Of a DNA stretch of 64,000 nt, positions 1 to 64,000 are shown one piece after another. Position 1 is the stretch's first letter; each line of letters opens with the position of its first letter. This stretch comes from an uncultured candidate division Zixibacteria bacterium (GTDB taxonomy: Bacteria > Zixibacteria > MSB-5A5 > UBA10806), in contig CAWFQL010000012.1 in NCBI GenBank assembly GCA_963817915.1, positions 512,001-576,000 of the forward strand, given 5' to 3'. Below the pieces are notes generated by a model. The model saw only the letters and a program-made list of their open reading frames with translations. It ran no database searches and was not told where the DNA came from. The translations under genes were made by a program, and so were the position numbers.

Positions 1-1
1 G

Positions 2-2797
2 CCGGGTGCTGACCAGAGTCTTGGTATTAGACTGTTGGGACAAATCTCCAACGCCTCTATCATCAACAATTATATTGATGGTGCGGCAGTAGGCTTTAGA
101 GGACAAATCTGGAATGGTCACATCGCGTTAAATTCAAATATCTACTCCAATAGTTTCACGAATAATACTCTCAATTTAGAATGGCAGGGAGCAGCTGCGA
201 TTAATGCCTCCGACAACTGGTGGGGGATAAATACGCCATCCGGTGTGGCTTCCCTGGTCAGTCCATTAGTAGATTATACGCCCTGGCTTTATTCCGGCTT
301 CGATACCGATCCCGGTACCAATGGATTCCAGGGCGACCTGGCAATATTATATGTCGATGACAACAGCTCTCAGACTGGCTCTATAAGCAGAATTCAAGAA
401 GCAATCAATCAAGTTACCGGTACCAGCGTATTAATCGCTCCCGGCAATTACATCGAGCAGGTGGTGGTCACAAAACCAGGCTTAGTCTTAACAGGTGCTG
501 GTTCGCACAGCGACCCATTGACAAACACCATAATTCAATCGCCAACTTCACTCACATATTATTTTAGAACAAGCTTGAATAATTATCCTATCATCGGTTT
601 TGATGGTATTGCAAGTGGCAGCATTCAAAATTGCAGAATTGATGGCGCAGGCAGGGGCAACAGCAATTATCGCTTTGTTGGAATTGGATTCTGGAATGCA
701 GGCGGCTCTGTGAGTAATTGCATTATTACCGGAATCCAGGATACTCCATTCAGCGGTTCCCAGCATGGAAATGGCATTTATACTTACAATAATACCGGCG
801 GCCCTTATGTTATTAACGTGGACAATACCGGTATCTACGATTGCCAGAAGAACGGCATGACATTAAGCGGCAACGGCATGACGGCGAATGTGTCAAATTG
901 TCTGGTTGTCGGTCACGGTCCGACTACCATCACTGCCCAAAATGGTATTCAGATCAGTAACGGTGCGATAGGGACAATAATTGACTCCGAAATTTCAGGC
1001 ATTAATTACACGGGTTCACAAAATGCTTCTGCATCCGGAGTATTGCTTTATTATCCTCCGGGAGCCGTTACCTTAAGCGGGAATAGTATTCATGATTGCC
1101 AGGGTGCACTCAATGCCTATTTCGCCAGCTCTCTTAACATCGTGGGCAATACCTTCAACCTAAACGGCTTTGCGTTTATATGGGGCGGAATCGGGACGAT
1201 CGTGAATGGCAACACGTTTACAAATAGCGATCAGGCATTGTATGTATCCGATGATACAAACGCGGTATTTAGCAATAATGTCCTTAATACCAACAACTAC
1301 GGAATCATCGCGGATGGCGCTTGCCTTAATCAGAATTATACCGGCAACACGATTACCGGAAATATGGCGACCGGTATTGTTGTTCAACCTTACGATATTT
1401 ACGAACCGGCAGGGATGTCATTCCGGGCTAACAATATCAGCGGGAATGCCTCAGGACTCGAAAATGCAACCTCGAATCTAATAGATGCCACCGGAAATTG
1501 GTGGGGGGATGTGCAGGGCCCGCTGGTATCTACCCTGCGCTCCGGGAATAACCTCAGAGTCAGACCAAATTGGATATCGCGGATGGATGGATCGCCCGAA
1601 GATAAGCCAAATCTCGCCGAAAGATCTCTTCTGCAGAGTGCGTCCGAATCGGGAATCTCGAAACAGAAAATATCAGCTTCAGCCTCCACTTCCCGCGGTG
1701 CTTCGGGCAACACCATAGCCTCGATTCTTACCAATGGCGACGGCATTTCAGGTCTTATTGATTATTCTCCCTGGTGGGGCGCCAATTACGTCGGAGATCC
1801 TCATTCATCACCATGGGGTTGGTGGATGAATCCTTCAAATGCATCCAATATCCAGGAGTCAATCAATTCAGCTTCATCTGGCGATAGCATTCTTGTTCTC
1901 CCCGAAACTTACTCGGGAACCGGCAATTTCAATATTGATTTCGGCGGAAAGAATCTGAGACTATTCGGCGCCGATAGTATCGAGAATGTGATAATAGACT
2001 GTCAACATGCTGGACGGGCCTTCCACTTCCATAGTGGCGAGAGCTCATCGGCAATGGTCAAAGGATTCACGATTAAGAACGGCTCCGCAACCGGAAACGG
2101 TGGAGCGATTCTAATCGAAAATTCAAGTTCCCCGCAAATTCTACATTCTTTGATAATTCAAAATCGGGCCAGCGGTAATGGGGGGGCAATTTGCATTTCA
2201 AATTCCAGCCCGTCTATTAGAAACAACACGATTCTATGGAATAGATCAACGGGCGATGGCGGAGGACTATATATCGCAAACTCCAGTCCCATCGTACTGC
2301 ACACCATTATCTGGCAGGATACCGGGTCTGTCGGAAATGAAATTGCGGCTTCAGGCGGTAGCCCATCGATCACTTACTCTGATATCGACGGCGGTTGGCC
2401 GGGCGAGGGCAATATCGATTGCGATCCCAATTTCTGCGACCCGGAAAACGGCAATTTCTATATTTCAGATCTCTCTTGCTGCCTTAATTCCGGCATAGGC
2501 GGAAATAATATCGGAGCGTTCGAGCTTGGATGCACCGGCGATTTCATCCCTGGCGATGCAAATGCCAGCGGTACTGTCAACGGCCTGGATGTTGTCTATA
2601 TGGTCAATTATTTCAAGGATACCGGGCCGCCTATTCCTGCCCCGATCTGGCGCGCCGATGCCAACGGGAATTGCATGGTGAATGGGTTAGACGTTGTTTA
2701 TATGGTTAATTTCTTTAAAGGCAGCGGCAATGGACCTATCGATGGAGATTGTTTTGGCAGTGGAGTAAGCTCAAGCTCTCAATCAGAGAGCCGTTAG
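2..2797 (+). CDS. Large secreted right-handed parallel beta-helix (pectin lyase-like) protein with C-terminal dockerin-like domain; 5'-truncated by window edge
   Basis: Frame is open from base 2 (PGADQSLGIRLLGQ...). N/G-rich beta-helix repeats, repeated NWWG and DYTPW/DYSPW motifs, GGAI repeats, duplicated dockerin-like GDANASGTVNGLDVVYMVNYF / ADANGNCMVNGLDVVYMVNFF. Confidence 0.8.
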   Translation, partial: PGADQSLGIRLLGQISNASIINNYIDGAAVGFRGQIWNGHIALNSNIYSNSFTNNTLNLEWQGAAAINASDNWWGINTPSGVASLVSPLVDYTPWLYSGFDTDPGTNGFQGDLAILYVDDNSSQTGSISRIQEAINQVTGTSVLIAPGNYIEQVVVTKPGLVLTGAGSHSDPLTNTIIQSPTSLTYYFRTSLNNYPIIGFDGIASGSIQNCRIDGAGRGNSNYRFVGIGFWNAGGSVSNCIITGIQDTPFSGSQHGNGIYTYNNTGGPYVINVDNTGIYDCQKNGMTLSGNGMTANVSNCLVVGHGPTTITAQNGIQISNGAIGTIIDSEISGINYTGSQNASASGVLLYYPPGAVTLSGNSIHDCQGALNAYFASSLNIVGNTFNLNGFAFIWGGIGTIVNGNTFTNSDQALYVSDDTNAVFSNNVLNTNNYGIIADGACLNQNYTGNTITGNMATGIVVQPYDIYEPAGMSFRANNISGNASGLENATSNLIDATGNWWGDVQGPLVSTLRSGNNLRVRPNWISRMDGSPEDKPNLAERSLLQSASESGISKQKISASASTSRGASGNTIASILTNGDGISGLIDYSPWWGANYVGDPHSSPWGWWMNPSNASNIQESINSASSGDSILVLPETYSGTGNFNIDFGGKNLRLFGADSIENVIIDCQHAGRAFHFHSGESSSAMVKGFTIKNGSATGNGGAILIENSSSPQILHSLIIQNRASGNGGAICISNSSPSIRNNTILWNRSTGDGGGLYIANSSPIVLHTIIWQDTGSVGNEIAASGGSPSITYSDIDGGWPGEGNIDCDPNFCDPENGNFYISDLSCCLNSGIGGNNIGAFELGCTGDFIPGDANASGTVNGLDVVYMVNYFKDTGPPIPAPIWRADANGNCMVNGLDVVYMVNFFKGSGNGPIDGDCFGSGVSSSSQSESR

Positions 2798-2945
2798 AGC
2801 GATGACGAAATCAATAACAAGAGTTATTCCCGATAATAAAGGGAGGCAAAAGAGCTAAAAAATCCAGGTGACCGGTTGATGCGGTAAAGGATTTCGAATC
2901 TTGAACCCCGCCATTATTGTTGATCTGGGATAGCAATAAAAGCTG

Positions 2946-2977
2946 AGGGGGGCTGGCAAAGCCCCCCTATTTTATTT
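2946..2977 (+). terminator. Rho-independent terminator
   Basis: AGGGGGGCT-GGCAA-AGCCCCCCT followed by ATTTTATTT. Confidence 0.75.
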
Positions 2978-2994
2978 ACTCGATTTAAGCCATT

Positions 2995-3105
2995 AAAAAA
3001 ACCAACATTACCATTTAAGGTTGATAATGTTGGTGTCAGGGAATGTTCGGACAACATTGTGGAGGTGTGAGCCTCATGTTGCCAAATCCTGTTGCGCGTA
3101 CGTCC
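2995..3105 (-). ncRNA. Candidate ~110-nt sRNA
   Basis: Minus-strand TTGACA (3140-3135) with weak -10, internal hairpin GGCAACAT/ATGTTGTC, terminal hairpin ACCAACATTATC/GGTAATGTTGGT plus T run; no ORF in track. Confidence 0.4.
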
Positions 3106-3134
3106 ACACGCAATAAAAGGCCAAATTACCCTTT

Positions 3135-3182
3135 TGTCAATACTACTAATATGCGCATATAATGCGTAGTGCTATATACGTA
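3135..3182 (-). promoter_or_regulatory. Sigma70-type -35 with upstream 20-bp palindromic operator (copy 2)
   Basis: TGCGTAGTGCTATATACGTA (3163-3182) lies 22 nt from minus-strand TTGACA; same layout as 3631-3678. Confidence 0.55.
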
Positions 3183-3309
3183 ATCGCTTTTTGCCCAGTT
3201 CTGGAATTCGCTTAAAGTGTTGTAAATAAGCGGATTAGCGTAATTTGCTGATTTTTGGCAAATTGGGCAGCTCTATAGGTATTTTTTTTGTCAGATTTCA
3301 TTCTTTTTG

Positions 3310-3600
3310 AAAAGAAAAATGCGGAAAGATTGTCTTTCGCTTCAAATGGGCACCCGGCCGGGTCATTTATTTTCAAAATGACCCAGCCTGCCCTTCCCCT
3401 TTTACCCTCCCCAGGACATTTAACCAAGATAAAAGAGGAGCGATTTCCCTGAAGGTTTAGGTTCCTGAATCCAACTATCAAAGATCATTAATCAGGATCC
3501 GTCCGTGAATGAGGACTTTGGCCGTTTTATTTTTCTTCCATGAAAATTGACCAGTATCAAATACCCTCTTAGCTGCAAATTCACGATAAAATAAAAATCT
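3310..3600 (-). ncRNA. Candidate ~290-nt GGA-rich sRNA
   Basis: Promoter at 3631-3678; eight GGA motifs on the minus strand between 3395 and 3539; long hairpin 3356-3388; terminal hairpin 3321-3340 followed by ATTTTTCTTTT. Confidence 0.4.
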
Positions 3601-3630
3601 AATGTGTTATTTAATCAACTTTATGGTTTA

Positions 3631-3678
3631 TGTCAACACGAGTAAAATACGGATAGATTGCGTATACAATTATACGCA
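3631..3678 (-). promoter_or_regulatory. Sigma70-type -35 with upstream 20-bp palindromic operator (copy 1)
   Basis: Perfect TGCGTATA-CAAT-TATACGCA (3659-3678), 22 nt from minus-strand TTGACA (3636-3631). Confidence 0.6.
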
Positions 3679-5505
3679 TTAATGGCTTTGCAGGAAGGTC
3701 GCCAGATTTATTTTTCTGTTCGTCAAACCCAATTTTTTTCGTATCACTTCACGATGCTTGTGAACTGTCGCGATTGAAATCCTAAAGGCGCGGGCGATAT
3801 CATGTGAATTGGCGCCTTCTTTGATCATATTGCATATTTCTGCTTCTCTGGAAGACAGCTTGGAGTACAAGTGCGCCGATCCGCCGCTGGAATCGGCAAT
3901 CTCTTCCAGCCCTTTCCTTAATAATTCATAATAAACGAGGCTGATCGAGCCATCCCTTTTCTTTACTTTATGAAGAGTGGGGAGAAGCTGGTTGTCGACC
4001 TTGTTTATTATCTGCTGCCTGATTGCATTTTTTTCGCCTTCTATATGTGCCATGACTTCTCGAAGCGCGATATTTTTTTCCTGCAGGGCGATTCTCTCTT
4101 TATCAAGTGTATCCAGACTCATAATTTCAAGTATCTTCTTGCAGGCTATATCAACGAGCTCTTCTAAGTAGGCCGCAATTTCGCTGTTTGGCCGATTCCC
4201 GTCGAACGGAGTATCGGCCGACAGCCAGCCGATGATTTTCCCAGAGCTATCAAAAAGCGGTACGAAAAATTCATCGTTAGTTTTCCATCTAAGCCCGGCG
4301 GCCCCCAAATCTTTGGAGGGCTTTATCTGTCGGCCAAAATCATCCGCGAAAATGCCGCTTTCGGCCGGTACAAAGTATGAATTGCTAATTCGAAACTCGT
4401 CCTGCGTCATCTTTCTCGATAGATCATCGTCCGGCGCCGGAGAGCTCCTGGCGGCCATTAAAGTTTTTGAATCCAACCCGTAATGCCCAATATGGAGAAT
4501 CTCTTTTCTATCACCATGAATTGTCATTACTGATCGCTCGAATAAAAGCGCGTCATAGATGGCGTGGCAAGCGTAAGAAAGGCAGTCATCTATCGAATAT
4601 GACGTCCTGATTTTGTTCAAAAGGTCTGAACGAGCCTTTTCGCGGGCGTTTAGCTTTCTTTGTTCCGTAATATCAGTCGCGATAATCTGGACACCTGAAA
4701 TTATCCCCTTGCTGTCTTCAATCGGCTGGACTACGGCATGTATCCATCTTATTTCTTCATTGATAATTGTTTCTACAACCTGATTCAGCGTCCGATTATT
4801 CGCAATTGCGTCATTTATGATCCCGATATGCTTGAGACCCTTGTCACCGGGAAATAAACTGGATATTGATTTGCCGAGAAAATCCTCTGGTTTACCTCCC
4901 AGGATTTGCGCGGCATTCTTATTCATTTGCAGGAAAATCATATCGTGCGAAATCCAGCATATAGCCTCGACAGCATTTTCCATGAGCATGCGAAACTTTT
5001 TTTCGCTATTAATTACCCCCTCGGTCGCTTTCTTCCTTTCGGTGATATCTATCATGGAGCCGAACGCGCCGATATATCGGCCCTTTTTGTCGAATCGAGG
5101 AGTTCCCGAAAGCATTACAGTTTTGTAATTGCCCTTGCCCGTGAGAATATCCAATTCATAGAGAGATGGCTGCCCCGACACGCGCTGCTCAAGCTGATTT
5201 TCGATAATTTTAAGTTGGTCATAAGGAATATAATTTAGAATACTTTGTCCCTTGACGCTCTCGAATGAATCTTCTTCAACAATCCGTAATAGCGCGGGAT
5301 TGCAATACTGAATATTATGGTTTTCATCTATTATACAAAGCCCTTCAAAAACAGAATTGAAGAGCTCATGGTAATGGACACCGAATTCTTCCAATGACTC
5401 AACTGATTTCGGATCATTTTCCGAATCCTGATTCTCAGAACGTTGATTCCTTAATGAATCAAGCTCTCTGATCAAATCTTCTTTTGATTTAGAATAATCG
5501 TCCAT
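3679..5505 (-). CDS. PAS-PAS-GAF-like sensor fused to LuxR-type HTH transcriptional regulator
   Basis: Two PAS/PAC units ending DITERK and DITEQR, GAF-like region, coiled coil, C-terminal LSSREAEICNMIKEG...IARAFRISIATVHKHREVIRKKLG. Confidence 0.88.
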   Translation of the reverse strand: MDDYSKSKEDLIRELDSLRNQRSENQDSENDPKSVESLEEFGVHYHELFNSVFEGLCIIDENHNIQYCNPALLRIVEEDSFESVKGQSILNYIPYDQLKIIENQLEQRVSGQPSLYELDILTGKGNYKTVMLSGTPRFDKKGRYIGAFGSMIDITERKKATEGVINSEKKFRMLMENAVEAICWISHDMIFLQMNKNAAQILGGKPEDFLGKSISSLFPGDKGLKHIGIINDAIANNRTLNQVVETIINEEIRWIHAVVQPIEDSKGIISGVQIIATDITEQRKLNAREKARSDLLNKIRTSYSIDDCLSYACHAIYDALLFERSVMTIHGDRKEILHIGHYGLDSKTLMAARSSPAPDDDLSRKMTQDEFRISNSYFVPAESGIFADDFGRQIKPSKDLGAAGLRWKTNDEFFVPLFDSSGKIIGWLSADTPFDGNRPNSEIAAYLEELVDIACKKILEIMSLDTLDKERIALQEKNIALREVMAHIEGEKNAIRQQIINKVDNQLLPTLHKVKKRDGSISLVYYELLRKGLEEIADSSGGSAHLYSKLSSREAEICNMIKEGANSHDIARAFRISIATVHKHREVIRKKLGLTNRKINLATFLQSH

Positions 5506-5736
5506 TTTTCTATCAATAGTTTATTAAAAACCGTTCAAATATATAATGAATATGCGGTTATTCAAGCTATTTCTTAGTTCGACAGAGTTATATTGTCGGA
5601 TTCCAATCCCCAAATGACATTACGCCTATATAATATGTACCATTTTCCAATTTTAGATCAAAATAAACATCAATGCTTCCGATAATTATTGAAAAAATAG
5701 CCGATTAGACATATATAGGCAAAAAAAGGAGGATTT

Positions 5737-6334
5737 GTGAAAAAAGGTTTCGCTATTTTACTCATGTTGGGAATGCTGATGGCCTGCGGCTCATCGAGGC
5801 AGGTGACTCGAATGGATTCGAATTCGGTCACCGATTTGAGCGGCAAATGGAATGAAACCGATTCCCGGTTAGTTGCCGAGGAGATGGTGTCCGATTGCCT
5901 GCAAAAAGTATGGTTGACCGATTTTATTGTGCTCAAGGGGAAAAAGCCGGTCGTCACTGTAGGGACTATTAAGAAATTCCAGCAGTGAACATATCGACAC
6001 CGATGTCTTCTCTACCGATTTCGAACGGGAGCTGATCAATTCCGGCAAGGTTAGATTTGTAGCCAGCCGCGAGCAAAGGGGAGAAATCCGCGATGAAAGA
6101 ATGGACCAGCAGCAAAACTCGTCCGAAGAGACTATGAAGAAGTTCGGGAGAGAAGTAGGCGCTGATTTTATTCTGCTTGGCGGTGTTAAGAGCATCACCG
6201 ATCAAATTGAAGGCAAAAGCACTATTTTCTATCAAACCGATTTCGAGCTTATCAACCTCGAAACCAATGAAAAGGTCTGGATCGGCAGCAAGGAAATCAA
6301 AAAGGGTATCTCTCAAGGGAAAGTTAAATGGTAG
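5737..6334 (+). CDS. lpoB: Penicillin-binding protein activator LpoB-like lipoprotein (one frameshift near 5974)
   Basis: Lipobox LMAC, DLSGKWNETDSR motif; removing one A joins it to ...KNSSSEHIDTD...GADFILLG...ETNEKVW. Confidence 0.7.
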
Positions 6335-6407
6335 AGTTCGTAAGAGTGCTTGTGTTTTGGTTTTCAATGTAAAATCATCGGCAGCTTGCTAACTGAGCTT
6401 TCATCTT

Positions 6408-7875
6408 ATGAAGGTTAATACAAATAATCAATGGGGCGTTTTCAAAAACGCCCTTTTGAAAATTCAATTGATTTCAATAAAACGGCAAGAAGCTCGTTAT
6501 TTACTCGCTGTTTCCTTAATTGCCTTGATTTTTTCGGGTTGTGGCGCGGTCGCTACTCGGATCAGTTTTTATAAGCCGATTACTGAGGAGCTTAAATCCG
6601 GGCAATTTAATAAAGCGATCGCAAGCTTTGATCAGGCGAGGAAAAAGGGCAAATTCGATAATAAGGACAGGTTTGTTTATCTCATAGATTCAGGTCTCTT
6701 AAATTATTACGCGACAAATTACGATTCCAGCAACCAAAAACTAAACCTGGCCGAGAGTACCGCTGAAGATCTTTACACCAAGAGCCTTTCCAGGGCCGCC
6801 GCTTCTATGGTTCTCAATGATAATATTCTGGAATACGCGGGCGAGGATTATGAGATTTTATATACCAACCTGATCAAGGCACTGAATTATGTCTCGTTGA
6901 ATAAATTTGAAGATGCGTTTGTTGAAATAAAACGCGCTAATCTGAAGTTAGAACTCCTCGATCAAAAATACGGTGAGGATTCCACAGAAATCCAAAAATA
7001 CGCTGAGAATGAAACTCCCGGCGCCCAAATCGATTATTCGGCCCTTAAAATCCGATTCAGTAATGACGCTTTCGCGCGTTATCTAAGCATGCATCTCTAT
7101 GCCGCCGATGGTAAATACGATGACGCCGCGATTGACATGAACCTGCTGATGAAAGCATTCGAGACACAGCCCAACGTATATAACTTCAATATTCCTGATG
7201 CCAATTATAGCTCTCCTGACGGCGCGATATTGTCGGTGATCGGATTGGCAGGCCTCGCTCCCACTAAAGAAGCCCTGAATCTTCGAATCAGAACCGATAA
7301 GCAGCTGGGTTTGGTGCAAATACTATATACCGATCCCTGGCGAAATGATAGCGAATACGGCCATTTAATATTGCCGGTAAAAGAAGATTATTATTTCAAA
7401 TTTGCCATACCGCAGCTGGTCGAACGGCCTTCAGTCATCAAGACTATTAAAGTATATGCCGACTCGAATTGCATCGGCGAATTGCAATTAATCGAAGATG
7501 TGGGAAAATTGGCCATAGAAACATTTGAAATCAAGAAAACCATGATTTATTTGCGTTCGGTTATCAGGTCTGTCGTCAAAGGTCTGGCGGCCAATAAGCT
7601 GAAAAAAAAGGCAGATACCGGCGGCTTGGAAGGATGGCTGAAAAAGGCGGCTATCGATGTCGGCACCGATATCTCTGAAAATGCGGATTTGCGTTGTTCT
7701 CGATTTTTGCCGGGCAGAATTTTTATTGGAGATTTTGATCTAATGCCGGGGACATATAATCTGTCTATAGAATTTTTGGATGAATATGATGTTATTGTTA
7801 AACGACAGGCTTTTTCCGGGCTTTCAGGTTAGAAAAGACGGCCTGAATTTAATCAGCGCCTTTTCACCTCAATAG
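6408..7875 (+). CDS. COG3014-like lipoprotein with TPR-like N-terminus; true start probably later; probable frameshift near 7812
   Basis: Lipobox FSGC, YAGEDYE and ENADLR motifs; this family typically follows LpoB-like genes. Removing one T in the 7811-7815 run extends it to TAG at 7875. Confidence 0.6.
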
Positions 7876-7887
7876 AATATAATCCTA

Positions 7888-8379
7888 TTATACTTTTCCT
7901 CTGATATTAACCTGTGACTGCAGGTAATCAATAATCTCATTATTGGAATCGAATTTAGTTACCTCGATTTTAGCAAGTTCAGCGAGCTTCATGGTAGCGT
8001 TTTTAGACGCTTCCCAATTTTCTCCCGAAAGCTCATTGAGATAAACTACTTTCTTTATACCGGTTTGCACTACCGCTTTCATACATTCTGAACAGGGGAA
8101 CACTGTGACATAAAGGCTGCAATCCGTTAGGTCTCGCAGCGCATGCAAGATTGCGTTGAGCTCGGCATGGACTACATAAAGATATTTTTCCGGTCTTTCC
8201 TGCGGAATCTGATTGTCATCGAGATTTCTCGGAAAGCCATTATAACCTGAACTTATAACCTTCCTGGTCTTTTTATCAATAATGACCGCACCTACCTGAG
8301 TGCTGGGGTCCTTTGATTTCAAAGAGGCCACAATTGCCAGAGTCATGAAATATTCTTCCCAGCTTAATGGCTTCTTCAT
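7888..8379 (-). CDS. dCMP deaminase family protein
   Basis: SKDPSTQVGA, GYNG, HAELNAI and PCSEC zinc-deaminase motifs. Confidence 0.92.
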   Translation of the reverse strand: MKKPLSWEEYFMTLAIVASLKSKDPSTQVGAVIIDKKTRKVISSGYNGFPRNLDDNQIPQERPEKYLYVVHAELNAILHALRDLTDCSLYVTVFPCSECMKAVVQTGIKKVVYLNELSGENWEASKNATMKLAELAKIEVTKFDSNNEIIDYLQSQVNIRGKV

Positions 8380-8580
8380 TTTATACTCTTCCTTGGATTT
8401 GCCTCTGCTTAGCCTTTACGATAACCAGCTACATAATTTCAGGCCCAAATATAAACTTGCCTAACGATGATGACAATAGAATAAAAGACGCAATTCATCA
8501 TCTTTGATTAATGATATCTATAATCCATTTCAAATACAAAGTATCATTTATCGCTTAAATCGATGATAATTACGCAAGTA

Positions 8581-8598
8581 TTGTGAAATTATTAACAA
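8581..8598. promoter_or_regulatory. Rex-like operator
   Basis: TTGTGAAATTATTAACAA, one mismatch to TTGTGAA-N4-TTCACAA, upstream of gdhA. Confidence 0.45.
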
Positions 8599-8678
8599 TC
8601 TCGGGGTTATTATTATTTATATAAAATATTAGCTGCAAAAGAGTTAGCCTATATTGAGAAATCAAGCTTGTATTGCTC

Positions 8679-8707
8679 TTGACATTTTATTGCTGTTTTT
8701 ATATTCT
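8679..8707 (+). promoter_or_regulatory. Sigma70-type promoter of gdhA
   Basis: TTGACA-N17-TATTCT. Confidence 0.5.
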
Positions 8708-8884
8708 GAGCTCAGTTGTTAGAAGAGAATTAACCGCGGAAATGTAATGAGGTGATTAGGCTCTTTAGATAACCCAAAATCCTTAAGAATGCGAAAAACT
8801 AAATCGGAATATTTCGATTTTTTTTCGTGAATAACGGGTTATCCTATTTCTGCATTTTACAAATTGTGTGAAGGGAGATAATAA

Positions 8885-10171
8885 ATGACTGGTAAGGCTT
8901 TTAACCCCTTTGTCATGGCTCAGACGCAATTCGATAACGCAGCCGATATTCTCGATCTCGATGCGGGGACTCGAGAGCTTCTTCGCAATCCGATGCGCGA
9001 ATACCATTTCAGTATTCCGGTGCGAATGGACGATGGCAAAACTAAAATCTTTCGCGGATTCAGAGTCCAGCACAATGATGCCCGCGGCCCGGGAAAAGGC
9101 GGCATCCGTTTCCACCCGCACGAGACTATCGACACCGTGCGCGCCCTATCCATGTGGATGACTTGGAAATGCTCGGTCGTGGATATTCCACTTGGCGGAA
9201 GCAAGGGCGGTGTTATATGCGACCCACATAATCTAAGCATGAAAGAACAAGAGCAGATCTGTCGCGGATGGGTTCGCTCCATGGCAAGAAATGTCGGGCC
9301 ATTAACCGACGTGCCCGCTCCCGATGTCATGACCAATGCCCAGCATATGCTCTGGATGTTAGATGAATTAGAAGCTATTCACGGTCAGAAATTGCCCGGA
9401 TTTATTACCGGCAAGCCGGTAGGGATGGGAGGCTCTCTTGGAAGAACCGAAGCCACGGGATACGGCGTAATATATACGCTCAGAGAAGCCCTCAAAGACA
9501 TGGGAATCAAACCCGAAAATACATTGGCAAGCGTACAGGGATTCGGCAATGTCGCCCAGTACGCGATTAATCTATACCAGCAGCTTGGCGGCAAAGTTAT
9601 CTGTGTTTCTTGCTGGGATCAGAATGACCAAAAATCTTATTCATTCAAGAAAAAAGATGGAGTCAATACCGAAGTCCTGCTCGGCATCACTGATCGTTTC
9701 GGTGGAATCGACAAGAATAAGGCCAAAGACCTTGGCTACGAGATTCTTCCCGGAGAGGCCTGGATCGAACAAGAGGTTGATATCCTGATTCCAGCCGCTA
9801 TCGAAAACCAGATAACAGCCGAAACTGTGACCAAAATAAAAAAGACTGTAAAAGTAATCGCCGAGGGCGCGAACGGTCCGACTACTCCTGATGCCGATAA
9901 AGTTATTCAGGATCGCAGAATATTCGTGATTCCAGATTTTCTCGCCAATGCCGGCGGAGTAACCTGCAGCTATTTTGAGCAGGTTCAGAGCAATATGAAT
10001 TATTACTGGGAAAAAGATGAAGTGCTTGGCAAATTAGATATCAAGATGACATCCGCTTTTATCGCGGTCAGCGAGTTGGCAAAAAAGAGGAAGCTCTATA
10101 TGCGCGATGCCGCTTATCTTATCGCGATAAATAGAGTCGCTCAAGCCTGCAAAGATCGTGGGTGGGTATAA
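8885..10171 (+). CDS. gdhA: Glu/Leu/Phe/Val dehydrogenase (glutamate dehydrogenase)
   Basis: GPGKGGIRFHP, GGSKGG, VPAPD, ITGKP, GRTEATGYG, QGFGNV, EGANGP, PDFLANAGGV. Confidence 0.95.
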   Translation: MTGKAFNPFVMAQTQFDNAADILDLDAGTRELLRNPMREYHFSIPVRMDDGKTKIFRGFRVQHNDARGPGKGGIRFHPHETIDTVRALSMWMTWKCSVVDIPLGGSKGGVICDPHNLSMKEQEQICRGWVRSMARNVGPLTDVPAPDVMTNAQHMLWMLDELEAIHGQKLPGFITGKPVGMGGSLGRTEATGYGVIYTLREALKDMGIKPENTLASVQGFGNVAQYAINLYQQLGGKVICVSCWDQNDQKSYSFKKKDGVNTEVLLGITDRFGGIDKNKAKDLGYEILPGEAWIEQEVDILIPAAIENQITAETVTKIKKTVKVIAEGANGPTTPDADKVIQDRRIFVIPDFLANAGGVTCSYFEQVQSNMNYYWEKDEVLGKLDIKMTSAFIAVSELAKKRKLYMRDAAYLIAINRVAQACKDRGWV

Positions 10172-10259
10172 TAGATTTGAAATCGACGCATCCCTGGTGA
10201 TTTTTAGGGGTTTGCCGATGGCAATAATCTAAGTCTGATACAACTTCGTTACCGAAACT

Positions 10260-10308
10260 AAAGAGATAAGGATCAAGGCTTGACTTAGGCGATCCTTATC
10301 TCTTTCTT
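10260..10308. terminator. 15-bp perfect inverted repeat between gdhA and the next gene (terminator/attenuator-like)
   Basis: AAAGAGATAAGGATC...GATCCTTATCTCTTT. Confidence 0.55.
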
Positions 10309-10351
10309 ATATATAAGATTGAATGGCCACTTTGACTCAAGGAGTCGTTTC

Positions 10352-12109
10352 GTGGACAAAAATGCTGATTATTCTTCGCTTGATAATTTAGCTCCATTTG
10401 AGCGCAAGTTTTTTGATTCAGCGGAAAATTTTACATATATCGGTTCAGGCTCTATCGGAGGGAAAGCTCAGGGGCTCTCATTTATAAAGGATTCGCTTAT
10501 ATCCCGAATTGAACCTGACTCATTTCCGGGCATTACTGTTGATATTCCTCGATTGACTGTTTTAGCCACAAGTATCTTCGAAAAATTCATGAAAAGAAAT
10601 AATCTATATGAGATTGCTCTTTCGGATTCGCGCGACGACCAAATCGCGCACGCGTTTATCAAGGCAAATTTGCCGACAGAAATAGTAGGTGATCTCCGAT
10701 CACTAAGCGACAAAATCCATTCTCCGCTGGCTATCAGGTCATCGAGCCTTTTCGAGGATGCCATGCACGAACCATTCGCGGGGGTATACTGCACGAAGAT
10801 GATTCCCAATAATCAATTCGATGCTGATACGAGATTCAGGATTTTGGCGGAGTCGATAAAATTCGTTTTTGCTTCAACATTTTTCAAAGAAGCCAAAGAA
10901 TATATTTCTACCACCGGCCAGTCTCCGGCTGATGAGAAGATGGCTGTGATTATTCAGGAAGTAGTAGGGCAAAGGCATGGCATTCGTTATTATCCCCACA
11001 TTTCAGGTGTCGCCAGATCGTACAATTTTTATCGCACCGGACACGCCCGGCCCGAGGACGGAGTGGTCGATCTTGCCTTGGGACTTGGCAAGACTGTAGT
11101 CGATGGCGGTAAATCGTGGAGCTATTCGCCTGCCTATCCGATGGCCAATCCGCCATATAAAAATATCAGAGATATGCTCAATCAGACACAAACCGATTTT
11201 TGGGCTGTTAATATGGGGAAGCCTCCTGCTTATGATCCTGTAAAAGAAACAGAGTATATGGTTCAGGCAAATTTAACCGACGCTGAGTCCGACGGTACAT
11301 TGGATTATCTTGTTTCAACTTATCAGCCCAACAATGATCGTTTGACTATGGGACTAGGCTACGATGGTCCCAGAGTCATTAATTTTGCCCCCATTCTCAA
11401 ACTCGATGAAATCCCGCTAAATAAATTAGTGCGCTTTCTCCTAAAGCTCGGCGAGGAAGTATTGGGCAATGAAGTCGAGATTGAATTTGCCATGACCATA
11501 AGTCCAAAGGCCGACGTGCCGGCAAGGTTCGGATTCTTGCAGGTGAGGCCAATGTTTGTTTCTCACGCGCGGGTTAATATCCCAATTGATGAAATGGACT
11601 CTCCAAATCTGTTGGCCGCCTCCAATAACGTGCTCGGTAATGGCATGATAAATAACATTCGAGATATTGTTTGTTTAAAAAAAGGAGGATTTACCGAACG
11701 TGAATCCCATATAATAGCCAGCGAGTTGGAAAGGATTAATCACCGATTGATCGCCGAAGGATTGCCATTTCTTCTTATAGTGTTCGGACGATTGGGGACT
11801 ACAGATCCGCCGTTTGGCATACCCGTCAGCTGGTGGCAAATATCCGGCGCGAAGGTTATTATTGAGACTACGTCGAATGAAATGAATCTGGAATTATCCC
11901 AGGGTTCGCATTTTTTCCACAATGTCCTTAGCTCACAGGTTGGTTATTTTTCGGTGACACAATCGGGTGTTGATTCGATACGTTGGGAGTGGTTGATTAA
12001 TCAACCGCAAGCTGATGAATCTGAATATATCCGGCATGTGAAACTCGCATCGCCGCTTAAAGTAAAAATAGATGGGACCAATGGTCGTGGTGTGATTTAT
12101 TATGGATGA
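10352..12109 (+). CDS. PEP/pyruvate-binding (PPDK_N, ATP-grasp) domain protein
   Basis: GTG start after AAGGAG; IGGKAQGL, AIRSSSLFED, FAGVY, MAVIIQEVVG, EIEFA, LQVRP; C-terminal SQGSHFFHN; no PEP-utilizer TIM barrel. Confidence 0.85.
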   Translation: MDKNADYSSLDNLAPFERKFFDSAENFTYIGSGSIGGKAQGLSFIKDSLISRIEPDSFPGITVDIPRLTVLATSIFEKFMKRNNLYEIALSDSRDDQIAHAFIKANLPTEIVGDLRSLSDKIHSPLAIRSSSLFEDAMHEPFAGVYCTKMIPNNQFDADTRFRILAESIKFVFASTFFKEAKEYISTTGQSPADEKMAVIIQEVVGQRHGIRYYPHISGVARSYNFYRTGHARPEDGVVDLALGLGKTVVDGGKSWSYSPAYPMANPPYKNIRDMLNQTQTDFWAVNMGKPPAYDPVKETEYMVQANLTDAESDGTLDYLVSTYQPNNDRLTMGLGYDGPRVINFAPILKLDEIPLNKLVRFLLKLGEEVLGNEVEIEFAMTISPKADVPARFGFLQVRPMFVSHARVNIPIDEMDSPNLLAASNNVLGNGMINNIRDIVCLKKGGFTERESHIIASELERINHRLIAEGLPFLLIVFGRLGTTDPPFGIPVSWWQISGAKVIIETTSNEMNLELSQGSHFFHNVLSSQVGYFSVTQSGVDSIRWEWLINQPQADESEYIRHVKLASPLKVKIDGTNGRGVIYYG

Positions 12110-15100
12110 ACAAAAAAAATCGACAGATAAGCTCGTTTGGTTCCTGAAGGAAAGAGCTAAAGAGCTCAATTGTCTTTATAAGATCGAAGAGCATCTCAAC
12201 GATCCCGACAAAGATATAGGCGAAATTTGCAAGGGAATCATTGATGTCATTCCTCCCGGATGGCAATATCCCGATATTTGTCAGGCAAAAATAACTCTGA
12301 ATGGCGTTACGTATAAATCCTCGAATTTCAGAGAGACTGAATGGGTTCAGATGGCGAACATAATTGTCCTCGATGATGTCATCGGGACACTGTGGGTTTA
12401 TTATATCATGGAAATGCCGGCTGCCGATTTCGGCCCGTTCCTGAAGGAAGAAACCAAATTGATCGGCACGATCGCTGAACGTCTTGGTAATTTTATCGCT
12501 CATCAGAAGATGAGACGCGTTTTCGATGAGTATAAGAATGCGGCGCAGGACCTCATTGATAAGTCAAAACCTGAATGGCGTATTATCCTGGATTTATTAA
12601 GGGAAACAGATAGGAGTCTTTTCCTCAGGATATCTCACAAGATGCTTAATCATCTGTGCTGGAACGGCATCGAGGATGCCAAGGGTCTGATGCGGTATTA
12701 TAGCCCTGATGCCCGTCCCGGCGAAGAGGGTCAATCGTCCCAGGAGAATAAACCTTTCCAAAAGAAGGTACTGATTTCATCGAATGATTTTCTAAGCGAT
12801 GAAACATTCAAAATTGCTACGGATAATCTGCCATCGGAAGAGATACTGGGATATATACAGAAATGGATTCAACAGGATAAACTCAATTTCCTGGTTAAAT
12901 CGCTTGTCAATCTTAATGCCTCGATGTCGGAAGTCGCGGACGCCGTTCGTCGTTACCAGAGAATGACTCCAGAGGGCATTGATATTCCTAATCCAATTAG
13001 AGAGGGCGTGCTGGTATCTCTTATTCGCCGCTTCTTTTCCGACCAGCTCGATTTTATTAATGTCGCCAAAAACTATGTTGGGATAGGCGATTTTTACAAT
13101 TTGATACAAAATGTTATCTATACAGATGATAGCCACGGCAAGCTCGGCGGAAAGAGTGCAGGCCTATTTATTGCCATGCAAATACTTAGGAAATGCGGCG
13201 ATCCCGGGATGCTGGCAAATTTGAAAACTCCCAAGACCTGGTATATCTCATCAGACCTACTTATTTATTTCATGCATCATAATAATTTCGAAGAAGTGAT
13301 AGAACAAAAATACAAAGATATTAACCAGGTAAGAGTGGAATATCCGCATATAGTTCAGACATTCAAAAATGCCCACTTTCCCCCGGAATTTGTTAAGGGC
13401 GTTTCGATGGCGCTGGATGATTTCAAAGACAATCCATTGATTGTTCGCAGCTCCAGTCTTCTTGAAGATAGAACTGGCGCCGCGTTTTCGGGAAAATATA
13501 AAAGTCTCTTTATTGCCAATCAGGGAAGCAAGGAGGAACGGCTCGAAGCGGTATTGGACGCCATCTCCGAAGTCTATGCGTCGACATTCGGGCCCGACCC
13601 AATTGGATATCGTATCGAACGGGGCCTGCTTGATTTTCATGAGGAGATGGGAATAATGATTCAGGAGGTCGTCGGAACAAAGGCCGGAAAGTATTTTCTA
13701 CCCGCTTACGCGGGAGTAGCTTTTAGTAAGAATGATTTTCGCTGGTCTCCGAGGATCAAAAGGGATGACGGTCTAGTTCGGCTTGTCCCGGGGCTGGGAA
13801 CACGCGCTGTGGATCGCCTGAGCGATGATTACCCGGTATTGATGTCGCCCGGACAGCCGGGACTTAGAGTCAATGTTACCCCGGAAGAATCGATTAGATA
13901 TTCACCGAGGAAGATTGACGTTATCAACCTCGAAACGAATACTTTCGAAACAATCGATATAGGCGTTCTGCTAAAAAACTGCGAAGACGAGTACCCGGCT
14001 CTTAAACAGATATTCTCCATCAACCAGGACAGGCATATCTCGGAAATCTCCGGACTGGCCCTGGATTTCGTTCACACCGAATTTATCGCCACCTTCAATG
14101 GCCTCATTGCCAAAACCTATTTCGTAAACACGATTCAATCGATCCTGAAAATTCTCGAAGAAAAAATGGGCGTCCCTGTTGATATAGAATTCGCTTCAGA
14201 TGGTCGCGATTTTTACCTTTTGCAATGTCGGCCCCAAAGCCATTCCGAAGAAAGTATCGGCGCCGCAATACCCAATGACGTTCCCGAGGATCGAATGATT
14301 TTCACTGCCCGAAAATTTGTATCGAACGGGCGAGTCCCTGAAATTACCCATATCGTCTATATCGATGATCAAAAATATTCCGAGATTGGTGATCGGGGAA
14401 CTTTGCTCGAGGTCGGTAGGGCTGTCGGGCGATTGAATATGCTTTTGCCCAAACGGCAATTTATCTTGATAGGCCCCGGTCGATGGGGAAGCAGGGGTGA
14501 TATTAAATTGGGAGTCAATGTCACCTATTCCGACATCAACAATACCGCTGTTCTTATCGAAGTAGCGCGCAAGCGGGGCAATTATGTTCCTGATCTATCC
14601 TTCGGAACCCATTTCTTTCAAGACTTGGTTGAGGCGCGCATCAGATATTTGCCATTGTATCCCGATGACGCCGGAATAGTTTTTAATGAACGATTCCTGA
14701 AAAATACTCCTAACGTCCTGACTGAAATCTTGCCGCAGTATGGTTATCTTTCCGACACTATACGGGTGATAGATGTGCCCAGATCGTCAAATGGCAGAAT
14801 TTTGCAAATCTTAATGAATGCTGATTTGGATGAAGCGGTCGCGTTGCTTGTCCAGCCTGATTTGGGAATTGCAGCTCCCATCCAATTGAAAAATAATGTC
14901 GAGCATTCGGCCGACCATCATTGGCGCTGGCGAATGAGAATGATCGAGCATATCGCGTCGCAGATTGACCCGGCACGCTTCGGTGTTAAGGGCTTTTACG
15001 TATTTGGCAGCACCAAAAATGGCACTGCGGGCCCCGGAAGCGATATCGATATTTTAGTGCATTTCAAGGGAACGAAGAAACAGCAAGAGTCGCTAAGTCT

Positions 15101-15293
15101 CTGGCTCGAAGGCTGGAGCCTCTGCCTCGGCGAATTGAATTATTTACAAACAGGTTATAAGTCGGATGGACTGCTGGATATTCATATTATAACCGATGAC
15201 GATATCGCCCACAGAAATAGCTACGCGATTAAAATCGGGGCTGTTACCGATGCTGCCAGGTCGCTTCCACTAATGAAGAAAGATAAAAGCTAA
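12102..15293 (+). CDS. GAF-like + PPDK_N domain protein with C-terminal nucleotidyltransferase domain
   Basis: N-terminal LKERAKELNCLY...PPGWQYP...PFLKEE sensor-type segment; LGGKSAGL, VRSSSLLED, FSGKY, DIEFA, LQCRP, SFGTHFFQD; C-terminal VFGS...SDIDIL (Pol-beta/MNT-type). Confidence 0.85.
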   Translation: MDEQKKSTDKLVWFLKERAKELNCLYKIEEHLNDPDKDIGEICKGIIDVIPPGWQYPDICQAKITLNGVTYKSSNFRETEWVQMANIIVLDDVIGTLWVYYIMEMPAADFGPFLKEETKLIGTIAERLGNFIAHQKMRRVFDEYKNAAQDLIDKSKPEWRIILDLLRETDRSLFLRISHKMLNHLCWNGIEDAKGLMRYYSPDARPGEEGQSSQENKPFQKKVLISSNDFLSDETFKIATDNLPSEEILGYIQKWIQQDKLNFLVKSLVNLNASMSEVADAVRRYQRMTPEGIDIPNPIREGVLVSLIRRFFSDQLDFINVAKNYVGIGDFYNLIQNVIYTDDSHGKLGGKSAGLFIAMQILRKCGDPGMLANLKTPKTWYISSDLLIYFMHHNNFEEVIEQKYKDINQVRVEYPHIVQTFKNAHFPPEFVKGVSMALDDFKDNPLIVRSSSLLEDRTGAAFSGKYKSLFIANQGSKEERLEAVLDAISEVYASTFGPDPIGYRIERGLLDFHEEMGIMIQEVVGTKAGKYFLPAYAGVAFSKNDFRWSPRIKRDDGLVRLVPGLGTRAVDRLSDDYPVLMSPGQPGLRVNVTPEESIRYSPRKIDVINLETNTFETIDIGVLLKNCEDEYPALKQIFSINQDRHISEISGLALDFVHTEFIATFNGLIAKTYFVNTIQSILKILEEKMGVPVDIEFASDGRDFYLLQCRPQSHSEESIGAAIPNDVPEDRMIFTARKFVSNGRVPEITHIVYIDDQKYSEIGDRGTLLEVGRAVGRLNMLLPKRQFILIGPGRWGSRGDIKLGVNVTYSDINNTAVLIEVARKRGNYVPDLSFGTHFFQDLVEARIRYLPLYPDDAGIVFNERFLKNTPNVLTEILPQYGYLSDTIRVIDVPRSSNGRILQILMNADLDEAVALLVQPDLGIAAPIQLKNNVEHSADHHWRWRMRMIEHIASQIDPARFGVKGFYVFGSTKNGTAGPGSDIDILVHFKGTKKQQESLSLWLEGWSLCLGELNYLQTGYKSDGLLDIHIITDDDIAHRNSYAIKIGAVTDAARSLPLMKKDKS

Positions 15294-16150
15294 ATTATTT
15301 TCCTGATTGCATCGCCTGGATTTTCAGGATCGAATATAACCAGCGAAAGCTCTTGGCCGTCATGGGCGGCTGAAAACATATTCGTTTTTCCAATCACATC
15401 CTTCCATGAGCCGGTTATCCTCGCCGATTCATGAATATGACCATGCAATGTTATCAGTGGCTGTTTCGATTCGATTAATTTCCTAATGGCGATACTACCG
15501 ACATGCGGATCCAACGGTACATGGTCAACCATTTTGCCATCCGATGCTATCCTGTCGAGTTTTGTATCATGCGGCGGCGCGTGAAATAAAAATATCGAAT
15601 TTGTAAGATCATTATTTTCTATAAGCCGATTCAAGTCATTTTTGATAGTGCCATATCGAAAATCATGCTCCGGTACCGGCACACTTCGATAGCCTTCCTC
15701 CGGCGACACATCTCCGGGGTCGATATATCGCGAGACATCATATTTTTCCCAATCCTTCAAGAGGAATGGCGTCGGCGGCACATAAGAATAACCATAAACA
15801 GTATATTGTCCGAATTCTACTTTGCGTTCGTTAATATATTCCCAAATACCCTTGCCGCTGGCTTCTATTATTGCCGGCTCTTCGATTTTCCAGTCGTCAT
15901 TGCCGAGAATAATGAATATTCGAGGATAGCTTTCATTTAATGACACCTTCAACTCCGACAATCTTGATATTAGAAAGCCGTTGATGAAGTCAGCATGATA
16001 AGCGCCCTTCGTTGCCATCGATGCCAACCCCGATGGCAGAATATCGCCACCGATAAATACCGCGGCCGGTTTTATCTCCTTGATTGAGGCAAAAAGCTTT
16101 TCATATCGATCAATCTTGCCATGTAGATCGGATACGAAAAAGCAAGTCAT
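15290..16150 (-). CDS. Calcineurin-like metallophosphoesterase
   Basis: SDLHG, GGD, GNDD, FHAPP, HGHIHE. Confidence 0.88.
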   Translation of the reverse strand: MTCFFVSDLHGKIDRYEKLFASIKEIKPAAVFIGGDILPSGLASMATKGAYHADFINGFLISRLSELKVSLNESYPRIFIILGNDDWKIEEPAIIEASGKGIWEYINERKVEFGQYTVYGYSYVPPTPFLLKDWEKYDVSRYIDPGDVSPEEGYRSVPVPEHDFRYGTIKNDLNRLIENNDLTNSIFLFHAPPHDTKLDRIASDGKMVDHVPLDPHVGSIAIRKLIESKQPLITLHGHIHESARITGSWKDVIGKTNMFSAAHDGQELSLVIFDPENPGDAIRKII

Positions 16151-16167
16151 TACTTGTCCGCCTTTGA

Positions 16168-16884
16168 CTATGGAAATATTATTTTATCTTTTGAATGGCC
16201 CTGGGCGATTAGATTTTTTCTTAGCTCTATCTGCATCATAGGAGGGCCGCAAACAAATATCGCGGTATCAACCGATGGTTCCGGCAAATGCTGTTTCATC
16301 AAATCGGGAGTGATTCGTCCTTTGCCCATGCTCCAATCCTCTGGCGGAGTGTCTAGAATATAGAAGCGCATGAAGCTTGGATAATTTTCGGCGTAATCGT
16401 CGAATTCATCCCGCAAAATTATATCATCTGCCGTTTTGTTTGCGAATAATAATGAGACCGAGACATCAAGCTTATTGGTAATAATATATCGGATGATTGA
16501 AATCATGGGCGTTATTCCAGTACCGCCCGCCACGAGTCCGATATTTTTTGCCATATCGTCTTTAAAATGCCCTCCGACATGGGGGCCGCTCATCCATATA
16601 TCGTCGCCGACATTGTGGTCATGCATGAATTTCGAGACCATCCCATCCAGGTAACGTTTGATTATCAGCTCAAAATATCCGGCCGAGCCGGATATCGTAG
16701 TCGGTGTATACGGGCGAAATTCGACCGGATCAGTTCGGTCGGGATATATTTTCATATGGTCGCCCGGCAGATAATCTATCTGCGCTCCGGGGGGAATTGA
16801 AAATCGAAATTGCTTCGTATCATGCGTGATATGATCGATATCTATTATGCGATACGGTGTCATTAAGATATTTTTTTCACCCAT
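16168..16884 (-). CDS. FAD/NAD(P)H oxidoreductase, cytochrome b5 reductase-like (FNR family)
   Basis: RPYTP, GMVS, AGGTGITPM, LLFANKT, CGPPMM. Confidence 0.88.
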   Translation of the reverse strand: MGEKNILMTPYRIIDIDHITHDTKQFRFSIPPGAQIDYLPGDHMKIYPDRTDPVEFRPYTPTTISGSAGYFELIIKRYLDGMVSKFMHDHNVGDDIWMSGPHVGGHFKDDMAKNIGLVAGGTGITPMISIIRYIITNKLDVSVSLLFANKTADDIILRDEFDDYAENYPSFMRFYILDTPPEDWSMGKGRITPDLMKQHLPEPSVDTAIFVCGPPMMQIELRKNLIAQGHSKDKIIFP

Positions 16885-16900
16885 GCCGCCCCTCCCGATT

Positions 16901-17660
16901 TTAATTACGCTTGAATGGTTTATATCCTATCAAAACAGGGTATTGCTCTTCGGGGGATTTCTCTGAGAAAGTAAAATGGCCATTCTGCGGCTCGAATCCA
17001 ACATCCCTCAAAAGCCCTTCCCATGTATCCAATGAAAATATTCCGCAAATATGCTGGTCGAGTTCGACTCTCAAATCTCCATTCTGGCGAATCAAATAAA
17101 CGAATAATAAGTCATAGATAGTATCATTTGGATTGGGGTCGTAATAATGTTCAAAATAGGTGATTTCGAGCCCGTTATTCGAATGAGTCTGAACCCTTGT
17201 TCTGAATTGCCTGAATTTTTCGGGAGTTTCTTCAGCAACAGTCAATATCATTCCGCCCTGCTTCAAATGGGCAAATGCCGTCTCGAATACGAGCCGCAAA
17301 TCATTTTCAGTAGTCATATACGCGATTGAATCATATATCAACACTATATCGAATTGCTCATTCAGGCGGATATTCCTCATATCGCCCTGAAAGTATTTCG
17401 ATTCCGGGTTTAGATTTCGCGCGATAGATAGCATTTCTTCGCTCAAGATCGATTCCGGTAATATCAAAATGCTGTTTGAATGTCTTATCTATATGACCGC
17501 CTCCGCATCCCAAATGCAGAAGCGTTTTGGGCTGAATTTTGCTGTTTGATACAGCTATATTCGAAAAAAACTCGCCCTCTTCAATATAGTCTTCCGGCGG
17601 GCTCATGACTGGCCAAATCCAGGCCATATCCTTGTATAATCGCTCTTTTTTCCTGTCCAT
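16901..17660 (-). CDS. Class I SAM-dependent methyltransferase (one frameshift near 17446)
   Basis: LLHLGCGGG in ORF 17358-17660 continues as DLSEEML...QGDMR...FDIV in ORF 16901-17467. Confidence 0.82.
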
Positions 17661-17714
17661 AATTGGTATAAACGCTCAATAAAGCATTAATGTGTCTATA
17701 AATGGTCTTGGCTT

Positions 17715-18914
17715 TTATCTATCGCAAACCTGTTTAAATACACGCATGAAGTTGCCGCCCAGAATCTTTTTAATATCAACTTCATTGTACCCGCGCTTGA
17801 CTAATTCTTTCGTAATATTGGGCATCATTGAACAGTCGGAAAGACCGTCTGGAAGTCCATGGACACCGTCAAAATCCGAACCCAGTCCGACATAGTCAGG
17901 GCCGACCAATTTTACTATATAATCAATATGATCAACTACAGTGCCGACATCGATCTTGAGCGAATCTGTCATCTTTCTCATTTCGGAATATATCGGCTCC
18001 ATCGCCTTGTGACGCTGGCCGAAATCATCTTTGTATAACGCTTCGATGGAATCGATTTCTGCCTTATGCGCAGTCTCAATTGAATCTCTTATGGTGTTCC
18101 ATCTGGCCGAAAGATATCCGCGATAAAAATTGATCCCGATTACTCCGCCATTTTTCGCGATAGCCTTAATCTGGTCATCGGTAAGATTTCTATCGTGCGG
18201 GCAGATATTATATACACATGAATGCGAGGCAATGATCGGGTCTTTTGTAATTTTCAAGACCTCTTCAACTGTGGCGGGCGAGGCATGAGAGACATCGACA
18301 ATCATCCCCAATTCGTTCATTTTCCTGACTACTTCACGACCGAAATCGGTTAATCCATGGAATGCCGGCTTAGTATCGGCCGATGATATGCACCAATCGC
18401 TGGAGCCGGTATGAGTCAATGTCATATACCTGACTCCGCGATCGTAATAATGCTTCAGATTGTCAAGGCTATCCGCAATCGCGACACCGTTCTCGATCCC
18501 TATAAAGGCCGCAATTCTGCCGCTCTTGATGATACTTTCTGCTTGAGCCGAGGTTTTGCAGACCGCAATTTTATCGGGATAACGGCTTATTTGCACTTCC
18601 AGCGAATCGATCATTTCATCGGCCAATGGTCGGCATTTGGCCTTAGGCGTATTGGAATCAAGCCAGCAGGCAAATACCTGGAGCTTTATTCCGCCCTCCT
18701 GCAGCCTCGGTATATCCATGTGCCCCGTGGAATCCCTTTTCCCAAAATCGAATCCGCCTTTCATCATTCGCAGTACGGTATCGCTATGCAAATCCGCCAC
18801 CAAAGCGTCATGATGAATTCTTATCGGATCGTTTATCTTGCTGGATCCGGCCAGAATACCTCCTAAGAGAATTAAAACAATTAAAGAAAATCTCTTCATC
18901 ATGTTTTTATACAA
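17715..18914 (-). CDS. Membrane dipeptidase (peptidase M19), secreted
   Basis: Signal peptide, DLHSD, IENG, TLTH, DVSH, ASHS, GLGSDFDG. Confidence 0.92.
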   Translation of the reverse strand: MYKNMMKRFSLIVLILLGGILAGSSKINDPIRIHHDALVADLHSDTVLRMMKGGFDFGKRDSTGHMDIPRLQEGGIKLQVFACWLDSNTPKAKCRPLADEMIDSLEVQISRYPDKIAVCKTSAQAESIIKSGRIAAFIGIENGVAIADSLDNLKHYYDRGVRYMTLTHTGSSDWCISSADTKPAFHGLTDFGREVVRKMNELGMIVDVSHASPATVEEVLKITKDPIIASHSCVYNICPHDRNLTDDQIKAIAKNGGVIGINFYRGYLSARWNTIRDSIETAHKAEIDSIEALYKDDFGQRHKAMEPIYSEMRKMTDSLKIDVGTVVDHIDYIVKLVGPDYVGLGSDFDGVHGLPDGLSDCSMMPNITKELVKRGYNEVDIKKILGGNFMRVFKQVCDR

Positions 18915-19245
18915 ATCTAGTCATAAAAATCAAGAGATAAAAACCATTGTTACTGATTGCTACCAACTTCATGCTTCCGAGGCATTTATGATTTATAAAA
19001 ATTGCTCAAAATACTTGCTTATCCATAATATTGTGCTATTATTAATGCAGATTCACTTCCTTGATCTGCACCAGGGGTGGGCGGCCCCGCAACCGCTTAT
19101 ATTTTAGAACTTCATATTTTAATTTTGGCGCTAAACTGATAAGATGATTTTAATTTGGCAGAGGAGGAATGAGACAATAGAGAAATCTGCAATTTGGTGT
19201 TTGTAGTATTTTGGGCCGATTGAAATGAAAGAGGAGAGTTGTCTT

Positions 19246-20919
19246 ATGAAAAAATCCAATGTTACTGTCATGATTATGGCAATTTCAATTGCTGTAATTG
19301 GAATATTTACCGCCAATGCCGCGCCGCCGCTAATCAGTTATCAAGCCAAATTATGCGATAGCAGCGGGAATCCTGTCCCCGATGGCAATTATCAAATGAT
19401 CTTTAGCATCTATGGCGATTCCGTTGGTGGGACACCATTGTGGACAGAGGTCCGTCCCGCAGTTTCAACTTCAAGCGGCTATTTCCACCTTAACCTGGGA
19501 AGCACCGAGCCATGGGATGAACGGAATATGCTGGGGCCATCAACACGATATCTGCAAATTCAGATCGGTAGTATGCCTCCGATGTCACCTCGCACGAAAC
19601 TTACCTCAGTCCCTCAATCCGTATTTACTCAAAGGGTGTCCGGGGATATCGAGACATCCGATAGCAGCCTTACGCTTCAGCGGGGAACACAGGCGGTTCG
19701 ATTGCTAAATGGTCCCGAGACAATAGGACTCGTTATAGAGGATAGGCCAACTGATCTTGTAAACGGTAGGGTCTTCCGTGCCGGTATGGATTCCACCGGT
19801 GTCAATTTCGGATTGGATGGTCCTAATGGCAGCAAGATGATCGAAGCCACTGCTCAGTCCGGCGTTGCCGGCAGGGCTAGTTGGGTGATGTTCAATCCCC
19901 AGCCCGAACCGCCCGGTCATGATCCTTTCAGGCTTTTCGAAGTGAGCACAAATGGTCTTGGCCAGGCCAGCTGGGTGATGTTCAACCCTCAGCCGGAACC
20001 GCCTGGCTCTGATCCGTTCAGGTTGTTTGAAGTCAGTACCGGTGTTGGTGGCGAGGCCAGCATGGTCATGTTTAACCCTCAGCCGGAACCGCCCGGTAGC
20101 GATCCGTTTCTTACATTAAGAACAAATGTCAGTGGCGCAAATTTCTCTATGAACGCACCCCAGGCGAGAGGTGCTGCCTTAGTTAATAATCACCCTCAGA
20201 TAAATATCAGGTGCGATAGCACGGCCAGCAGATTGCTTTTGCAGAGGGGGCGCACTATGGTTGGCGGCCCTTCAGATAGCACCGGATTTTCCATGTATGC
20301 CGATTCTGTCAGCAGCGAAATGAGGTTTTTCAATAACAGTAATCTGCAACTGAAAATTACCTCCAACGCAACCGGGGCGACACTGGGTTTTATTGATGAT
20401 GGCAGCGAGTATATGGGTGTAGAACCGGCCCCGTGGCATGCGGGCGGCGAACTCACAATGAGCGATGCTGCAGGCGGTCCGACGCTGGTGTTATCATCAG
20501 ACGGCATGGCCAGTATTGGAACAGGGAATCATACGAATATTCTAACAATAGCTCAATACTCCTCAACCGATCCTATCGCCGATGCCTGGACTACATACAG
20601 CTCACGCAGATGGAAAACCAACATCGAGCCGTTGAAAAATCCATTATCGAAAGTTATGTCTCTGCGGGGCGTATCATTTGATTGGAAAGAGAATGGCAAG
20701 CACGATATCGGTTTCATCGCTGAAGAAGTCGGCGAAATTGTGCCGGAAGTTGTCGCCTACGAAAAGAATGGAATTGATGCGCAATCAGTCGATTATGCTC
20801 GTCTGACTTCCTTGCTCGTTGAAGCGGTGAAAGAACAGCAGAAAATGATAGACGATCTCAAAGCCGAATTAGTTGATTTGAAAGCGGAAATTAACAAAAA
20901 AGCCGATTTGGGCAAATAA
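19246..20919 (+). CDS. Secreted fibre-like protein with C-terminal peptidase S74 (intramolecular chaperone) domain
   Basis: GAGGAG RBS, signal peptide, ISYQAKL N-domain, three 30-aa FNPQPEPPG repeats, YSSRRWKTNIEPL...IGFIAEEV...VDYARLT plus coiled coil. Confidence 0.85.
   Translation: MKKSNVTVMIMAISIAVIGIFTANAAPPLISYQAKLCDSSGNPVPDGNYQMIFSIYGDSVGGTPLWTEVRPAVSTSSGYFHLNLGSTEPWDERNMLGPSTRYLQIQIGSMPPMSPRTKLTSVPQSVFTQRVSGDIETSDSSLTLQRGTQAVRLLNGPETIGLVIEDRPTDLVNGRVFRAGMDSTGVNFGLDGPNGSKMIEATAQSGVAGRASWVMFNPQPEPPGHDPFRLFEVSTNGLGQASWVMFNPQPEPPGSDPFRLFEVSTGVGGEASMVMFNPQPEPPGSDPFLTLRTNVSGANFSMNAPQARGAALVNNHPQINIRCDSTASRLLLQRGRTMVGGPSDSTGFSMYADSVSSEMRFFNNSNLQLKITSNATGATLGFIDDGSEYMGVEPAPWHAGGELTMSDAAGGPTLVLSSDGMASIGTGNHTNILTIAQYSSTDPIADAWTTYSSRRWKTNIEPLKNPLSKVMSLRGVSFDWKENGKHDIGFIAEEVGEIVPEVVAYEKNGIDAQSVDYARLTSLLVEAVKEQQKMIDDLKAELVDLKAEINKKADLGK
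19873..20109 (+). repeat. Intragenic tandem repeat, 90-bp period, about 2.6 copies
   Basis: Units start 19873, 19963, 20053 and encode (R/Q/E)AS(W/M)VMFNPQPEPPG(H/S)DPF. Confidence 0.9.
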
Positions 20920-20933
20920 GGGGGTTGCTAATC

Positions 20934-21479
20934 ATGAAAAAGTATTATGTCTTAATGATAATCCTGTTATTTGCATCATTCGCCAGAGCTCAGACTTATC
21001 GCATAGATTGGTATGTAATCGGTTCTGGCGGCGGTCATTCGCAATCATCTGGATATCAAATTGACGCCACTATAGGGCAGCCGATCGTCGGTTCATCGTC
21101 ATCAGCATCATACATTATCGATGGTGGCTTCTGGGCCGGCGGCGCTCAGGGCGGCGCATGCTCCTATGTCGTCGGCGATGCCAATAACAGCGCCACATTC
21201 AACGGCCTCGATGTTACCTATAGTGTCAACTATTTTCGGGGCGGGGCCGCGCCGCCATATTCCTGCGAATGCACCCCTGGTAACATCTGGTTTGTAGCTG
21301 GCGATGTCAACAACAGTTGTAGTTTCAATGGTCTCGATGTTACCTACATGGTGAATTACTTCAAGGGAGGTTTAAGCCCCAGACCATGCGCGCAATGTCC
21401 GCCGGCGAGGTTTGCCCCAGCTGTATTGCCGATTGTGGAGCCGATACAGAAAACAATCATTAGTGGCTCGAGTGATTAA
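20934..21479 (+). CDS. Small secreted protein: IDWYVIGSGGG domain + dockerin-like domain (partner 1)
   Basis: Signal peptide, YRIDWYVIGSGGG...TIGQP...GFW, duplicated GDxNN-NGLDVTY dockerin-like motif. Confidence 0.85.
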   Translation: MKKYYVLMIILLFASFARAQTYRIDWYVIGSGGGHSQSSGYQIDATIGQPIVGSSSSASYIIDGGFWAGGAQGGACSYVVGDANNSATFNGLDVTYSVNYFRGGAAPPYSCECTPGNIWFVAGDVNNSCSFNGLDVTYMVNYFKGGLSPRPCAQCPPARFAPAVLPIVEPIQKTIISGSSD

Positions 21480-21508
21480 TAAATGTAAAATTTGACATCT
21501 ATTTTGAT

Positions 21509-21536
21509 AAGGCGGCCTGCCTTGGCCGCCTTTTTT
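21509..21536 (+). terminator. Rho-independent terminator
   Basis: AAGGCGGCC-TGCCTT-GGCCGCCTT plus T run. Confidence 0.8.
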
Positions 21537-21816
21537 ATACATAATGATAATTGTTCTTACTTGACATAAAACTATATAATAGTATATTTAACCTATATTC
21601 TTCTGACGGACCCCAGCCGTTGAAGATAATTGTTTTTACAAATTAATATCCATTTTTTGAGGGATATCTTCATCCTGAAAATGAATGAAACAATTTTGCA
21701 AATTATGATCCCAAGCATTATGGCGAATAATCTAATTTTAATACAATCATAAGAAATAAGCGCAAAATATGAATATTTTCAATTTGAAAAAAACCAATTT
21801 TAACGGGAGAGACGCA

Positions 21817-24807
21817 ATGAAAATCGCGAAAACAATTTTACTGACAGTATGTGCATTAGTGGCAATGTACACATTCATTTTTGCCGCTGACGCGGGTAAG
21901 ATCGGTTCTTCGGGTAAGCCGGGAGACGCAATCACCTCGGTGCCGCGCACTTTAACTTATCAGGGAATTCTCAAAAACAATACCGGCCAGCCGGTTGCCA
22001 ATGACACGCTCATGGTCACGTTTAGGATTTTCGACCAATTGGCCGGCGGGACTATCTTCTGGAATCGCGATATCAGCGTTCACACTGATGCCCAGGGGAT
22101 GTTCACCGCATTGCTTCCTGAAATGAACCTGTCATTCGGTAACGACTACTATCTTGAGATGCAGATCGATGTAGCGGGCCCCATGACTCCGCGCCAGATG
22201 CTGACCATGTCTCCTTATGCCGCTCGTTCAGATACTGCGGATTTTGCGGCTAACGCTTCCTCCAACTGGACTGTGAGCAATTCTGTTATTCAGACCAGCA
22301 ACTATTGGGGAATAGCCCGCGGCAATGCTGGCAATGTGTTATTAGGTGATAGCGCTCGTACGATGGTGAATCTCGGCGTCGCCTGTACCACGGGAACCAT
22401 CAGCTATAGTCCATCTTTTTCTACAGTTGGCGGTGGTTTGGGAAATTCTGCCGGCGGCGAATTTGCAAATGTTAGCAGTGGGCATAATAATACAGCCGGG
22501 GGCTCGTCAGCTTCTATCGGAGGCGGTAGTGGCAATAATGCCAGCGGCGGGGCATCCGTGATCGCCGGAGGGTACAGCAATACTGCCGGCGGCCCGAATT
22601 CTACGGTCGCAGGGGGGAATAGCAACACCGCCCCTGGTCAGAACGCTACCGTAGGCGGCGGCGGTAACAATTTTGCTAATGGCAACAACTCCACCGTTGG
22701 CGGGGGATGGTATAACATTACCAACGGCGATTCGAGCTTCGTAGGCGGCGGTCTTCACAATAGTATCCACGGCGTTGGTGGCACAATTGGCGGCGGAAGG
22801 GCAAATACTGTTTCAATGGAATATAGTGCCATTACTGGCGGAGAATTAAACAACGCCAATAGCTATAATGACTTTATCGGTGGCGGTTATGGGAATACCG
22901 TCAATGGTGGCCATAGTGTCATAGGTGGCGGAGGTAATAATATCGTAAATGGCTCCCAAAGCGTGATAGTCGGAGGAAGCCAAAATATCGCTGATTCTTC
23001 AAATTCATTTATTGGCGGCGGAGCATATAATCATGCGTCCGGACACTATAGTACAATCGCAGGAGGGGGGGCTAATAGCGCCTTGGGATCGAGGAGCACC
23101 ATTGGCGGCGGAAGATATAATTCCGCTGGAGATACAGCTTTTGTCGGAGGGGGATCTTATAATAACGCGTCGGGGATAAGTAGTACTATCGGGGGTGGTT
23201 CATCAAATACCGCAAGCGGCCCCAATGCTACCATTAGCGGCGGCCAGAGCAACGCTGCAACCGGGCCGTACGGTACCGTTGGTGGAGGCATACGGTAATA
23301 TAGCCAATGCAAGGTCCGCCATTGCTGGAGGAACTGGCAATATGGCTCTTGAGCAGGAGGTCTCTATTGGTGGAGGGGCTAACAACACAGCCAATGGTTT
23401 TAGAAGCACAATTGCCGGCGGTGCTATTAATACGGCCTCGGGCAATTACAGTATTGTGAGCGGAGGACTCCAGAATAACGTCGGCGGAGCTTTCGCGGGC
23501 GTAGCTTCAGGATGGCAAAACACTGCAGGAGATGCCGCAAGTGATACAGGCGCATTCGTTGGTGGGGGTCGATCCAATTCCGCAACAGGAATGTACAGCA
23601 CAATCTGCGGAGGCAGTGGCAATCTATGCAGTTGGGCAATAGTAGCCGACAGTGGCAGGGGGAGGATAGTAATTACGTAGCAAGATTCCAGTTTGCAATA
23701 TCGGTGGGGGTAGCTATAATCGCGCAACCGGTGATTCGAGTTTCGTAGGCGGCGGCGGCCACAACATTGCCGGCGGAAATAGCAGCACGGTGAGTGGCGG
23801 CCGAAACAATAGCGCAAGCGGCGACGCGAGCACTATCGGCGGTGGTGAAATTAATACTGCGAGTAGCGCAGGCGCTGCAATAGGCGGTGGGGGCGGTAAT
23901 ACTGCAAGCGCTATGTATAGCTATATTGGCGGCGGCGCTGCCAATTACGCCCCAGGTAAATTTGCCGCGGTTAGCGGCGGATGTACCAATTCGGCCACCG
24001 GTGACTCGAGTTTCGTGGGTGGCGGTAGTAATAATACTGCCAGCGGAGTTGGCAGCTACTGTCGGAGGAGGTCCAACACCAGATGCAATGCTAGCGGCGG
24101 ACAATAGGCGCTACAATCGAGCGGTGGCGTAAACAATGCTGCCAGCCTGGATTATGCAACGGTAAGCGGTGGTGTCATACAATAACTGCCAACGGCCAAT
24201 ATTCTGTGATAGGTGGCGGAACCAACAATACGGCCAGTGGCACAGCACTCTACTGTATGTGGGGGAGACGGCAATGTTGTCAGCGGGCGGCTGTAAGTAT
24301 GGCTTTTGGGAGTGTGTTCATCTACTAACATTCACTTGCGGTTGGCTTATTCGAATCCAGCGAATTCAGGTCGTCTTGGGCGTAAATCGCGATGACAATG
24401 ATGGTGGAATAAATTACCCAATTCACGTTGGCACGAGTACTTCCAACGGCAATGGCGCTTATCTGACAGCAGGCGGTGTTTGGACTAATGGCTCCTCGCG
24501 CACCTTCAAAGAGAATTTCACTCCATTTAATGGCTCTGAATTGCTCTCCAAAATTTCGAATTTATCGATTACCACATACAATTACAAAAATAGCGCTGAG
24601 AAGCATGTCGGCCCCGTGGCTGAAGATTTTGTGGGTGCGTTCGATACTGGCGTGATCCGCGAATCCGACAGCAAACGCGATGACATGTATCTGTCCTCCG
24701 GAGACGTAGCAGGTGTAGCATTGGCCGGAGTGCAGGAATTGATAAAGAAGATTGAGCAGTTAGAAAAAGAAATAGCGGAACTGAAAGCCCAGCAGGGAAA
24801 GAGGTAA
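21817..24807 (+). CDS. Secreted Gly-rich repeat fibre with C-terminal S74 domain; multiple frameshifts between about 23280 and 24370
   Basis: Signal peptide, LTYQGIL N-domain, many 14-aa (S/T)(V/I)GGGxxNxAxG repeats running across ORF fragments, C-terminal GGVWTNGSSRTFKENF...HVGPVAEDF plus coiled coil. Confidence 0.75.
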
Positions 24808-24811
24808 TTTT

Positions 24812-25369
24812 ATGATCAATAAAATTTTGATTTTGATAGCAATTTGTTCTCCCCTATGCTTGGCCCAGAACTATCAGATTGACTGGTATGTCATCGGATC
24901 TGGCGGAGGCCATAGTCAATCATCTAATTATCAAATTGACGGCACCATTGGCCAGCCGATTGTGGGACAATCTTCTTCGGCAAATTATCAAGTCGACGCC
25001 GGTTTTTGGGTAGGCGGCGCTCAGGGCGGCGGATGCTCGTATGTTGTCGGCGACGCCAATAATAGCGCCACATTCAATGGTCTCGATGTCACTTACAGTG
25101 TAAATTATTTCAAGGGCGGGGCCGCGCCGCCATATTCCTGCGAATGCACTCCTGGTAACACCTGGTTTGTCGCTGGCGATGTCAACAATAGCTGCAGCTT
25201 CAATGGCCTTGATGTTACCTATATGGTCAATTACTTCAAAGGTGGAGCCGGGCCGATAGCATGCGCGCAATGTCCGCCGGGTGGAATTGCAGCATCTCCG
25301 GCAGTAATAACGCCGTCTGGTACACAGGCCAATGATAAGCCGAATATGGAACAGGGCTCCAGTAAATAG
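24812..25369 (+). CDS. Small secreted IDWYVIGSGGG + dockerin-like protein (partner 2)
   Basis: Paralog of 20934-21479; starts 4 nt after the fibre stop codon. Confidence 0.85.
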   Translation: MINKILILIAICSPLCLAQNYQIDWYVIGSGGGHSQSSNYQIDGTIGQPIVGQSSSANYQVDAGFWVGGAQGGGCSYVVGDANNSATFNGLDVTYSVNYFKGGAAPPYSCECTPGNTWFVAGDVNNSCSFNGLDVTYMVNYFKGGAGPIACAQCPPGGIAASPAVITPSGTQANDKPNMEQGSSK

Positions 25370-25594
25370 AATTATATAATCAAATTTACAATCAGGCCGG
25401 GATCATTAGAATATGGTTTCGGCCTTATTTTATTCAAATGTAATACAATTCTATAAAAGCTGTTTTGACATTACTAATTTATTAAAAGATAACAAAAAAT
25501 ACTTGACAATATAGAGGCCATTGCCTACATAAAGGTGTCCGACATTATAAGTATTAGTAAAATAGTTGAAATCTTAATATCCGGAGGCCTCACC

Positions 25595-27001
25595 ATGTTA
25601 AAGAAAGCCGTTGTTATTTGGTTGATGTGCTTAGCGTCCTTTGCATTCGGACAGCAAATTTTGTTTATCCCCGCTGGTAGTTATGAAGTGGGTATCCAAC
25701 CCTATGCGGTATTTTCTGCTGACCTTGACGGAAATGGGAATGATGACTTAGCAATAGCAAATTATGGTTCAAATAGCGTAACTATCCTCAAGAACAATGG
25801 CGATGGAGCTTTTCAGCAACCTGTAAATTATCCAGTGGGAAGTGAACCTATATCAGTACTTGCGGCCGATCTTAATGGGGACGGAGATAACGACCTTGCC
25901 GTGTCTTATCTTAATTCCAATTGCGTTTCCATACTTATGAATAACGGTGACGGGATTTTTCAGGATACCATCAATTATGTCGCCGGAAATTCAGAATTTC
26001 CATTAATTGCGGCCGATTTTGATGGGGACGGGAATAAGGATTTAGCTATCACAAAAGCCGGTGCACACGGCATTAGCATTTTGTATAATGGCGGAAATGG
26101 TATTTTTCAGAATGCTGTCAATGTTGAGATAGGGGAACGGGCAACCTGTGGTTTTGCCGCTGATCTCGATGGAGATAGTGATATGGACATTGCGGTGGGA
26201 TGTCAAGATTCTCATAGAGTTTCAATTCTGCGTAACAGCGGGAACAGAACTTTCGAACCACCGATTTTTTTCGCAGCAGGAGATTATCCCGTTTCTATCT
26301 TCGCCGCGGATTTTGACGGTAATGGAACTAATGACCTTGCAATCGGAAATGCATACTCAAGCGATATTTCCATTCTGCTTAATAACGGGGATGCGACATT
26401 TAATACACCCATCAATTATGGCGGGGGAAATGGTCCATATACATTGTTTGCGGCCGATTTTGACGGTGACGGAGATTATGATTTGGCAACAGCATGGCAG
26501 CAAGCAGTTTCGGTATTAAGGAATTACGGTAACGGCACTTTCCAAGAAAGAACCACCTTTGGAACTGGTGGGTGGCCGTTTTCTGTCTATGCTGCCGATT
26601 TCAATGGAGATGGGGTAAAGGATCTAGCTTATACAGACTACGACTATAATACCGTCTCTATCAGATTTGGCAGTGGTAGTATTGGTTGTTTGTACACGGT
26701 CGGCGATGCCAACGGAAGCGGCATCTTCAATGGTCTCGATGTAACCTACAGCGTCAATTATTTCCGAGGCACTGGCAATTTGCCCCCTAATTTCTGCGAA
26801 TGCCATCCTCTTAACGGTCTGTTTGTATCGGGCGATGTCAACAACAGCTGTAGCTTCAATGGCCTGGACGTAACCTACATGGTGAATTATTTCAAGGGCG
26901 GGGCGGCGCCTATGCCTTGTGCGAGTTGTTCGCCGGCGGGAGCAATACCGCCTTTAAAAGTGCCGGGTGAGAAAGCCATCGAGAGTGGCGTAAGTGATTG
27001 A
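25595..27001 (+). CDS. FG-GAP/VCBS beta-propeller protein with dockerin-like domain
   Basis: GGAGG RBS, signal peptide, seven AD(L/F)(D/N)G(D/N)GxxD repeats, C-terminal dockerin-like duplication. Confidence 0.9.
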   Translation: MLKKAVVIWLMCLASFAFGQQILFIPAGSYEVGIQPYAVFSADLDGNGNDDLAIANYGSNSVTILKNNGDGAFQQPVNYPVGSEPISVLAADLNGDGDNDLAVSYLNSNCVSILMNNGDGIFQDTINYVAGNSEFPLIAADFDGDGNKDLAITKAGAHGISILYNGGNGIFQNAVNVEIGERATCGFAADLDGDSDMDIAVGCQDSHRVSILRNSGNRTFEPPIFFAAGDYPVSIFAADFDGNGTNDLAIGNAYSSDISILLNNGDATFNTPINYGGGNGPYTLFAADFDGDGDYDLATAWQQAVSVLRNYGNGTFQERTTFGTGGWPFSVYAADFNGDGVKDLAYTDYDYNTVSIRFGSGSIGCLYTVGDANGSGIFNGLDVTYSVNYFRGTGNLPPNFCECHPLNGLFVSGDVNNSCSFNGLDVTYMVNYFKGGAAPMPCASCSPAGAIPPLKVPGEKAIESGVSD

Positions 27002-27031
27002 ATACTAAAGAGATAATAATTGTTTTTACAC

Positions 27032-27058
27032 AGGGCGGTCCTTGGGGCCGCTTTTTTT
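27032..27058 (+). terminator. Rho-independent terminator
   Basis: AGGGCGGTCC-TTG-GGGCCGCTTT plus T run. Confidence 0.7.
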
Positions 27059-27356
27059 AATCTTTATTCCTTATTGATAGTTATTCCTACTTGACAAAAA
27101 ACGAATCTTATATATTTTAAAAGCATATTCCTCAGCAGGTTCATTGGCCTGCGCTCTTGAACATTTTGAAAATGTAACGACCATGATTTTAAGGCATATC
27201 TGTATTGATATCACAAGGATTTTATCTGTGTATCGATTCAAAGAACCTGATGGCGTATTTTTCAGTTTAGTAACGAGCATATGGAATATCAATGTCGACT
27301 AATCTGCCAAAATGAAATTTAATATCCTTCATGAGTTGCAACAAGGGAGAAAGAAA

Positions 27357-29525
27357 ATGAAGATTTCGAAACTGTTCTCGATTTTTATTTTTGCCACCAT
27401 TATTTTCGCTGATAATTCACTACTAGCTGGAAATCTTGGCAAAAATAAATTTGACGAATCATTCATAAACACTATTACCAATTTTGCAATACAGCGCATC
27501 TTGACTTATCAGGGTATCTTGAAGGACAATTTGGGAAATCCAGTTCCCGATGCCTCATATAATATTGTATTCAGAATTTACAGTACTTCAGTAGGCGGTT
27601 CGGCACTTTGGGGCAGCCCGTCAGTACAGGTAACAACGAATCACGGGCTATTCTCAACCTCAATTGGTCCGATATCACTGCCGTTCGATACCCCGTACTA
27701 CTTGTCTCTGCAGGTCGGTGCGGATCCCGAAATGGCGCAAAGACAGACATTGACCATGACTCCATACTCCGCCAGTGCGGATTCAGCCAATCACTCTATT
27801 TCATCTGATACCAGTACAACAGCTCGCAACGTTCTGGATAATAGCATCACCAGCGCGAAAATAGTTAATGGCACGATCCTATTTACAGATATCGCTCAAA
27901 ATGGAGCGATCAAGCGGTCAGGTGATGAAATGGAACGGTGCGTCTTGGGTGGCCAGTAACGATTCCATCGGCGGCGGAAGCGGCAATACAGGCTGGGTAG
28001 ATGCAGGGACGATAGTATCTTTATCAAGCCTGGGCGATTCGGTTGGCATCGGCACTTCGGCTCCCACAGCCAAGCTTCAAATTGAAGGAACACTAAAAGT
28101 CGCAGACAAGGCCAATATCGGGCCGTCTAATACAAACGCAGGATTGAACGCCTTCGTAGCCGGATCGCAAAATATTGCCAGCGCAAATTATAGTACTGTC
28201 GGAGGAGGGCAAAATAACTCGGCTCAGGCGATATATGGCTCCATAAACGGCGGGAATAGTAACAATGTTGGCGGAAGCTACGGCACGGTAAGCGGTGGGC
28301 TTGGTAATAATGCCGCAAATAATTATAGCGCAATCGGCGGCGGTTTCGAGAATTCGGGAGACGGAGAATATAGCTCTATAAGCGGGGGATACCAGAATAC
28401 CAGCGCAGGTTTAGTGGGGGCCATATCAGGAGGACAGGGTAACACTACCAACGCTTATGCCGATTTTATCGGCGGCGGAGCCTTTAATTCTGTTTATGGC
28501 CTTACCGGTACTATTTGCGGAGGTCAGCAGAATCTTGTCAGCAATGACCATGGCACGATCGGCGGCGGAATGGCGGATACGGTCATGGGGGTCTTCGGCG
28601 GAGTAGCTTCGGGATATTCCAATCTTGCCGGTGATGCGGCGACAGATTCGGGAGCATTTGTGGGTGGCGGTTACAATAATTCGGCGATGGCGTTTAATTC
28701 AATTGTCGTAGGCGGATACAATAATACGGCCGCCGGTGATAATTCAATTGTCAGCGGAGGTTATAATAATTCCGCGACAGGAGCCAATTCGACCGTAGCG
28801 GGCGGAAATTCTAATTCAGCTACAGGCGGCACTTCTGCTATTGGCGGCGGAACTAATAATGTCGCGAGCATCGATTGCGCTGTTGTCACGGGGGGGTGCT
28901 TCAATACGGTTTTGGGGAGCAGTTCCGCAATTTGCGGCGGTGTTCAAAACTATGTCAGCGGAACTGCCAGCGTTATTACCGGCGGAGCCTTTAATCATAT
29001 ACTTGCTGATTACGTAATGGCCTTTGGCGGCAATGTCCGCATTACCAACCCATATCGGATCGGCTTTTTTAATTCGATTTCGCCGGGGCGTCTCGGGCTA
29101 AATCGGGATGATAATGACGGCGGCATAAATTATCCGATTACTGTGGGCACGAATACTTTCAATGGCAACGGAGCCTATCTGACTGCGGGCGGCGTCTGGA
29201 CCAATGGCTCTTCGCGGACATTCAAAGAGAATTTTACGCCATTCAATGGCTCATGAATTGCTTTCCAAAATATCAAATCTATCGATTACTACATACAATT
29301 ACAAAAATACACCGAGAAGCACATCGGCCCTGATGGCCGAGGATTTTGTCGGGGCATTCGATACCGGCGTCATCCGCGAATCCGACGGCAAGCGCGATGA
29401 TATGTACTCTATCGTCCGGAGACGTGGCAGGCGTTGCATTGGCCGGAGTGCAGGAATTGATAAAGAAGATTGAGCAGTTGGAAAAAGAAATAGCGGAGCT
29501 GAAAGCTCAGCAGGGAAAGAGGTAA
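27357..29525 (+). CDS. Secreted Gly-rich repeat fibre with C-terminal S74 domain; frameshifts near 27912 and 29250-29410
   Basis: Signal peptide, LTYQGIL N-domain, GQVMKWNG, VGIGT, 14-aa GGG repeats; 3' end closely matches 24380-24807. Confidence 0.78.
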
Positions 29526-29529
29526 TTTT

Positions 29530-30090
29530 ATGATTAAGAAAATTTTGCTTTATATACTTATTAACGCTCCGCTCTGCCTGGCCCAGAACTATCGTATCGA
29601 CTGGTATGTCATCGGATCTGGCGGAGGCCATAGTCAATCATATAATTATCAGATTGACGGCACCATCGGCCAGCCAATAGTAGGACAATCATCTTCAGCA
29701 AACTATCAAGTCGATGCAGGTTTTTGGGTTGGGTTTGCCAGCCCGCATGGCGGCTGCGTTTATGTTGTAGGGGATGCTAACAATAGTGCCACATTCAACG
29801 GTCTCGACGTTACCTACAGCGTCAATTATTTCAAGGGCGGCGCCGCGCCTCCATACAGCTGCGAATGCACACCGGGCAATACATGGTTCGTCTCCGGCGA
29901 TGTCAACAACAGCTGCAGCTTCAATGGCCTTGATGTCACTTACATGGTAAATTATTTCAAGGGTGGAGCAGGCCCTATGCCTTGCGCCGATTGTCCCCCG
30001 GCGGGAATTGCAGTATCTGCAGGCTCAACATTACCAACTGATGCACAAATACCAATTAAGCCAAATATTACACTGAGCCCCAGCAAGTAA
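29530..30090 (+). CDS. Small secreted IDWYVIGSGGG + dockerin-like protein (partner 3)
   Basis: Paralog of 24812-25369 with the same 4-nt gene junction. Confidence 0.85.
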   Translation: MIKKILLYILINAPLCLAQNYRIDWYVIGSGGGHSQSYNYQIDGTIGQPIVGQSSSANYQVDAGFWVGFASPHGGCVYVVGDANNSATFNGLDVTYSVNYFKGGAAPPYSCECTPGNTWFVSGDVNNSCSFNGLDVTYMVNYFKGGAGPMPCADCPPAGIAVSAGSTLPTDAQIPIKPNITLSPSK

Positions 30091-30112
30091 AAATTGATAT
30101 TAGTTTATATTC

Positions 30113-30146
30113 GGGCCGGAATCATCCTAAGGCGATTCCGGCCTTT
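30113..30146 (+). terminator. Rho-independent terminator
   Basis: GGCCGGAATC...GATTCCGGCC plus TTTT. Confidence 0.7.
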
Positions 30147-30321
30147 TCATATTTAAAACATGCATATTGGATACCATATTTATCCAATAAAACCAAGATA
30201 TGTGTTGACAGATTGCAGCATAGGTTATATTTTATAATGCGAACATAATTCTAATGCCTTCTTGGCCTCTTTGAATGAACCTAAAAAAAATAAAACAAAA
30301 AAACAAAATTGTGGAGACCTT

Positions 30322-31569
30322 ATGAAGAGGATAGCTTCAAATTTGGGAAAGTTTGTGCTTCTGATTTTTGCCGGTGTCTTATTAATACCGGTTTTTTTAT
30401 CCGCTCAAAATCTTGAATTTATGTCAAGTTACGCATTGCCAGATGGTGCGTATGGGATCACTTTGGTCAATAATCTTGCGTATATCGCCAATGATATCAA
30501 TGGTATTCAGATACTGGATATTACCGACCCTTACAATCCCTCTGGAGTAGGCAGCTATGACACGCCGGGGTTTACTAGAAACTTGGTTGTTTCCGCAAAT
30601 TATGCCTATGTGGCCGATGGTGAAGGCATTGTGATTCTCGATATTTCCAATCCCGCGGCTCCAGGCTTTGTGGGCTCGAGAGCCCTGGGCGGCACAGCGC
30701 TCACTGTTGCTCTTTCGGGTAATTACCTCTATGTGGCCAATGGATACAACGGCATGATGGTTATTGACGTTTCCAATCCTGCTGATCCGACTACTGCCGG
30801 TTTTTACAGTTCTTTTGGATATCTCATGGGAGTTTGCGTGCAGGGCAATTATGCATTCGTCACGGCGAATTATACCGAGCCCGATTATGGCCAGCTCATA
30901 GTATTAGATATTAGCAATCCGGCCAATCCCACCTGGATGGGGGATGTTAATATTAATTATGCGGGCGCCTACGGAGTCAGCATTTCGGGCGATTATGCTT
31001 TTGTGGGAGCATTTACCTATGGCATGCGAATATTTGATATTTCCTACCCGCCTTCACCCGCAATTTCCAGCGCGTATGATACGCCAGGCTCCTGCAAGCA
31101 TATATTCTCAGTTGGCAATTATGCCTTTGCAGCCGATGGTCTCTCAGGCATTGAAATGTTCGATATCACCGATCGAAACTACCCAATATTGCTTGATAGT
31201 GTCGATACGCCCGGCAATGCTTACGATGTCATTGCTGCAGGCGAATATGTTTATATAGCAGATGAATCATCCATGGAAATCTACAAAATCACGCAGGCCC
31301 AGCCGCCAACATGCAGCTATGTCACTGGTGATATTAATGGAAGCAATACCCTAAATGGGCTGGATGTAACCTACGGCGTTAACTATTTTAGGGGCGGCGC
31401 TGAGCCTCCATATACATGTGAATGTACTCCCGGCAATATCTGGTTTGTAGCAGGCGATGTCAACGCTAGCTGTTCCTTCAACGGCCTCGATATTACCTGG
31501 ATGGTAAATTACTTTAGGGGCGCTGAGCCTCCGATGTCATGTCCAGATTGCCCGTCAGCGCGCCGCTGA
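30322..31569 (+). CDS. LVIVD-repeat beta-propeller protein with dockerin-like domain
   Basis: Signal peptide, repeated YAYVA-G-xxILDISNP-xxP-YDTPG units, C-terminal dockerin-like duplication. Confidence 0.88.
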   Translation: MKRIASNLGKFVLLIFAGVLLIPVFLSAQNLEFMSSYALPDGAYGITLVNNLAYIANDINGIQILDITDPYNPSGVGSYDTPGFTRNLVVSANYAYVADGEGIVILDISNPAAPGFVGSRALGGTALTVALSGNYLYVANGYNGMMVIDVSNPADPTTAGFYSSFGYLMGVCVQGNYAFVTANYTEPDYGQLIVLDISNPANPTWMGDVNINYAGAYGVSISGDYAFVGAFTYGMRIFDISYPPSPAISSAYDTPGSCKHIFSVGNYAFAADGLSGIEMFDITDRNYPILLDSVDTPGNAYDVIAAGEYVYIADESSMEIYKITQAQPPTCSYVTGDINGSNTLNGLDVTYGVNYFRGGAEPPYTCECTPGNIWFVAGDVNASCSFNGLDITWMVNYFRGAEPPMSCPDCPSARR

Positions 31570-31747
31570 TAAGCCTCAATCCAAAGTAATTGGTTTTCTT
31601 TAAATAACTATCCGGCTTCGACTCTGGGAACCACCAGTGCCGAAGCCGGATTTATAATTTTATAAGAATTTTCGGCTGATAATTTTGCTTGACCGAAAGC
31701 ATCAAACGAAGGAAAATATCGCAACAAATAAAAAAAAGGGGTTGGGA

Positions 31748-32179
31748 ATGAAATTTATCTCATCGATTCGAAAAGGGGAATATGTCGACGCCGGTCTTTT
31801 GATTCTGAGATTAGGTCTGGGCGCAATGTTTCTATATCACGGTCTGCCGAAGATTTTTGGCGGCCCGACAATGTGGTCGCAGATCGGCATGGCAATGGGT
31901 AATTACGGCGTCACTTTTGCGCCGTTATTCTGGGGCTTGATGGCCGCGCTGGCCGAGGGGTTGGGCGGCCTGTTGCTTTTGCTCGGGCTATTTTCTCGAG
32001 TCGCGCTGGTCTTTATGGTGATCGATATGATAGTCGCCGCGACATATCATCTCGTGACCCCCGGGCAGGGGTTTGCCATGGCATCTCACGCCATAGAGGT
32101 CGGCATCGCATTTCTCGGCCTGATATTCATCGGTCCCGGAAAATATACAATGATCAATTTATTCCATTCCAGGAAATAA
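31748..32179 (+). CDS. DoxX family membrane protein
   Basis: LLILRLGLG-MF-HG-K, AEGLGG, C-terminal GPGKY; four TM segments. Confidence 0.88.
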   Translation: MKFISSIRKGEYVDAGLLILRLGLGAMFLYHGLPKIFGGPTMWSQIGMAMGNYGVTFAPLFWGLMAALAEGLGGLLLLLGLFSRVALVFMVIDMIVAATYHLVTPGQGFAMASHAIEVGIAFLGLIFIGPGKYTMINLFHSRK

Positions 32180-32185
32180 ATAAAA

Positions 32186-32216
32186 AAAAGCCCGCTCGAA
32201 TTCGAGCAGGCTTTTA
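32186..32216. terminator. Bidirectional terminator between convergent genes
   Basis: AAAAGCCCGCTCGAATTCGAGCAGGCTTTT with A and T flanks. Confidence 0.7.
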
Positions 32217-32237
32217 TTTTAGCCAAATTAAAGAGTG

Positions 32238-32261
32238 TCGTCGGGTGGCCTCACCCGACGA
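32238..32261. repeat. REP-like palindrome (GTCGGGT...ACCCGAC family)
   Basis: TCGTCGGGTG-GCCT-CACCCGACGA. Confidence 0.7.
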
Positions 32262-32303
32262 TTTTTCGCACGGGGTCAGGAACCCCTTCCAGTCACATGC
32301 TAT

Positions 32304-32996
32304 TTAAAAATTCAATTGCATTTTAATATTCGGCCCGACGGTACGTTTTTGAAAATCAACTGGTGAATATGCAATCTTTAGATTTTTGCTCAACTTTATT
32401 TCGTTGAATGATAACCCTCCCTCACGATTCATCCGCGAGGCTGTGACCGGAGCATCGATCATCGACCAAACAGCACAACCCAAGGCCACGCCAAAGCCCG
32501 TCCAGGCTACTCCGCCATTGCCATAAGGCTTGTCTATCCAAGTGCTATAAGTTCCGTAATCTACATAGGTTTCTTCTGTATATGGTAATTGCGTGAAAAA
32601 TAAAATATACCCTGTCAGGCAAACTCCAAATTGGATTGCTCCTTTAATGGGCTGATTATTATAAACCTGACCTGCTCCCGGCACCAGCCATGATAAAACA
32701 AACGCAACGGCCGGATTTTTCCTCGCAAAACCGCCTTTATTTGCGGTCACGTTCGATTGCCCGATAATTGGTTCCTTGGTGATCTTGGTAATATCGTCAT
32801 ATTTATAGACAAATATATTACCGTCTTTTGTTTGTATTTTGAGCGATTGTCCCGGTATCTGCTCAAGTATGCTGCCTCTTATAACACTGCCACTTTTCAA
32901 ATATACGACATCTTCCAATGTTTGTCCGGCCAAAACCGAAATCTGGCAAAAAAGCATGATGATAAGGATTGCGCCGATAAATCCAATGCTCTTCAT
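32304..32996 (-). CDS. Secreted/membrane protein with DVVYLKxG domain and PGxGQ (TM2/DUF5683-like) segment; paralog B
   Basis: Signal peptide, DVVYLKSGSVIRG, KNPAVAFVLSWLVPGAGQVYN, C-terminal ...KMQLNF. Confidence 0.75.
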   Translation of the reverse strand: MKSIGFIGAILIIMLFCQISVLAGQTLEDVVYLKSGSVIRGSILEQIPGQSLKIQTKDGNIFVYKYDDITKITKEPIIGQSNVTANKGGFARKNPAVAFVLSWLVPGAGQVYNNQPIKGAIQFGVCLTGYILFFTQLPYTEETYVDYGTYSTWIDKPYGNGGVAWTGFGVALGCAVWSMIDAPVTASRMNREGGLSFNEIKLSKNLKIAYSPVDFQKRTVGPNIKMQLNF

Positions 32997-33047
32997 TGTT
33001 CCTCCAAAGCCGTGCTTTTCATATCCAAACTGACAACTTACACTTCA

Positions 33048-33257
33048 TTAGAACCTATATGTCAATCTAAGGTTCGGGCATACTTATGGTTTTTTCAAAT
33101 CTGTCGGCGAAAATAAAAGTGCCAGACCTTTATGAATTGCAATTGATGAATACACCATCTTATTATTTATCTTGGTCTTGCTCGTTGGCGCGTTGATCAT
33201 AGACCAGATGGCACTACCAAGGCCGATTACCAACCCCATATAGGCGATAACAGCATT
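33048..33257 (-). pseudogene. Start-less C-terminal remnant of a third paralog with one internal stop
   Basis: Translates NAVIAYMGLVIGLGSAIWSMINAPTS...FSPTDLKKP*VCPNLRLTYRF*, aligning to NAAIAWSGFAVGFGMHVWSMIDAPVT...YSPVDFQKRTVGPNIKMQLNF. Confidence 0.7.
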
Positions 33258-33295
33258 CTCGCGGGGTCAAGAATCCTTTCCTGACCCTTGCTAAA

Positions 33296-34000
33296 TTAAA
33301 AATTCAATTGCATTTTAATATTCGGCCCGACGGTACGTTTTTGGAAATCAACTGGTGAGTATGCAATCTTTAGATTTTTGCTCAACTTTATTTCGTTGAA
33401 TGATAACCCGCCCTCACGATTCATTCTGGACGCCGTAACAGGAGCATCTATCATTGACCAAACATGCATTCCAAATCCAACCGCAAATCCTGACCAAGCG
33501 ATCGCGGCATTGCCCTTATCCTCAGTACCCCAATAGCCATAATCATATGTATCATAGTAGTTATATTTCCAGACTTCTTCCGTCCGAGGCAATTCTACAA
33601 TGAATAAGGTATATCCGACTATTGCACCGGCCAACTGCAAAATTCCCTTACCGGTTTGCCCATTATACATCTGGCCAACTCCCGGAACCAGCCAGGAAAG
33701 CACGAATGATATCGCGGGGTTTTTATAACCGGCTGGCCTATTAGTCAACGGTCTATCATTTCTTGTCCCGGGGGGCGACTCTTTAGTAATTTTTTCTACT
33801 TCGTCGATTTTATATACAAAGACATTTCCGTCTTTGGTCTGAATCTTCAGAGTCTTGTTTGGGATTTGCTCCGTGATTATTCCCCTGATAATGCTGCCAT
33901 TCTTCAAATAAACTACATCATCTAATGATTGCCCGATGCCAATTACAAACGGCATAGCTACCAAAATCGCCAGAAAGAAAATCACTAACGATTGCTTCAT
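33296..34000 (-). CDS. Paralog A of 32304-32996
   Basis: GGGAGG RBS; same motifs; C-terminal residues identical to paralog B from VWSMIDAP to the stop. Confidence 0.78.
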   Translation of the reverse strand: MKQSLVIFFLAILVAMPFVIGIGQSLDDVVYLKNGSIIRGIITEQIPNKTLKIQTKDGNVFVYKIDEVEKITKESPPGTRNDRPLTNRPAGYKNPAISFVLSWLVPGVGQMYNGQTGKGILQLAGAIVGYTLFIVELPRTEEVWKYNYYDTYDYGYWGTEDKGNAAIAWSGFAVGFGMHVWSMIDAPVTASRMNREGGLSFNEIKLSKNLKIAYSPVDFQKRTVGPNIKMQLNF

Positions 34001-34135
34001 AAGTCCTCCCATTGCGGCATTTTGCCGTTTAATTTGCATACTTATTAAAATTTCAAATACAAATAAGGCAATAACATAGCCTGATTAAATAGACTATAAT
34101 TACCTAAATTAGTCAAGAAATTTATTTCTATGCAT

Positions 34136-35131
34136 GGTCGGGTCTCCTACACGACCGACCGGTATCTTTTTATCCCTGTGCGGTCGGGTTGTCAGACCCG
34201 ACGGCCATCCAATTTTATTTTTTCCTGGTGGGGTCGGGTCGCCGTACCCGACCGCAAAGTGCATGTTTGGATATTATCCCTTCAGCGCCGGCGACGCCTC
34301 CCGTAATGCCTTGAAAAACTCCGGGATTTCGCTATCGAATATCATGATTCTGCTTTTCTGATATTCTCCGTCAACCTTCTTCGATTCGCACATACTTAGG
34401 TATTTACTGCCATTTGATGCTTCGCGGACATCGATAAAATACATTCTCGTCTTGGCCTTGATCGAGGCCGAAAATAACGATTCTTTTCTCTCTGGCATAA
34501 TTCCTCCATTGTTTAAATGCCTTTCAGTTCATCTTATAATCTGCATTTTCCCGCTGTCAGCCTGAGTAGGTTGCGATTCCGAATCCGCCGACAGCCGGAT
34601 GAGAAACCCGACATCATTCAGCCCGGCTTTCGTGTGGTCGGGTCTCCGCACCCGACCATTCCTATGCTATCGCGTCGCTTGACTCGACTACTAATCACCT
34701 CCGGGCGGCAGTCGTCCACGACTGCCCCTCACCTGTCATTCCCCATCCGTCGGTCGCCGGACTCAAGAGAGCTCGATGCGGAATCCATCTTGTTTTTCTT
34801 TCCTTTCTTTCTCGTGCGGTCGGGTCTCCGCACCCGACCGTTACAGTGTCCTATTCTCTCGCCACCGCCATAATCTAATATCCACCACTGTCAGAACCTG
34901 TCAGTGAAATTTCAATTATTTTAAAAAATTTTGGTTTGCTCTCAGGATGCCCGGCGCATTTAATTGCGTTTCGCAGTTTACTGCGACCGCACCGCACCTT
35001 GCGGTCAAAGCAAGCTTTGACACGCAGATAATTCTCGTGCAATCGGGTCTCCGCACCCGACCGTTTCTGTGCCCGCTCCTCCCGCCACCGCATAATCTAA
35101 TATCTCCCACTGTCAGAACCTGTCAGTGAAA
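34136..35131. repeat. Cluster of REP-like palindromes plus a ~100-bp direct repeat
   Basis: GTCGGGT-N-ACCCGAC-type hairpins at about 34136, 34181, 34231, 34636, 34817 and 35043; other palindromes (GGCAGTCGT/ACGACTGCC, TCGCAGT/ACTGCGA, GTCAAAGC/GCTTTGAC); direct repeat 34809-34909 vs 35032-35131. Confidence 0.8.
34274..34498 (-). CDS. PUR/DUF3276-like small ssDNA/RNA-binding protein
   Basis: GGAGG RBS; FSxxIKAKTRMYFIDV...YLSMCESK...RIMIF pattern. Confidence 0.8.
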   Translation of the reverse strand: MPERKESLFSASIKAKTRMYFIDVREASNGSKYLSMCESKKVDGEYQKSRIMIFDSEIPEFFKALREASPALKG

Positions 35132-35149
35132 ATGAAGAAAGCTGAAAAT

Positions 35150-36480
35150 TTATTAAAATATTTATTCTGGATAATGAAATATATTTGGCGTTATATTGTA
35201 GTTAAATTGACAGTAGGAGGAAATATTGCCCCATCCAAATATTGACCCGAACAGCGTTCGTTTAGGATGCATAATGTCTGAAGACCCATTAGATGATTAT
35301 ATTTACGCAATACATCCTCAATCACTTGCTTTCAGTTACAAAGATTATGACAACATTGGAATGAAAAGCTGATACAAGCTAATGCGATTATAGTCTGTTT
35401 GGAGAGCAAAATATTGACGATAATAATCGGAGAGCTATATTAATCACTAAACTGGCCGGAATTATACCATGATAGCTATAGTTATTAACGGCGATGCAAA
35501 TTATGCGACGATGCATTGTATTATCCTATCATTTGTGGTTTTAATTGAAACGAGATTTGTCAAGGCATTCAGATTATGAAATGCGTAACTTCCATCAAAT
35601 TATGGGGGTGCAGAAGTGAGGTAATAGTAAACCTCGCAAATACGTTAAGTTCTCGTCTACAGGAGAAATGATGGCAATCGAGTCGTTTCGAGAGCGCGGA
35701 TTCTCCTCATCCAAATTTCCTGAATTATCGACGAAAGAGGCATTTTATGACCTTCACGGAACTGTTACGTAATGTATAAAGCTGACTGTCGACCCAAATA
35801 AAATAATTCGACCTTGGGTATTTCATATTTCTTTCTAATTGGAGCGATTGTCTAATTATTATTTGAAATAGGTGCTATGCCAAGCAGTTTTACATCATGT
35901 GGAAGTCGTCGATAAGGACTTTTCACCAAGGTGATTGTCAAGGCAAATTGCTCACCTAATTGACCTTTATCTCAGACAGCCTTTCAACTGATCATACATT
36001 TATATTGTACACATCATTAAGATCAATTGCGTGAAAAGTGGAATAGAGATGTAAGAGATTTATCAATGCAAGGTGATTCAACACTTTTTCCAATATCTGA
36101 AAAGGATATTGAGTCCATAAAGCTGATAGTAACACCTCTTGAAACGAAAATAGTAATAATTATTACGAGATAGATATTCGGACCTGGGTAATGGAAACTG
36201 GCACAGCTTGATTTACCGGCTATTTAGGATTTCTCAAAAAGCTTTTGAATGTGTGGCTAGTGCCAATGATAAAAACTAAAATAGGACCACCAATCGCTTC
36301 ATGAGTAATTATTACAGGTGCACCTATATCGGGACAAACTATTAGTCATAAAAACCGTCCTTATTCTTAGGGAATTACAAGATGATCCCAGGTCCTACTA
36401 TTCATTTACAGACTTTCCAGACTAACCTGAATTGAGGTCACTTTAGCGAATGCTTTTCCGCGGTTTCTTGAATCCCTTCC
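35150..36480. other. AT-rich tract with no ORF of 60 aa or more; probable decayed or poorly sequenced gene
   Basis: Empty in ORF track; AGGAGG at 35215-35220 precedes a short TTG-started plus-strand frame that stops after about 48 codons. Confidence 0.4.
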
Positions 36481-36568
36481 AGCCCCATCCTGTCAGCCAT
36501 CATTCCTCATTTCCACTTTAATCTTGCCAAAAATGCCATCCCTGTTTATCTTGAAATTAGAGTCTTTT

Positions 36569-36641
36569 GGGGCAGTAGCTCAGCTGGGAGAGCGGTACGT
36601 TCGCAACGTACAGGCCGGCGGTTCGATCCCGCTCTGCTCCA
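36569..36641 (+). tRNA. tRNA-Ala (anticodon CGC)
   Basis: Acceptor GGGGCAG/CTGCTCC+A with G3:U70, anticodon arm GTACG-TTCGCAA-CGTAC, GGTTCGATCC T-loop; CCA not encoded. Confidence 0.96.
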
Positions 36642-36648
36642 TTTAAAT

Positions 36649-36943
36649 TATCGTGCTAGGCGGGGAGCTAGCGGTGCCCTGTAACCCGGAAACCGCTATA
36701 CCGGGGTTGAATTCCCATCGGCGGGCCCGAGACTTGAGAAATTTGCCCGGCCGGAAACGTCCAATGATGGCCTCAAAAACTGTCAAAAGGACCAGATCCC
36801 GCGCAACGGACGACCGTCCAACCCCGTCAGGACCGGAAGGTAGCAGCGGTAAGCGGTAACGGCGTGTGCCGCGGGGAAGTCTGGCCCCAGTGAATGGCCG
36901 GATCGAATCCTCGAGGCGACGGAACAACGATGGGTGCACGTTT
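36649..36943 (+). ncRNA. ffs: Large (Alu-containing) bacterial SRP RNA
   Basis: 5' CGTGCTAGGCGGGGAGCTAGCGGTGCCCTGT Alu domain, helix 8 GTCAGGACCGGAAGGTAGCAGC, 3' GGGTGCACG closing helix; lies upstream of dnaX. Confidence 0.93.
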
Positions 36944-36967
36944 TATTTTTTGATACGATAGGGGAAA

Positions 36968-38642
36968 ATGTCTTACTTAGCTTTGGCAAGACGATATCGA
37001 CCCGGTGACTTCGAGAATATTCTCAGCCAGCACCATGTCACCACTACGTTCAAGAATGCGGTCAAGAGCGGCCGTATTTCGCATTCGTATCTTTTCTGCG
37101 GCCCGCGCGGCACAGGGAAGACCACGACCGCCCGCGTCCTTGCCAAGGCCCTAAACTGCGAAAAAGGCCCGACACCGGAGCCCTGCGGTCAATGCAATGT
37201 CTGCAAGGAAATCACCATGGGCTCGTCGCCCGATGTTTTCGAGATCGACGCCGCCTCCAATCGCGGTATCGATGATATCCGCGACCTGCGCGAGAATGTC
37301 CGTTACGCGCCGGTGGGGGGAAAGTACAAGATCTACATCATCGATGAAGTTCATAGATTGACCAAAGAAGCCTTCGATGCGCTCTTGAAAACATTAGAGG
37401 AGCCGCCATCTCATGTCATCTTTATATTCGCGACAACTGAACCACAGTCTCTTCCGGCAACTATTCTTGTCGCGCACTCAGCGATATGATTTCAAACGGA
37501 TTCCCGATCACATCGTTGGCCGAGGCGGTCAACTCTGTAGCTTTGAAAGAAGGTTTAGAGATTGATCCCAACGCCGCCCTGCTGATAGCCAAAAAGGCGG
37601 ATGGGTCATTCAGAGATGCCTTGTCACTTCTTGATCAGCTTTCGAGCTTCTCCGAAAAACGGATCGATTCCGATCTCGCCGCGGAAATACTTGGGTCTGG
37701 TGAAAACGGAATTACTGCAGAGTATTTCCGAGGGAATTATCAATCATGACGTCAGGCAGACACTTGGACTTTTCGCGCAATTATTCCAATTCCGGCGGCG
37801 ATTCGCAGGAATTAGCCGAAGCCTTGTCCGGATATTTCAGAAGCCTTCTGCTGATAAAAAATGGTGTCGATGATGTCGAGATTTTGGCTCTGGACAAAAC
37901 CGAAATCGATTCGGGCAAGACCTTGCTTGGCGATATCGATACTGTCGATCTACTTAGATATTTTACCGCCTTCGCCGATTACAAGGGGATGGTCAGGCAA
38001 GGTCAGGACCCCGATTATTCGTTCGAGATGACTTTGGTCAAAGCCTGTTCGATGGACAGGGCTGTAGCATTGGATGCGATATTGAGAAAGATACCATCTG
38101 CGCCCTCCACAGCCAGTCAAACGGCATCATCCAGGACTGCGCCTGCGAGATCGCCGTCTGCTCCTCGTAAAGAAGCGACTTCTCCATCTGACGAGATACC
38201 CAGCGGCCCTGAGCCTGAAATGTCTGATAATATCGATTCGTCAATTCCGCTTGAAAATGGTGTCTCAGCCAATTCTGGTTCTATCGGTGACCAATGGAAG
38301 GACTTGTGCCAGTTTATTTTCAAACGAAGTAAGCCGTTATATGCCTTATTCATGATAGGCAAGCCACTCAAGTTGGAGGATGGAGTTCTGACAGTACAAT
38401 TCGAATCGGATTACAATTACCAATATGAGCAGCTTTCCCTATCTGAAAAAAGACAAGCGCTCGAGGAATCCCTGAAGGCCTTCTTCGGCACACCAACGAA
38501 AGTAAACCTGATTAAAGGAACTTCGTCCAATCAGAATAATGTTAATAAGAAGAGCGCCAATGACTCAAAAAATATTTTCGAGGGAGCCCCGGGCGCCAAG
38601 AAGCTTTTTGATCTGTTGGGGGGCGAAATTACAGGTCAATAA
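36968..38642 (+). CDS. dnaX: DNA polymerase III subunit gamma/tau (four single-base insertions near 37467, 37504, 37691, 37786)
   Basis: [42 protein letters not shown]; downstream fragments join after removing one base at each site. Confidence 0.93.
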
Positions 38643-38701
38643 GCAATGGGGGAGTTTTTAATATGCATGAATATTTTTTAAAATTAATTAGAGGAGCGTA
38701 T

Positions 38702-39019
38702 ATGGCTAAAGGCCTCGGTGATTTGATGAAGCAGATGCAGGCCATGCAGGCTAAAATGGAAAAGATGCAGGAAGAGTTGGCTGATAAAAGGATCGAGGCC
38801 TCGTCCGGCGGCGGCATGGTCAAAGTTGTCGCCAATGGCAAACAGGAAATTCTCGAAATTAAAATTGATCCTGAAGTCGTAAATCCTCAGGAAGTCGAAA
38901 TGCTGGAGGAACTCATCCTGGCCGCGGTAAATCAGGCCAAAGAAAAGGCTTCAGAGCTTCAGATGGAAGGCCTTTCCGGCTTGACGGGCGGATTGAAAAT
39001 ACCCGGTCTGCCGATGTAG
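38702..39019 (+). CDS. ybaB: YbaB/EbfC nucleoid-associated protein
   Basis: MKQMQAMQ, SSGGGMVKV, EMLEELILAAVN; between dnaX and recR. Confidence 0.93.
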   Translation: MAKGLGDLMKQMQAMQAKMEKMQEELADKRIEASSGGGMVKVVANGKQEILEIKIDPEVVNPQEVEMLEELILAAVNQAKEKASELQMEGLSGLTGGLKIPGLPM

Positions 39020-39026
39020 TAGCGGT

Positions 39027-39617
39027 ATGCCGATAGCATTAGATGAACTCATAATTGCCCTATCCTCCTTACCAGGCATTGGTAAAAAAAGCGCTGCCCG
39101 GTTGGCGTTTTATCTGCTCAAACGACCCCCCGAGGAATCGGCGGAACTTGCCCAACGAATTATCAAAGCCAGACAGATATTAAAACCTTGCACCAATTGC
39201 GGAAATCTCGCTGAAGACGATCTTTGCGATATTTGTGCTGATAACAGTCGAAATAAATCGGTTGTTTGCATTGTCGAGGAATCATCCGATGTCGCCGCCA
39301 TCGAATCGACTAATGAATACAGAGGAGTCTATCATGTTCTTTGGGGCGCGCTGTCTCCATTGGATGGAGTTGGCCCCGAGAATCTAAATCTCTATACATT
39401 GAAAAATAGAATTAAATCCGGTGTCACCGAAGTAATTATTGCCACCAACCCTTCCACGGAAGGCGAGGCGACATCTTCTTATATTTCCGCAATTCTAAAA
39501 GATACCGGTGTCAAGATTACTCGCATTGCTCGCGGACTTCCTGCGGGAGGTTCGCTCGAATTTGCCGATAAGACCACGCTTTCGCGAGCCATGGAAAATC
39601 GTACCTCGATAGAATAA
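39027..39617 (+). CDS. recR: Recombination mediator RecR
   Basis: LPGIGKKSAARLA, C4 zinc finger, YHVL-G-LSPLDG, ATNPSTEGEAT, RIARGLP. Confidence 0.96.
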   Translation: MPIALDELIIALSSLPGIGKKSAARLAFYLLKRPPEESAELAQRIIKARQILKPCTNCGNLAEDDLCDICADNSRNKSVVCIVEESSDVAAIESTNEYRGVYHVLWGALSPLDGVGPENLNLYTLKNRIKSGVTEVIIATNPSTEGEATSSYISAILKDTGVKITRIARGLPAGGSLEFADKTTLSRAMENRTSIE

Positions 39618-39632
39618 TCCATATATACCAAT

Positions 39633-39681
39633 TTTGCGGCAGGTCGGGTGCCGGCTGAAGCCGGCTTTGACCTGCCGCAAA
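39633..39681. repeat. Nested REP-like hairpin
   Basis: TTTGCGGCAGGTC / GACCTGCCGCAAA enclosing GCCGGCT-GA-AGCCGGC. Confidence 0.6.
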
Positions 39682-39787
39682 TCCTATCCGATTCAGAGAA
39701 AAAAATAACCTCCATCGGGAGGGACCATAATGGAGGTTATTCCTGTTACGCGTTTCAGGTAATTTCACTTGGAGCGCGTATACCCTG

Positions 39788-40231
39788 TTATCTAACTGCT
39801 AATTCGGCCTCCATGTGGATCATCATGGATTCTACTGTAACCAATTGCTGAAATTTGCTGAGCTGACCCATGTCCAGAATTGTACGAGCCCGTACAATCG
39901 CCTCTAATTCGGCAATCTTATAATTGGCGAGGAAATCGTAGTATTCTTTCACCAGGCCCTGGACCGCGATACTGTTCATGTCGGTCCAATTGGATGTGAA
40001 TTTTTCGATTTCGGCCAATCTGATATCTGCCTGCACCTTTGCGTCCATCAGCTTCTGCTGTGTGGTCTTTTCAATGATCTCCAATTTCTTAACCTGGGAG
40101 TCGGTTAACGACAACGATGTCCTATATTCAAGTATTTTTGTTACTTGAGTTTTGGGGAGATCAACGGCCATCGATGCAGTTGCGAAAATCATTACCATGG
40201 CCATCGCGATTCCTATTGTTTTTCTCAACAT
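39788..40231 (-). CDS. Secreted helical protein, Spy/CpxP-like
   Basis: CAGGAGG RBS, signal peptide, LSLTDSQ motif and C-terminal ILDMGQ. Confidence 0.6.
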   Translation of the reverse strand: MLRKTIGIAMAMVMIFATASMAVDLPKTQVTKILEYRTSLSLTDSQVKKLEIIEKTTQQKLMDAKVQADIRLAEIEKFTSNWTDMNSIAVQGLVKEYYDFLANYKIAELEAIVRARTILDMGQLSKFQQLVTVESMMIHMEAELAVR

Positions 40232-40480
40232 TCTAAACCTCCTGTTATTGGGATTTTGTTTTATTTGACTTATCGTGTTCGGCTTATTATCTTTTTGAAC
40301 ATAGAGGGCATTTAACGAGTTCTCCTGCTTGGGGTCTCTGATCTTCCGGATTAATATGGCGGCCAACCAATTTTGCGGAAGACCAAAGCCCTCTTTTTTA
40401 TTTCACACCTTGATATACGGAAAATAAAAATGGCGGTTTCATTTATCTTGAAACCGCCATTATTAATAAAAATTTGCTAC

Positions 40481-40877
40481 TTATGCTTTGATGCTAACTA
40501 AAATCACTCCTAATAAAATCAATACCAATCCTGCCCATTTTATCGCGCCGAATGGTTCTTTGAGCCATATAAATGATACCAAGCACTACTAAGGCGTATC
40601 CGGTGCTCATCAAAATCGGATATGCGACCGACAATTGAGTTTTCGAAAGAACCACTATATAGCCCGCCACCGATGATACATATCCAGCCAGCCCAATCAG
40701 CACAAAAATATTTGTTATCGAGGCGATTCCAAATTCGGTAATGCTCCTTGATCCCATTACGCCGACCTGGTTCATTCCAATTTTTAGAAATACATGTCCG
40801 CAGACATTCAAGGCGATGACAAATATCATGAGAATTATAAACATGGTTTTCCAGTTCCGCTTAGATTGTGTTTTCAA
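40481..40877 (-). CDS. SMR/EamA (ArnE/ArnF-like) small membrane transporter; frameshift near 40581
   Basis: FLKIG, LSVAYP; removing one base restores ...VLVSFIWLKEPFGAIKWAGLVLILLGVILVSIKA*. Confidence 0.75.
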
Positions 40878-40886
40878 TTTATATTG

Positions 40887-41975
40887 TTAATAAGATTTGA
40901 ATAAGGCTCCCCATTCGCTGGTTTTGAGCCAATTGTTGAAGATCTTCTTGCCCTTGAATGGATACCACAACCTGTCATGATAAAATGCCGATGCGAATAC
41001 GAAAATATAGACCAACGGAGTATGGAATAACAGTTTTTGGAAAATCTTCAATGGAGAAAACCAGAAAATATCACCAGCCTTGGACGCCAGATTATCGCCT
41101 ACAGTGAACCCGAAATTGACTTTGGAAATATCCTCACCCCGAATTTCGATCTCTTCGATTCTTCCGCATCCCAGGCCAGCCTCATGGGCGATTCTGATAA
41201 AATGAATCTTCATGGGATCAAATCCCATCATCTTGGCCGCGACAGCGTCGATCGCCACCTGATCGGATGAGGCTAATATATAATCTTTGATATGCGGCGT
41301 CATGGTGCGAGGGCCGGGCCCGGAGGCCGCGGTAGTGCCATCCATGAATGCGAATATCCCCGGATGAATCTCCTTTTGGATCGCAAGCAAATCAACCAAA
41401 GTCTTATGAATTTCCGAATGAGTGTAATGCCGCTTGGTGGAAAGCAGCCCGCCGAATGCGTTTTTCATCGAGCCGGTTGTAGTAGTATAAATATGAGTCT
41501 TCATTGTGGGTAAATGGACTATATTTTTGCCAATCATAAATTCCGGAATTTTAATTCCTTCGGAAAAGATCCTGTCAAGAACCATCATCTTTGCTTTGGG
41601 AACATATCGTATCCATTTTAAATCATTCGGGTCATTATTATATCGTTCGGGAATACCGTACTTTTCATATATAGGCTTAAGCTTAAGCAGCCTGCCGCCA
41701 AGATATGGATCGGTCACGACTGTATTATTATGGACTGCGGCCAAATCTTTTAGCCCGGCTGATTGCAGCGATTTTATTGTCCCTTCTAATTGCCAGGGGA
41801 CCGTGTTGGCTCCCGGGAATGGCAAATGCCAGGAAATATTATCTTTCAGGATCGTGGTTTTATCCGCGGGAAGCGCCTGCTTTATCCCGGCCAGTTCGCC
41901 TAATTTTATATAATCAGCAATCACATTCTTCGGATTGGTTTTTAAAATCGATACGACAGATTTAAGTGAATTCAT
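40887..41975 (-). CDS. DUF362 domain protein
   Basis: LKDNISWH, PWQLEG, LPTMKTH, GSMKNAFGG, DQVAIDAVAAKMMGFDP. Confidence 0.8.
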   Translation of the reverse strand: MNSLKSVVSILKTNPKNVIADYIKLGELAGIKQALPADKTTILKDNISWHLPFPGANTVPWQLEGTIKSLQSAGLKDLAAVHNNTVVTDPYLGGRLLKLKPIYEKYGIPERYNNDPNDLKWIRYVPKAKMMVLDRIFSEGIKIPEFMIGKNIVHLPTMKTHIYTTTTGSMKNAFGGLLSTKRHYTHSEIHKTLVDLLAIQKEIHPGIFAFMDGTTAASGPGPRTMTPHIKDYILASSDQVAIDAVAAKMMGFDPMKIHFIRIAHEAGLGCGRIEEIEIRGEDISKVNFGFTVGDNLASKAGDIFWFSPLKIFQKLLFHTPLVYIFVFASAFYHDRLWYPFKGKKIFNNWLKTSEWGALFKSY

Positions 41976-41987
41976 TAAAACCTCGAT

Positions 41988-42860
41988 TTAGGTGAATTGA
42001 ATCACCAAAATTACCGCCAATAACCATAAAACCACACATAGCATTAACGGTATATCGGTGATCATTAGTTTCGTGGGATTGCCGCCTTCTTCTTTCTTAA
42101 ATATCAAATACAGATAGCGAAATATCCCGTACAGCACAAACGGGATAGTCAATGAAAGCCATTTAGTGCCGAATCGTGTCTCAATTTCAGGCGACATCGT
42201 GTAGAATGAATAAGCCACTACGGTCGATGCCGTAACTACCGAAATCATCTGATCCAAAAATGGAGTCGAATAATTCTCCAATGATTTTCTATGATCAATC
42301 GCGTTTACGCTCAAAAGCACCAATTCGTGGCGACGTTTTCCAAATGCCAGAAAGAGCGCCAATAATGTCGTACAAACCAAAAGCCATGGAGATATTGGAA
42401 CCGATATCGCTAAACCACCCGCGACCGCCCTTAAAACGAATCCAGCGGCTATTACCATTACATCTATGATTACAATTTGCTTCAAAATGGCAGAATATCC
42501 AAGATTAATTAATAAATAAACTATGAGACTTATCATAGTCGCCAGGTTGATATTAATCGAAATCACAATTGATGCTAGCCCTAAAAATGCCGATGCCGCC
42601 ACTGCTACAGATATCGGTACGTTGCCCGATGCTATAGGACGTTTCGATTTTATCGGATGATTTCTGTCTTTTTCTCTATCAAAGACATCATTCATTATAT
42701 AAACAGCCGATGATCCCAGACAAAAAGCGCCGAATGCCAATATAGCCAGGCCCCATTTATTGATATCATCGAATTCTACCGCGAATATCAATGCCGCAAA
42801 AATCACCAGGTTTTTTACCCAATGCCCCGGCCTCGCGCTGATAATTAAACCTTTAATCAT
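41988..42860 (-). CDS. UbiA-family polyprenyl-phosphate phosphoribosyltransferase
   Basis: RPGHWVKN, NDVFDREKDRNHPIKSKRPIASG, GFVLRA, KRRHE, GIFRY, GGNPT. Confidence 0.88.
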   Translation of the reverse strand: MIKGLIISARPGHWVKNLVIFAALIFAVEFDDINKWGLAILAFGAFCLGSSAVYIMNDVFDREKDRNHPIKSKRPIASGNVPISVAVAASAFLGLASIVISININLATMISLIVYLLINLGYSAILKQIVIIDVMVIAAGFVLRAVAGGLAISVPISPWLLVCTTLLALFLAFGKRRHELVLLSVNAIDHRKSLENYSTPFLDQMISVVTASTVVAYSFYTMSPEIETRFGTKWLSLTIPFVLYGIFRYLYLIFKKEEGGNPTKLMITDIPLMLCVVLWLLAVILVIQFT

Positions 42861-42920
42861 AATTGATTATACTTAAGATTCATTGAATTTAAAAGCGTTG
42901 AATATTGTTCGTATCATTAA

Positions 42921-44327
42921 TTATAATCTTAGCTTTGAAATAAATTCTTCCACTTCAGGCACGCCGCCCTGCAATATCAGATAGCCATCGAATGGCTCTC
43001 GTTCGGTAATCTCACCCGAAAACGGCTTGAGCATCATCTCCTGAACTTCTTCGAGATTATGCGTATGCCCCAAGACCCATCCGAGTTTAACATAGGCTAC
43101 TTCAGGCAGCATATTGCCTGTTGGTACTACGCCTAAGTGCATTAAATCTCTGCCGGTGTCATAAACGAACATCTGCACATAGCCCCAGAGTGTCTGCACT
43201 GTCATATAGACCGCAACACCCTTTTGCACGGCTTTCTTCAATGGCTCATAAAGCGGTTTGTTGACATGTCCTAATCCTGTACCTGCTATTACAATTCCTT
43301 TATAGCCGTTGTCAACCAGGCTTTCGATAATATCCGGTTTCATGTTCGGGTAATAATACACAATAGCCACTCTATCATCGAAAACCGAATCCACCAGTAC
43401 TTCCCGATCTTTACGCCGTTTTTTAAATACGTCTCTTACCGGCGTCATCTTGCCAGGTTCTACCATTGCCAATGGCACATCACCAATCGTCCTGAATGTC
43501 GAACGATACGATGAATGCATCTTTCTGACGCGCGTGCCCTGATGGAGCAAGTTATATTTATCCGATGTCGGTCCATACATACAGACCATCACTTCCGCGA
43601 TATCAGCGTAAGCCGCGGTCCAGACCGCGCAGCGAAGATTGAAGGCCGCGTCCGATGATGGTCTGTCGGATGATCTTTGCGAGCCAACCATCACGATCGG
43701 CACTGGCGAATTCTGCACCATGAATGATAATATTCCCGCCGTGTGATGCATCGTATCGGTACCATGCCCGATTACTATGCCATCGACTCCATTGCGGATT
43801 TCCCGGCCGATCGCTTCTGCGGTAATTTGCCATTGCTCCGGCCCCATGTTTTCTGAAAAAATCCCGAATAGCTTTTCTGTTTTGAGATTCGAAATATCAG
43901 CCAATTCCGGCACGGCTCCATATAGCTCGCCGGGGCTGAATGCCGGAATAACTGCGCCTGTTCTGTAATCAAGTCTTGACGCAATAGTGCCGCCTGTTCC
44001 AAGCAGGGTGACATTCGGCTTGTCAGGATCGACAGGAAAATCCTTTTCGGGGATTTTGTAATGAGCTTCCTTATAGCCGACCTCTTTGGCTTCGCGAATT
44101 GTAGTCGCCAGTATTCCGATATTATAGCCGTTATGCATCTTGAGCACGATATGCCTGTCGTCCGCTGTTTCCGTGCGGGGCAGAATTATTCCCTTAAATG
44201 AGCCCCTGTCCGTCGTAATTTCGACATCAGACCAGACCTTGACTCCAAGCTCTTTGAGCTTGGCCAGCGATAATCCCTTGTAACCTTTATAAGTTGTCGA
44301 ATCGTTGTTGATCGTATTTTGTGACAT
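42921..44327 (-). CDS. gatD: Glu-tRNA(Gln) amidotransferase subunit D (archaeal type)
   Basis: GatD N-domain (KGIILPR...HIVLKMHNGYNIG), TGGTIASRLDYRTGAV, HGTDT, GSQRSSDRPSSD, RVRKMHSSYR, MLPEVAYVKLGWVLG. Confidence 0.9.
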   Translation of the reverse strand: MSQNTINNDSTTYKGYKGLSLAKLKELGVKVWSDVEITTDRGSFKGIILPRTETADDRHIVLKMHNGYNIGILATTIREAKEVGYKEAHYKIPEKDFPVDPDKPNVTLLGTGGTIASRLDYRTGAVIPAFSPGELYGAVPELADISNLKTEKLFGIFSENMGPEQWQITAEAIGREIRNGVDGIVIGHGTDTMHHTAGILSFMVQNSPVPIVMVGSQRSSDRPSSDAAFNLRCAVWTAAYADIAEVMVCMYGPTSDKYNLLHQGTRVRKMHSSYRSTFRTIGDVPLAMVEPGKMTPVRDVFKKRRKDREVLVDSVFDDRVAIVYYYPNMKPDIIESLVDNGYKGIVIAGTGLGHVNKPLYEPLKKAVQKGVAVYMTVQTLWGYVQMFVYDTGRDLMHLGVVPTGNMLPEVAYVKLGWVLGHTHNLEEVQEMMLKPFSGEITEREPFDGYLILQGGVPEVEEFISKLRL

Positions 44328-44332
44328 ACTCC

Positions 44333-44800
44333 CTAAGTCCGTTTGTACATCCAGGTCAGAAGGTGATTGAATCCCAACTTTTCCCAGAAATTAATAGTGT
44401 TGATATTTTCCCTCGCCACCAAAAGCTCAATCTGATTGATTCTTCGTTTCCCAAAAAACTTCATGGCGTCATTCACCAGCATTTCGCCAATGCCTTGACG
44501 GCGATATTCTGGCTTAACATATAGATCGCCTATAAAGCCGAATCTTTCGAGTTTGAAGTATTTTGGTTTTGTCGAGACATAGCAAAAACAGAATCCTACC
44601 AATTCATTGTCAATCTCCGCTAATAGAAGGCTGGCATCGGGATCGTTAAAACGTTCATTCATCTCGGTTAGAAAAATCTTTTTGGCATCCTTTTGAATCG
44701 AAAAAGAATTATTCATCTGGCTATTGTAAGCCATAAAATCTTCCCAGAGTTGACTGATTTTTAATATCTCATCTTCTCTGGCTTTTCTGATATTAGCCAC
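44333..44800 (-). CDS. GNAT N-acetyltransferase
   Basis: LYVKPEYRRQGIG, N...FWEKLGF. Confidence 0.88.
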   Translation of the reverse strand: MANIRKAREDEILKISQLWEDFMAYNSQMNNSFSIQKDAKKIFLTEMNERFNDPDASLLLAEIDNELVGFCFCYVSTKPKYFKLERFGFIGDLYVKPEYRRQGIGEMLVNDAMKFFGKRRINQIELLVARENINTINFWEKLGFNHLLTWMYKRT

Positions 44801-44902
44801 GCGCTAACGTTAATTCCGTTGGCCTATAATGTCAAGCGCTGAAATCGATTGAGTGAATTCATGAGACTTGACTATCTGCCATATTAAAAGTAGATTTGCG
44901 TC

Positions 44903-45103
44903 ATGTCGTCATCGCTCGTCGAATTTTTCAAGGCTCATCCGTTCTTAGGGGTTTTTATCATTGTATTTATGGTGCTCCCCATGATCGGCGCTGTCGTTCA
45001 TATCATCTTAAAAGCCATGGGCAAAAAGGGGATTGACAACAGTGAGACCGATTCCGAAATGCCGCCGCCCGATGACGACGATGATTCTATTCCTAAGTCT
45101 TGA
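44903..45103 (+). CDS. Small single-pass membrane protein
   Basis: One hydrophobic helix and acidic tail; upstream TTGACT...TAGATT promoter-like sequence very close to the start. Confidence 0.55.
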   Translation: MSSSLVEFFKAHPFLGVFIIVFMVLPMIGAVVHIILKAMGKKGIDNSETDSEMPPPDDDDDSIPKS

Positions 45104-45320
45104 TCAATTTTTGATACTTTTACGAAATCAACATAAGACTTATCAGCTTTTGATCAGTTAATTATTACCGGGAAATTGTTGGAAATAAACCATATATATA
45201 GTCCAATTCCGATAAGAAATTTTGAAATTTCAGCCGTGTTTCATTTGCGATAAAATCTAACTATCAATAAACTAACGCCTTAATAAGCCGGTTTCATTTA
45301 GCCATATCACGAAGGGATTG

Positions 45321-45334
45321 GGAACGCCACTTGC
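45321..45334 (+). promoter_or_regulatory. Sigma54-type -24/-12 promoter candidate
   Basis: GGAACGCCACTTGC (GG-N10-GC with TTGC). Confidence 0.5.
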
Positions 45335-45446
45335 ATTTATTACATCGTAGTAATGTTCAAAGGTTAAGCAAATGGTGTTCCTGCCGATAACAGATATGGT
45401 TCTTTCTAAACCGGATTACGGCAGGACGCCCTAAATAGGAGGCGTC

Positions 45447-45587
45447 ATGGCCAAGCGAAGAAAACCTCAAGTAAAGTTACCCGAGAAAACTTGCTGGCAT
45501 CTCTATAGCCTGCAGAATCTCAACGCTGAAAAGTTCATCAAGGTAGTCGGCAAGATTCTGAAACGAGATTATCTCGTAATTAAATAG
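45447..45587 (+). CDS. Small basic protein, 46 aa, below ORF-track cutoff
   Basis: AGGAGG RBS; MAKRRKPQVKLPEKTCWHLYSLQNLNAEKFIKVVGKILKRDYLVIK*. Confidence 0.6.
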   Translation: MAKRRKPQVKLPEKTCWHLYSLQNLNAEKFIKVVGKILKRDYLVIK

Positions 45588-45660
45588 TCAGAAATGCCTT
45601 GACAGTTTTCTCATGAAAAGATAAATTTCCTCGTCTTTTTGGTTGAAAGAGGGGACGCTG

Positions 45661-46575
45661 ATGGTTTCGAAAAAATTTAGTGTAATTATCGTTCCGAAAG
45701 AGAGCGGTAAAATGATCTCGGGCGAGTTCAGCCAACGAACCCTGGCACTCGCTTCTGCGTTAATTTCGATTTTTATCCTGGCCAGTATATATTTTACGAT
45801 CGGATTCCTGAAATCCAACATCGATAGAAAAAAGATGGCCAGCCTCGTTACGGAAAACCGGACTCTATCTGCCAAAGTCGGCAGCCTGGAATCCGCGGTT
45901 GCCATGCTTAAAGATGATGTCACCAAAATTATCACTCAGGACGAAAATATCCGTCTTGTTTTTGATCTGCCTCCAGTAGATCCCGAAATCAGACAGGTGG
46001 GTATCGGCGGTGAATCGGCGGAAACTCCGACTTTTAGTTCCAAAGCCGAAGAACGAGCCTGGATGGTCGAGGGTGATATCAACAAGCTCGACAGGCAGCT
46101 CAATCTCGAAAATGCGTCATTCGATGATATCTACACCAAAGTCCAGAGCAAGAAAGAAATTCTGGATCATACGCCTACAATTCAGCCTTGCGATGGCCGA
46201 TTCTCGCGCGGCTACGGCATGCAAAGAGATCCATTCACCGGCCTTTTCCAATCTCATAATGGTATCGATATCGCCGCTCCTCGCGGCACACCGGTCTATG
46301 CTACCGCGGCGGGCGAAGTAGTTTTTGCCGGATATCAGAATGATATGGGAAATTATATTAGAATAAATCATGGCAACGGTATCGAATCATGCTATGGCCA
46401 TCTGAATAAAATCAATGTCAGAACCGGCCAAAATGTTGACAGGCGCGACCTGATAGGATTTGTCGGTTCAACCGGATATTCCACCGGCCCTCATCTTCAT
46501 TATGAAGTGCATGAATTCTCACGAGCCGTCAACCCTAATAAATATATAATTAAGTTGCTTTTAACCGGGCTTTAG
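45661..46575 (+). CDS. M23 family metallopeptidase
   Basis: TM helix, coiled coil, HNGID, YGHL, STGPHLHYEV. Confidence 0.92.
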   Translation: MVSKKFSVIIVPKESGKMISGEFSQRTLALASALISIFILASIYFTIGFLKSNIDRKKMASLVTENRTLSAKVGSLESAVAMLKDDVTKIITQDENIRLVFDLPPVDPEIRQVGIGGESAETPTFSSKAEERAWMVEGDINKLDRQLNLENASFDDIYTKVQSKKEILDHTPTIQPCDGRFSRGYGMQRDPFTGLFQSHNGIDIAAPRGTPVYATAAGEVVFAGYQNDMGNYIRINHGNGIESCYGHLNKINVRTGQNVDRRDLIGFVGSTGYSTGPHLHYEVHEFSRAVNPNKYIIKLLLTGL

Positions 46576-46600
46576 TCCGACGCCCGATTTATGGATAATA

Positions 46601-46626
46601 GACCCCTCTACCCGAGGGGTTTTTTT
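46601..46626 (+). terminator. Rho-independent terminator
   Basis: GACCCCTC-TACCC-GAGGGGTT plus T run. Confidence 0.75.
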
Positions 46627-46661
46627 ATTGTTAATAATTTTATTTGATGTATATTTCCAAA

Positions 46662-47093
46662 ATGGAAAAAGCCCTCATATCTCGATGCCTCCTCGGCGAA
46701 AAATGCCGCTGGGATGGACAAATTATCAAATACGATGTCGATAACATGCGGCAATCCAACGAGTTCGTGGCTATTTGCCCGGAGATGGATGGCGGTCTGT
46801 CATGTCCCAGACCAAAAGCCGAAATTCATAATGGAGATGGATTTAATGTACTTGATGGCAAATCCAGTGTCCTGAATGCTGAAGGAGCAATTATTACCGA
46901 TAATTATTTAAAGGGGGCACAAAGGGCCCTGAATTTGGCGTTAACGATGAATATAAGAAAGGTGCTGTTGAAAGATAAAAGCCCTTCCTGCGGCGTTAAG
47001 CATATATACAATGATGGAAAGCTGATTGACGGTATGGGAGTAACGGCGGCGTTGCTACAACGTCATAATTTGGAGTTGATTTCAATCGAATGA
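46662..47093 (+). CDS. DUF523 (2-thiouracil desulfurase-like) protein
   Basis: SRCLLGEKCRWDG, CPE-GGL-PR, KSPSCG, GVTAALL. Confidence 0.88.
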   Translation: MEKALISRCLLGEKCRWDGQIIKYDVDNMRQSNEFVAICPEMDGGLSCPRPKAEIHNGDGFNVLDGKSSVLNAEGAIITDNYLKGAQRALNLALTMNIRKVLLKDKSPSCGVKHIYNDGKLIDGMGVTAALLQRHNLELISIE

Positions 47094-48022
47094 ATAATAA
47101 GAATCATCACAATCATGAAGGACACGATCATCTTGAAACCGGCAATAAGATAGCCGGGAAGCTGACCTGGGCTCTGATAATCACAATTGCTCTTTTTGTT
47201 GCTGAGCTTATCGGCGGAATTATGACAAATTCCTTGTCGCTCAAATCCGATGCTGGCCACTTATTCGGCGATGTCTTGGCCTTAGGTTTATCGCTATTCG
47301 CGGCCAGGATAGCGTTACTGCCTCCTTCTTCGAAGAGAACCTACGGATATCACAGGGTCGAAGTCCTTGCGGCTGTTTTTAATGGTGTCACGCTTTTCGT
47401 ATTGGCCGGCTATATATTTTATGAAGCGTACCAACGTCTTATTCATCCGGAGCCTGTCAAATCCGCGGGAATGCTGATTATCGCCATAATTGGTTTGGCG
47501 GGGAATCTTTTTGTAATGATGAAACTTCACGGCTCATCACAGCATAACCTGAATGTTCGCGCCGCTTACCTGCATGTTGTAGGCGATATGCTGGGCTCTG
47601 TGGGAGTCGTCGCAGGCGGCCTCATAATGATTTTTTCCAACAATTATCTGGCCGATCCTCTAATATCATTTTTTATCGGAGCGATAATCCTATACGGCGC
47701 GTTCGGAGTGCTCAGGGAGGGTGCCAATATTCTACTGGAAGGAATGCCTGTTTCGATAAAATACAAAGAGCTGATGGCTGATCTGGAATCGCTCGAAGGC
47801 GTCGTATCAATTCATGACCTGCATGTTTGGACCATCTCCTCATCGAACCTTTCGCTTTCCGCCCATGTCAAAATACCGGATCAGTTGACACATTCATCCC
47901 AGCAGGTTCTCCAGAAGATAAATGATATGCTGCAGTCGAAATACAATATTTATCATACCACGATTCAGCTTGAATGCGATTGTTGCGAGGGTGTCGAGTG
48001 CGGATGCGGAAGCCCCATCTAA
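47090..48022 (+). CDS. czcD: Cation diffusion facilitator transporter (CzcD/ZitB-like)
   Basis: His-rich N-terminus, SDAGHLFGD, AAYLHVVGD, HDLHVW, HTTIQLE. Confidence 0.9.
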   Translation: MNNKNHHNHEGHDHLETGNKIAGKLTWALIITIALFVAELIGGIMTNSLSLKSDAGHLFGDVLALGLSLFAARIALLPPSSKRTYGYHRVEVLAAVFNGVTLFVLAGYIFYEAYQRLIHPEPVKSAGMLIIAIIGLAGNLFVMMKLHGSSQHNLNVRAAYLHVVGDMLGSVGVVAGGLIMIFSNNYLADPLISFFIGAIILYGAFGVLREGANILLEGMPVSIKYKELMADLESLEGVVSIHDLHVWTISSSNLSLSAHVKIPDQLTHSSQQVLQKINDMLQSKYNIYHTTIQLECDCCEGVECGCGSPI

Positions 48023-48104
48023 ATTTCTGTACCCTATTTTTTAATGCTGTTTTAAGCAACTTTAAGCGAACGATTGAGTATAAAAAAACCGAGCAGGAAA
48101 AATT

Positions 48105-49628
48105 ATGAGACGATTTAAGGGATTAATTTTAATGATCATTATCGGAGCCATCCTTGGCGCGGTATTTATGTTAGTAATTTTGGGTCACTTCCCATCATTT
48201 TCAGGCAAATCGTCTCAGCCTCAAAATCCTCAGGCAATCGGCAACTCATCCGAAATCGACACTGGCACGATTCAGCAAAATAATAATCTGGATATCGCCG
48301 AAGATAATATCACATCGACAAGAAAAAATTCTATAGTCAAAGCCTCTCAAAAAGTCGGCCCAGCGGTTGTTTCGCTTTCAGTAGTGCAAGTAGTTCAAGC
48401 CAGGACACAATCACCATTTGGCTCCGATTTCTGGGATTTCTTCTTCCTGCCGCCGCCCGCCCGTGAACGGCAGGTGCTGTCGTTAGGCTCAGGCGTGATA
48501 ATTAATCCCGAAGGGTATATACTTACCAATTACCATGTGGTCGATGGAGCGCAGGAGATAAAAGTCACTCTCACAAATGGCGACGAACTACCCGGCAAGC
48601 TTGTCGGGAGCGATCCGGTTACCGATTTGGCCGTAGTAAAAATATTGGCTGACAACAAGCATTTCCCGAACGCCTCTTTAGGCAATTCCGATGATCTTAT
48701 CAGCGGTGAATGGGCCATAGCAATCGGCAATCCATTCGGCTATCTGCTTGATGATCCCCAACCTACTGTCACTGTCGGCGTAATTTCCGCGGTCAATCGC
48801 GATATAAAGCCCGAAAAGGGGCAGGTCGCTGTCTATCGCAAGATGATTCAGACCGATGCCGCGATCAATCCGGGCAATTCCGGAGGCCCGCTTGTCAACG
48901 CCCTTGGCGAAGTAATCGGTATCAATACATTCATTTTTACATCGAGCCGTGGCTCCGAGGGAATTGGATTCGCGATTCCGATAAATCGCGCGAAAATTGT
49001 GATTTCCGATCTTTTGAAATATGGCGAGGTCGTGAAAAGCTGGATCGGACTGCAGGTTCAAAATATCACGCCTGCCCTGGCTCAGAGTATGAATATCGAT
49101 CGCACCAAGGGAATCGTCATTACTTCGATTGCCGATAATTCTCCGGCTTCTAAAGCCGGCTTTAAGGTTGGAGATGTTCTGATAGCGGCGGGCAAGGCGG
49201 AAATATCCAGAACACCGGATTGGGAAGAGGTTGCCAACTACGCCAGAGTCGGAAGAGAATTGCCTGTCGAAGTATTGCGTGATCGTAAGGAATATACTAT
49301 AAATGTAGTCCCCGATGAAATTCCCACAAGGAATGCCGCCCATAAATCCGACAAATTCGGAGTCGAGGTTGCGCAGATCACTCATGATGTGGCAAGCTAC
49401 ATGGGAATAAAGGACCCTCAGGGAGTGCTGGTAATGGGTGTCAAGGACTCCGAGACCGCTTCCAGTTGGGGACTTCAGGAAGGCGATATTATCCGCCAAA
49501 TAGGAAACCGCAAGATTGCCGGGCTCGATGATTATTTATCGATCATGTCTAAAATAGAACATGGCTATAGAATCGTAATTACGATTGAGCGCGATGGCAA
49601 TATGTACTTCATTCAAGCGATAACTTAA
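48105..49628 (+). CDS. degP: DegP/HtrA (Do-family) serine protease with two PDZ domains
   Basis: GSGVII, LTNYHVV, DLAVV, QTDAAINPGNSGGPL. Confidence 0.92.
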   Translation: MRRFKGLILMIIIGAILGAVFMLVILGHFPSFSGKSSQPQNPQAIGNSSEIDTGTIQQNNNLDIAEDNITSTRKNSIVKASQKVGPAVVSLSVVQVVQARTQSPFGSDFWDFFFLPPPARERQVLSLGSGVIINPEGYILTNYHVVDGAQEIKVTLTNGDELPGKLVGSDPVTDLAVVKILADNKHFPNASLGNSDDLISGEWAIAIGNPFGYLLDDPQPTVTVGVISAVNRDIKPEKGQVAVYRKMIQTDAAINPGNSGGPLVNALGEVIGINTFIFTSSRGSEGIGFAIPINRAKIVISDLLKYGEVVKSWIGLQVQNITPALAQSMNIDRTKGIVITSIADNSPASKAGFKVGDVLIAAGKAEISRTPDWEEVANYARVGRELPVEVLRDRKEYTINVVPDEIPTRNAAHKSDKFGVEVAQITHDVASYMGIKDPQGVLVMGVKDSETASSWGLQEGDIIRQIGNRKIAGLDDYLSIMSKIEHGYRIVITIERDGNMYFIQAIT

Positions 49629-49825
49629 TCAATTATTTCCCTCCGTTTACAATCTAATAGCCGGGGCTTTCCAGCCCCGGAAATAAGTGCAACTTATAAT
49701 AAGGTCGCCTATAATCGATATTTAATTAGATACCGAATTTAATATGCATTGTGTATTTTTCCATAATCATCTAATTGACATCGAATCACTTTTCACTGAT
49801 ATTGCGACGTTACATTTATTCCGCG

Positions 49826-49853
49826 TGTCGTCGGGTCGCCGTACCCGACGACA
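49826..49853. repeat. REP-like palindrome (same family as the 34136-35063 copies)
   Basis: TGTCGTCGGGT-CGCCGT-ACCCGACGACA. Confidence 0.75.
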
Positions 49854-49905
49854 TATCGGCAATAATGACTAGGGCGGAAACACGCTATTGTAAGGTGTAT
49901 AATGT

Positions 49906-51280
49906 ATGGAAAATTCGCTAAAAAGAAATCAAATAATCAAATTGGAGATCGAAGACCTGGCGTTTGGCGGCATGGGAGTCGCCAAGGTCGATAATTTCGT
50001 GGTCTTTGTCGAATCGGGGCTTCCGGGTGATATTGTCGAAGTCACTATACGACGTATCAAAGGCAATTTTGCCGAAGCCAGAATTAATAATATTCTGACA
50101 CCTTCATCTCATCGTATAGCCCCGGTCTGCGAGCATTTCGATTACTGCGGTGGCTGCAAATGGCAAAATCTCGAATATGCGATTCAAAAAAAATACAAAG
50201 AAGATCAGGTTCGTTCGGCGCTGATTCATCTGGCCGGTATCGCCGATCCACCGGTCGAACCGATTATCAGCGCGCATAAGATTTATTATTATCGCAATAA
50301 GATGGAATTTTCATTTCATGTGGGAGAGAAAGGCGAAACTCTTCTTGGGTCTTCATGTCGCGGGGAGATTCCAGGATATCTTCCAGCTCAACAAATGTCA
50401 TCTGCAATCCGAGCTTTCCAATGAAATAGTAAAGTATGTCAGAAGCCGTTCGGTGGAGCTCGGACTGCCTCCCTATCATATTGTCACCCATCAGGGCTTT
50501 CTGAGATTTCTTGTCATCCGCGAAGGCAAATTTACAAACCAGACATTGATCAACTTTGTAACCGGTCAGGGTGATTATCCCAATCTAAAAATTCTGGCCT
50601 CGGAGATCGCGGAACTGTTCAAGCCTGTGGTTTCGATCTCTCAGACTATCAACTCCGCCAAGGCCAATATCGCTCGTGGAAGCGAGACCATTCTTCTGCA
50701 CGGGATTGACCATATTCATGAGATTCTCGGTGAACGAAAATATCGAATTTCGGCGAGTTCATTCTTCCAGACGAATAGTTATCAGGTCCAGAGATTATAT
50801 GACCTTGCAGTTGAATTAGCCCAGCCCGAAAGATTCGAAAATATGCTTGATCTCTATACAGGCACCGGGACTATCGCCATCTATTTCGCGGGAATGGTTA
50901 ATAAGGTAACCGGTGTCGAGTCAGTGGAAGCGGCAATTGAAGATGCCAAGATCAATGCCAGACTCAATTCTGTCTCCAATTGCGATTTCCTGGCGGCCAA
51001 TGTCGAGGATTTCCTCAAAAATGAAGCTCTGTCGGATAGAAAATATAATATCGTAGTGCTCGACCCGCCGCGCGCCGGATGCCATCCTGATGTGATCAAA
51101 GCGTTAATAGCCATGAAGCCCCAAAAAATTGTCTATATCTCCTGCAATCCCGCGACACTCGCCAGAGATCTCAAAATGCTTCTTGAAAATGAATACAACC
51201 TCGATAGGGTTGTGCCAATCGATCTTTTTCCTCATACTTATCATATCGAAGCCGCCTGTCGATTGAGCTTAAAAAAATAA
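49906..51280 (+). CDS. rlmD: 23S rRNA m5U1939 methyltransferase (frameshift near 50345)
   Basis: TRAM domain, CEHFDYCGGC, YRNKMEF, SFFQTN, LDPPRAG, YISCNPATLARD, DLFPHT. Confidence 0.92.
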
Positions 51281-51422
51281 CTATTATATATCCTTGGCCG
51301 CGAAGGTCAGATCGCTATAACGTCATAGAAAATATCAGGTTAGCGTAGGCCCGTTCGATTCCAAAATAATATCCGAAATTCTTCATATATTTCCGCCCGA
51401 TGCCGATAATATTATAGACATT

Positions 51423-52538
51423 ATGAAGATAATTCAATCATCGAATATTCACATCGGGAAATGCTTCGAGAAGCAAGGCTTGGCCGGTAATAAGCTTAGG
51501 GCCGCAATCAAGAAGACATTTTCCGCAATTATCGATCTCGCGAGATCGGAATCAGCCGACCTGCTTTTGCTGTCCGGCGACCTTTTCGATTCCAACGATA
51601 TTTCGCAAAATCAGCTCGATTTCTTCATTTCGGAAGTCAAGCGGCTCGAACGAACCAAGGTCGCGCTTTTGCCCGGAACTAAGGATCATTACAAAACCGG
51701 CGGCTTTTGGGAGCAGTGGAATGCGCTCAATCCGGCCGCAAATTTATTGCTTATGACGAATATCGAATCCCCATATATAGAAATCCCTTCGATCTCCACT
51801 ACTCTATACGGAATTCCATGCATGGCAGAGACATCGCCAAGAAATCCATTGAAGAATCTCAAACGTACAGGGAAAAATAGATACCATGTCGCGATGGTAT
51901 ATGGGAATTTGATCGATGACAAAAATCCAGGCGGCAATATTTATCCTTTTACCCCCGATGATCTTATTGCAGGCGGATTCGATTATTATGCCTTGGGCGG
52001 CCAGTTGACTATGAGAGACTGTTCTTCGATCGGAATTCCCGCGGCCTATAGCGGATCGCCTGAAGCAATCTCGCCCGAGCTCGAGGGTGCAGGTAATGTT
52101 CTCATAGTCAAACTTGAAAGAGAAAATGTCACCATAGAGCCCAAAAAAGTTGGCAATATCTCATGGAAAGAAATCGAAATACAGATGAATGATGTCGCCA
52201 GTATTGATGATTTGAAAAGCAAAATCAACAAACTCAATGGCGATGGAGTACTGCTTAAAGTTACATTGAAAGGCCTCGTATTACTTGATGCCAATTTCAA
52301 TATCAAAGAACTTACCAACGAGCTTTCCGATAATTTCCTGAAATTGGAAATTATTGATAAAATGAGTGTTCTTCCCGATGATGTAGTCGAAGTTAAACTC
52401 CATGAGAAAACTATCATGGGTCAGTATCTTAAGATAATGGTCGAAAAAATGAAGACCGCCAAGGGTCCCGCCCGCACCAATCTCGAAGAGTCATTGAAGG
52501 TCGGCTACTCATTGCTTTCAGGAAAGGAGATCTGGTAA
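51423..52538 (+). CDS. Mre11/SbcD (YhaO)-like phosphoesterase fold with degenerate metal ligands
   Basis: SNIHIG, SGDLFD, PGTKD, ALGGQL, YSGSPE; adjacent to a Rad50-like ATPase. Confidence 0.8.
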   Translation: MKIIQSSNIHIGKCFEKQGLAGNKLRAAIKKTFSAIIDLARSESADLLLLSGDLFDSNDISQNQLDFFISEVKRLERTKVALLPGTKDHYKTGGFWEQWNALNPAANLLLMTNIESPYIEIPSISTTLYGIPCMAETSPRNPLKNLKRTGKNRYHVAMVYGNLIDDKNPGGNIYPFTPDDLIAGGFDYYALGGQLTMRDCSSIGIPAAYSGSPEAISPELEGAGNVLIVKLERENVTIEPKKVGNISWKEIEIQMNDVASIDDLKSKINKLNGDGVLLKVTLKGLVLLDANFNIKELTNELSDNFLKLEIIDKMSVLPDDVVEVKLHEKTIMGQYLKIMVEKMKTAKGPARTNLEESLKVGYSLLSGKEIW

Positions 52539-52539
52539 A

Positions 52540-54654
52540 ATGCAGATTTCCCAGCTATTCCTGAGAAATTTCGGCAAATTCGAAAATCTTTCAATCGATT
52601 TTACGCCGGGCCTGAATATAATCAAAGGTCCTAACGAAGCGGGTAAATCGACTTTGGCCGAAGCGGTGACTGCCGCCTTTTTCATGAATCCTGAAAAAAA
52701 TAGCGATCAGATAAAAAAGATTGTGAAGTGGCGTTGCGATGACGCTCCATCCCTCATGGCGGTTCTGAACACTGGTACAGACTCATTTAAGCTCATCAAG
52801 GATTTCAGCAAGGGCGTGACAGAATTGGTCGGGGATAAGGCCGCTTCAAAGGAAAAATCCGGCAAGGATGTCGATGATTGGCTTACAAGTCAATTGGGGA
52901 TGTCATCGGAAGAGATTTTTAAAGCAACCGCTTGCATAAATCAAGGGGAAATGAATCAGATAGAGGGGTCGATCGGGGCAATTCAGGGAAAACTCGAATC
53001 GCTCGTGACCGGCGGCAGGGAAGATGAAGCGGGCTCAATGATAATTGAAAAAATCGAGCAAAGAATTCGAGCTATAACCGGCCCGGACGGTGTGTCAGGA
53101 AAAGAGCTTGCGAGGATCAACGAGATCTCAAAAGATATCGATTATAATATCGAAAAGCTATCGCGGGATATCGCCACGCTCAGGACCAGGAGAGCCGATC
53201 TGATTCAGGTGGAAGTTGCTTATAAGAATGTCAAAGAGGACTTGCTGAAAAATAAAGATACTTTTGAAAAAAACAAAAAAGCCACGAAGCTCGAGCAGGA
53301 ATATCAGGCCAGGATCAAGGAATGCACCGATCTGGAAGCAAAGTCCGTAGAAGCCAAGGAATCGATCAAGAAGATAAAAGAATACCGCGATCGGCAGGCT
53401 CAAGCGAAAAAAATAGAATCTAAGGACATCAAGGAATTAGAAACAATTGAGACAAATCTTAATTATCTTCAGCCCAAAAAACGGGAATTAGAAGAGGATG
53501 TCAACGAGGCCACGCTTGATTATCATGCTTACCATATCGGAATAGTTTATTATGCCAGCACTGGAATTGGAATCCTTGGCAGTGTAGCGTCCGCGGTATT
53601 CTATTGGCTTAATGTTTTTAGCGGCATCGCCCCATACAGTCTGGCCTTATCGATCGGACTATTCGTATTGGGTGTCGTTGCTTGTATTTCCAGGAGACAG
53701 CATAGAGCCTATCTCAAAAACAATCTGGAAAAACAAAATCACAAGCTTGGGGAATTGGATTTCGAAATAAACCATCAAAGCGAATTGCTCAAGGATATAC
53801 TCAGAAAATACCTGGTATCATCGACTGACGATCTCAAGCGCAATCTCTGGCAAAATGACGAGCTTGAAAACCAGGTAGCGCGCGAAAAAGAACGTTACGA
53901 CAGCCTGATTCACAATTCCACTTCCGAGGAAATCGATAAAACTTTGGATCAATTAAACCAGCAGATTGCCAATATGGGAATCGAGCGCAAAGACCTTGTG
54001 CAATACGTCGTGGATGAATCAGAGGTAAATCGGCAGCAACTGATAATCGATCAATTTCAGGAGAGAATCAATGACCTCGAGCGAGAACGAGCTGTTCTAC
54101 GTAGCCAGATTGAGACCGCTGAAGGCGGCACGGAACTTTTATCAAGCTATATCGAAAGAAAGGCCGAGCTAAAATCGCGCGCCGAGGATTTATTGCATGA
54201 AGTGGCCATATTAGGGCTAACAGTCCAATGTGTAACCGAAGCCAGGCAGAATGTTTTGGTTTCGACTCTCGAAGTGCTAAATGGCAGAACATCCGAAATT
54301 CTCGGTAGGCTGACGTCGGGAAAATATTCCAAAGTTCGTTTTGACAAATCAAATCTCAAGTTCGAAGTCTATTCGGAAGACAAAAAGGAATGGGTCGACC
54401 CTGAATCCGAGTTGTCGGCTGGCACAGTAGATCAGATTTATCTTGCCGCACGGCTGGCATTGGCCGATCTGATTTCCGAAGACAGATATCCGGTCATGAT
54501 TTTGGATGATCCATTTGTCAATTATGACGGCGAACGGCTGGAAAACGCCATGAAAATAATCAAAGAGATGTCTCAGAATCACCAAATTCTCCTGCTAACC
54601 AGCCAGGATAATTTCGACAAATGGGCTGATTCAACAATAGTTCTTCCCAAATAA
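52540..54654 (+). CDS. YhaN-like SMC/Rad50-family ATPase with central hydrophobic hairpin
   Basis: Walker A GPNEAGKST, long coiled coils, two TM-like helices, signature LSAGT, Walker B ILDDP. Confidence 0.85.
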   Translation: MQISQLFLRNFGKFENLSIDFTPGLNIIKGPNEAGKSTLAEAVTAAFFMNPEKNSDQIKKIVKWRCDDAPSLMAVLNTGTDSFKLIKDFSKGVTELVGDKAASKEKSGKDVDDWLTSQLGMSSEEIFKATACINQGEMNQIEGSIGAIQGKLESLVTGGREDEAGSMIIEKIEQRIRAITGPDGVSGKELARINEISKDIDYNIEKLSRDIATLRTRRADLIQVEVAYKNVKEDLLKNKDTFEKNKKATKLEQEYQARIKECTDLEAKSVEAKESIKKIKEYRDRQAQAKKIESKDIKELETIETNLNYLQPKKRELEEDVNEATLDYHAYHIGIVYYASTGIGILGSVASAVFYWLNVFSGIAPYSLALSIGLFVLGVVACISRRQHRAYLKNNLEKQNHKLGELDFEINHQSELLKDILRKYLVSSTDDLKRNLWQNDELENQVAREKERYDSLIHNSTSEEIDKTLDQLNQQIANMGIERKDLVQYVVDESEVNRQQLIIDQFQERINDLERERAVLRSQIETAEGGTELLSSYIERKAELKSRAEDLLHEVAILGLTVQCVTEARQNVLVSTLEVLNGRTSEILGRLTSGKYSKVRFDKSNLKFEVYSEDKKEWVDPESELSAGTVDQIYLAARLALADLISEDRYPVMILDDPFVNYDGERLENAMKIIKEMSQNHQILLLTSQDNFDKWADSTIVLPK

Positions 54655-54737
54655 TAGTCATAAATCAATTCCCCCAAAAACCTTTTATAAAAATCTCTTG
54701 ATTTCAATGCTATAACCCTTTTTTATATAATTGCCAT

Positions 54738-55232
54738 ATGGAAAATCTATGGGCGGCCTGGCGCCGCGATTTCATTTTGGGCCCCAAAGAGAATGGATGC
54801 GTATTCTGCAAAAGATTGAAGCAGCATACTGACCGCGACAATCTGATACTTTTCAGGGCTCGTAAAACCTTTGTAATTATGAACCGCTATCCGTACAATG
54901 GCGGCCATCTATTAATCGCGCCCAAAGCCCATAAGGCTGATATACAAAAACTGACCCCATCCGAATCCGCCGAAATGTTCGAGCTTTCTCGAATCGCCAT
55001 TGGCATGCTTAAAAAGATAATGCCGGCCGACGGATTCAATCTGGGAATGAATTTAGGTGAAATCGCCGGGGCAGGCATCGCCGATCATCTTCATGTGCAT
55101 GTAGTGCCTCGTTTCAACGGTGATACCAATTTCATGCCGGTTGTAGGCGATACCAAAGTGCAGTCTTTATCGCTTTACGATATCTACGACATGCTGAAGC
55201 CGAAATTCGATTCCATCAGAGGGAAATTTTGA
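54738..55232 (+). CDS. HIT family protein (Ap4A phosphorylase-like)
   Basis: LWAAWR, CVFC, NRYPYNGGH, GFNLGMN, HLHVHVVPR, DTNFM. Confidence 0.9.
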   Translation: MENLWAAWRRDFILGPKENGCVFCKRLKQHTDRDNLILFRARKTFVIMNRYPYNGGHLLIAPKAHKADIQKLTPSESAEMFELSRIAIGMLKKIMPADGFNLGMNLGEIAGAGIADHLHVHVVPRFNGDTNFMPVVGDTKVQSLSLYDIYDMLKPKFDSIRGKF

Positions 55233-56827
55233 AGATTCCCAAAAAGAAAGAACTGCTTCAACTTCAAAAAAAATACCGCACTGATAAAAAGATCGGCGAG
55301 GTTTATGGCGTACCCGCGAGACTGGTAGCTTATTGGCGTTCGAAGAAGAAAATAGGCCCGTATTCTTTCCCGAAATATTCCGAAGACAAAATTATGGATA
55401 TTTGGGAAAGGTTCGGTGATGATGCCCGCGCCGGAACCGAATTGGGAATCTCCAAGGCCGGATTCAGGCAATGGCGCCGGAAATATGACATCATAGACAA
55501 GCCGATTCAGTTAAGGCTCGAGCAGCTCGAGCTCCCTTTGACCGATATATCAAAAAAGAAAAATTCGCGAAAAGAAACCATTGTCCAGCGAATCCTTGCC
55601 AGGAAGGCAGGATTGAAACGAGCCGACGTCGGCCAATTTATCGAAATCGAGCCAGACCTCGCGATTTCCAACAATAACGCCATCGATGTTATCAATCAGA
55701 TGGCGTCACTTGGCACTGATAGAATATGGGATCCATCAAAGATCGCGATTGTCCTTGATCATAGAACGACCAGCGAATCCAACGGTTCGATTCATAAATA
55801 TAAAACCGCTCGGGAATTTGCCAAAAAGCATCGAATCAGGAATTTCTTCGATCTCGGAGAGGGAATGTGTCATCATCTTGTCCTCGAACAGGGCCTCGTG
55901 CTTCCCGGACATACTATACTGGGGACCGAAACCTACGCGACCACCTATGGCTGTATCGGGGCATTTTCCGCCAAAATCGATGTCTTAGAAATGGCGGCAT
56001 TATGGGCGACAGGCAGGATATGGCTCAGGGTCCCGGAAACCATGAAGATCGTATTAAAGGGACATTTGAACAGGGGAGTATTCGCGAAAGATATTATTCT
56101 GAATCTAATTCGCGATATTCCGGTCAGCGATGTTGATTATAGGGCGATTGAATTCTCCGGCCCCGCCATTCAAGCGATGTCAATGGCTGATCGTTCAATC
56201 TTGACAAGTATGGCCTCCGAAATGAAGGCGAAATCTGCGATCATTTCAATCGATGAGATGGCATCGAGATATATGAAGAAAATTACAAAGATGAAATTCT
56301 GGCCGATAACGCCTGATCCCGATGCCGCCTATAGCCATGAAATCGAATTTGATATTTCCTATCTGACTCCGCAGATCGCCTGCCATGCCGGGGCCAACAA
56401 TACACGTCCTATCGAGGAAATGGTTGGCAAAAAAATTGACCAGGTAATATTGGGCAGTTGTATCAATGGGAAAATCGAGGATCTCGAAATCGCCGCCGGT
56501 ATTTTAAAAGGACGAAAAATCAATCGCGAATTGCGGATGACAATTGTACCGGGTTCGAGAAAGACATACCTCGAGGCTCTCGAAAAGGGGTTGATCAAGA
56601 TATTCGTTGAATCCGGCTGCGCGGTTGCGTATCCCGGACTCGATTCGTATTCGGGAGTCGATGATAGCATCCTATCTTCCGGGGATAAAATAATGACTAC
56701 GACCGGTTATCAAACCGATATCGAAAATGATAACGTTAATTCCGAGATATTTATTGCCTCCCCGGCAACCACGGCAGCCTCGGCGCTCGAAGGTATAATT
56801 GCCGACCCGAGGAAATATATCAAATGA
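55229..56827 (+). CDS. Tandem-HTH fused LeuC/HacA-like aconitase-family large subunit, catalytically degenerate
   Basis: Two HTH-like units (aa about 18-42 and 64-88), then ETIVQRILA, VLDH, GMCH, ATGRIWLRVPET, AKDIIL, GSCING, ASPATTAASA. Confidence 0.85.
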   Translation: MKIPKKKELLQLQKKYRTDKKIGEVYGVPARLVAYWRSKKKIGPYSFPKYSEDKIMDIWERFGDDARAGTELGISKAGFRQWRRKYDIIDKPIQLRLEQLELPLTDISKKKNSRKETIVQRILARKAGLKRADVGQFIEIEPDLAISNNNAIDVINQMASLGTDRIWDPSKIAIVLDHRTTSESNGSIHKYKTAREFAKKHRIRNFFDLGEGMCHHLVLEQGLVLPGHTILGTETYATTYGCIGAFSAKIDVLEMAALWATGRIWLRVPETMKIVLKGHLNRGVFAKDIILNLIRDIPVSDVDYRAIEFSGPAIQAMSMADRSILTSMASEMKAKSAIISIDEMASRYMKKITKMKFWPITPDPDAAYSHEIEFDISYLTPQIACHAGANNTRPIEEMVGKKIDQVILGSCINGKIEDLEIAAGILKGRKINRELRMTIVPGSRKTYLEALEKGLIKIFVESGCAVAYPGLDSYSGVDDSILSSGDKIMTTTGYQTDIENDNVNSEIFIASPATTAASALEGIIADPRKYIK

Positions 56828-57318
56828 AACGAACGATTGAAGCCACTGCGCAGCGACTGAGCGACAATATCCAATGCAAAACGATCCTTGCCGAAAAATA
56901 TTGGCTGAATAGCTCGATTTCTGAGATTACGCAACATCTCTTTGAGGGCTATGCAGTCAAACATCCGCCTCGAATCGCGGAAGGCGATGTTATTGTAGCC
57001 GGGAATAATTTTGGAAGCGGAGTATTTCACGCCAATACGGTTAACGGACTCAAGGCTTTAAAGGTATCGTGCATAATCGCATCTTCCATTAATCGTATTT
57101 TCTTCCGCAATGCCATAAATATCGGCCTGCCGCTGGTTATCAACAATCAGGCCTATGATAAAATCGAATCCGGCGAATTAATAAAGATTGATTTTGAAAA
57201 GGGAGTAATATCGTGCAAAAAAGGCTCGCTTTTATTTCCACCATATCCGGATTTCATGCTAAGGTTCCTCAGTGCCGGCGGCCTGATTGGATACGCAAAA
57301 AAGAAAATAGGCGCTTAG
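56824..57318 (+). CDS. LeuD/HacB-like small subunit, catalytically degenerate
   Basis: VAGNNFGSG, RIFFRNAINIGLP, AGGLI; ATGA overlap with the large subunit gene. Confidence 0.85.
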   Translation: MKRTIEATAQRLSDNIQCKTILAEKYWLNSSISEITQHLFEGYAVKHPPRIAEGDVIVAGNNFGSGVFHANTVNGLKALKVSCIIASSINRIFFRNAINIGLPLVINNQAYDKIESGELIKIDFEKGVISCKKGSLLFPPYPDFMLRFLSAGGLIGYAKKKIGA

Positions 57319-57344
57319 AAAAATAAATTTGATCGAATAATAAC

Positions 57345-57373
57345 AAAAAAGGGCGAAAACATTCGCCCTTTTT
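57345..57373. terminator. Bidirectional terminator
   Basis: AAAAAAGGGCGAA-AACA-TTCGCCCTTTTT between convergent genes. Confidence 0.8.
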
Positions 57374-57393
57374 ATTAGAAACCTTTATCGCTT

Positions 57394-58467
57394 CTACTTC
57401 AATAATGTCATCCTCATCGTGTGAACATCCTTACCGTCGGTTATGCGATAGAAATATATTCCCGACGATACGGCATTCCCGCTATTATCGGTACCGTTCC
57501 AGGTAACCGAGTAGGAGCCTTTTTCCAATGAACTATTGACAAGATCCTTTATCAGCGAGCCGGTGATATTATAAACCGCAAGGTTTACATCTCCGCCAGC
57601 TGATTGGAAATTAATCTTGGTTTCAGCATTGAATGGATTCGGATAATTCTGGCTTAATGTAAAGTTGTCGGGCAGGGATGGAATTTCGACTATGCCCGTA
57701 GGCTGCCGAAGATCTGATACCGGTATTTTTGCGCCCTGAACAATGTGCTTGGCACCAGTTCCGGTTTGGTCGGACTGAACAAAGGCAATCAACTCGCAGC
57801 TATCGGCTACAATAGGACTCGGCGTGGTGAAACTGACTGCAAAGGTCGTATCATCGCCGGCATTAAGCGTGATTGCCAGGCCATTGGTGCCGGGAAACAT
57901 ATCTCTGAAGACGCTTTGGTGCCAATCTCTGCCATAAATTCCATTGTAATATATACCGGATTCGGTGAGAGCTATTCTCAATTTTAGGGAAGTATACCCG
58001 GGGGCTTCTTCCGCGACAATTCTAACCGAAACGACTCCCCTTAGGGAATCACGATCGAATGTGCCGGACAGTTGCATGAATAATGGCGAAGGAATCAGGC
58101 TTTCAGTTTCGATTCGTGTTTCATACTGCCCATAACTACTCGGAATGATGTTGCCATCAATCCTCATATAGGGGACATATGGAACGTTGTAATAGTTTTG
58201 AGTGCGAGTACGACAATCTGACATGTTGTAAAGCCAGAACATGTCATTGCCGGGGCTCGGCCACCACACATGGTAATTGATGAGCGCAAGAATATCTGCT
58301 TGCTCAATACGCAACCGATCTAAGACCAGATCGGCGGATGGACAATTGGGTCACGTAGTGCTGGTAAAATTTTCGCCAACCACCATTCTATCGGCGGCGA
58401 CGACGATGCTGCTCATACTAATTAGCGCTATGGCCATTAGCATCACAAATTTTTTCGCAACTGACAT
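57394..58467 (-). CDS. Omp28-like thioredoxin-fold secreted selenoprotein (Sec39, UxxC) with FlgD/T9SS-type C-terminal domain
   Basis: AAAGGAGG RBS, ATG 58467, signal peptide, GENFTSTT-TGA(58353-58351)-PNC in frame with track ORF 57394-58314; YHVWWP, C-terminal LSQNYPNPFN...SSGIYFYRI...MTLLK. Confidence 0.85.
58315..58334 (-). promoter_or_regulatory. Bacterial SECIS-like hairpin
   Basis: CCGATCT-GGTCTT-AGATCGG starting 16 nt after the UGA; G-led loop containing GGTCT. Confidence 0.75.
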
Positions 58468-58660
58468 TAAGCCTCCTTTGGTGTCAATTTAGGGTTAATA
58501 TAACTTCTTTTCGGTTTTTTGCAACAATAAACATTTGCCCTTGTCAACTTCACATTCTTTAACTTGCTGTCTTTCAATGGCATAGCCGGATTTTTAAATA
58601 TCGCTCCGTCATTCATTTTTACGGTTTAGGGTAAGATCATCCAATATTTTATCGCCATAT

Positions 58661-60109
58661 CTAAAATCTCGAAAAAACGGTGACTCTTGTTCCTCGAAAT
58701 GTCGCTCTCACCTGGCAGACTCCGGACGAGCAGAGCAATCCGCCTCGTTCACCACCATGGAAAACGATTAGCTCATGGGATTTAAATCTAAGGGTGGCTT
58801 CGACATATGCCATTTTCTTGGAATCACTTGAATACTTATTATTCGATTTTGATCCGCCGAAATTGATTTGAAACAAACTTCCCCGCGAATAGCCCAATAT
58901 AGCGTAATCCTCATGATATGATGGCAATTCATTTGGCCAGAATCGTCTCGAATAAAGTGTTGCCGATACTGTTTGTTTTTCATCGAGATAGTAATATCCG
59001 TCAAAGTACGTTTCGATTTCTCTTCCTTCGGGGACATTCGGCGAAGAATCAAAACGGTCCCAGTGAAAATTGATCGTAGTTTTCGAAATCGGACTCCATC
59101 GCACACCGACAAATTTTTCCGCGAGATATTCATGTAGGGAATCTCTTGAATAGGCTTCCGAAAACGCCAGATCGAAAGTGAGATCGTAGTTAGGGGAGAT
59201 TAAAGTGCCGATCTGATACCCGTATTCGCTTAGTGTGCCCTTAAGCGAGGCCAGCGATCTTCCCTGATGACTGACCGGAGGCGGCAAATTAAACGATGAT
59301 ATCCCCAGGAAACCGGGATACAGCAGGCGGAAATAGTTTTTATACTCGCCGTAGATATTGAAAACTCCCTGATTCACTGAACTCGTGAAGTAGATGCCGT
59401 CGCCTGATATGGGATTGCCGAATTCATCGACTCCTTTTTTCATCGCGTATTCCGCATAAATATCAAAAGGTCCATAGGTGAATCCTGAGTTAAATGCCGT
59501 CAGGTTTATATTGGCGGCTTTTTCAGAGGCAACAATATTGTTTTGTTTGAAGCGCACATAGGAGAATCCGGCCTTAACAGGCGCGATGGGTTTTATGGCT
59601 CCCCTTGCGCCCCGGATAATAAATTCTCTTTCGCCGGTCAGCGAATTTAGGGCTCTTGCCGATAAAGCATCGAATTCATAGTGGTCGTAAAGCCCGGAGA
59701 ATTTGACGCCATCGAGGTTGTTATCGAAATTAACAACATCGTCGAGGAAGGCGTTAAGGGTAAGGCCCCTGTCGAATGCCTGATAAAAATTGCCAAGGTG
59801 AACAGTCAATCCGCCGTCATGCCATCCGAAATATCTCTGAACTGTTTTTTCATAGGACATATCCGGTTTGTAAGGCTCCAATACTCTTAGCCAGGTTCCG
59901 GCATAGAAATCACCAAGATTGAAATCGACATTAAAGCGATTATCAAGCGAGTCTTCTCGAGTATCCCCATGATGCCAGTACTGCATCCAATTGGCCGCGG
60001 AAACGGTCCAAACATTGCTCTGGGCAAGGCTCGAAGCGGGCGCTAGTAGCCATTCTGCCGCAAAGACCGCCAATATCGCCGCGGCGTAAAGAAGATATTT
60101 ATGCCGCAT
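58661..60109 (-). CDS. DUF6029-like outer-membrane beta-barrel protein
   Basis: Signal peptide, GNFYQAFDRGLTL, amphipathic strands, C-terminal GGERGGLLCSSGVC and terminal Phe. Confidence 0.72.
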   Translation of the reverse strand: MRHKYLLYAAAILAVFAAEWLLAPASSLAQSNVWTVSAANWMQYWHHGDTREDSLDNRFNVDFNLGDFYAGTWLRVLEPYKPDMSYEKTVQRYFGWHDGGLTVHLGNFYQAFDRGLTLNAFLDDVVNFDNNLDGVKFSGLYDHYEFDALSARALNSLTGEREFIIRGARGAIKPIAPVKAGFSYVRFKQNNIVASEKAANINLTAFNSGFTYGPFDIYAEYAMKKGVDEFGNPISGDGIYFTSSVNQGVFNIYGEYKNYFRLLYPGFLGISSFNLPPPVSHQGRSLASLKGTLSEYGYQIGTLISPNYDLTFDLAFSEAYSRDSLHEYLAEKFVGVRWSPISKTTINFHWDRFDSSPNVPEGREIETYFDGYYYLDEKQTVSATLYSRRFWPNELPSYHEDYAILGYSRGSLFQINFGGSKSNNKYSSDSKKMAYVEATLRFKSHELIVFHGGERGGLLCSSGVCQVRATFRGTRVTVFSRF

Positions 60110-60652
60110 TTATTTCCCCAGGTCCGACTTGGTAGTATCAGCGGTCAGGGAAACAAGATTGTCCTTGATTAACTTTTCAACCGCAACTTCGTCGCCGGGC
60201 TTGAATCCCACCGATGAAAAAATGATTTTGCCCTGCGGATCGGTAAGCACTGAATATGGGGTCGCGAAACCCTTGAATTTACGTCTGAAGACTTCGCCGT
60301 CATTATCGAATAAAACATTGAATGTCCAGCCACTTGATTTTACGAAGGCTTTTGCTTTCCCATAGGCCTTAGGTCCTTCGCTATTGATAGCATATACAAT
60401 AAATCCCTGGTCTTTGTATTTTTCATAGAGTTTTTCAACAATCTTGAGCTCTTCGACACAGGGCTTGCACCATGTCATCCAGAATGAAATGTAGATAGGA
60501 CCTTTTCTGAAGTTATCCGATAACTTTACGATTTTGCCATCGATATCGGGCAAAGTGAAATCGGGCACCATCTTTGTCTTAAACTCCTGGCCGTAGGCCA
60601 CTGAGCCTATTAGCAGCGCCATAACCACACAAATTGCAGTCGATAATCTCAT
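60110..60652 (-). CDS. TlpA-family thiol-disulfide oxidoreductase
   Basis: Signal peptide, PDFTL, FWMTWCKPC, ATP cis-Pro loop. Confidence 0.9.
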   Translation of the reverse strand: MRLSTAICVVMALLIGSVAYGQEFKTKMVPDFTLPDIDGKIVKLSDNFRKGPIYISFWMTWCKPCVEELKIVEKLYEKYKDQGFIVYAINSEGPKAYGKAKAFVKSSGWTFNVLFDNDGEVFRRKFKGFATPYSVLTDPQGKIIFSSVGFKPGDEVAVEKLIKDNLVSLTADTTKSDLGK

Positions 60653-60896
60653 GTCATCTCCTGTTTGCTTATAAATATTAAGTTAATGTTTCCAATTTGA
60701 TAATTAATGATTCAACAATTAATTGAATTTCTTATGAACGTGTTTGGTTGTAGATTAGACATTGGCGGAATAATCTTCTTCATCTTGGTAATAGTTTAAT
60801 ATTATATAGCTAATTGTCAATTGAATTTTGATGATTTGGCTTACTCAGATAAGATGGCTATAAAGACCGTTTAGGTCACTTTCAATAGTCCTGCCA

Positions 60897-60935
60897 TAAA
60901 AAAAAACGCCGACGTATCGACGCGTCGGCGGTTTT
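60897..60935 (-). terminator. Rho-independent terminator
   Basis: CGCCGACG/CGTCGGCG stem with long T run on the minus strand. Confidence 0.75.
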
Positions 60936-60951
60936 ACTTTGATTGATTTTT

Positions 60952-63900
60952 TTAGAATTCGGCCCCGAATGAAAAATACCATTCCGGTCTTGGTGCGAAA
61001 TGTTTCAGATTCGTGGCCCAGGCTACATCAACCCGGAGCACAAAGATGCCTAAATTCGCGCGCGGCCCAAATCCGATACCGCCAAGCATTTCGCCCGGAC
61101 GTCTGACAGTATCCTTTACAGGGTCTCTAAGATGGGCATGAGAGATATTACTGCTACTGTTCGAAGTATCACCCCAGGCCATTCCCATATCCCAGAAGAG
61201 CGCGCCTGATATTTGCCCCAAGGTCATCGGCAATGGAAATTGCATTTTAAAATAATCAATGAATGGATAGCGGAATTCGAAATTCGTGATCCAATATCTC
61301 GTTCCAGAGTCAGAAAAGTATTTGTATCCTCTGAGCGGAACAACTAACTCATTCAGGTAAATATCCTTCACATTGAATATATCGCCTTGAGATCGTTTGG
61401 GGCCTATCCAGTTCGCTGTTCCCCCCATATAATACCTCTTGGCATCGGGACCTCCTGAAGCCGCGGCGCCAAACCTGAAGGCGAAATTATAGCGTGTCCA
61501 AAAATGCCAGTAATTGCGGTAATCGGCCTCAACAGCATGATATGAAAGGTCTGAACTGACCACCTTTATAGATTGTTCAAGCGCAATTTTATATCGATGT
61601 CCGGATACAGGTCCCACTATTCCCCAGATGACGGAATCATTGATATATTCCAGATTTGCATTTAGTATGTTTTTCGTCTCATTGTCCTTGCCATTATAAT
61701 CAAAATTATCTCTGGCAATTGTGGTTTGCGAAAGAGTGAAATCCAGACGCGTAAATTTCGAGAATGGATATGACACATATCCCTGAGCTCCGTAAACGCG
61801 GTCCGAGAAATAAAAGTTATTGTAATCGTCGTAATATAGATTTTTAAAGTGGAACACACCGAAAGCCAGATTCGGCCTGTGAGCGGTATATGAGTACGCC
61901 AGTTGAAAATTCGATTGGTCTATCGTATTGACTAAATCGGTGTACAAGAAGAAGTGATGATTGCCAAACATATCCGAAACCGAGAGATAGGACTGTCCCC
62001 GCAAACCGTAGAAATTGTCATAAGTAAATCCGCCGGATACCAATTCGGGCGCGAATTTTAATTTGTAAGGGTGTTCAATATAACTGCCGTCCGCTTTTTG
62101 GTATTTAAGTGTATCCAAAACGGCATGTAAGGAATCAATCTCAATATTCTGGGAAGTGGTCGTATCTGCAGGAGTTTCGCTTTGCTTTGAGACAATTTCG
62201 CTTTCGCCCGCGTGAAATACATAGGTGCTGAAATCGAGGTTTGCTTTTTTGGTTGTATCCGGTTTGACAGTAACCGTATCCGATACCGCCACGACTTTGG
62301 GTACAAAGAAATTTTTATCGCCGCTTCTCAGCTTTTTCATGAAGGAAGTCAAAGACAATTCACTTTTGTCATCGCCGACATTTTTGATATTTTTAAGCGC
62401 GTAAATATCGAATCCCAATTTAAAGAATCCTGAGTATGCAATTTGATCGCCGTCGGGTGACCAGGTCGGGGTGAACGCTCCGGAAATAAGATTTGTTACA
62501 GGGAATGTCTTCTTGGTGGCGATTTCATAGATATAAATATTATCAATGCCATTGCGGTTAGATATGAAGGCAATCCTCTGGCCGTCCGGAGAGAATGCCG
62601 GCTGATCATCTTTATATGGTGATTCAATCAGGGGCGAAATCGTGTCAGCCTCGGAGTCGCAGAGGAATATGTTGTAATCGCCATATTTAAATGTCGAATC
62701 CGGTATTCCGTTGAAGGGCCTATCCGACGCGAACGCCAAAAAGCGGCTGTCCTTATCCCATGAGGGATTGGTGTCATCGTATAGGTCGTTCATCAGCTTG
62801 TCTAATTTGCCGGTGTCCAGATGATAAACATATATATCGGCAAAACCATGATCTATTCCTTCGAACGCTATCTTCTTACCATCGGGAGACCATGATGGAT
62901 TTCTCATTTCGCCTAATTTAAGATCGATTTTTTTCTTTCGCTTGCCATTATCAGCGTTATAGATAAGAAGCATGTCTCTTCCGTGGCTCTTTCCTACAAA
63001 TGCCAGTTCCGTACCATCAGGTGACCAGGTAAGCCCCGAGACATACGAATGCAATGATTCGAGATCGCCAGATCGTTCGGCTTTTATCAGATGCGATATG
63101 ATTTTACCATCTACAGTGGAAATAATGAAAACATCGTTATATCTGTCGGAGTAGCCATTTTGCGGATTAGCACGATCGGAGAAGAACGCGAGTCGGTCGC
63201 CCTTTGGTGACCAGACCGGTTTCTGATTGTATAATGAGCCGTCCTTGACATGATTTGTCAATGCTTTGGAAATTTCCTCGGGCTCTTTTCTTTCGGCAAT
63301 TTCGGGCCAGTAAACACGCCTTAAGTCCTTCTGCCAGTCATCTGAAAGGTCCTGAATCGAGACTCCCAGCGCGGCTTTCACTGCCCGTTCCATGGTCTTA
63401 TGATATTTGCCCTTATTCAATATTTCGGCTATTTTTTCTTCACCGTATTTTTCGGAAATATATTCCAAAGCGGATTGGCCACCTTTATACGCGAGAAAAC
63501 CGTCGAGAAAATCGAGCGGAGGCATATAGCCTGCTGTAATAGCATCTCGCGCGTACATGTCGGCTTCGAGTTCCCATCCGTGTCTTGAAGAAAATTCGGC
63601 GTAACCCTCGGAAAACCATAATGGCGGCTGGAATAGCGCCTCCGCCGATAGGATCGAACGCAGGGTATTGCCATAAAGTAAATTGAACCAAACCGCATGG
63701 GTTAATTCATGATGAAGCACATGGCGAAATTCTTCATATGAACCTGTGAATGGAATGGTCATCCTATTTTTGAACGCTTCGGTAACGCCGCCGACACCTT
63801 CCGGTATAATATCCGAAATAACATTGGTTTGTTCGAATTCACCGTGAGACGCGTATAGAATTACCGGGACCCGTTCGGTAAGATTGTAGTTGAGCTGTTC

Positions 63901-63999
63901 TTTGATCTCATTGTAGGCAACTTCAAGTGTTTTAGCCGCGAATGTTGCCAGGGTGTCTTCGCCTTTATAAAAGTAGACATCGAAATGTGGTGTCTGGAT
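60952..63999 (-). CDS. Zincin (HExxH) + PD40/TolB-like propeller + Omp85/BamA-type barrel protein; 5'-truncated by window edge
   Basis: Frame open to 63999 (IQTPHFDVYFY...), HELTH, PLWFSEGYAE, multiple P-WSPDG repeats, PLRGY, C-terminal FSFGAEF. Confidence 0.85.
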   Translation of the reverse strand: MQTPHFDVYFYKGEDTLATFAAKTLEVAYNEIKEQLNYNLTERVPVILYASHGEFEQTNVISDIIPEGVGGVTEAFKNRMTIPFTGSYEEFRHVLHHELTHAVWFNLLYGNTLRSILSAEALFQPPLWFSEGYAEFSSRHGWELEADMYARDAITAGYMPPLDFLDGFLAYKGGQSALEYISEKYGEEKIAEILNKGKYHKTMERAVKAALGVSIQDLSDDWQKDLRRVYWPEIAERKEPEEISKALTNHVKDGSLYNQKPVWSPKGDRLAFFSDRANPQNGYSDRYNDVFIISTVDGKIISHLIKAERSGDLESLHSYVSGLTWSPDGTELAFVGKSHGRDMLLIYNADNGKRKKKIDLKLGEMRNPSWSPDGKKIAFEGIDHGFADIYVYHLDTGKLDKLMNDLYDDTNPSWDKDSRFLAFASDRPFNGIPDSTFKYGDYNIFLCDSEADTISPLIESPYKDDQPAFSPDGQRIAFISNRNGIDNIYIYEIATKKTFPVTNLISGAFTPTWSPDGDQIAYSGFFKLGFDIYALKNIKNVGDDKSELSLTSFMKKLRSGDKNFFVPKVVAVSDTVTVKPDTTKKANLDFSTYVFHAGESEIVSKQSETPADTTTSQNIEIDSLHAVLDTLKYQKADGSYIEHPYKLKFAPELVSGGFTYDNFYGLRGQSYLSVSDMFGNHHFFLYTDLVNTIDQSNFQLAYSYTAHRPNLAFGVFHFKNLYYDDYNNFYFSDRVYGAQGYVSYPFSKFTRLDFTLSQTTIARDNFDYNGKDNETKNILNANLEYINDSVIWGIVGPVSGHRYKIALEQSIKVVSSDLSYHAVEADYRNYWHFWTRYNFAFRFGAAASGGPDAKRYYMGGTANWIGPKRSQGDIFNVKDIYLNELVVPLRGYKYFSDSGTRYWITNFEFRYPFIDYFKMQFPLPMTLGQISGALFWDMGMAWGDTSNSSSNISHAHLRDPVKDTVRRPGEMLGGIGFGPRANLGIFVLRVDVAWATNLKHFAPRPEWYFSFGAEF

Positions 64000-64000
64000 A

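Follow-up and report, generated by a model that had tools for sequence, protein, structure and literature searches.

A nearly phylum-wide Zixibacteria gene joining a tandem HTH head and a clamp-binding-type linker to an often decayed LeuC-type enzyme

The three-gene locus and its surroundings

The window, a stretch of 64,000 nucleotides from an uncultured Zixibacteria bacterium, carries three overlapping genes on the + strand. The first (54738..55232, confirmed by an ORF check) encodes a HIT protein. The second (55229..56827), referred to hereafter as the fusion gene, has a TTG start and encodes a large subunit of 532 aa that contains a tandem HTH head, a clamp-binding-type linker and an apparently dead LeuC/HacA-type body. 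The third (56824..57318) encodes a decayed LeuD/HacB-type small subunit from which the catalytic serine motif is absent. Both junctions in the ORFs of the window are 4-nt overlaps (TTGA, then ATGA), in agreement with the coordinates and overlaps given in a preliminary description of this DNA.

Upstream of the HIT gene, the word CTTGATTT (54697..54704, + strand) is conserved about 30-40 nt 5' of the start codon in families f1 and f2. The same word precedes 38 same-strand genes of the source genome, and because it is common before other genes we rejected it as an operator of this operon; it is better read as a putative general -35 promoter element. When upstream regions of relatives were compared, no specific operator was found upstream of the operon, only this genome-common, promoter-like word. 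A promoter scan of the region gave a result at chance level. A terminator-like hairpin with a 12-pair stem (57346..57373, called on the - strand) lies between the small-subunit gene and a convergent gene; with 4 terminator-like sites found in the region and 3.3 expected, it is weak taken alone.

The HIT protein has an intact HLHVH triad and matches PF01230 (E 3e-12); its match to NF052622 (E 3.4e-38) falls below the cut-off of that model. Among HIT types it appears closest to ATP adenylyltransferases (Ap4A phosphorylases). The gene is single copy in the source genome (one tblastn match) and adjoins the fusion gene in 61 of 62 genomes, so the linkage noticed at this locus is kept among relatives. 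A functional tie to Ap4A, which had also been proposed, is not supported: the gene linkage is all that we saw of it. DNA-metabolism neighbors of the fusion gene are patchy: a Mre11/Rad50-like pair was near it in 6 of 17 wider loci, and dnaX with recR in one other. A single DnaA-family match was obtained in 26 of the 29 matching genomes, and YabA had no match in the source genome. Many bacteria lack both Hda and YabA, and we treat these two observations only as context for the idea that the fusion replaces Hda or YabA.

State of the fused enzyme across the phylum

The LeuC/HacA-type body (55574..56827, + strand) has aconitase domains 1-3 in an intact fold, and the separate domain 4 fold is also present in the window pair. 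Foldseek aligned the body to 4kp1 (E 4.6e-50) with an rmsd of 2.2 Å over 424 columns at 34% identity, and the large subunit exceeds the NCBIfam cut-offs for PRK00402 and hacA_fam. Alignment to M. jannaschii MJ0499 and its small subunit showed that every substitution listed in the preliminary description, in both subunits, is real. In the large subunit HD is replaced by NN (148-149), DSHT by ETYA (234-237) and NRNF by GYQT (493-496). Among the Fe-S ligands GSC is kept (C411) and CxxC is LDSY (471-474), with L at 471 and Y at 474, which leaves one of the three cysteines. All three are needed for the 4Fe-4S cluster of the active LeuCD/HacAB hydro-lyase (PMC8184944). In the small subunit DTD is QCK and GSSRE is GVFHA, and the general-base serine motif of domain 4 is lost. 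Only 5 of 18 active-site positions are retained in the window large subunit, compared to all 18 in 47 of 47 unfused homologues. Judged from these residues, the window copy is in all likelihood catalytically dead. Two intact LeuCD-type pairs lie elsewhere in the source genome, as expected if leuCD is encoded separately.

The fusion is present in 265 of 285 Zixibacteria genomes and hence is not confined to one assembly; an assembly artefact, a one-off fusion and chance are rejected on this count. The head is single copy in 194 of 198 good genomes of the phylum, nearly always with one match each. As an outgroup, the phylum to which a Chryseobacterium record belongs gave no match in 301 genomes, in a search that included no genome known to be positive. 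Among 62 genomes of 19 families, 11 have an intact and 51 a decayed fused enzyme; it is fully intact in five of the 19 families, f3 among them, which the preliminary description had overlooked, and decayed in the other 14. The claim of a dead enzyme stands for the window copy, where the catalytic residues are lost; the exact losses of that copy are not shared family-wide. As to a single origin of the fusion, the base of the tree does not separate intact fused from unfused enzymes, and long branches meet.

All three cysteines are kept in 15 of the 51 decayed copies, mostly within the window copy's own family (11 of its 13 genomes), and on the tree the triad switches state 9 times. Across the 14 decayed families, conservation stays below 65% at each of the 18 pocket positions. 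The small subunit is likewise dispensable across the family: of the 51 genomes with a decayed large subunit, 32 lack it at the locus, 11 have it decayed and 3 intact, and 5 cases are undecidable. This census rejects an obligate dead heterodimer and does not bear out the suggestion that both subunits were co-opted.

Selection was examined by dN/dS in 13 pairs of relatives, which do not include the window's own gene; saturation left 4 pairs with no value, and three of the usable pairs share three genomes. In the 8 unsaturated decayed pairs the dead body gave 0.08-0.15 and the head 0.01-0.06, while the body of the intact pair gave 0.086. The body is therefore under purifying selection, and pseudogene decay is rejected.

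These data bear on the mechanism proposed in the preliminary description, which is only partly supported: a heterodimeric pseudoenzyme sensor in which a metabolite, an Fe-S cluster or an Ap4A-linked nucleotide in the old active site switches DNA binding. Selection on the body, the HIT linkage and the existence of moonlighting aconitases are all consistent with such a sensor, and the copies that keep three cysteines, mostly in the window's family, would allow a local Fe-S role there. IRP1 and B. subtilis CitB retain catalysis, and their RNA binding, which uses the apo cleft, is switched by the cluster. The fusion would resemble them in giving an aconitase scaffold a non-catalytic, nucleic-acid-related job (IRP1 structures are among the Foldseek matches of the body), but in the window copy the cluster site and catalytic residues are lost and a separate HTH is fused. 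The cleft-closing small subunit is often missing, no pocket residue is conserved and a minority of decayed copies keep the three cysteines; a two-subunit ligand sensor is therefore quite unlikely as the shared job. The repeated changes of the cysteine triad and the single cysteine of the window copy also speak against it. A shared Fe-S sensor is rejected for the phylum and for the window copy and is possible for relatives in family f1.

We also considered that the pair has remained enzymatic, with new chemistry. The fold is intact, both subunits are present and coupled in the source genome, and aconitase X shows that the superfamily is able to rewire the cluster site (PMC8184944). Against this, the replacements vary by lineage with no new conserved site, and the window copy has lost the catalytic serine and two cysteines, so that we find a new chemistry barely conceivable. 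When the dead body was searched for a newly conserved surface, three positions were flagged, too few to build on; the clearest is K/R at 347, present in 86% of decayed, 82% of intact fused and 24% of unfused sequences. Conserved positions of decayed bodies are almost all core positions common to unfused enzymes.

Such structural conservation, together with drift to about 25-30% identity in distant families and the existence of a stand-alone head homologue (P0162, described below), might suggest that only the head is functional, in binding DNA and the clamp, and that the body is a passenger that must stay folded or resists clean removal. One stop codon could remove the body, yet 50 of 50 decayed bodies span 342-465 aligned residues, the 15 shorter matches look mostly like contig-end fragments, and the dN/dS of the body matches that of the intact pair. 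We regard a passenger body as very improbable.

The HTH head and the linker motif

In the models, HTH repeat 1 (55244..55345, + strand) has helices at residues 6-16, 19-26 and 30-39 and HTH repeat 2 (55382..55483, + strand) has helices at residues 52-62, 65-72 and 76-85. The head thus forms two three-helix units (helices 6-39 and 52-85) with block pLDDT of 80-93, and its top structural matches are HTH domains with middling scores (Z 5.0-5.7), bearing out the ~110-aa extension with two HTH-like repeats first noted at this locus. Foldseek with the head gave no match at E<=0.001, Pfam HTH matches were below cut-off and the Mor family was absent among the Pfam matches. The ESM Atlas leads were all below 0.9, each of them HTH-like, and a viral collection gave a single weak match of 27 residues. 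Related repeat arrays match HTH_23 strongly. Residues L32, Y35, W36, K39 and K40 of repeat 1 are invariant in 28 of 28 sequences, and W82 and R83 of repeat 2 in 61 of 61 genomes. With 24 K/R and 12 D/E over 90 residues the head is net basic, and from its fold, charge and conservation we infer that it binds DNA.

Between head and body lies QLELPL (residues 99-104; 55523..55540, + strand), a hexameric beta-clamp-binding-type motif in a low-confidence linker, which the preliminary description did not mention. The motif fits the published hexameric clamp consensus Q-aliphatic-x-[L/M]-x-[F/L]. All 62 genomes, from 19 families, contain it (60 detected by pattern, 2 by eye), as do 217 of 226 distinct proteins; 5 further proteins differ only by M at position 6. 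Every one of the 61 aligned genomes has Q99 and hydrophobic residues at positions 2, 4 and 6, and position 5 is free; this variation obeys the published consensus except for F at position 4 in 51 of 217. In the source genome the strict pattern is matched by 6 of 2856 ORFs and the loose pattern by 76. P0162, with 106 aa, ends at its C-terminus in the same clamp-type motif, and it has lost the KPxxL part and retained the hexamer. Scans for the P0162 locus gave relatives at 40-69% identity among the matches listed, and P0162 itself was absent from these.

In the monomer model the linker has no defined structure (pLDDT <50 at residues 98-110), and neither monomer model folds it back. The complex model places QLELPL in the peptide pocket of the clamp with a score of 0.65, compared to 0.02 for the best control; the score mark is reached by 116 of 157 solved pairs, and among 215 mismatched pairs by 2. 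The runs share at least 68% of contacts, and the partner's pLDDT is only 49-52, making its own fold uncertain. Q99 contacts clamp N320, M365 and L367, and L102 contacts T170, G172, H173, L175 and L363, the register described for clamp subsites II and I. Many clamp-peptide complexes have been solved, and the pass may reflect likeness to these; any QLxLxL peptide might pass. Taken together, the motif, its pattern of conservation and the model suggest that the QLELxL linker docks in the beta-clamp peptide pocket. The invariant positions also include P92 and L95 (61 of 61), which lie N-terminal to the hexamer and are not accounted for by a minimal clamp motif.

The same region could belong to an ordinary sequence-specific transcription factor on a vestigial enzyme scaffold, with the linker conserved for self-association or for RNA polymerase or another partner and resembling a clamp motif only in appearance. 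The strong constraint on the tandem HTH fits such a factor, as does a conserved linker that reaches past the hexamer to P92 and L95, and the complex-model pass may be a memory of solved complexes. The i, i+2 hydrophobic spacing, the invariant Q and the free fifth position, however, are the clamp pattern; neither monomer model shows the linker folding back, and P0162 drops KPxxL yet retains the hexamer. On balance we consider this factor unlikely.

Known systems and a proposed role

No published description of this fusion turned up in a search of main texts, in keeping with the earlier statement that no such architecture had been described. Archaeal LeuCD/HacAB (M. jannaschii; PDB 4kp1, 4kp2, 4nqy, 3vba, 2pkp) has the same fold and two-subunit layout; in contrast, the fusion adds the 110-aa HTH and clamp-motif head, its relatives often lack the small subunit, and the window pair has lost two cysteines and the catalytic serine. 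Hexameric clamp partners (Hda, Pol IV, Pol III alpha with its C-terminal motif, RecB) use the pocket seen in the model (PMC11139829, bioRxiv 10.64898/2026.05.27.728225, bioRxiv 10.1101/2025.08.20.671105). QLELPL differs from the motif of Hda by a single residue and shares with these partners its place in a disordered stretch. Unlike these partners, the fusion has no AAA+, polymerase or nuclease domain. A proposed functional likeness is with the phage Mu C/Mor transcription factors, which require clamp motifs and are DNA-binding regulators that use the beta clamp to tie transcription to replication (PMC12867686). Those proteins come from phages, have a mass of 16.5 kDa and pentameric motifs, and lack an enzyme-derived body, whereas the fusion belongs to the chromosomal core genes of the phylum and its motif is hexameric; we propose an analogy of function and claim no homology. 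B. subtilis PykA is a metabolic enzyme that acts at the replisome independently of catalysis, but it is active and binds DnaE, and the review mentions no clamp link (PMC10427196).

Our preferred reading, held with moderate confidence, is that the fusion product is probably a clamp-tethered DNA-binding regulator on an aconitase scaffold kept for its fold only. It would be a phylum-core chromosomal protein with the N-terminus as its working end, the two three-helix HTH units contacting DNA and the beta sliding clamp taking up the QLELxL linker in its peptide pocket. Head and linker together would load the protein on DNA at clamps, at or behind replication forks, tying its action to replication. 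The likeliest action would be transcription control coupled to replication, as for phage Mu C, followed by fork or chromosome management. The body would have started as a working LeuC-type enzyme fused to the head, and the enzyme is still intact in five of the 19 families; elsewhere loss would have begun with the substrate residues and gone on, repeatedly, to the Fe-S cysteines and in many cases to the small subunit. What persists may be a folded scaffold (a spacer, an oligomerization unit or a partner surface) and not a shared sensor. A clamp-tethered regulator does not in itself explain why a body of ~340-465 aa is kept. A fuller version, possible but short of probable in our estimate, is a near-universal, single-copy, clamp-riding tandem-HTH factor on a LeuC-type Fe-S enzyme, which would be a replisome-tethered working enzyme in five families and would have passed in the others through cluster-bearing intermediates to a cluster-free scaffold.

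In annotations the fusion genes appear as isopropylmalate dehydratase, a label that is misleading for metabolic reconstruction of Zixibacteria in 14 of the 19 families sampled. Forms of one orthologous gene that are intact, that keep the cysteines and that are fully decayed occur side by side in the family. Such a natural pseudoenzyme series is rare, and it would, if the reading is true, be a living series from enzyme to replication-coupled regulator. The clamp partners described in the papers cited here are replication and repair proteins plus the phage Mor/MuC activators; if the clamp link is real, a chromosomal HTH and enzyme-derived protein joins them and offers a direct test of ties between replication and metabolism or gene control. 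The five intact families would then be a direct physical link from central metabolism to replication, and the nearly phylum-wide fused gene suggests that an enzyme has been reused as a replication-linked DNA protein.

Loss of catalytic residues in the fused gene

The three plus-strand ORFs (HIT protein, 54738-55232; large-subunit fusion of 532 aa, 55229-56827; small subunit, 56824-57318), the 4-nt overlaps between them and the large subunit's extension of 110 residues are as the preliminary description stated, and alignments to solved subunits bore out every catalytic substitution that it claimed. The large subunit scores above the NCBIfam cut-offs for the LeuC/HacA subfamily and its model matches M. 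jannaschii MJ0499 with an rmsd of 2.2 A over 424 columns. It retains 5 of the 18 active-site positions, defined as those kept in 47/47 unfused homologues. Catalysis in the aconitase-type superfamily requires three cysteines and a serine base, according to excerpts of PMC8184944.

The genome also has two separate intact LeuCD-type pairs, on contigs C6 and C16, and is therefore not reliant on the fused copy. The first (G000:C6:221420-223564) lies, by eye, between malate dehydrogenase-like and isocitrate dehydrogenase-like ORFs, so it may act as the aconitase of the TCA cycle; a long tail rich in lysine and alanine ends its large subunit. The second (G000:C16:1234-4631) follows CoA-transferase-like and HMG-CoA-lyase-like ORFs (by eye).

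Decay was scored at one locus per genome in 62 genomes of 19 families, a non-random sample in which the window's order is over-represented. The large subunit was fully intact in 11 genomes (families f3, f8, f12, f18 and f19) and decayed in 51. Of these decayed loci, 32 lacked the small subunit, 11 had a decayed one, 3 had an intact one and in 5 the locus edge cut through it. In L031, L034 and L117 (family f7) a fully intact small subunit comes after a large subunit that is among the most decayed (0-1/18 sites), so this small subunit probably serves another LeuC. All three cysteines were kept in 15/51 decayed large subunits; cluster binding could occur in such relatives and is excluded for the window copy. 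In many of the decayed relatives with the triad retained, additional cysteines occur beside the first ligand (residue 410) and in the former NRNF loop (493-496), a hint from sequence that some lineages have a changed metal site. Frameshifts split the head at L025:2828-3127 and the HIT gene at L008, and are likely assembly errors.

A tree of 112 bodies was built with FastTree after the 18 active-site columns had been taken out. A single branch (support 99) contained 87/87 decayed rows plus one that is nearly intact; over the tree the cysteine triad changed state 9 times. The tree does not resolve the base and its long branches come together, so we do not claim a single origin of the fusion.

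Constraint on the body and the sensor proposal

Eight unsaturated pairs of decayed relatives (4/13 pairs were saturated) gave dN/dS of 0.08-0.15 for the body and 0.01-0.06 for the head; one intact pair gave 0.086. The low values in decayed pairs rule out a pseudogene, and we consider it very improbable that the body is a mere passenger. The preliminary description proposed that both subunits were co-opted as a heterodimeric sensor of a metabolite, redox state or nucleotide. Across 14 decayed families none of the 18 pocket positions reached 65% conservation, while the conserved columns were those of the core, almost all common to unfused enzymes. A conserved core with an unconserved pocket argues against both a shared ligand sensor and a co-opted heterodimer, and we regard the sensor as improbable. 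A new enzyme is the least probable reading of all.

The HTH head and its distribution

Used as a query, the head matched 185 proteins among 299 candidates. Among the best 120 of these, nearly all measured 520-550 aa and contained an aconitase domain; organism names, where given, were Zixibacteria. The 115 matches of at least 500 aa were aligned, and a profile of the head built from 28 sequences matched 265/285 Zixibacteria genomes (194/198 good ones), nearly always once. An outgroup phylum, of which 301 genomes were searched without a positive genome alongside, gave no match. Two records titled Ignavibacteria (L088, L092) contain a typical fusion locus; their labels are possibly wrong. The closest relatives without the fusion, at 70-73% identity, are intact enzymes; two are labelled as coming from KSB1 and FCB-group bacteria.

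A search of 1.84 billion representatives returned 31 proteins below 1e-30; those inspected were fusions, apparent fragments, HTH repeat arrays and one 106-aa stand-alone head (P0162). P0159, P0167, P0169, P0170, P0174 and P0176-P0178 consist almost entirely of 4-12 copies of the same 45-residue HTH unit, with no further domain found, and could be modular DNA readers.

Both structure models show two three-helix units in the head. Its top structural matches are HTH domains (mycobacteriophage repressor, Reb1, GcrA DNA-binding domain, Mos1) at middling Z of 5.0-5.7, and related repeats in long arrays have strong HTH_23 scores. We infer that the head binds DNA. The exposed positions opening each third helix differ among families, which may mean a low or a shifting specificity for sequence. 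No operator was found upstream of the operon; the conserved upstream word precedes 38 genes of the genome. In the stretch 54697-54740 this -35-like word lies only 30-40 nt before the HIT start, and families f1 and f2 have no evident purine-rich ribosome site there, suggesting that the mRNA may be leaderless or nearly so.

A candidate clamp motif in the linker

Fusion residues 99-104 read QLELPL. Excerpts of bioRxiv 10.64898/2026.05.27.728225 and PMC11139829 give the hexameric clamp consensus as Q-aliphatic-x-[L/M]-x-[F/L] and an Hda motif that differs from QLELPL at one position. The motif is present in 62/62 genomes: 60 match the pattern, another has isoleucine at position 4 and the last carries it in a frameshifted copy. 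In 61 aligned rows Q99 is invariant, a hydrophobic residue stands at positions 2, 4 and 6 throughout, position 5 varies freely and conservation drops off immediately past the motif. Among distinct proteins 217/226 have it and another 5 end it in methionine; the other 4 are two apparently truncated proteins and two stand-alone heads. P0162 carries the motif at its end, so the ancestor may have been a head with its tail that became joined to a leuC lying downstream. Of 2856 crude ORFs of the genome, 6 contain the strict pattern and 76 the loose one. A minimal clamp motif does not account for the invariant P92 and L95. The most serious alternative, though unlikely, is that the fusion is an ordinary transcription factor whose linker only looks like a clamp motif.

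The motif stretch has pLDDT <50 in the monomer model. Modelled with the organism's own DnaN, residues 86-117 reached a score of 0.65, against 0.02 for the highest of three controls, with at least 68% of contacts in agreement between runs and partner pLDDT of at least 49. The mark that this passes is passed by 116/157 solved complexes and 2/215 mismatched pairs, rates that are only rough for the alignments used here; as clamp-peptide complexes are plentiful among solved structures, a pass means likeness rather than binding by the window copy. Q99 contacts N320, M365 and L367 of DnaN, L102 contacts T170, G172, H173, L175 and L363, and L104 contacts V246. By identity and spacing these residues fit those published for E. 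coli subsites II and I.

We somewhat favor a regulator in which the linker motif would tether the fusion to the beta clamp, the HTH head would contact DNA and the enzyme-derived body would serve as a scaffold by fold alone. In MuC, the nearest working precedent, late transcription depends on the protein's clamp motifs (PMC12867686). Gene neighbours lend this reading weak support. Mre11/SbcD-like and Rad50/SbcC-like genes (51423-54654) lie directly upstream of the HIT gene; such a pair adjoins it in 6/17 wider loci, and one other locus has dnaX with recR. The metal-binding motifs of the Mre11/SbcD-like nuclease look atypical by eye. Farther upstream (49906-51280) an RlmD-type rRNA methyltransferase occupies two frames (49906-50424 and 50318-51280) and is a single 464-aa frame in relative L042; the split is either an assembly error or a real break. 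The HIT protein keeps its triad and matches ATP adenylyltransferases below cut-off. Its gene is present at 61/62 census loci, a near-constant coupling that may reflect function or merely a common promoter.

In the literature searched, no description of this fusion was found. Regulators derived from enzymes are a known kind, as are transcription factors that use the clamp; specialists would not expect to see the two combined in a phylum-core gene.

Follow-up and report, generated by a model that had tools for sequence, protein, structure and literature searches.

A selenoprotein gene has been mis-called at positions 57394–58467 of the minus strand of the window (i.e., the whole stretch of 64,000 nucleotides that was analysed, belonging to an uncultured Zixibacteria bacterium), and its recognition as a real selenoprotein gene can be stated with high confidence. 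On the basis of translation, profile and structure matches, it is an Omp28/HBP35-like gene of 357 codons, whose only in-frame TGA (58351–58353) is predicted, from translation and homologue alignment, to encode the selenocysteine (Sec39) of a U-P-N-C motif having Cys42 as its partner. The initial annotation had placed a ribosome-binding site, an ATG and a signal peptide 38 codons upstream of this TGA, and the coordinates were confirmed: the ATG is located at 58467, 4 nt downstream of a Shine–Dalgarno sequence (AAGGAGG, 58472–58478), the TGA is codon 39, embedded in the motif ENFTSTT-U-PNC, and the frame remains open past it up to a TAG at 57396–57394. The N-terminus is basic at its beginning and contains a hydrophobic core, where the 11-residue hydropathy reaches 2.7, with a helix predicted for residues 2–17. 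From these features a signal peptide (residues ~1–24) can be proposed; it is followed by a thioredoxin-like plus Ig-like Omp28 module (~25–255) and by a T9SS type-A/FlgD-like tail (~275–357). Cysteine or Sec residues are found at positions 39, 42, 85 and 224, none being present before 39. The gene had also been described as missed by the ORF track, and the ORF list does contain only the 306-aa piece downstream of the TGA; the public protein record (P0002) is a 282-aa piece starting from Met76. A hairpin resembling an intrinsic terminator, recognised by consensus match only, lies 3′ of the gene (57346–57373, minus strand). The 193 nt separating the Omp28 gene from the preceding DUF6029 gene contain a weak sigma-70-like promoter match (58497–58524, minus strand), of a kind that is no more frequent than in shuffles.

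The genome harbouring the window encodes the machinery for Sec insertion. The four genes whose presence had been indicated as a check are arranged in one selC-selD-selA-selB cluster (C6:198041–202492), all of them over the respective cut-offs; the tRNA-Sec scores 66.5 bits (cut-off 47) and, having the anticodon TCA, is the sole TCA-anticodon tRNA found, while the selD gene itself contains a TGA within a CAGU motif. An alternative genetic code can be ruled out, since TGA is an ordinary stop that terminates 375 of the 1297 long ORFs. Among the 61 related genomes sampled, selA is present in 59, and no Sec-less genome carrying Omp28 was found.

Other observations concern the selenoproteins of this genome and of its relatives. 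A genome-wide screen based on motif plus hairpin returned 456 candidates, mostly due to chance, and few of them were credible after stricter filters. A thioredoxin-like protein with a W-U-G-A-C motif (G000 C6:121118, minus strand) and two proteins with a PG-U-GC motif (G000 C12:84627, minus strand, and C5:29966, plus strand) are likely exported selenoproteins. Six credible Sec candidates were found in the genome, both Omp28 genes included, and five of them have signal-peptide-like starts. The second Omp28 gene (L051; G000 C12:166787, plus strand) shows a TGA at the corresponding position (TNTG-U-SYC), ends in a dockerin-like tail and is not located beside the barrel gene; it retains only a degraded form of the hairpin (6 bp, 8-nt loop, −7.3 kcal/mol). 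In several genomes of the same class (L125–L133), selD is embedded in frames of 700–800 aa without TGA, which are probably fusions.

Homologues of the N-terminal domain of the Omp28 protein were retrieved from 33 of the 61 related genomes, several of which have from two to four tandem copies, with up to 12 matches in a single genome. Out of 125 matches, 75 contain one TGA (in 31 of the 33 genomes) and 43 contain none; seven partial ones were set aside. The codon at the Sec site was read in 30 loci and in the genome's own paralogue, leaving out one match that does not cover the site. It turned out to be TGA in 25 sites and TGC/TGT in the other 15, with nothing else in the whole set of 40, the homologues being kin and the site and hairpin counts therefore not independent; the position of the TGA was read for these 25 and for some further copies among the 75 TGA-bearing matches. 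The initial annotation had proposed to look for a Cys/TGA alternation at this site and had assigned the TGA to the first Cys position of the thioredoxin-like motif; the alternation was found at the exact site, and the Cys codons of the homologues agree with that assignment. Two peculiar copies can be mentioned: a homologue with a C-U-x-x-C motif (L092) and a tandem copy apparently frameshifted about 35 codons past the UGA (L031:884).

Downstream of the TGA, the coding sequence contains a SECIS-like hairpin (58314–58335, minus strand, encoding A-D-L-V-L-D-R). The perfect 7-bp stem that had been described 16 nt downstream of the TGA is indeed there, with seven Watson–Crick pairs at 58334–58315, and its GGTCTT loop (58327–58322) begins 23 nt past the TGA; with two additional G-U pairs, the minimum free energy is −11.6 kcal/mol. 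The criteria that PMC13188914 gives for bacterial SECIS elements are a loop of 3–9 nt, a stem of 4–16 bp, a G in the first two loop positions, a spacing of 16–37 nt and a minimum free energy not higher than −7.5. A bacterial SECIS prediction had been suggested as a further check, and the hairpin of the window lies within all of these ranges (G-led loop of 4–6 nt, stem of 7–9 bp, spacing of 23–24 nt, −11.6). No SECIS family match was obtained from an Rfam scan at this hairpin. The selD gene of the same genome exhibits a similar GGTCC loop, and that of nearer relatives a similar GGT-loop hairpin.

The stability of the hairpin cannot by itself be taken as proof of Sec insertion: its z-score is −2.57 on 46 nt and weakens to −1.12 and −0.56 when 60 and 100 nt, respectively, are considered, and 172 of the 124,753 TGA triplets of the genome have, at the same distance, a GGT-loop stem of at least seven pairs. 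It is the conservation among the homologues that sets the hairpin apart from a chance structure. A GG-led loop with at least six pairs in the same register is present in 22 of the 25 TGA copies vs. none of the 15 Cys copies, which couples the hairpin to the TGA; the three TGA copies lacking it are the genome's own paralogue and two copies of another genome (G024). The codons forming the hairpin are nearly invariant (Val GTC 22/22, Leu CTG 21/21, Leu TTA 18/22), and genome-wide the same codons are minority ones (32%, 19% and 15%, respectively). In the alignment of 24 TGA copies, 89.6% of the cells pair, vs. 15–37% in slid controls; five cells are changed on both sides, one of which comes from a G024 copy without the usual hairpin, and the C-G pair of the window itself is among the others.

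A scan of species-representative genomes with a DNA pattern, which detects only the copies provided with this hairpin, disclosed 40 loci: 24 in entries named Zixibacteria, nine in entries named uncultured Ignavibacteria, four in entries named uncultured bacterium, and three others representing chance matches, so that true members of the Omp28 family account for 37 of the 40 distinct sites. The relationships among copies were analysed on an unrooted tree of 53 rows, in which the Sec site and the residues encoded by the hairpin were masked and one 50-residue fragment was left out. Mapping the Sec label onto the tree required 11 changes, at least eight of which are forced by well-supported branches; judging from these sequences, a single bacterial class has seen no fewer than eight swaps between Sec and Cys. 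In some of the Cys copies nested among Sec copies (L028, one L033, one L023, L034), the hairpin region is only 2–4 mismatches away from the consensus, and in the deeper Cys copies it differs at 8–12 positions. These near-intact relics suggest, on an unrooted tree, a recent reversion from Sec to Cys.

A further regularity concerns the base preceding the Sec UGA (58354 in the window; homologues L021–L050), which is a G in 23 of 25 TGA copies vs. four of 15 Cys copies; when a Ser codon directly precedes the UGA, it is TCG in all 15 cases. A G precedes 42 of the 375 true TGA stops and the Sec TGA of selD in six of 14 cases. A pairing partner that might explain this G was looked for and none was found; the G may represent a weak-termination context.

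The possibility that the TGA acts as a genuine stop, that it stems from a pseudogene lesion or from an error in the assembly, or that some other mechanism decodes it as Cys or Trp, has to be weighed against these data. It would find some support in the fact that the codon is known from assembled sequence alone, small shares of three sequencing runs having contained no piece across it, that the hairpin is not significant on the longer stretches, and that a tail-bearing product of 282–306 aa could begin downstream. However, homologues from many genomes share the TGA at the same codon (25/40), in every case with frames open on both sides, the hairpin is absent from the Cys copies, tRNA-Sec stands alone among the tRNAs found in having a TCA anticodon, and a downstream start would lose both the signal peptide and the active site, which makes this explanation very improbable.

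As for the protein, the initial annotation had called it Omp28-like, and it does pass the cut-off of the Pfam Omp28 family (PF11551; 47.6 bits vs. 34.9). The tail, which had been referred to as a FlgD/T9SS-type one, is over the cut-offs of Pfam FlgD_ig and Por_Secre_tail and of the C-terminal sorting domain TIGR04183 (37.2 vs. 23 bits), and its model matches the C-terminal domains of PorU and PorZ (Z 9.7 and 8.9). The model of the protein (pLDDT 91) finds its best structure match in HBP35 of P. gingivalis (PDB 5y1a; E 8.5e-16, Z 25.8, rmsd 2.4 Å over 228 residues), and a sequence profile aligns the UxxC motif at the position of the thioredoxin redox pair. Homologues of SprA, PorV and PorU, all over cut-off, are encoded by the genome, together with many proteins having the same T9SS tail; no match to the motor gene GldM/PorM was found in the genome, and none was obtained in the control genomes either. 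Since the tail is over cut-off and the core genes SprA, PorV and PorU are present, the Omp28 protein is likely carried to the cell surface. The idea of an exported selenoenzyme advanced by the initial annotation is supported by the Sec site, the fold, the tail score and the T9SS genes, from which both activity and export are deduced. More than ten PorV-family matches over cut-off occur in the genome, and one match to this family (G000 C9:137778–138701, plus strand), interrupted by three TGA and one TAA, is probably a broken gene. A literature search disclosed no paper on type IX secretion in Zixibacteria.

Omp28-related UxxC selenoproteins had already been predicted, and what is described here is a divergent branch of them, the members of which are truncated by gene callers. 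GOS_C, a thioredoxin-like UxxC selenoprotein predicted in 2008 by Zhang and Gladyshev, was represented in the GOS data by 74 Sec and 312 Cys sequences, with no function reported in the sections of that paper that deal with it (PMC2398784); in Table 1 of PMC13188914, it is equated with the NCBIfam model NF045500, "Omp28-related selenoprotein". The window protein shares with GOS_C/NF045500 the thioredoxin-like fold, the UxxC near the N-terminus and the alternation of Sec and Cys, and the GOS_C example in the supplement, compared by eye and unaligned, has its Sec in the same E-x-F-T-x-x-x-U-x-x-C setting past the signal peptide. The NF045500 profile matches residues 24–270 of the window protein (E 4e-13) and, in a comparison with 73 relatives, reaches at best an E of 4e-22. 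However, the window protein scores 49.4 bits vs. a cut-off of 200, i.e., it is not a member by score, and none of the 151 genomes of the phylum passes that cut-off (best 83.7 bits). On these grounds it belongs to a branch of its own, apparently a Zixibacterial one. What distinguishes this branch from GOS_C is a fixed SECIS of its own, which encodes ADLVLD, together with a tail of the T9SS type-A or dockerin-like kind.

By fold, the closest known protein is HBP35, with which the window protein shares the signal peptide, the thioredoxin motif, the Ig-like module, the C-terminal secretion domain and the overall fold (PDB 5y1a; PMC2907840), although their identity is just 13–15% and HBP35 has Cys where the window protein has Sec. 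HBP35 reduces insulin, for which both Cys are needed, is reported to complement E. coli dsbA, and binds hemin through a region other than the Cys pair; this thioredoxin activity was shown in vitro and for HBP35 only, the window protein being likened to it by fold (PMC2907840). The similarity to Omp28 lipoproteins (PF11551, NF033782, PDB 2r2c) comprises the Pfam score and a structure match (Z 9.4); unlike them, the window protein has no N-terminal lipidation Cys, scores 47.1 bits vs. the NF033782 cut-off of 150, and carries a T9SS tail instead.

The Omp28 gene is the last of a conserved TlpA-DUF6029-Omp28 order, which the initial annotation had overlooked. Upstream of the Omp28 gene, and on the same strand, lie a gene for a DUF6029 outer-membrane beta-barrel of 482 aa, recognised by profile and model (58661–60109), and a gene for a TlpA/ResA-like periplasmic thiol-disulfide reductase of 180 aa with a WCKPC motif, recognised by profile (60110–60652), whose stop abuts the ATG of the barrel gene. 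DUF6029 and Omp28 co-occur in an identical set of 33 of the 61 genomes; Omp28 is directly downstream of the barrel gene (within 500 nt) in 29 of these 33 and within 7 kb in 31. TlpA is directly upstream of the barrel gene in 29 of 30 loci, and all 28 complete TlpA copies there have a CxxC; neither the TlpA motif nor that of the barrel showed a Sec in these 30 loci. The Omp28 copies adjacent to the barrel gene are divided into 15 with TGA and 14 without out of 29, therefore Sec is not required for the module.

The barrel model (pLDDT 92) has approximately 24 long strands, and its nearest folds are the PapC/FimD ushers and AlgE, none of which is close (best TM about 0.59). Two invariant Cys of the barrel, Cys460 (codon at 58732) and Cys465 (codon at 58717), form part of a short hairpin preceding the last strand. 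This Cx4C represents the sole invariant Cys pair of the barrel, being found in 79 of 81 close relatives (the two exceptions lack that end) and in 142 of 146 distant representatives. The C-terminal Phe strand of outer-membrane barrels ends in the periplasm, and from this rule the Cys hairpin of the model would start on the outer face. The Sec at the Omp28 motif supports a possible redox role for the TlpA-DUF6029-Omp28 module, and it is likely, judging from gene content and order, that the Omp28 selenoprotein is functionally tied to the TlpA and the barrel encoded upstream.

Further along the window, a gene at 60952–64000 (minus strand), located upstream of TlpA and separated from it by a terminator-like hairpin (60907–60930), encodes a large protein with a peptidase-MA-like region, PD40 propeller repeats and an Omp85 barrel. 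At 55229–56827 (plus strand), there is a large subunit of the aconitase family that is extended at its N-terminus by about 115 aa without Pfam match, and its gene is followed by a small subunit gene.

Taken as a whole, the data make it probable that the gene encodes a Sec-containing, HBP35-like thiol-disulfide oxidoreductase that the T9SS exports to the surface, a prediction covering three joint steps. In the first, SelB, together with the Sec-tRNA, would attach to the GG-loop hairpin that lies 23 nt past the UGA and insert Sec39, which is almost certainly the case. The signal peptide would then direct the protein across the inner membrane, and its type-A tail would lead it along the SprA/PorV/PorU route, as can be assumed with good probability. 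Finally, and very probably on the basis of fold and motif, the selenolate of Sec39 would attack disulfides or oxidised thiols of a substrate and Cys42 would resolve the intermediate. A fourth step can be proposed tentatively from gene order and Cys conservation: the enzyme might be recharged from CcdA/DsbD to TlpA, from this to the Cys460/Cys465 hairpin of the barrel, and from there to the surface enzyme; this is the preferred recharging route, although the step is regarded as rather doubtful. DsbD/CcdA and TlpA/ResA form reducing pathways across the inner membrane, which are not known to extend beyond the periplasm; the TlpA encoded here is of the usual CxxC type, and two DsbD/CcdA membrane domains occur in the genome. 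A relay that crosses the outer membrane would be plausible. In its full extension, it would make of Omp28 the selenium-bearing end of an undescribed outer-membrane thiol relay, running from CcdA/DsbD through TlpA and the 24-strand barrel to a surface selenoenzyme, and this picture is judged to be unlikely. Within such a relay, Sec would be confined to the outermost member and exchanged with Cys at least eight times, therefore pointing to a catalytic, oxidant-exposed step.

Only the fourth step is at stake in the competing reading in which the selenoprotein is a redox enzyme without any trans-membrane relay, the barrel serving as a pore for export or assembly, with a Cys pair that is a structural disulfide maintained by TlpA, and Omp28 being the cargo of the barrel or a folding catalyst for secreted proteins; the chances assigned to it fall slightly short of even. 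Structural disulfides are common in barrel loops, and the barrel model is large and most similar to the PapC/FimD ushers and AlgE (at best a TM of about 0.59). A possible role of DUF6029 in polysaccharide export has also been suggested via HHpred similarity (PMC9603273), and HBP35 is reported to complement E. coli dsbA (PMC2907840). Against it, all three neighbours possess a conserved Cys pair, the one of the barrel comprising its only invariant Cys and being retained as Cx4C even in distant relatives (142/146), and Omp28 has a T9SS tail of its own, which would make another pore needless. It can also be imagined that Sec is inserted and that the U-x-x-C is a metal or heme ligand of a surface scavenging protein rather than a catalytic redox pair, since HBP35 is a hemin binder that sustains growth when hemin is scarce (PMC2907840), and several genomes have from two to four tandem copies and up to 12 matches, multiple copies being common for binding proteins. 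Yet the Cys pair of HBP35 is dispensable for hemin binding and needed for reductase activity (PMC2907840), and the motif is placed between the first strand and the helix, where classic thioredoxins align; this explanation is accordingly considered improbable, and the catalytic reading of the Sec39/Cys42 pair is the preferred one.

The literature search revealed no continuation of the DsbD/CcdA-TlpA pathway through an outer-membrane barrel, no paper joining Omp28 with selenoproteins and none describing the TlpA-DUF6029-Omp28 trio. BSepDB, whose genome table has at least seven "zixi" rows, may already hold such genes under GOS_C (PMC13326102). In the available portions of the respective texts, the PorA paper (PMC7712824) has no passage on Omp28 or on an operon, and deep-Sep (PMC12013277) makes no mention of outer membrane, T9SS or Zixibacter.

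The family represented by this gene is a multi-copy one (75 TGA-bearing matches in 31 genomes of the sample), truncated in public protein sets with the loss of the signal peptide and of the active site, and missed by the existing selenoprotein model NF045500. Its near-invariant hairpin provides a simple detector, given that 37 of the 40 scan sites are true family members, and the pairs of Sec and Cys sisters, in which the hairpins are decaying, represent a compact system for following how Sec is gained and lost. The gene also points to selenoenzymes as cargo of type IX secretion. If the relay were true, it would account for the way in which HBP35 and other surface thioredoxins regain their reducing power, and this could be tested in culturable hosts of the Cys type.
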